A DNA stretch of 25,156 nt, from contig JAUXBC010000001.1 of the NCBI GenBank assembly GCA_030619615.1, forward strand, positions 1-25,156, in the 5' to 3' direction. Shown here one piece after another: positions 1 to 25,156 of this stretch. Numbering within the stretch: position 1 is the first letter of the stretch; each line of letters opens with the position of its first letter. Below the pieces are notes generated by a model. The model ran no database searches and was not told the DNA's origin. It was given only the letters and a program-made list of their open reading frames with translations. This DNA comes from Dehalococcoidia bacterium (lineage in GTDB: Bacteria > Chloroflexota > Dehalococcoidia > E44-bin15). Made by a program: the position numbers and the translations under genes.

Positions 1-969
1 CTGGGCACGGAACGCTCCCGCTCTGTGCTCAGGGGGATGCGCGATTTCCTCTCCTCAAGGGTCGATATAAAATTGGGCACCGCAGCTCATACCATTCTCG
101 CCGACAACGGCGTGGTCAAGGGGATCGAGACCAAGGATGGAAACAGAATTGACTGTCGCTATCTAGTCATCGCCCCGGGCAGGGAGGGGGCGGATTGGCT
201 CACCCAGGAGGCCGCTCGCCTCAAGCTCACCCTCTATATCAATCCCATCGACGTCGGCGTCAGGGTGGAGGTGCCTGAAGCGGTCCTTGAGGAGTTGACC
301 AGCGCCCTATACGAGTGCAAGCTGGAATATTATTCCAAATCCTTTGACGATCGGATCAGGACCTTCTGTATGTGCCCGGCAGGGGAGGTGACCATGGAGT
401 CCACCGGGGGCAGCGACCCGGTAACCACGGTGAACGGGCATAGCTACGCCGACCGCAAGACAAACAACACAAATTTTGCCCTCCTGGTGAGCACCACCTT
501 CACCGAGCCCTTTCGTGACCCCATCGCCTACGGTCGCTACCTCGCTCGCCTCGCCAATCTCCTCAGCGGGGGGGTGATCGTGCAGCGCTTTGGCGACCTG
601 ATGGAGGGTCGGCGTTCCACTGCGGAGCGCATTGAAAGGGGCATCGTCCAGCCCACCCTGAAGAGCGCCACCCCGGGCGACCTGAGCTTCGTCCTCCCCT
701 ATCGCCACCTGAAAAGCATTATCGAGATGTTGGGTGCCATGGACAGGCTGGCTCCAGGGGTGGCATCGCGCCATACGCTCCTCTATGGAACCGAGGTCAA
801 ATTCTATTCCTCACGCCTGGCCCTCAGTGAGAACCTGGAGAGCGAGATAGGGAACATGTTTGCTGCCGGGGATGGCGCTGGGGTTACCCGTGGCCTGATC
901 CAGGCCTCGGCCTCTGGGGTGGTGGCAGCCAGAGAAATCGTTAACAGAGCTGGGGTATCTACCCGTTGA
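1..969 (+). CDS. NAD(P)/FAD-dependent oxidoreductase (uncharacterised FAD-dependent dehydrogenase family), 5'-truncated by window edge
   Basis: Frame is open from base 1 (LGTERSRSVLRGMRD...). Family motifs RTFCMCPAGEV, VNGHSYA, TNFALLV, LLYGTEVKFYS and the C-terminal FAD-binding AAGDGAGVTRGLIQASASG are present. Confidence 0.8.
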   Translation: MGTERSRSVLRGMRDFLSSRVDIKLGTAAHTILADNGVVKGIETKDGNRIDCRYLVIAPGREGADWLTQEAARLKLTLYINPIDVGVRVEVPEAVLEELTSALYECKLEYYSKSFDDRIRTFCMCPAGEVTMESTGGSDPVTTVNGHSYADRKTNNTNFALLVSTTFTEPFRDPIAYGRYLARLANLLSGGVIVQRFGDLMEGRRSTAERIERGIVQPTLKSATPGDLSFVLPYRHLKSIIEMLGAMDRLAPGVASRHTLLYGTEVKFYSSRLALSENLESEIGNMFAAGDGAGVTRGLIQASASGVVAAREIVNRAGVSTR

Positions 970-1631
970 TAGGTGATGGAGGAGCCCGCTTTATCGGCAT
1001 CGACCTCACCTCATCCCCCTCAAAGCCCACCGCCTGCGTGGCGCTTGATGGGGAACTGAACCTTAGCTGGTTTGACTCCCTTCATGGCGATGCCCAGATC
1101 ATCGAGGCCATAGAGCGCTGCCGCCCAGGCATCGTTGCCATCGATGCCCCCCTTGGCCTGCCAAAGGGGCTCTGCTGCCTGGAGGAGAGTTGCTCCTGTC
1201 GGGTGCTCCTGCCGTTGAAGGGCAGGATATGTGAAAGGGAGCTCTCACGACGGGGAATCCCTTGCTATTATACAACCAAGAGGTCCATCATAAAAAATAT
1301 GGTCTATCGAGCGATCGGCCTAAAGTACGAAATTGACGCCAGGGGCTACCAGGTTATCGAGGTCTACCCTTATGCCACAAAGGTGGCCCTTTTCGGCCCA
1401 TCTATCCCCTCCAAGTCAAGGCCAGCTGGCATCGCCTTCCTTAGGGAGCGACTTGCCGTGCTCACGCCCCAGCTTATCCCCCATATATCAGGATTCAACC
1501 ACGATCTCTGCGATGCCCTTCTTGCAGCCTACACCGCTTATCTCTATGTCAGGGGCGAGGTTGAGATCATCGGCGACCTCGGGGAGGGTGCGATCTGTAT
1601 TCCCGCCCCAAAAGGCGTTCCCTTCCCTTGA
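966..1631 (+). CDS. DUF429 family protein (predicted RNase H-fold nuclease-like)
   Basis: Motifs FIGIDL, VAIDAPLGLP, IEVYPYAT and HDLCDALLAAYTA. TTG start overlaps the upstream TGA by 4 nt. Confidence 0.72.
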   Translation: MIGDGGARFIGIDLTSSPSKPTACVALDGELNLSWFDSLHGDAQIIEAIERCRPGIVAIDAPLGLPKGLCCLEESCSCRVLLPLKGRICERELSRRGIPCYYTTKRSIIKNMVYRAIGLKYEIDARGYQVIEVYPYATKVALFGPSIPSKSRPAGIAFLRERLAVLTPQLIPHISGFNHDLCDALLAAYTAYLYVRGEVEIIGDLGEGAICIPAPKGVPFP

Positions 1632-1656
1632 CACATTGCCCATGAGTGGCTAGAAT
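1628..1656 (+). promoter_or_regulatory. sigma70/sigmaA-type promoter for rpsU-yqeY
   Basis: TTGACA (1628-1633), 17-nt spacer, TAGAAT (1651-1656). The -35 box overlaps the DUF429 stop codon. Confidence 0.8.
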
Positions 1657-1703
1657 AGTCTAAGTCTTTGAGTGCCCTTGGTGGCAGAAAGGGGGTGGAT
1701 TAT

Positions 1704-1907
1704 GTGGCTGAAGTAATCCTTGACGAGAGGGAGAGCTTCGAGAGTCTCCTCAGGAGATTCAATCGTAAGGTGCAGCAGGATGGCATCCTTGCTGAGTTTC
1801 GGCGAAGAGAGCACTTTGAGAAGCCTAGCGTGAGGCGCAAGAAAAAAGAGGCGGCGAAGCGACGAAAAAGCTCTCGAAGTAGCGTAGAGAGGCGACCTCG
1901 GTCGTGA
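1704..1907 (+). CDS. rpsU: 30S ribosomal protein S21
   Basis: [46 protein letters not shown] is the bS21 signature. GTG start at 1704 follows a purine-rich SD (AAAGGGGG). The ORF-track start at 1668 is likely too long. Confidence 0.92.
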
Positions 1908-1908
1908 G

Positions 1909-2364
1909 GTGGAGATGACGCTACAGGAAAGGCTTACGGCTGACTTAAAACAGGCGATGAAAGGTGGCGATATTACGCGAAGATCGCTGATTCGCCTGCT
2001 GATGGCGGGGGTTAAGAATGCGGAGATAGATAAAGGGGCCCCCTTGGATGATTCGGGTGTGGTTGAGGTTATCTCTAGGGAGGTGAAGCGACATCGAGAG
2101 AGCATCGCCGAATTCAGCAGGGGGAGCCGCCAAGACCTCGTTGCTAAAGAGGAGGCCGAACTAGCTATTCTCTTCGAGTATCTACCAAAACAGATGAGCC
2201 GGGAGGAGATTGCGGAGGCAGCCCGCAAGATAATTGAACAGGTTGGGGCCGGGGGACCCGGGGATAAAGGCAAGGTGATGTCCCAGCTTATGCCCCAGCT
2301 TAAGGGCAAGGCGGAGGGGCGTGAGGTCAGCGATGTGGTCTCGGAATTGCTTGCCGGCTCGTAG
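1909..2364 (+). CDS. yqeY: GatB/YqeY domain-containing protein
   Basis: LKQAMKGGD...VKNAEID...KRHRESIAEF...EAELAILFEYLPKQMS...DKGKVMSQLMPQLKGKAEG. Conserved rpsU-yqeY synteny. Alternative start ATG 1915. Confidence 0.88.
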   Translation: MEMTLQERLTADLKQAMKGGDITRRSLIRLLMAGVKNAEIDKGAPLDDSGVVEVISREVKRHRESIAEFSRGSRQDLVAKEEAELAILFEYLPKQMSREEIAEAARKIIEQVGAGGPGDKGKVMSQLMPQLKGKAEGREVSDVVSELLAGS

Positions 2365-2410
2365 TGGAATCTGGAATCCTCTATTGTCGGAGTCCTAATG
2401 TATTTCAATG

Positions 2411-2447
2411 CCGCGCCATAAGAATCTCAGGCGCGGTTCTTTTCGTT
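2411..2447 (+). terminator. Probable intrinsic terminator of rpsU-yqeY
   Basis: CCGCGCC (2411-2417) pairs with GGCGCGG (2430-2436), 12-nt loop, followed by TTCTTTTCGTT. Confidence 0.55.
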
Positions 2448-2459
2448 CTGGGGCGCGGT

Positions 2460-2547
2460 GCAGGGTCTCCCTGCCGGGGTTCTAGGGGTGTCCCCTAGTT
2501 ACTCTATTCCCCTCTCTCCTTGAGGAGAGGGGGTCGGGGGGTGAGGT
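2460..2547. repeat. Compound REP-like palindromic cassette (three consecutive GC-rich hairpins plus G-rich tail)
   Basis: GCAGGG-tct-CCCTGC (2460-2474); CTAGGGG-tgt-CCCCTAG (2482-2498); CCCTCTCTCC-ttga-GGAGAGGGGG (2510-2533, one G-U pair); then TCGGGGGGTGAGGT. Only one copy in the window, so repeat status is inferred. Confidence 0.5.
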
Positions 2548-2629
2548 GAGTTGAATGCCTATATCCAAACAAGTCCTTGACGAAGTCGCCCTATTAAAAA
2601 AATCCCTTTTTATTTTCTGCGGGGTGGAT

Positions 2630-2640
2630 TATAATATACT
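2630..2640 (+). promoter_or_regulatory. Likely -10 element of the rplI-dnaB operon promoter
   Basis: Perfect TATAAT at 2630-2635 (also TATACT 2635-2640) after an A/T-rich tract at 2592-2616. No clear -35 at 17-bp spacing. Confidence 0.4.
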
Positions 2641-2664
2641 AATTAGGGCGAAAAGGCGAAGAAA

Positions 2665-3117
2665 ATGAGAGTAATTCTGCTTCAGGATGTGCCTGGATTG
2701 GGCAAGGCGGGAGAGGTCAAGGATGTAGCCACTGGCTATGGCAGGAATTTTCTCCTTCCCAGGAAGCTCGCCGAGTTTGCCACCGCCGCTGTCCTGAAGA
2801 GCGTGGAGGCGCATCATCAAGCCGACGCGAAACGCCAATCCTATGTCGAGGCCGAGATAGTGAGCCTTGCCCAGACCCTGGAGGGGCTGGAGGTTGCCGT
2901 TAAGGCCAGGGTGGGGGCAATGGACCGCCTTTATGGCGCCATCACCAGCGGTGATATCGCAGAGGAGATTCATCGGATCAGCGGACAGGATATAGATAAG
3001 AGGAAGATAGAGCTTGAGGAGCCGATTCGCCAGCTAGGAGAATATGAGGTGTCGGTCAGGCTATCAAAGGAGCTCGTTCCCAAAATAAAGGTTATTGTTG
3101 AGGAGGAGAAGGGCTAG
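2665..3117 (+). CDS. rplI: 50S ribosomal protein L9
   Basis: MRVILLQDVPGLGKAGEVKDVATGYGRNFLLPRKLA and RLYGAITSGDIAE are bL9 signatures. rplI-dnaB synteny. Confidence 0.97.
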   Translation: MRVILLQDVPGLGKAGEVKDVATGYGRNFLLPRKLAEFATAAVLKSVEAHHQADAKRQSYVEAEIVSLAQTLEGLEVAVKARVGAMDRLYGAITSGDIAEEIHRISGQDIDKRKIELEEPIRQLGEYEVSVRLSKELVPKIKVIVEEEKG

Positions 3118-3119
3118 CT

Positions 3120-4472
3120 GTGTTTGCAGAGAAGCTGCCACCCCACGATATTGAGGCTGAGGAGGCGGTGATCGGGTCTTTAGTTATCGACAGCGATGCC
3201 ATCTTCAAGATCGCCACCTTCCTCAAAACCGAGGATTTTTACCGAGAGAAAAATCAATGGGCCTATGAGGCCTGTTTTTTCCTCTACGAGAGAAACGAAG
3301 CGATAAACCAGGTTACCGTAGCTCATGAGCTAGCGAGGAGGGAAAGGCTGGAGGCAGTGGGGGGTGCTGCCTACCTGAGCCATCTCATCGCTAACGTGCC
3401 CACCTCGGTGCATGTTGAGCACTACGCCCAGATTGTGCACCGAACCTCTGTGATGAGACGCCTCATCAGCTCAGCGGCACAGATCGCCGCCATCGGCTAC
3501 GAAGGGGGGCCGGACATCGACGCTGCCCTGGGTAGGGCGGAGGGCATCCTTTTCCGGCTGCGCCGTGGCGAGAGCCCTCGCGACTTCGTCCCTATCCGCC
3601 AACTCCTGGATCGATACTTCGAGGAGAGCGAGCTTCGTCCCTTCGAGGGGGAGATTGTGCGCACTGGGTTTCCCGCCCTGGACGACATCCTCGGCGGGCT
3701 CCAGCGCTCCGATATGATCGTGCTCGCCGCAAGGCCGAGCCTGGGGAAGACGAGCCTGGCCCTGAGTATCGCCAGGAATGCCGCCGTGGAACAAAAGGCG
3801 CGTGTTGCCATCTTCAGCGTGGAGATGGCGCGGGAGCAACTGGTGCATCGCCTCCTCGCCAGCGAATCTGGCGTCGATGCCAGAAGGTTGCGCCTGGGCC
3901 AGCAGACCGAGGCTGAGGAGAGAAGGATCATCGAGGCCACCGGGGTCCTTTCCGAGGCCCCGATCTATGTTGATGACTCGCCTATCCTGAGGATTGTGGA
4001 GATGAGGAGCAAGGCGAGGCGCCTCCACTACGAGCGGGGCATCGACCTCATGATCGTCGACTACATGCAACTGATGCGGAGCGATGGCAGGGAGGGGCGG
4101 GTTCAGGAGATGAGCGAGATCTCGCGCTCCCTCAAGGAGCTTGCCCGCGAGCTAGATGTGCCTTTGGTTGCCGTCTCCCAACTCTCAAGGGCCCCAGAGT
4201 GGCGGGCCTCTCACCGCCCCCAGCTTTCCGACCTCAGGGAGAGCGGCTCCATCGAGCAGGACGCCGATGTAGTTATGTTCATCTATCGCGATGATATGTA
4301 CTATACCAAGGAGGATTGGCTCAAGCAGCACCCGGAGAAGGAACCCAACGAATATCCCAAGGGGATCGCTGACATCATAATTGCCAAGCATCGCAACGGA
4401 CCCATGGGACAGGTCACCCTGCGTTTCCTGGAGAGAGTGGTGAAATTCGTCGGTCTGGAGAAAGGAACATGA
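3120..4472 (+). CDS. dnaB: Replicative DNA helicase DnaB
   Basis: LPPHDIEAEEAVIGS N-terminus, Walker A AARPSLGKT, IVDYMQLM, SQLSR, LSDLRESGSIEQDADVVMF, IIAKHRNGP. No intein. Confidence 0.97.
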   Translation: MFAEKLPPHDIEAEEAVIGSLVIDSDAIFKIATFLKTEDFYREKNQWAYEACFFLYERNEAINQVTVAHELARRERLEAVGGAAYLSHLIANVPTSVHVEHYAQIVHRTSVMRRLISSAAQIAAIGYEGGPDIDAALGRAEGILFRLRRGESPRDFVPIRQLLDRYFEESELRPFEGEIVRTGFPALDDILGGLQRSDMIVLAARPSLGKTSLALSIARNAAVEQKARVAIFSVEMAREQLVHRLLASESGVDARRLRLGQQTEAEERRIIEATGVLSEAPIYVDDSPILRIVEMRSKARRLHYERGIDLMIVDYMQLMRSDGREGRVQEMSEISRSLKELARELDVPLVAVSQLSRAPEWRASHRPQLSDLRESGSIEQDADVVMFIYRDDMYYTKEDWLKQHPEKEPNEYPKGIADIIIAKHRNGPMGQVTLRFLERVVKFVGLEKGT

Positions 4473-5170
4473 GCCCCTTCCCCGGTTTCCCTCAAAGGAT
4501 GCGCTTCACCCCTCTGCCCAACCTCTTCTTTAGCGAGCTACTGCCCCACATCGATGATATCGCCGAGCTCAAGGCAACGCTTCATATCTTCTGGACCCTT
4601 TATCAGAAGAGGGGCTACCCCAGATTTGTCACCTACCGTGAGCTTCTCGGTGATAAGATGCTGATGAGAGGGATCGGAGATGGGGAGGCGCTGCGTCATG
4701 GCCTGGAGCGGGCGATAAGCCGGGGCACCCTCATCCATTTGACCCTGGAGGGGGAGGGGGGGAGCGAGAGCCTCTACTTCCTGAACATGGAGGGCGACAG
4801 GAGGGCGGTGGCCAAGATCGAGACCGGGGAGATCGACCTGGGGGGCTTTCCTAAGAGGGAGCCCTATGCTGAGGCCGAAGAGCAGCTCAATATCTTCACC
4901 CTTTATGAGGAGAACATTGGCATGCTCACCCCGATGATTGCCGAGGAGCTAAAGGAGGCGGAGAGGATTTACCCCGCCTCCTGGATCGAAAGCGCCTTTA
5001 AGGAGGCGGTGAGCAGAAACAAACGTAGCTGGCGATACATCTCAAGGATCCTGGAGCGCTGGGCTGCCGAGGGCAAGGAGCATGGAGAGCCTGGGAGAGA
5101 TTTTGAAGAGGATACGGACAAATATATCAGGGGAAGGTACGGACACCTGGTCAAGCGTCGACTTGAGTGA
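4469..5170 (+). CDS. DnaD-domain replication protein (helicase-loading accessory)
   Basis: N-terminal FTPLPNLFFSELLPHIDDIAELKATLHIFW. C-terminal DnaD domain NIFTLYEENIGMLTPMIAEEL...WIESAFKEAVSRNKRSWRYISRILERW. ATGA overlap with the dnaB stop. Confidence 0.85.
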   Translation: MSPFPGFPQRMRFTPLPNLFFSELLPHIDDIAELKATLHIFWTLYQKRGYPRFVTYRELLGDKMLMRGIGDGEALRHGLERAISRGTLIHLTLEGEGGSESLYFLNMEGDRRAVAKIETGEIDLGGFPKREPYAEAEEQLNIFTLYEENIGMLTPMIAEELKEAERIYPASWIESAFKEAVSRNKRSWRYISRILERWAAEGKEHGEPGRDFEEDTDKYIRGRYGHLVKRRLE

Positions 5171-6470
5171 GAAGCTGCCCCAGGAATGCCCCCTTTGCAA
5201 GGGGGCAGGCTTTGTCTATCCCCTGCTTCCCTCGGGGCATCCCGATTTCGGCAGGGTGGTGCCCTGCCAGTGCACCAAGGAGGAACTGGCTGAGGAAAGC
5301 CTTTCCCGTCTCCAGCGCTACAGCAACCTCGGCCCCCTATCCCGCCTCACCTTCGATAACCTGAATCCTAAGGGAAGAACCAGCGACCCCAGGGGTCAGC
5401 AAAGGTTCGCCCAGGCTTATGAGGGGGCAAAGGCCTTTGCCGAAGATCCCCAAGGTTGGCTGGTGTTTTGTGGGGTCACCGGCTGTGGCAAGACCCACCT
5501 CGCTGCCGCCATCGCCAATCATTGCATCCTAAAGGGACGCCCCGCCCTCTTCATCGTTGTCCCCGATCTCCTCGACCACCTTCGGGCCACCTTCAGCCCC
5601 CAGAGCGAGATCTCCTACGATGAGCTCTTCGACCAGGTGAGGAATGCCCCCATCCTGATCTTAGATGATCTAGGCACTCAAACGAGCACCCCCTGGGCCA
5701 AAGAGAAGCTCTACCAGATCATAAATCATCGCTATAATACCCGGCTGCCCACAGTAATTACCACCAATACCCCTCTGGAGGAGCTGGACGAGCGTCTCCA
5801 TACGCGGCTTGCCGATGCCGACCTCTCTAAAGTATACCTAGTGGAAAAAAGAGAGCCCGAGGAGTACATCGGTGATCTGGGGCTGGAACTTTTGGGCAAA
5901 ATGGACTTCCAAAATTTCGAAAAGAGGCTCAATCTCCCCCTGGAGAAACAGAGGATTCTGGAGGATGCCTATAAGCTGGCGCGCCGCTTTGCCGAGGCCC
6001 CCGAGGGTTGGCTGGTACTCATGGGTCCCAATGGCTGTGGCAAAACCCATCTCGCCGCCGCCATCGCCAACCATCAACTACGAGAGGGGAAGCCCGCCTT
6101 CTTTGTTGTGGTTCCCGACTTCCTCGATCACCTGCGCTCCACCTTCAGCCCCGATAGCAAGGTGACCTATGATGAGCTCTTCGAGAGGGTCAAGAAGGCG
6201 CCGCTTCTCATTCTCGATGACTTTGGGGAGCAGAGTAGCACCCCCTGGGCTCAGGAAAAGCTCTATCAGGTGATCAATTACCGCTACAATGCTCGGCTGC
6301 CTACGGTGATCACCACCTGCTTTTCCCTGGGTGAGATCGAGACCAGGATAAGCTCCCGAATGGTGGACCCGCGGATCAGTATAGTGTTCAATATCGACGT
6401 CCCCGATTTCCGAGGCGATTTCACCCCCTCGGAGAGAAGGAAGCCCCATCGGGGGAGGAGGATGGGCTAA
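5082..6470 (+). CDS. DnaC/DnaI/IstB-like helicase-loader ATPase with N-terminal Cys motif and two tandem AAA+ domains
   Basis: CPLCKG...PCQC putative Zn site. Walker A GVTGCGKT (5472) and GPNGCGKT (6024); Walker B LILDDLG and LILDDFG. SD-like GAGGG 8 nt before ATG 5082. Confidence 0.85.
   Translation: MESLGEILKRIRTNISGEGTDTWSSVDLSEKLPQECPLCKGAGFVYPLLPSGHPDFGRVVPCQCTKEELAEESLSRLQRYSNLGPLSRLTFDNLNPKGRTSDPRGQQRFAQAYEGAKAFAEDPQGWLVFCGVTGCGKTHLAAAIANHCILKGRPALFIVVPDLLDHLRATFSPQSEISYDELFDQVRNAPILILDDLGTQTSTPWAKEKLYQIINHRYNTRLPTVITTNTPLEELDERLHTRLADADLSKVYLVEKREPEEYIGDLGLELLGKMDFQNFEKRLNLPLEKQRILEDAYKLARRFAEAPEGWLVLMGPNGCGKTHLAAAIANHQLREGKPAFFVVVPDFLDHLRSTFSPDSKVTYDELFERVKKAPLLILDDFGEQSSTPWAQEKLYQVINYRYNARLPTVITTCFSLGEIETRISSRMVDPRISIVFNIDVPDFRGDFTPSERRKPHRGRRMG
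5448..6317 (+). repeat. Intragenic direct duplication: unit 1 5448-5765, unit 2 6000-6317
   Basis: Constant 552-nt offset at every anchor checked. 76/106 aa identical by manual alignment. 35/38 nt identical at 5481-5518 vs 6033-6070. Confidence 0.9.
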
Positions 6471-6995
6471 ATGGTGAACTCCCCGGTGCTGGTGCTAAAT
6501 CAGAATTACGAGCCGCTTAATATCTCCCGTGTGCGGCGGGCGGTGGTTTTGCTCCTTCGGGGAAAGGCTGAGGCGCTGGAAAACGGCTCGGGGGTGATCC
6601 ATACCCCTAGTGATTCCTTCCCCATGCCCTCGGTAATCCGCCTCGTTTATCTGGTGAAGCGCCCTCGCCCGGAGAAGAAGCTAACGCGCCTCGAGGTATT
6701 CCGCCGCGACGAATATAGATGCCAGTATTGCGGCCGGGAGACCAGGGAGCTCACCTTGGATCATGTGATCCCACGCCATAAAGGGGGCAGGCACATCTGG
6801 GAGAACGTGGTCAGCGCTTGCATCCCATGCAACAACCGCAAGGCGGGACGAACCCCTAAGGAGGCGGGAATGAGGCTCATCTGCCAGCCCTTCGCCCCCC
6901 GTATTATTGGCTACTATGTCCCCTACGAGCATATTCAAAGACACAGCGAGTGGCACAAGTTCCTCCCCCTGTGGCAGAGGGAGGAGGAAGATTAA
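6471..6995 (+). CDS. HNH endonuclease
   Basis: VLVLNQNYEPL N-terminus; CQYCG...LTLDHVIPRHKGG...WENVVSACIPCNNRKAGRTP is an HNH/McrA-like core with two CxxC. ATG directly abuts the upstream TAA. Confidence 0.9.
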   Translation: MVNSPVLVLNQNYEPLNISRVRRAVVLLLRGKAEALENGSGVIHTPSDSFPMPSVIRLVYLVKRPRPEKKLTRLEVFRRDEYRCQYCGRETRELTLDHVIPRHKGGRHIWENVVSACIPCNNRKAGRTPKEAGMRLICQPFAPRIIGYYVPYEHIQRHSEWHKFLPLWQREEED

Positions 6996-7804
6996 GCGCC
7001 CTCCCTTTTCTCGCTTTTGATCTCTGCAACGGGAAATTCCACCCTGGCCTCGCTCTCCAGCTGCACGATCACCGTCTCCTTTAAGGGGTTTCCCCCCACC
7101 ACAGCGGCTACCCCCAGGGGGGTGATGACCCGCTGACCGATGGCAGGGAGCTTCTGCTTCATGAGCCTGTATTGCTCGCACTCATGGCTCAAACAGCACA
7201 CGAGCCTTCCGCAGACCCCGGAGATCTTCATCGGGTTAAGCGGTAGCTCCTGCTCCTTAGCCATTCTTATGGAGACGGGATTGAACTCGGAGAGGTATGT
7301 GGTGCAGCATAAAGGGCGACCGCATCGACCGAAGCCCCCCAAAAGCTTCGCCTCATCGCGAGGTCCCACCTGGCGAAGTTCGATGCGGGTCTTAAAGATG
7401 GTGGTGAGCTCCTTTAGCAGGTCACGGAAGTCCACCCTTCCCTCAGCGCTGAAGAAGAAGGTGAGCCGAGTGCCATCAAGGTTGTACTCCGCGGAGAGGA
7501 GCTTCATAGGCAGATTGAATCGGGCGATCATCTCCTGGCACTGCCCCAGCGCCTCCCTCTCTTTGCCCCTAGACTCGTCCCGCTTCGTGAGGTCCTCCTC
7601 ACTTGCCTTGCGCAGCACCGGTTTTAGGGGCTCGATTATCTCGCTGGCCAGCACCTGCTTCGGGGAGATGACCACCTTGCCTAGCTCAAGGCCGCGCCCA
7701 GTCTCCACCACAACCCAGTCATCCAGGTTTATCTCAATGCCCGCTGGGTCAAAGTAATAGACTCGCCCTGCTCTCTTGAATCGAACGCCAACTACCTCTG
7801 TCAT
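6992..7804 (-). CDS. ricT: PSP1-domain protein RicT/YaaT (stage 0 sporulation family)
   Basis: VVGVRFKRAGRVYYF, FFFSAEGRVDFRDL, RIELRQVGPRDEAK, CGRPLCC, KISGVCGRLVCCL. holB-yaaT synteny as in Bacillota. Confidence 0.88.
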   Translation of the reverse strand: MTEVVGVRFKRAGRVYYFDPAGIEINLDDWVVVETGRGLELGKVVISPKQVLASEIIEPLKPVLRKASEEDLTKRDESRGKEREALGQCQEMIARFNLPMKLLSAEYNLDGTRLTFFFSAEGRVDFRDLLKELTTIFKTRIELRQVGPRDEAKLLGGFGRCGRPLCCTTYLSEFNPVSIRMAKEQELPLNPMKISGVCGRLVCCLSHECEQYRLMKQKLPAIGQRVITPLGVAAVVGGNPLKETVIVQLESEARVEFPVAEIKSEKREGA

Positions 7805-7807
7805 ATC

Positions 7808-8812
7808 TTAAAAGGTCTTAGCCTCCTCCTTTCCTTTTGGTATGGCTAGCATGAGAACCTCCAGCACCAGGCGAGGATTAGCATTCTGGTCCAGTTGCTC
7901 CATCGCCCGCTGAAGGCTCTCTGCAAACCCTTTGATCTCCCCCAAACGATAACCCTCCGCCTCATCATAAAGCTTCGCCTCTTGGTCCACATTAGTAATG
8001 GAATTGCCACATCCCCCTTTGATCAACATAAGGTCACGCCACCAACCAAGCCATAGAGAGAGCACCTCCTGGACCGATTCCCTATCTCTGCTGAACTGGT
8101 TTGCCAGCTGGGCGGCGTAAGCGAAGCGCTCCTCTCGCCCTGCGACAGCAAGATGGCGAAGTGCGGTGAGCCTCTCCGCTCGCTCGCTGAGGAGCCCTTC
8201 ATCAGCGAAGGCAGCCACCGCCCAGCCCAGGCAACCGCATGAGAGCCTGGCCACAACCCTTGCCTGCTCAACGGGGACTCCCCAGCGATGGCTGAGCGCC
8301 TGTTCTATAACAGGGGTGGGAAGCGGTCCTAGCTCCAGCTTTTGACAGCGGGAGACCACCGTGGGCAGAAGCAGCCTTTCATTTACGGCGAGCAGGATTA
8401 GTTGGACATTTGGCGGTGGCTCCTCCAGGGTCTTAAGCAGGCAGTTTGCCGCCTCGTGGGAGAGATGGTCGGCGCCATCGATGATAAAAACCCGATTCCT
8501 CCCCTCGAAGGGCTTGAGGCTGGCGGCATGCTGCATCTCCCTGATCTGGTCGATGCCGATCTCCATCCTGCCATCGAGTCCGATCACCTGGACATCGGCA
8601 TGTTTTCGCTCTGCGATCCTTCGGCATTGAGGGCACTCCCCGCAGGGCCTTTCCTCGCCCTGGCAGTTGAGCGCCTGGGCCAGATTCATCGCCAGGGTCA
8701 TCTTGCCCACATGGGGGGGACCGACAAAGAGGTAGGCATGGGATAGTTTTCCGCCCCTCAGGCTCTTTTCCAATAGCGCCACTGCTTTCTCATGTCCCAT
8801 TACTTGCCACAT
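7808..8812 (-). CDS. holB: DNA polymerase III subunit delta'
   Basis: HAYLFVGPPHVGKMT, Zn finger C...PCGECPQC, HADVQVI, ANCLLKTLEEPP, LLPTVVSRCQ. Confidence 0.92.
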   Translation of the reverse strand: MWQVMGHEKAVALLEKSLRGGKLSHAYLFVGPPHVGKMTLAMNLAQALNCQGEERPCGECPQCRRIAERKHADVQVIGLDGRMEIGIDQIREMQHAASLKPFEGRNRVFIIDGADHLSHEAANCLLKTLEEPPPNVQLILLAVNERLLLPTVVSRCQKLELGPLPTPVIEQALSHRWGVPVEQARVVARLSCGCLGWAVAAFADEGLLSERAERLTALRHLAVAGREERFAYAAQLANQFSRDRESVQEVLSLWLGWWRDLMLIKGGCGNSITNVDQEAKLYDEAEGYRLGEIKGFAESLQRAMEQLDQNANPRLVLEVLMLAIPKGKEEAKTF

Positions 8813-8824
8813 AGCTTCTTTCCT

Positions 8825-10129
8825 CTATACCAGATCATGGCTCATCAAATCCTCATAGCTCTCGCGGCGCCTGATGAGGCGCGCCTGGCCATCCTTAACG
8901 AACACGATGGCCGGCTTTAGCGAGGCATTATAATTTGAGGCCATAGAAAGGCAATAGGCGCCCGAGCAGGGGATGGCGATGATGTCGCCGGGGGCAACTT
9001 TGGGCAGGTCGATGTCCTCGATGAGGATGTCGCCCGATTCGCAGAATTTTCCCGCAATGGTGACCCGCTCCAGATCTTCCTCCTCTACTTTATTGGCTAC
9101 CACCGCCTCGTATCTGGCGCCATAGAGGGCAGGGCGGATGTTGTCTGCCATTCCCCCATCCACGGAGACATATTTTCGCAAACTGGGGATCTCTTTCGTG
9201 GCCCCCACGGTGTAAAGGGCCACCCCCGCCTGCCCCACAATGGACCTCCCCGGCTCTACGACAAGCCTTGGCGGCTCAAGGCCGAGATCCCTGCTTTTTT
9301 CAAGGAGCGTCGATGAGATGACCTCGGCAAATTCGGCGATGGTGGGAGCGGGGGAATCCTCGGCATAGGATATAGCGAGCCCTCCCCCGGGGCTGAATTC
9401 TTCGAACTTAAAGCTATATTTACTTCTCATCTCGGCGGCAAAACGCAATACGATCTCCATCGCCTCTCGATATGATTCCAACTCAAAAATCTGTGAGCCG
9501 ATGTGAAAGTGGAATCCGATAAGTTCGAAATAAGAGGATGACATCGTCCTGGTCAGGGCCTCCTCCGCCTCGGCCATGGGAAAGCCAAATTTGCTCTCGA
9601 TAATCCCTGTGGTGATATGGGCATGGGTATGCGGGTCCACCCCCGGGGAGAGGCGGAGGAGGCCCTCTTGGCTTACCCCTGCCTCCTTTGCTACCTCATC
9701 GAGTAGGGAAAGCTCGAAGAAATTGTCCACTACGATGCGACCAACCCCCCACCCGATGGCCTGCTCCAGTTCCCGCCGCGACTTATTGTTTCCATGAAAA
9801 TAGACCCGCTCCATGGGGAAACCTACAGATTTGGCGATGGCAAGCTCCCCTCCAGATACCACATCGAGACCCAAGCCCTCTTCCTTAAAAATCTGCGCCA
9901 GAGCTCGGTTGATGAAGGCTTTACAGGCGTAGATCACCAGGGTATCGGGGTAACGCCGAGCAAACTCCTCCCAATACTCGGCGCACCTTCCCCTTAAGGT
10001 GGCCTCGTCAAAGACATAGAGCGGCGTGCCAAATTCAGCGGCCAACGCCACGCTGTCGCACCCTCCGAGAAGGAGATGATTTTTGCTATTGACGGCAGCG
10101 GTTTTAGGGAATAGGGAAATTCTCGGCAT
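8825..10129 (-). CDS. lysA: Diaminopimelate decarboxylase
   Basis: GTPLYVFDE, PLP lysine YACKAF, DVVSGGEL, SKFG, HFHIGSQI, EPGRSIV, GKFCESGD, GAYCLSMASNYN. Confidence 0.95.
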   Translation of the reverse strand: MPRISLFPKTAAVNSKNHLLLGGCDSVALAAEFGTPLYVFDEATLRGRCAEYWEEFARRYPDTLVIYACKAFINRALAQIFKEEGLGLDVVSGGELAIAKSVGFPMERVYFHGNNKSRRELEQAIGWGVGRIVVDNFFELSLLDEVAKEAGVSQEGLLRLSPGVDPHTHAHITTGIIESKFGFPMAEAEEALTRTMSSSYFELIGFHFHIGSQIFELESYREAMEIVLRFAAEMRSKYSFKFEEFSPGGGLAISYAEDSPAPTIAEFAEVISSTLLEKSRDLGLEPPRLVVEPGRSIVGQAGVALYTVGATKEIPSLRKYVSVDGGMADNIRPALYGARYEAVVANKVEEEDLERVTIAGKFCESGDILIEDIDLPKVAPGDIIAIPCSGAYCLSMASNYNASLKPAIVFVKDGQARLIRRRESYEDLMSHDLV

Positions 10130-10150
10130 TTCTCCCTCTTTGAATGGGGG

Positions 10151-10966
10151 CTAATTGATGATGTAACGGGCGTCCTCTCCCGTTCCCAGTGAGGATACCT
10201 TCCCCTCCCGCTCTAGCTTCATCAGATGAGCGAGAACCTGTCCCCTGGCTGCTTCAATGAGGCGGCTGTCCAGCTCGGGGTATATACCGGCCACCAGCTC
10301 CTTCACCGTTGCCTTCCCCTGCCTCAAGCCACCGATTACCTGCTCCTCTCGCTCCAGGCGATGCTGGATCAGCTCCTCAAGCTTTCGCCTCGCCTCCCTT
10401 ATCGGTGGGCCATGTCCGGGGCAGATCATTTGAATATCATAATCGAGGAGCTTCCTCAGGGAATCGATATACAGGGCCATATCACCCTCAGGCGGCCTCA
10501 TCGCCGTGGTGCCCATGCCCAGAACATGATCCCCGGAGAAGAGGATCCTCTCCTCTTTGAGGTAAATACAGACATGCCCTGGGCTGTGCCCCGGGGTATG
10601 GATCACCTCCAGCCTAACGCCATCGAGAGCTAAGGTATCGCCATCCTCCACTACCTTATCCGCCGAGATGATCGCCTGCCTAGCCTCGGCGGGGTGGAGG
10701 ACGATCTCCGCCCCCGTCTCCTCCTTGATCCTCGCTGCGCCCCCTATGTGATCTGGGTGAGCATGGGTGACCACGATATAGGGTAGCCTGCGCTGCTCAA
10801 AGCCCTTTACATAATCTACCCTGGAGCTAATCGACCCTTCATCGCCATATCCTGAGTCGATAAGTGCCCCCTCCCTACCGACCACAAGATAGACATTGGG
10901 CGCGAAAAAGCCCATGAAGGGCCCGGCCCCCACTGGGATGGAGTGCACACCAGGGACGATCTCCAT
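10151..10966 (-). CDS. Metallo-beta-lactamase-fold hydrolase with C-terminal winged-helix extension (LACTB2-like architecture)
   Basis: THAHPDHIGG, HTPGHSPGH, FSGDHVLG, CPGHG metal ligands; HRLEREEQV...YPEL...QVLAHLMKLEREGKV tail. Start moved to ATG 10966 because the longer ORF runs through the predicted promoter. Confidence 0.85.
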   Translation of the reverse strand: MEIVPGVHSIPVGAGPFMGFFAPNVYLVVGREGALIDSGYGDEGSISSRVDYVKGFEQRRLPYIVVTHAHPDHIGGAARIKEETGAEIVLHPAEARQAIISADKVVEDGDTLALDGVRLEVIHTPGHSPGHVCIYLKEERILFSGDHVLGMGTTAMRPPEGDMALYIDSLRKLLDYDIQMICPGHGPPIREARRKLEELIQHRLEREEQVIGGLRQGKATVKELVAGIYPELDSRLIEAARGQVLAHLMKLEREGKVSSLGTGEDARYIIN

Positions 10967-11003
10967 TATTCGCTCTTTAGGCCATTTTAGGTGTTGTCCT
11001 AGC

Positions 11004-11032
11004 ATATTAGCAATTGAGTGGGACAAAGTCAA
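11004..11032 (-). promoter_or_regulatory. sigma70-type promoter for MBL-lysA-holB-ricT
   Basis: Minus strand TTGACT (11032-11027), 17 nt, TAATAT (11009-11004). Confidence 0.7.
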
Positions 11033-11043
11033 CAGCGATTAAG

Positions 11044-11072
11044 TTGACAGGGGTAGGGGATGTCGCTAGAAT
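11044..11072 (+). promoter_or_regulatory. sigma70-type promoter for the M16 peptidase
   Basis: TTGACA (11044-11049), 17 nt, TAGAAT (11067-11072). SD GAGGTG at 11079-11084. Confidence 0.82.
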
Positions 11073-11088
11073 TTGGCTGAGGTGCGAG

Positions 11089-12351
11089 TTGTATCAAAAG
11101 AGCGTTTTGGAAAACGGGCTACGCATCATCACTAGCTCCATGCCCTATACATATTCCGTGTGTATCATGATCTTTATCGGCGCCGGCTCGCGCTACGAAG
11201 GGGCGGAGGAGGTGGGGAGCTCCCACTTCATTGAGCATCTCTGTTTTAAGGGGACGGAACGGCGAGCCACCTCAAAGGAGATCTCCGAGGCCATCGAGGG
11301 GGTTGGCGGCATGCTCAACGGGGGCACCGATAAGGAGCTCACCGTCTACTGGTGCAAGGTAGCCCGCCCTCACTTCCTGCTCGCCTTAGACTTAATGGTC
11401 GATATGCTGAGAAATTCCAGGTTCGATGCCCAGGACATGGAGAGGGAACGCCAGATAATCATCGAGGAGCTAAATATGAGCATGGATTCTCCCCCTCAGC
11501 GGGTGAATATTCTTATCGATGAGGTTATCTGGCCCAACCAGCCCCTGGGGCGGGATGTCGCCGGGAGCAAGGAAACGGTAGCTGCCCTCAGTCGGGAGAT
11601 GCTCCTCGAATACCTGAGCCGCCAATATGTGGCCAATAACACTGTGGTCAGCGTTGCCGGCGACATAGGCGATGAGGAGGTATTGGCCAGCCTGAGCAGT
11701 GTCTTCGGCGACTGGACTACGGGGACACTGCAGCCCCCCTTTCCCGCTGAGGAAAGCCAGGATGAACCCCGCCTCCATATTGAGCACAGGGACACGGAGC
11801 AAGCCCATCTCTGCCTTTCGCTGCGCGGCCTATCTACCTTCCACCCCGATCGGTTCAACCTCGACCTGCTTAACGTGATCCTGGGGGAGGGGATGAGCAG
11901 CCGTCTATTTCTGGAGATTCGTGAGAGGAGGGGGCTTGCCTACGACATCCATAGCTATGTGGATCATTTCCTCGATTCAGGCGCGGTTACCATCTATGCT
12001 GGGGTTGATCCAAAGCGTGTCGATGCCACTATTGAGGCGATCCTGGAGGAGCTGCGTCGCCTTAAAGATGGAGTCCCTGCCCTTGAGCTGGCTAAGGCTA
12101 AGGAGCTGGCTAAGGGACGCCTGCTACTACGCATGGAGGACACCAGGAACGTTGCCGGCTGGATGGGGGGTCAGGAGCTTTTGACGGGGCGCATCCTCAC
12201 TGCGGATGAGGTAGTCTCCATAATCGATGCCATCACCCCTGAAGACCTAGAGCGGGTGGCACGAGATCTGTTCATCACTGAGAAGCTCAATCTAGCTATT
12301 GTTGGTCCCATCGCTGGCGGGGACCGCCTGGGGAGCCTGCTCCAGCTTTAG
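11089..12351 (+). CDS. M16 (pitrilysin/insulinase) family zinc peptidase
   Basis: Inverted Zn motif HFIEHLCFKGT, LNGGTDKE, ILGEGMSSRLFLEIRERRGLAYDI. TTG start 11089 (MYQKSVLENG) with SD and its own promoter. Confidence 0.92.
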   Translation: MYQKSVLENGLRIITSSMPYTYSVCIMIFIGAGSRYEGAEEVGSSHFIEHLCFKGTERRATSKEISEAIEGVGGMLNGGTDKELTVYWCKVARPHFLLALDLMVDMLRNSRFDAQDMERERQIIIEELNMSMDSPPQRVNILIDEVIWPNQPLGRDVAGSKETVAALSREMLLEYLSRQYVANNTVVSVAGDIGDEEVLASLSSVFGDWTTGTLQPPFPAEESQDEPRLHIEHRDTEQAHLCLSLRGLSTFHPDRFNLDLLNVILGEGMSSRLFLEIRERRGLAYDIHSYVDHFLDSGAVTIYAGVDPKRVDATIEAILEELRRLKDGVPALELAKAKELAKGRLLLRMEDTRNVAGWMGGQELLTGRILTADEVVSIIDAITPEDLERVARDLFITEKLNLAIVGPIAGGDRLGSLLQL

Positions 12352-14543
12352 CGGGGTGGGATCACTACCTCGACGCCAGCCTCGTTTTCGGCTATTTTGA
12401 AGCTGGTATCCTCATCATGTCTTTCAAAGTAGAGATCCACGGTTCCTTTGCCGATTCGAAGGTTGCGCACCGAGGCGTGCTCCAACCAACTGGGCAACTT
12501 TGGGGTTAGGTAAAGCCTCTTTGAGGCGGCATCCACCTGAAGCCCAAGCATCGACTGGAAGAGGAGGATAGCACTCCCTGCAGCCCAAGCCTGGGGGCTC
12601 GAGCTTACCGGATACTCTGCGGGGACGGAGTAGGCCTCTCGGTCGCGGGCGAAACCACAGAAGAGATCGGGGAAACGACTGTATCTAAAAAAAAGGCTGG
12701 CCTGGAAAAGCTGTGAGGTTATCTCCTCCGCCTCCCAGTGGTAGCCGTAGCGCCTCATCCCGGCCACGACAAGGGAGTTATCATGGGGCCAGATGCTCCC
12801 GTTGTGATAGCTCATGGGGTTGAATCTTGATGCCCTGCTGCTTACCGTTCTGATGCCCCAGCCACTGGCCATATCGGCTGAGGTGAGGCGCAGCACCAGA
12901 TACCTCGCCCTATCCTCATCCACAATATCGCAGAAGAGGCAGTGCCCCGGGTTTGAGGTGATCGTCTCCACAGGTCTCTTACTGGAATCGAGCCCTTGGG
13001 CGAAGAAGCGCTTTTCATCAAGCCAGAAGTCCCTGTTGAAGTTCTCCTTGAGCAGGGCAGCCCTTTCAGTTAGCTCATCGGCAAGGGAGGCCTCTCCCTT
13101 TCGGCGCAATAGCAGGGCCATCTCCCGCATCGCCCTATAGGCATAGCCCTGCACCTCGCTAAGGGCCAGGGGAGGCTCGGCAGGGGTGCCATCGGGGTGG
13201 GTTATGGAAAACCTGCTATCTTTCCACCCCTGGTTTCTAAGACCCCCTGAGGAGCGGGTAAGGTATTCCAGGTAGCCGTCGCCATCCAGGTCGCCGTAGC
13301 GCTCCATCCACTCCAGGGCCTGCTTTGCTGCAGGCAGAATCTCCTGGTACAAGCGATCATCGTCCAGCCACTTCATGGTCTCGGCAAAGAGGATCAGGAA
13401 AAGGGGGGTGGCGTCCACGCTACCATAGTAGGCACCATGGGGGATCTCCCCCAGCCTTGCCAGCTCCCCCTTGCGCATCTCGTGAAGGATCTTTCCCGGC
13501 TCCTCGTCGCGCCAGGGGTCGACCTTCCTTCCCTGGTGTTTCGCCAAAAAGCGCAGCGTGCCCACAGCGATCTGGGGATTGAGCATCAGCGTCTGAAGCG
13601 AGGTGATCAAGCTATCACGGCCGAAGATGCAGGCGAACCAAGGTACGCCTGCGGCGGGCACCGGCCCCTCAGGGGTCGGCTCCGTGAGCAGGCGGAGGTC
13701 GAGGGCACTCCTCTCCAGTAGCTGGTTAAAGAGCTGGTTGTCTGTTTCCAGTCTGGTGCACTGGCTGAGCCAATCCTGATAGGAGTTGCGCAAATCGGCT
13801 AGGCTCTTGTCGAAGGCCTGCGCCATAGGGGTAAGCTCCCCCTCGCTGACGAGGATGTGAAAGGTGATGGAGATGGGTTCCCCTGGCATCAGCGTTAAGT
13901 CCCAGCTTACCTGGGCACAACTGGGATGGTAAACTGTCATGGTGGCGGTCTCTGTGGCTTCGGGGAGGAAGGTGCTGGAGCGGCGAAGCACAGGCTGGGC
14001 GGGGCGCTCCTCGACCTCTGCCCTTGATGGGGTGACCTCGAAAAGGACCTGGGTGCGCCGCCTCACCCCATCCAGGCCCACATAGCCTAGGGTCAAACGG
14101 GAACCGGCGAGTGTTGGCCGGCTGAGCGTGCCCCGTCTCTCTCTTTCCCAGCCACGGACCTCAAAGACGTCGCAGAAGTCGCTGCCGAAGGTGAGGGTGA
14201 ACTGGAGGGGAACGGGAAAGGGGTTGTGGTTATAGAAGCTGACCCGCTCGTGTAACCCCTGTTTAAGGAAGCGGCTTCGCCTGATGCCGACCGTCCTTGC
14301 CAGGGCGGTGTTGCCATCGGGAAGCTCTATGGTGGGGTTTGCTAGCTGGATGTCGCAGACATAGTTCTGCTCGCTGGAGGAGGAGAGGAGCCTCGGCCTC
14401 TGCCCATTTATCGTCATCTCGAAGATGGAGAGGTAGCGCATATCGCGGTAATAAAGGCCGAGACGGCGGCGCCCCTCAGGCATATCCCCCTGCTCATCGC
14501 TCACCATCACCAGCTCATCTTCCTTTAGAACATGTTCCTCCAA
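12348..14543 (-). CDS. Amylo-alpha-1,6-glucosidase / glycogen-debranching-like (alpha/alpha)6 glycoside hydrolase
   Basis: N-terminal GLYYRDMRYLS domain; AGVPWFACIFGRDSLI, EEPGKILHE, YYGSVDATPLF, NQGWKDS, YHNGSIWPHDN, SSSPQAWAAGS. TTG start with SD AAAGGGTGA. Confidence 0.85.
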   Translation of the reverse strand: MEEHVLKEDELVMVSDEQGDMPEGRRRLGLYYRDMRYLSIFEMTINGQRPRLLSSSSEQNYVCDIQLANPTIELPDGNTALARTVGIRRSRFLKQGLHERVSFYNHNPFPVPLQFTLTFGSDFCDVFEVRGWERERRGTLSRPTLAGSRLTLGYVGLDGVRRRTQVLFEVTPSRAEVEERPAQPVLRRSSTFLPEATETATMTVYHPSCAQVSWDLTLMPGEPISITFHILVSEGELTPMAQAFDKSLADLRNSYQDWLSQCTRLETDNQLFNQLLERSALDLRLLTEPTPEGPVPAAGVPWFACIFGRDSLITSLQTLMLNPQIAVGTLRFLAKHQGRKVDPWRDEEPGKILHEMRKGELARLGEIPHGAYYGSVDATPLFLILFAETMKWLDDDRLYQEILPAAKQALEWMERYGDLDGDGYLEYLTRSSGGLRNQGWKDSRFSITHPDGTPAEPPLALSEVQGYAYRAMREMALLLRRKGEASLADELTERAALLKENFNRDFWLDEKRFFAQGLDSSKRPVETITSNPGHCLFCDIVDEDRARYLVLRLTSADMASGWGIRTVSSRASRFNPMSYHNGSIWPHDNSLVVAGMRRYGYHWEAEEITSQLFQASLFFRYSRFPDLFCGFARDREAYSVPAEYPVSSSPQAWAAGSAILLFQSMLGLQVDAASKRLYLTPKLPSWLEHASVRNLRIGKGTVDLYFERHDEDTSFKIAENEAGVEVVIPPR

Positions 14544-14557
14544 GGGTCACCCTTTCT

Positions 14558-14594
14558 AAGAAACCATAGCTGCGACCTAGAGGCCGCAGCTATG
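14558..14594 (-). terminator. Intrinsic terminator-like hairpin downstream of groL
   Basis: Minus strand CATAGCTGCGGCC-tcta-GGTCGCAGCTATG (13-bp stem with one G-U), followed by an interrupted U tract GTTTCTT. Confidence 0.65.
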
Positions 14595-14617
14595 TTACCC
14601 GAAACTCGGTTCAGCCT

Positions 14618-16524
<1,907 letters not shown>

Positions 16525-16557
16525 TGTTAACCTCCTCTGAAATTTGCTACTGGGTGA

Positions 16558-16584
16558 TTAGCACTCTCATGATGAGAGTGCTAA
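16558..16584. promoter_or_regulatory. CIRCE element (HrcA operator)
   Basis: Exact consensus TTAGCACTC-N9-GAGTGCTAA directly upstream of groS. Confidence 0.97.
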
Positions 16585-16586
16585 TC

Positions 16587-16615
16587 ATATTAGCCTACAT
16601 TGCCCGGCACCGCAA
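16587..16615 (-). promoter_or_regulatory. sigmaA-type promoter of groESL
   Basis: Minus strand TTGCGG (16615-16610), 17 nt, TAATAT (16592-16587), immediately upstream of CIRCE, the canonical arrangement. Confidence 0.65.
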
Positions 16616-16723
16616 GTGAGTATATGGTGTCTTATGGTCAGCGATAGGACTTGAAAGATATTTATACGCCTCAATTAACCCGCTTTTGTCCTTAAACTGG
16701 GCTTTTTCTCCCGAAAACGACCC

Positions 16724-16752
16724 TTGACATTATACACTTTAACGTGTAAAAT
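16724..16752 (+). promoter_or_regulatory. sigma70-type promoter of the XRE regulator gene (predicted leaderless mRNA)
   Basis: TTGACA (16724-16729), 17 nt, TAAAAT (16747-16752). GTG start 6 nt after the -10. Confidence 0.82.
16733..16748. promoter_or_regulatory. Putative operator copy 1, TACAC-N6-GTGTA
   Basis: TACAC-tttaac-GTGTA fills the spacer and overlaps the -10 of the XRE promoter. A second copy lies at 18221-18236. Confidence 0.62.
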
Positions 16753-16758
16753 GAAGGG

Positions 16759-17007
16759 GTGAGGGTGCCAAGGAGAAGGAAGAAGGCGAACTGGGATCGA
16801 GAGGGGATCCGTGCCCTGAGGCGGCATTTGGGGCTCACCCAGCAGGAGCTGGCAGAGGAGCTGGGGACGCGGCAGCAGACCGTTAGCGAGTGGGAGACCG
16901 GGATGTATCGGCCTCGGGGTGCCTCCTCGAGACTGCTCACCATCATTGCGGAGCGGGCTGGCTTTGGCTACGAGGTGGGTTCTGCGGAGGAAGGGGAGAA
17001 GACCTAG
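16759..17007 (+). CDS. XRE/Cro-like helix-turn-helix transcriptional regulator (single domain)
   Basis: IRALRRHLGLTQQELAEELGTRQQTVSEWETGMYRP is a classic HTH_3 motif. Alternative start GTG 16765. Confidence 0.9.
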   Translation: MRVPRRRKKANWDREGIRALRRHLGLTQQELAEELGTRQQTVSEWETGMYRPRGASSRLLTIIAERAGFGYEVGSAEEGEKT

Positions 17008-17051
17008 ATAACGAAGGTGATGGGGGGAGGTGCTGTCTGGAGGGGCTTAGT

Positions 17052-17804
17052 ATGAAAAAAGTTAAAGTAGGCTGCTGTGGCTTCGCCAAGGGAATGAAGC
17101 ATTACTTCCCCCAGTTCAGGCTGGTTGAGGTGCAGAAGACCTTTTATAAGCCCCCGCAGGTGGCTACCGCCCTGAGGTGGCGGCAAGAAGCCCCTGCGGA
17201 CTTTGAATTCGCTATCAAGGCTTGGCAACCGATCACCCACCCCTGCTCCAGTCCTACCTATCGAAAGGCGGGGCTTAACATCCCTCCGGGGAAGGGGGGT
17301 GACTATGGCTTCTTCAAGCCCACCGAGGAGGTGATGGAGGCTTGGCGCAAAACCAGGGAGATCGCTGAGGCACTTCGGGCTAGGGTTATCGTCTTTCAGT
17401 GCCCCCCCAGCTTTAGGGAGGAGGCGCAGAATCTGGAGAATATGAGAAGATTCTTCGGCGCCATAGAGCGAAGATTCCTCTTTGTCTGGGAACATAGGGG
17501 GGAGTGGAGCGAAGGGGTGGTTAAGGCGCTTTGTGAGGAGCTGGAGCTGGTTCACTGCGTTGACCCCATGGAGGGGGAGCCCCTGTATGGCGAGAGGAGG
17601 TACTTCCGGTTGCACGGGGGGCCTGGCTATGGGCATAAATATAGTGACGGGGAGCTAAAGTGGCTTTGTGATAGATGGGGTGGTGAGGAGGCCTATTTCC
17701 TGTTCAATAACCTGAGTATGTATGAAGATGCCCTCAGGTTTGAGAGGCTGCTCGAGGGGGAAACGGGTGATTTATACCTTGGGAACGAGCAACCGCACCG
17801 CTGA
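17052..17804 (+). CDS. DUF72 (UPF0759/YecE-like) TIM-barrel protein
   Basis: VGCCGF, LVEVQKTFYKPP, FAIKAWQPITH, FQCPPSF, VHCVDP, YFRLHG, YFLFNN. ATG 17052 follows a GGAGGGG SD. The ORF-track extension to 16890 overlaps the XRE gene and is not credible. Confidence 0.85.
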   Translation: MKKVKVGCCGFAKGMKHYFPQFRLVEVQKTFYKPPQVATALRWRQEAPADFEFAIKAWQPITHPCSSPTYRKAGLNIPPGKGGDYGFFKPTEEVMEAWRKTREIAEALRARVIVFQCPPSFREEAQNLENMRRFFGAIERRFLFVWEHRGEWSEGVVKALCEELELVHCVDPMEGEPLYGERRYFRLHGGPGYGHKYSDGELKWLCDRWGGEEAYFLFNNLSMYEDALRFERLLEGETGDLYLGNEQPHR

Positions 17805-18198
17805 GGAGTTTTTGGAGCTACTGAGGAGCCTCGGTGTTGAGGTGGTGGTGGATGTGCGCCGCTTCCCCAGCAGCAGGCTTGACCACTTTAGAAGGGAGGA
17901 GCTCGCCAGGTTACTGGAGGGAGGGGGCTTTGGATATATCTATCTCGGGGAGGAGCTAGGGGGATACCGCAGGGGGGGATATCAGTCTTATCTGGACACC
18001 GAGGATTTCAGGGAAGGGCTTGAGCGGCTGGAGGGATTGGCCCGAGGGAGGAGGGCGGTCCTTCTCTGCGCCGAGCGCCTCCCTTGGCGCTGCCACAGAA
18101 GGTTCATCGGCTGGGAGCTGGAGAGGGATGGCTTTAGGGTGATCCATATCATAGACGAAAAGAGGGAGTGGGTGCCAAAGGCCAGGCAGAGGGGGTGA
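17767..18198 (+). CDS. DUF488 family protein
   Basis: IYTLGTSNRTAEEFLELL, VVDVRRFPSSR, YLGEELGGYR, LLCAERLPWRCHRRFI. GTG 17767 with GAGGGG SD; overlaps the DUF72 3' end by 38 nt. Confidence 0.85.
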   Translation: MIYTLGTSNRTAEEFLELLRSLGVEVVVDVRRFPSSRLDHFRREELARLLEGGGFGYIYLGEELGGYRRGGYQSYLDTEDFREGLERLEGLARGRRAVLLCAERLPWRCHRRFIGWELERDGFRVIHIIDEKREWVPKARQRG

Positions 18199-18220
18199 GG
18201 GGTCTTTTTTTGTCCAGCGA

Positions 18221-18236
18221 TACACGAAATCGTGTA
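18221..18236. promoter_or_regulatory. Putative operator copy 2, TACAC-N6-GTGTA, upstream of DUF2851
   Basis: TACAC-gaaatc-GTGTA in the 52-bp intergenic gap. The shared context ATACAC-N5-CGTGTAAAA is identical to copy 1. Confidence 0.6.
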
Positions 18237-18250
18237 AAAGGGATGGGTCA

Positions 18251-19480
18251 GTGAAGGAATACCTTTTAGCTCGGGTTTGGCGTAGTCAGATGTTAAGGGG
18301 GAGGGAGCTTTTCACCGTTGGTGGAGGGCGGCTCCAGGTGATCCACCCGGGGAGGGCAAACAGTGAAGGTGGCCCGGACTTTCATCATGCCATCATCGAC
18401 ATGAAGGGGAGCGGACTGCTTAGGGGGGATGTCGAGATTCATACTATGTCCAGCCAATGGCGCATCCATGGGCACCACCAAGACCCTGGCTACAATGGGG
18501 TGATCCTCCATGTGGTGATGTGGCATGATAAAGAGAGGCCTACGGTTCTTCAAAGCGGCAAAACCGTGCCCGTTCTCCCGTTAAGCCCCTATCTGGAGCT
18601 CACCCCAGAGGGGATGGAACGCTTCTCCTCCCCTCTCGCTGGCTATGATGAGCCTTGCCATGATTTGAGGGCACGCCTTGGCGATGGGGCAATGGGGGAG
18701 TTGCTCGATAAAGCGGGGGAGGAGAGATTTCGGTCAAAGGCCGCTTTCTTCCAAGAGGAGCTAGCTATTAAGGAGGGGGACCAGGTTCTTTATGAGGGGC
18801 TGATGAGGGCTTTAGGCTATAGTAAGAATAAGGAGCCCTTTGAGGAGCTTGCCCGTCGCTTGCCATTAAGGGTTTTGAAAGGGATCGCCCAGAGGGAGAC
18901 CGCGGAAAGGCGCGGACCATTGCTCCAGAGGGCGCTCTTGGAGGCAGCAGGGCTATCTCCTCCTTCTTTGGGGGTCATCAACCCGATGAGGGAGGCTGAA
19001 TGGCACCTCTCCGGGGTTCGCCCTTGCAATATGCCGCAGCTGCGTATTGCAGGGGCGGCTTATCTGCTCGCCCGATATCTGGAAAGAGGGCTTGTCGAGG
19101 GGGTGCTCCGGCTTGTCGCGGAGGCAGATGCGGAGAGGGGGCATGGGAGGCTGGAGCAGGGGGTGATCACCAGAGGCTCGAAGGGCACCCTGATCGGGCG
19201 AGGAAGGGCCAGAGAGATCGTGGTGAATGTCCTTCTCCCCTTCTCCTTTGCCTGGGCTGAGAGGGCAGCGCAGGGGGAGCTGAGCAATCACGGCCTCGAG
19301 CTTTATAGAAACTACCCCAGGCTTGAGGAAAACCAGATAACGAGGGAGATGTCGAGGCAGCTTTTCGGTGAACAGTGCTCGAAGGTGGTGAGATCGGCGC
19401 AGCGCCAGCAGGGGCTGATTCACCTCTATAAGAGCCTCTGCCTGGAGGGGAGATGCCCGCAGTGTCCGCTAGGGGACTAG
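18251..19480 (+). CDS. DUF2851 family protein
   Basis: IHPGRANSEGGPDF, GDVEIH, WRIHGHHQDPGYNGVILHVV, ALGYSKNKEPF, IVVNVLLP, QQGLIHLYKSLC...CPQC match my recollection of this family. Confidence 0.75.
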   Translation: MKEYLLARVWRSQMLRGRELFTVGGGRLQVIHPGRANSEGGPDFHHAIIDMKGSGLLRGDVEIHTMSSQWRIHGHHQDPGYNGVILHVVMWHDKERPTVLQSGKTVPVLPLSPYLELTPEGMERFSSPLAGYDEPCHDLRARLGDGAMGELLDKAGEERFRSKAAFFQEELAIKEGDQVLYEGLMRALGYSKNKEPFEELARRLPLRVLKGIAQRETAERRGPLLQRALLEAAGLSPPSLGVINPMREAEWHLSGVRPCNMPQLRIAGAAYLLARYLERGLVEGVLRLVAEADAERGHGRLEQGVITRGSKGTLIGRGRAREIVVNVLLPFSFAWAERAAQGELSNHGLELYRNYPRLEENQITREMSRQLFGEQCSKVVRSAQRQQGLIHLYKSLCLEGRCPQCPLGD

Positions 19481-19483
19481 AGC

Positions 19484-20458
19484 TCATGGCAGGCGGAGGT
19501 TGGGCGCTATATCGAGGTCCCAGCCTGAGATGTTGCCTGCTTTGAGGTGAAAGTAGCCGCAGCAGGCGATCATTGCTGCGTTATCGGTGCAAAGGGTGGG
19601 GCTGGGGGAGAGGACGGGGAGGGGGGAGCGCTGTGCCATGCTCTGGCGAAGGAGGCGGTTGGCGACGACACCGCCGCCAAGGAGGATCTGCCTGGCGCCG
19701 AGCCTCCTCGCTGCCTCCACCGTTTTGGTGACCAATACATCGACCACCGCCTCCTGAAAGCTGGCGGCGACGTCGGCTGCCGCGGGCCCGCCCTGGAAAA
19801 GGCGAAGCACGGCGGTCTTCAGCCCACTGAAGCTGAAGTCGTCGCTGCCCCTGAGCCAGGCTCGGGGCAGCCGGTGAAGGGTGCTATTGCCACCAGGGGC
19901 CGCCTGCTCTATGGCGGGACCGCCGGGGTAGCCTAGCCCCAAAATTCTCGCCACCTTATCGAAGGCTTCACCAGCGGCATCATCCCTAGTTCTCCCCAGG
20001 GCTAGATAGTCTCCTTGCCCCCTCATCAGAAGGAGGTCGGTATGTCCTCCAGAGACGATAAGGCAGATGCAGGGGAAATCTGGGGTTCTGCCCTCAAGCC
20101 AGTTGGCATAGATGTGACCCTCGAGGTGGTTTATGCCGAGGAGGGGAAGGCCGTGGCCGAGGGCGATGGCCTTGGCGATGTTCACCCCCACCAGGAGGGA
20201 GCCGGCGAGACCGGGTCCAATGGTAACGGCGATGCCATCAAGGTCGCTCCAGCAGGTCTGGGCTTGAGCCATCGCCTCTTGGATGATGGGGATGGCGGTG
20301 AGGAGGTGCTGGCGGGAGGCAACCTCGGGGACGATGCCGCCGTATCGGGCATGAATGTCCACCTGAGAGGAGATGATGTTGGACAGGATCTCCCTCCCGT
20401 CTTGGACAACGGCGGCTGCTGTTTCGTCGCAGGAGGTCTCGATGCCAAGGAGCTTCAT
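19484..20458 (-). CDS. tsaD: tRNA N6-threonylcarbamoyladenosine(37) transferase TsaD
   Basis: [74 protein letters not shown]. Confidence 0.97.
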
Positions 20459-20464
20459 TTTTCA

Positions 20465-20493
20465 AATATAACAGATGCCTCTTTGGATGTAAA
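20465..20493 (-). promoter_or_regulatory. sigma70-type promoter of tsaD (predicted leaderless mRNA)
   Basis: Minus strand TTTACA (20493-20488), 17 nt, TG-T-TATATT extended -10 (20470-20465). ATG lies 6 nt downstream and there is no SD. Confidence 0.68.
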
Positions 20494-20690
20494 TCGCCTT
20501 TTCGTCTTTTCGTCCTCGGCGCTGTGGTGGTGATAAGCCTACCGCTGTCGTTATCCGTTTTTGGCATTGCCTTCCTTCTCAGCGCTGCAACATAGACAAG
20601 CCCCCTGTTTGAAAAAGCGAAAGAGCGCTGAATATGAAAATGCAAGCAGCAGGCTACCCTATACCACAGCATCCAGGGCGAAAAAGATTT

Positions 20691-20719
20691 TTGACAAGGG
20701 GGGTAGTGGATGATATGAT
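20691..20719 (+). promoter_or_regulatory. sigma70-type promoter of the CNNM-to-tilS operon
   Basis: TTGACA (20691-20696), 17 nt, TG-A-TATGAT extended -10 (20714-20719). Confidence 0.8.
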
Positions 20720-20769
20720 GAAAGTGGGAATCATCGCTATTCGGGTGTTAAAAGGGGAGGGTCGATGCC

Positions 20770-22023
20770 ATGTTCGATAGCGCTAGTATTTTATACTTAG
20801 TGCTTCTTTTGCTGTGCCTGGGCGCCTCCGCCTTCTTCTCCAGTGCGGAGACGGCCTTTATCTCCCTGCCCAAGACACGGGTCAAGCATATGGTGAGCAC
20901 CAAGGTCAGCGGGGCGGAGAGGGTGGCCAAGATGATGGAGCAACCGGAGAGGCTACTGGCAACGGTGCTCCTTTGCAATAATTTTTTTAACGTTGCTGCC
21001 GCTGCCCTGGGCACTGTGATCGCCGTTTCTATATGGGGTGGCAATATAGGGGTGCTCGTGGCTACCATAGGGGTAACCATCCTTCTCCTCATCTTTGCCG
21101 AGGTAACCCCTAAAACCTTCGCCACCAGACATGCGGAGCGGCTAGCCTTGCTCTATGTCTATCCCTTGGGGGCCATCGCCCGGGTGGTCTCCCCGGTGGC
21201 GTCTGGGTTAGGTTGGCTCGGCTCGGCGCTCTCGGGGGGCAGGACTGCCGGACCTGGGACTGTGGTGAGCGAGGAGGAGATCCGCACCATGATCTCGGTG
21301 GGGCGTGAGGAGGGCACCGTGGAGGAGGCTGAGGCTGAGATGCTGCACAAGGTTTTCGATTTTGGCGAGCGCAGCGTGCGCGAGGTGATGATGCCCCGAC
21401 CGGAGATCGCCTGGATCGAAGGGGGTGCCAAGCTGGCTGATTTCCTCGCTATCTACGCCGAGGCCCCCCATACCCGTTTTCTCGTTTGTGAGGATAACAT
21501 CGACAACGTGGTAGGCATCCTCTCCATAAAGGATGTGCTCATGGCTCAGGCTAAAGGCTCCCTGGACAGGGAGGGTGTTATCGATGGGCTGGTGCGCCCT
21601 GTTTATTTCGTCCCCGAGACGAAACACATCGCCGAGCTTTTCGCTGAGATGCAGTCCCAGGGCTACCACATGGTGGTGGTCGTCGACGAGTTTGGCGTCA
21701 CCAGCGGCATTGTGACCATGGAGCAACTGGTGGAGGAGATCGTAGGTCGGGTGGGGGATGAGCTAACAAAGGCGGTGAGGGAATTCGAGGTTATCGATGA
21801 GCAGACGATTCAAATCGATGGAGGCATGCGAGTGGAGGAGGCCAACGAGGAGCTCGGCTTGGGACTGCCCTCGGGGGACTATGACACGGTTGCCGGCTTT
21901 GTTCTCAGCCTCCTCGGGCACATCCCCAAAGAGGGGGAGCAGGCGAGGTATAATGGCTTGAAGCTGGTGATCATAGAGATGCGGGGACTGAGAATCGAGA
22001 AGATCCTAGTCACCAGGGAGTAG
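20770..22023 (+). CDS. Hemolysin-family CNNM/CorB-CorC protein (DUF21 membrane domain + CBS pair + CorC/HlyC), probable Mg2+/Co2+ transport
   Basis: SAFFSSAETAF, LATVLLCNN, FAEVTPKTFA, VREVMMPR, VVVDEFG, YDTVAGFVLSLLGHIPKEG. Confidence 0.9.
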   Translation: MFDSASILYLVLLLLCLGASAFFSSAETAFISLPKTRVKHMVSTKVSGAERVAKMMEQPERLLATVLLCNNFFNVAAAALGTVIAVSIWGGNIGVLVATIGVTILLLIFAEVTPKTFATRHAERLALLYVYPLGAIARVVSPVASGLGWLGSALSGGRTAGPGTVVSEEEIRTMISVGREEGTVEEAEAEMLHKVFDFGERSVREVMMPRPEIAWIEGGAKLADFLAIYAEAPHTRFLVCEDNIDNVVGILSIKDVLMAQAKGSLDREGVIDGLVRPVYFVPETKHIAELFAEMQSQGYHMVVVVDEFGVTSGIVTMEQLVEEIVGRVGDELTKAVREFEVIDEQTIQIDGGMRVEEANEELGLGLPSGDYDTVAGFVLSLLGHIPKEGEQARYNGLKLVIIEMRGLRIEKILVTRE

Positions 22024-22024
22024 T

Positions 22025-22672
22025 ATGCAGCGGCTGCGCATTACCTTTTCTCGTGGTGAGGGGGTGAAATACATCTCCCACCTCGATCTGATGCGGCTCT
22101 GGGAAAGGTTGTTGCGCCGCGCCGGCATCCCCATGGCCTACTCCCAGGGGTTTAGCCCTCACCCCAAGATCTCCCTTGCCGCTCCTCTCCCCATCGGGGT
22201 GACCAGCGATGGCGAGCTGATGGACATCCTGTTAAGGAAGAGGGTCTCCCCTTATTTCTTTATCAAGGTGGTTTGTGATCAGCTGCCCTGCGGCATCGGC
22301 ATCCTAGGGGTAGAGCAGGTGGCGCTTACACTGCCCTCCCTGCAATCGCAGATTCGGCAGGCTGAATACCGGGTTGAGGTGGAGACCGATATGAGGCTCG
22401 AGGAGGTGGAATCAGCGCTTCTTTCCTTCCTAGGGAAGGAACACCTGCCTTGGCAGCATCGCAGGGATAACGAGGTGCGCCACTATGACCTTCGCCCCCT
22501 GGTGGATCGCCTCTGGCTCCTCGGGTGGCAAGAGTCGCTATGCACTTTGGGGATGCGACTGCGCACCGACAATACCGCTACGGGGAAGCCGGAGCAGGTG
22601 ACCGCTGCCCTGGGCCTCCCCAATCGCCCAAAGTCCATCCACCGCACCAAATTGATCCTGGCAGGTAGGTAG
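22025..22672 (+). CDS. TIGR03936/DUF2344 radical-SAM-linked protein
   Basis: KYISHLDLMRLWERLLRRAGIPMAYSQGFSPHPKISLAAPLPIG...E...D is the family signature. Confidence 0.88.
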   Translation: MQRLRITFSRGEGVKYISHLDLMRLWERLLRRAGIPMAYSQGFSPHPKISLAAPLPIGVTSDGELMDILLRKRVSPYFFIKVVCDQLPCGIGILGVEQVALTLPSLQSQIRQAEYRVEVETDMRLEEVESALLSFLGKEHLPWQHRRDNEVRHYDLRPLVDRLWLLGWQESLCTLGMRLRTDNTATGKPEQVTAALGLPNRPKSIHRTKLILAGR

Positions 22673-22673
22673 A

Positions 22674-23807
22674 ATGGAGCAATCCCTCGATGTTGAAAGG
22701 CAGGAGAAGGCTCGCGATTACGCCAGGATCAGGCACCGCCTCTCTTTTCTCGACCTGGGTCTCGGTTTCTTTTTCCTACTGGTCCTCTTACTCACTCCCC
22801 TCTCCGTTGGCCTGCGCAACCTCTTAGATTTTCCACAGCCGTTGAGGGTTGCTCTATACTTCGCCACCCTGATGCTCTGCCTGGGGATTGTTTCCGCTCC
22901 CCTCAGTTTCTACCGCGGATTCGTGCTGCCCCGCCACTTCGGTCTTTCCATCCAGAGCCTGAGGGGCTGGCTCCGCGATGGGATCAAGGGGGCAGCTTTG
23001 GGCTTTCTCCTGGGAATCGGGGCCATGGTGCTTCTTTACTGGCTTCTGGGGAGCTTCCCTCACCTGTGGTGGCTCTTCGCCGCCCTTTCCCTTCTTTTCT
23101 TCACTGTATTGATGACCAATCTGGCTCCGATCATCATCGTGCCCCTTTTCTATAGACTGGAGCCTCTCGCCGATGCCAACTTAAGGGAGAGGCTGGTTCG
23201 CCTTGCGCAAAGGGCTCAGACGAGGGTAGGGGGAGTTTTCACCATAAATCTAAGCAGCAAAGCAACCACCGGCAATGCAGCGCTCATGGGGCTGGGGAAC
23301 ACCAGGCGCATCGTCCTTGGCGATACCATCCTCCATGGATACTCTGCCGAGGAGATCGAGGTGATCATGGCCCATGAGCTGGGACACCATGTTCATGGCG
23401 ATGTCGCCAGGCTGATCGCCTTTCAGTCGCTGATCACCCTCACTGGACTTTACCTGGCTCACCTTGTGCTAAAGGCCAGTGTTCTTGGGCTAGGCTTCAG
23501 CGGCATTGCCGATGTCGCTGCCTTTCCCTTGCTTGCTCTGGTGCTGGGTGGCTTCGCTCTGGTGATGACACCGCTGAGCAATGCCTACAGTCGCCTCCTC
23601 GAGGGGGCCGCCGACGAATATGCCCTGGCGTTGACCGATAATCCCGAGGGGTTTAGGGCGGTGATGACCAAGCTTTGTGACCAGAACCTATCTGAGGCGC
23701 AGCCCGGTCGCTGGGTGGAGCTGTTTTTCTATGACCATCCCCCCTACTTCAGGAGGGTGGATCGAGCGCGGCGTTATCAGGCACGCCGACCGGAAGGGGC
23801 AGAATGA
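22674..23807 (+). CDS. M48 (Ste24/HtpX-like) membrane zinc metallopeptidase
   Basis: Multiple TM segments, NAALMGLGNTRRIVLGDT, Zn motif MAHELGHH, YSRLLEGAADEYA, FYDHPP. Confidence 0.9.
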   Translation: MEQSLDVERQEKARDYARIRHRLSFLDLGLGFFFLLVLLLTPLSVGLRNLLDFPQPLRVALYFATLMLCLGIVSAPLSFYRGFVLPRHFGLSIQSLRGWLRDGIKGAALGFLLGIGAMVLLYWLLGSFPHLWWLFAALSLLFFTVLMTNLAPIIIVPLFYRLEPLADANLRERLVRLAQRAQTRVGGVFTINLSSKATTGNAALMGLGNTRRIVLGDTILHGYSAEEIEVIMAHELGHHVHGDVARLIAFQSLITLTGLYLAHLVLKASVLGLGFSGIADVAAFPLLALVLGGFALVMTPLSNAYSRLLEGAADEYALALTDNPEGFRAVMTKLCDQNLSEAQPGRWVELFFYDHPPYFRRVDRARRYQARRPEGAE

Positions 23808-24418
23808 GACTTATCCTGGTGAGACACGGTGAAACCCAGTGGAACAGGGAGAATCGCGTTTTGGGTCATACCGAGATCGAGCTAAATGAGGAGGGGAGGA
23901 AACAGGCGGAGAGCGTGGCCCTGGCGCTCAGGGAGGAAAAGGTTGCCGCCATCTACTGTAGCCCTCTAAAGCGAGCCCGGGAGACGGCTGAAGCCATCGC
24001 TCGTTTTCATCAGGTGGGGGTTGAGGTCGATGGGGCTTTTAAGGAGATGGACGCTGGGGAGCTGGATGGGCTGACCTATGAGGAGATGAGGGATCGCTAT
24101 GGCGATTTTTTGAGGGAATGGATAAGGGATGCCTCCCCCTTAAGGATGCCCGGTGGCGAATCCTTGGCCGAGGTTCAGCAGAGGGCGTGGCAAGGGGTGA
24201 GGGGGATAATCGATAGGCACCCTGAGGGTGTGGTTATCGTGGTCAGCCATAGTTTCGCTATCCTGTGCATTATTTGTAAGGCCTTGGGGCTCGATCTTTC
24301 CCAGTTTAGAAGGCTAAGGCTAAATGTGGCCTCGATAAGCACCCTTAACTTCGGGGGTCTAGGCATACAGCTTGAGCTCTTTAATGATACCTGCCATTTG
24401 GAAGCTGGGGTTGATTAA
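23804..24418 (+). CDS. Histidine phosphatase (phosphoglycerate mutase/CobC-like family)
   Basis: LVRHGETQWN, YCSPLKRARETA, EMDAGELDG, PGGES, VVSHS, FNDTCHL. Confidence 0.9.
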   Translation: MRLILVRHGETQWNRENRVLGHTEIELNEEGRKQAESVALALREEKVAAIYCSPLKRARETAEAIARFHQVGVEVDGAFKEMDAGELDGLTYEEMRDRYGDFLREWIRDASPLRMPGGESLAEVQQRAWQGVRGIIDRHPEGVVIVVSHSFAILCIICKALGLDLSQFRRLRLNVASISTLNFGGLGIQLELFNDTCHLEAGVD

Positions 24419-25156
24419 TGGAGGACCTGAGGCGGCGAGTCTTGAAATCGATTCAAAGAGAGGCTCTGATCGAGGGTGAAGAGACCCTTCTCGTTGGCGT
24501 CTCCGGTGGTCCAGACTCGGTCTGCCTGCTGCACATTCTTTGCCAGCTTAAGGAGACCCTTGGCGTGGTCCTTCACCTCGTCCACCTCAACCACATGCTG
24601 AGGGGCGCCGCTTCTCATGCCGATGCTCGCTATGTCTCCCAGCTAGCGCAGCGCCTGGGCCTTGCGGCGACTGTGGAGGAGCGCGATGTTCTGGCCTATC
24701 AAAAGGAGCATCGGCTCTCCCTGGAGGAGGCGGCGAGAGTGGTGCGCTACGATTTCTTCGCCGAGGTGGCAAAATCCCTGGGGGCAAAGCGCATCGCCTT
24801 GGGGCATACCGCAGATGACCAGGTGGAGACCATCCTGATGCATCTGGTGCGGGGCAGCGGTCTTGCCGGGCTAAGGGGCATGCAAGCTATCACCCTGTGG
24901 AGATCCTCCCCAAGCGGCGCCTCAGTATTGGTGCTGAGACCGCTTCTTGAGGTCACTAGGGAGGAGACTGAGGAATACTGTAGGGCCTATGATCTTGAGC
25001 CCCGAACCGACTTTTCCAACTATGCCCTCGATCATACAAGGAATCGGTTTCGCTATGAACTCATACCTCTCCTCGAAAGCTATAATCGCAATATCGGCGC
25101 TGCCCTAATCCGCACCGCTCGCGCTGCCGCCGATGACCTATCCTTCCTTGAGGAGC
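24418..25156 (+). CDS. tilS: tRNA(Ile)-lysidine synthetase TilS, 3'-truncated by window edge
   Basis: Not in the ORF track (no stop in window). Translated by hand from ATG 24418 (TAATG overlap): MEDLRRRV...LVGVSGGPDSVCLLHIL...HLNHMLRG...EEAARVVRYDFF...ALGHTADDQVETILMHLVRGSGLAGLRGM...LRPLL. Confidence 0.93.
   Translation, partial: MEDLRRRVLKSIQREALIEGEETLLVGVSGGPDSVCLLHILCQLKETLGVVLHLVHLNHMLRGAASHADARYVSQLAQRLGLAATVEERDVLAYQKEHRLSLEEAARVVRYDFFAEVAKSLGAKRIALGHTADDQVETILMHLVRGSGLAGLRGMQAITLWRSSPSGASVLVLRPLLEVTREETEEYCRAYDLEPRTDFSNYALDHTRNRFRYELIPLLESYNRNIGAALIRTARAAADDLSFLEE

Follow-up and report, generated by a model that had tools for sequence, protein, structure and literature searches.

Small repressors of the XRE type that bind a palindrome embedded in their own promoter, and thereby regulate themselves, follow a textbook mechanism. 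The repressor of phage 434 reads ACAA-N6-TTGT, an operator with a 14-bp geometry, and its cI gene is autoregulated and transcribed from PRM as a leaderless mRNA. The base contacts are reportedly described in the structures of Anderson, Aggarwal and Harrison; our literature search on these contacts returned nothing relevant. The controller (C) proteins of restriction-modification (R-M) systems are small stand-alone helix-turn-helix (HTH) proteins that act through palindromes on their own gene and on a downstream nuclease-type gene, and the antitoxins MqsA and HigA2 autoregulate via promoter palindromes. In the DdrO/IrrE system the repressor belongs to the XRE family and has no self-cleavage domain.

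The locus described here lies in a window of 25,156 nt (the whole stretch of DNA that was analysed) of a Dehalococcoidia MAG from marine sediment or subsurface, which is 64 % complete. The neighbours of its XRE gene in the window are groES, DUF72, DUF488, DUF2851 and tsaD (Table 1). On the sequence evidence, we consider it likely that the 82-aa XRE protein represses its own promoter and that of DUF2851 through the operators O1 and O2, and that the two promoters form a small local circuit.

Table 1 Coordinates of the features of the XRE-DUF2851 locus in the window
Feature	Position	Strand	Details
CIRCE element	16558..16584	no strand	TTAGCACTC-N9-GAGTGCTAA; divergent groES-groEL operon
XRE promoter	16724..16752	+	-35 TTGACA (16724-16729), 17-bp spacer, -10 TAAAAT (16747-16752)
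Operator O1	16733..16748	no strand	TACACTTTAACGTGTA; fills promoter spacer, right half-site overlaps -10
XRE-family HTH repressor gene (predicted)	16759..17007	+	82 aa; Pfam HTH_3 1.4e-11
DUF72 gene	17052..17804	+	Pfam DUF72 1.2e-32
DUF488 gene	17722..18198	+	Pfam DUF488 5.3e-23; longest ORF, variable passenger
Operator O2	18221..18236	no strand	TACACGAAATCGTGTA; perfect 7-2-7 palindrome
DUF2851 gene	18251..19480	+	409 aa; Pfam 4.3e-52; conserved target

The two copies of the motif, ATACAC-TTTAA-CGTGTAAAA (16732-16751) and ATACAC-GAAAT-CGTGTAAAA (18220-18239), were read directly at the positions given by an earlier sequence-only reading of this DNA, and both are intergenic, as it had claimed. 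The likeness it saw between the two 20-mers stands, with 16 identical positions rather than the 15 it had counted. Their cores, O1 and O2, follow the pattern TACAC-N6-GTGTA, for which the window holds exactly two matches with up to one mismatch allowed, compared to 0.07 expected; no further copy had been noticed before either, and two or more matches occurred in none of 100 shuffled windows. The same two copies are the only exact matches in the whole bin (721,724 bp in 82 contigs).

Copy 1 lies between and over the -35 and -10 elements of the XRE promoter, where the sequence-only reading had placed it. This promoter agrees with the consensus at 11 of 12 positions and is the sole sigma-70-like promoter found by the promoter scan in 16400-18400; over the same interval the terminator scan found no terminators and Rfam gave no credible match. 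The GTG start codon of the XRE gene follows the -10 element by 6 nt, and the XRE mRNA is therefore probably leaderless. Copy 2 was likewise correctly described as lying just upstream of DUF2851, with 14 nt between the end of O2 and the GTG start (18251). A -10-like TAAAAG (18235-18240) comes directly after this operator, and before it are a T run and the hexamer TTGTCC (18210-18215, 19-bp spacing). As the -35 is poor or the spacing is 19 bp here, the strength of this promoter, and repression of the occlusion type, are less certain.

DUF72 is a variable passenger, probably co-transcribed with XRE, and it sits between XRE and DUF2851 in a minority of loci only. The DUF488 reading frame overlaps the end of DUF72 and likely starts at GTG 17767; in its orthologues the start is only a few codons ahead of VIYTLGTS. 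Another passenger, in the relative G038, has a macro-like domain, as judged from its translation by eye without a family scan. The CIRCE element is kept beside groES in relatives; it is context and is outside the XRE circuit. We considered whether XRE might control groES but abandoned the idea, as by eye the likely groES promoter and the CIRCE element contain no site and are over 100 bp away from O1.

The motif is conserved upstream of orthologous XRE genes, which are 54-95 % identical in protein sequence across the class. Of 20 class-level relatives, 19 have an exact ACAC-N6-GTGT between the -35 and -10 elements of the XRE orthologue, and the species-level set of 80 loci (494,666 bp) contains 102 exact sites, compared to about 6.6 expected from shuffles, with 57 in XRE promoters, 44 just downstream of XRE and one elsewhere; the related genomes behind these counts are not independent samples. 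A logo of the 57 orthologous XRE promoters has the same -35, 17-bp spacer and -10 layout, and the distance from -10 to start codon is 5-9 nt in 49 of 56 orthologous promoters. The logo of the 44 downstream sites resembles that of the XRE promoter, with a normal TTGAC and 17-bp spacing. Of 101 sites, 92 retain the flanking T(-1) and A(+1), 96 have C at position 10, and all 101 have C as the fourth operator base. An exact site is missing from 23 of the 80 XRE promoters (about a quarter), and among 59 species-level loci a site lies between XRE and DUF2851 in 22, a separate second site being absent from 37. Neither autoregulation nor a separate control of DUF2851 is thus universal.

The motif follows the XRE gene and is absent where XRE is absent. 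Exact sites precede DUF2851 in G012, G009, G037, G039, G001, G005, G004, G007 and G021, and this holds even in the last three, where DUF2851 is 11-12 kb from XRE. None of the four DUF2851 genes in genomes without an XRE orthologue is preceded by a site. Anaerolineae-type genomes have no DUF2851, and there the sites adjoin XRE and precede another gene; five such genomes of 3.5-5.3 Mb carry no sites beyond the XRE-adjacent ones. The 56-aa ORF replacing DUF2851 in these loci is unrelated to it by profile comparison, has no Pfam match and was not found in this genome. Among 41 genomes, XRE and DUF2851 occur together in 19, XRE alone in two, DUF2851 alone in four and neither in 16. For XRE itself and for DUF2851, phylogenetic footprinting and co-occurrence thus support the earlier proposal that XRE would control its own and the downstream genes via two operators. 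A role of the motif as a mere promoter element was also considered and dropped, given the symmetric dyad and the second copy of Anaerolineae-type loci, which lies outside any -35/-10 frame. At least 589 species-level genomes contain the predicted repressor-operator pair, and in an even sample of 301 Chloroflexota genomes it occurs in 32, this bin among them; it was not found in nine genomes (1.4-1.9 Mb, mostly single-contig) of one sampled Dehalococcoidia family, which may be the cultured strains of the Dehalococcoides type.

XRE matches HTH_3 (PF01381) over residues 17-54 with 44.7 bits, compared to a cut-off of 23, and all Pfam matches of the 82-aa protein are of the HTH type. The structural model contains four helices (14-24, 28-35, 39-47 and 54-66) with a core pLDDT of about 90 and has an XRE-type helix-turn-helix, with a Foldseek probability of 1.00 to many XRE structures. 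The recognition helix is GTRQQTVSEWETG (residues 36-48), and the QQ ascribed to it was read there. Its RQQT(I/V)SEWE stretch is invariant or nearly so in the orthologues, with Q39 and Q40 invariant among 19 of them. An invariant recognition helix thus accompanies an invariant operator core, which supports the predicted repressor-operator pair.

The N-domain of the 434 repressor (1r63/1per, E 5e-4) is the best natural sequence match to XRE in the PDB. In the phmmer alignment, which covers XRE residues 17-53, Q39Q40 fall on Q28Q29 of 434 and RPR on RPR (gtrqqtvsewetg on gttqqsieqleng); the analogy drawn by the sequence-only reading is borne out at the sequence level, and the operator has the 14-bp geometry given above for 434. 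In both proteins helix 3 begins with QQ and the K/Y-RPR loops align, and the XRE operator, like that of 434, is a promoter-overlapping 14-bp dyad that opens with A-C-A, has G or T as its fifth base and is centred on 4 bp. The XRE gene, as predicted here, would also share with cI autoregulation from a leaderless transcript. In contrast to 434, the fourth operator base is C and not A, and the position of 434 Q33 is occupied by Glu (E44). XRE further lacks the C-terminal oligomerisation and RecA-sensitive domain, and the locus has a fixed groES-tsaD position without tandem OR1-3 operators or prophage context. By analogy with 434, Q39 and Q40 may read A-C-A, E44 the fourth base pair and R53 the central minor groove.

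In its modelled fold, XRE resembles R-M controllers and the HTH of HigA2 and MqsA no less than it does 434. The top Foldseek match is C.Kpn2I (TM 0.64-0.70, rmsd 1.4 Å, 32-33 % identity), whose structure 4yba is also a sequence match (E 7e-4). HigA2 and the C-domain of MqsA are among the best structural matches as well, and DdrO is a distant one. XRE resembles the C proteins in fold, size and its predicted control of its own and a downstream nuclease-type gene. It differs in having no adjacent methyltransferase or recognised restriction enzyme, in a locus that looks vertically inherited, and in its operator, which lies inside the promoter spacer and so implies pure repression, whereas C-boxes form an activating and repressing pair upstream of the -35. 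The best NCBIfam match of XRE is the HTH part of the MqsA family (TIGR03830, 4.3e-12, residues 5-65). Only model positions 58-118 are matched, and the score falls short of the cut-off (45.9 compared to 61.8 bits). With the MqsA family it shares the HTH and a long last helix, E-W-E-x-G-x-Y-x-P-R-G-x-S-x-x-L-L. Unlike MqsA, XRE contains no Cys and has no zinc-finger (CxxC...CxxC) N-domain, no MqsR or HigB toxin gene accompanies it, and its partner is a 409-aa, two-domain, enzyme-like protein.

DUF2851 models, with a pLDDT of 92.7, as a PD-(D/E)xK-like N-terminal domain fused to an HhH DNA-glycosylase-like domain, the latter with four conserved Cys, the candidate metal or Fe-S site being Cys136/397/402/405. 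VIA-align pairs residues 140-409 with AGOG (Z 9.6), EndoIII (8.7) and AlkA (8.5). The top 22 matches of this part are all of one fold (19 HhH DNA glycosylases, two DUF2419 queuine-salvage enzymes and one phage glycinyltransferase), with Z of 5.7-9.6, values at which chance matches between helical folds can occur. For residues 1-120 the matches are NucS (Z 5.6), Can1 and VRR-NUC. Foldseek returned no significant match to the whole model in the PDB; consistent matches, at the level of single domains, came from the exhaustive VIA-align search alone. A GRGRA hairpin is located at 316-320, and the identity of DUF2851 across class-level divergence is 30-66 %. A complex prediction of XRE with DUF2851, run without controls, scored 0.00 and gives no evidence either way. 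Literature searches on DUF2851, DUF488 and DUF72 returned nothing relevant.

A nuclease-like partner also allows the locus to be seen as a selfish or defence module, in which XRE, as an R-M controller or a type II antitoxin, would restrain and perhaps bind a toxic nuclease DUF2851. The fold matches to C.Kpn2I, HigA2 and the MqsA C-domain, the MqsA HTH hit and the PD-(D/E)xK-like N-domain are in line with this, as are the joint and, within one family, patchy presence and absence of XRE and DUF2851 and the DNA methylase gene that an extra site precedes in the relative G016. However, the XRE-DUF2851 block stays in the same place on the chromosome, with groES on one side and tsaD on the other, even at class-level divergence, which indicates vertical inheritance and not mobility. 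No gene of a methylase or toxin family is adjacent in the window, the MqsA-specific features are missing as described above, and DUF2851 is large, two-domain and enzyme-like and is also found without XRE. We regard such a module as improbable. Slightly less probable still is the reading proposed from the sequence alone, that a separate protease or anti-repressor inactivates XRE after damage and switches on DNA-processing genes independently of LexA. The nuclease-like and glycosylase-like folds of DUF2851 give it the look of a DNA enzyme; DUF72, DUF488 and the macro-like domain of G038 would fit nucleic-acid or ADP-ribose chemistry; DdrO is among the fold matches, and an inactivator acting in trans is plausible because XRE has no sensor domain. 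The sites, however, are confined to the promoters of the module itself: five near-complete relatives have 1-4 strict sites each, and 9 of their 11 are at XRE or DUF2851 promoters, that before the G016 methylase gene being at another locus. No recA, uvr or replication gene with a site was found in these five genomes or in five Anaerolineae-type ones, so the repair or replication targets suggested earlier did not appear. Of 41 relatives, 32 encode LexA, a search of this 64 %-complete bin yielded no M78/IrrE-type metalloprotease (COG2856, PF06114), no M78/IrrE-like gene lies beside the module in any locus examined, and the XRE motif is unrelated to the Deinococcus RDRM. A broad DdrO/IrrE-like stress regulon is therefore unsupported; the circuit is local, with two promoters here, and relatives have at most three or four operators.

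Two further explanations concern the operators themselves. At O2, XRE might activate by binding over an over-long 19-bp spacer and realigning the -35 and -10 in the manner of MerR, and the DUF2851 promoter, here and in close relatives, does have TTG(T/G)nn 19 bp from the -10-like TAAAAG or TAAGAC. Such activation is very unlikely, as the 44 downstream sites have normal TTGAC and 17-bp spacing, a realignment of this kind is not known for XRE proteins, and O1 lies in an optimal 17-bp promoter, where a bound protein should occlude RNA polymerase. The half-sites could also be DnaA boxes, or belong to another unlinked factor, with the adjacency of XRE a coincidence; TTATACACT and TTTTACACG are indeed each one mismatch from TTWTNCACA. 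The otherwise invariant final A of the box is, however, never A in 101 sites (G in 67, T in 33 and C in one), and the TT prefix is not conserved, whereas the dyad is conserved in its two arms and in the length of its 4-bp centre. The motif co-varies with XRE rather than with a universal protein, 101 of the 102 sites adjoin XRE, and DUF2851 genes without XRE have none. The DnaA boxes, which the sequence-only reading had itself raised as an alternative, are rejected, and the explanation as a whole carries almost no weight.

In the local circuit that we favour, XRE would be a small Cro/434-type repressor, presumably bound as a dimer to the 16-bp T-ACAC-(G/T)-N4-C-GTGT-A. By filling the spacer and overlapping the -10 of its strong promoter at O1, it would silence its own leaderless mRNA, which here probably also carries the passengers DUF72 and DUF488. 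O2, in the equivalent place before DUF2851, would hold this gene repressed. As XRE has no sensor or cleavage domain, we favour one of two explanations: the repressor is lost, by turnover or through an unlinked partner, or the circuit simply dampens, as homeostasis, a DNA-processing enzyme that could be harmful.

Nothing relevant was found in the literature searched on the repressor-operator pair or on a Dehalococcoidia XRE beside groES. It is conceivable, though we think it rather unlikely, that the pair is a Chloroflexota-wide switch for an unrecognised DNA-surveillance enzyme, DUF2851 (nuclease and HhH domains plus a metal or Fe-S site of four Cys), accompanied by interchangeable passengers (DUF72, DUF488, macro-like) in a LexA-independent circuit that responds to DNA damage or modification and is induced by a new mechanism acting on a sensor-less repressor. 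The pair offers a tractable operator and predicted repressor for the Chloroflexota, a phylum with almost no characterised regulators, and may show how the 434 recognition code has varied in specificity in nature, from ACAA/Gln to ACAC/Glu. It would also provide a regulatory handle on DUF2851, DUF72 and DUF488, families without known function that have the look of nucleic-acid enzymes.

The two related 20-mers that had been described from the sequence lie at the coordinates claimed for them; their strong likeness stands, with 16 of 20 positions shared rather than 15. When up to one mismatch was allowed, TACAC-N6-GTGTA was found in the window only at 16733-16748 (O1) and 18221-18236 (O2), as had been stated, with 0.07 matches expected, and no further exact copy turned up anywhere in the 721,724 bp of the source genome bin (64 % complete). 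O1 is located inside TTGACA-17-TAAAAT (16724-16752), the sole sigma-70-like promoter detected in 16400-18400. O2 is separated from the start of DUF2851 by 14 nt, and its right half-site overlaps a -10-like hexamer, TAAAAG, the best -35-like element (TTGTCC) being 19 bp away. The GTG start codon of XRE, at 16759, is 6 nt past the TAAAAT -10 (window 16747-16761), and in 49 of 56 orthologous XRE promoters the -10 is followed at 5-9 nt, most often 6 nt, by the first in-frame start codon, which makes a leaderless XRE mRNA most likely.

Features of the XRE-DUF2851 locus in the window
Feature	Position	Remark
CIRCE element, perfect, TTAGCACTC-N9-GAGTGCTAA	16558-16584	before minus-strand groES
HTH_3 protein gene (XRE)	16759-17007	82 aa
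DUF72 gene	17052-17804	
DUF488 gene	17722 or 17767 to 18198	
DUF2851 gene	18251-19480	

The proposal that the palindrome is the XRE operator was supported by related genomes. In 19 of 20 retrieved loci the XRE orthologue has an exact ACAC-N6-GTGT in its promoter, flanked by a TTGAC-like -35 on one side and by the -10 on the other. The best 80 of at least 589 relatives' loci (494,666 bp) contained 102 exact sites compared to 6.6 (maximum 11) in shuffled sequences: 57 in XRE promoters, 44 in the gap directly downstream of XRE and one elsewhere. The consensus is T-ACAC-(G/T)-N-W-A-N-C-GTGT-A, and since 92 of 101 sites retain the flanking T and as many the flanking A, the dyad with these outer bases was the right one. 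Promoter and downstream sites share a common frame: the -35, a 4-nt gap and then the operator, whose final two bases are overlapped by the -10. Where DUF2851 is 11-12 kb from XRE (G004, G007 and G021), it nevertheless has one or two exact sites in front of it, and no site was found before DUF2851 in four genomes having this gene and no XRE orthologue; the motif tracks XRE, not DUF2851.

The relatives are Dehalococcoidia and other Chloroflexota metagenome-assembled genomes, the count of at least 589 coming from a scan for the peptide RQQT[IV]SEW with one genome per species. The sequence itself occurs in metagenomes from marine sediment, hydrothermal vents and the subsurface. Of 41 class-level relatives, 21 have an XRE orthologue, with 54-95 % identity. 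Both genes were found in 19 of these related, and thus non-independent, genomes, XRE only in 2, DUF2851 only in 4 and neither in 16; XRE and DUF2851 are gained or lost together.

Among natural PDB sequences, XRE matched best the N-domain of the phage 434 repressor (E 5e-4) and a C-protein (7e-4). The recognition-helix analogy to 434 held on alignment, which sets Q39Q40 on Q28Q29, E44 on Q33 and P52-R53 on P42-R43. In complexes of the 434 protein with its 14-bp ACAA-N6-TTGT operator, A-C-A is recognised by Q28 and Q29 and the fourth base pair by Q33, and R43 sits in the central minor groove. The fourth base, C for A, is essentially the only departure of the XRE operator from the 434 consensus, and the protein has Glu at the Q33 position; together these changes would form a coherent specificity swap. 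The recognition-helix residues R38, Q39, Q40, T41, S43, W45 and E46 are invariant across 19 orthologues, fitting the invariant ACAC/GTGT arms. With Foldseek the closest structures to the XRE model were C.Kpn2I, HigA2, CapH, P22 c2, the MqsA C-domain and 434 Cro (all probability 1.00), and the best NCBIfam match, to the HTH portion of the MqsA model, was under the cut-off. On these comparisons XRE is a stand-alone XRE domain outside the CI, MqsA and DdrO families, and would work in the manner of 434 Cro/repressor.

The locus is flanked by divergent groES-groEL on one side and convergent tsaD on the other. In the relatives, groEL-groES, XRE, DUF2851 and tsaD form a conserved core, and about 33 of the 80 related loci inspected (roughly 40 %) keep the divergent groES-XRE layout. 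The reading frames of DUF72 and DUF488 overlap by 38-83 nt, according to which DUF488 start is taken (17722-17804). The two genes travel as a pair, inserted optionally between XRE and DUF2851; in other genomes this place is occupied by a macro-like domain (by eye from translation), by a membrane protein or by a CoA-binding/acyl-CoA synthetase-like gene. In the genus of G023 and G010 (L004:430-480, L005:250-300) the DUF2851-side site is degenerate, with an ACGC...GCGT-like dyad in one locus and a less clear one in the other, and DUF72 is truncated, which suggests that insert and second operator are decaying. The XRE orthologue of G037 (L018:1501-1740) has an in-frame TAG with both operators intact; the stop may mark a pseudogene, be read through or stem from a sequencing error.

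DUF2851 was absent from the Anaerolineae-labelled genomes searched. They have two sites downstream of XRE, ahead of a conserved 56-aa ORF, and the strict motif nowhere else in 3.5-5.3 Mb. The orthologue's own promoter is without operator (L038:3740-4045; also L061, L065, L072, L080, L103, L110). Downstream of XRE, TTGACA-17-TATAAT with an operator in its spacer is followed by a GC hairpin with a T run, its pairing maintained by compensatory changes, then by the second operator and the ORF (56-58 aa, MGTYGLEGVI.AWE..LT.EQAIGQ.LLLL), which had no Pfam match. This arrangement might represent an attenuator, or else a small RNA, ahead of an uncharacterised micro-protein.

It is likely that XRE binds the palindrome and, by occluding the promoters, would repress its own leaderless operon and DUF2851. 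Activation at O2 instead is very improbable, and a controller- or antitoxin-like selfish module is unlikely. Binding by DnaA, raised in the sequence-only reading, or by another unlinked factor can practically be dismissed. Three findings speak against DnaA: the base matching the invariant terminal A of a DnaA box is never A in 101 sites, the conserved features are the dyad and its spacing, and the motif is lost where XRE is absent.

The stress regulon envisaged there was not recovered. Five near-complete relatives contain 11 occurrences of ACAC(G/T)N4(C/A)GTGT, 9 of them at XRE or DUF2851 promoters, one within an ORF and one before a DNA methylase gene, and two sites were counted both in the bin and in its sister genome (93 % complete); the circuit is local rather than global. 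The methylase-linked site of G016, exact and operator-like (ACACGAAACCGTGT, L029:1501-1514 = G016:C76:3945-3958), lies some 30 nt upstream of an N6/N4 DNA methylase gene, itself preceded by a HerA/DUF87 ATPase gene; the site is either a rare extra member or a chance match. A damage-inducible, LexA-independent circuit like DdrO/IrrE is rather less likely than the selfish module: it has no support beyond XRE being without sensor or cleavage domain, because LexA is above its family cut-off in 32 of 41 relatives, including the sister genome, and no M78/IrrE-type protease was detected in the 64 %-complete bin.

Our literature search found no paper on this repressor-operator pair. The structure of DUF2851 was modelled with high confidence (pLDDT 92.7). 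For residues 140-409 the top 22 matches are all HhH-fold proteins, chiefly DNA glycosylases (AGOG Z 9.6, EndoIII 8.7, AlkA 8.5, Nth 8.0, also MutY and OGG1), and residues 1-120 match PD-(D/E)xK nucleases (NucS Z 5.6, Can1, VRR-NUC, FokI). As the Z values are moderate and Foldseek gave nothing significant, the picture of a PD-(D/E)xK-like nuclease domain joined to one resembling HhH DNA glycosylases offers a lead but does not classify the protein. The conserved D43, D60, E62, H64, H73, H75 and D78, the GRGRA hairpin (316-320) and the nearly invariant Cys 136, 397, 402 and 405, possible ligands of Zn or of an Fe-S cluster, would fit a metal-dependent DNA enzyme.
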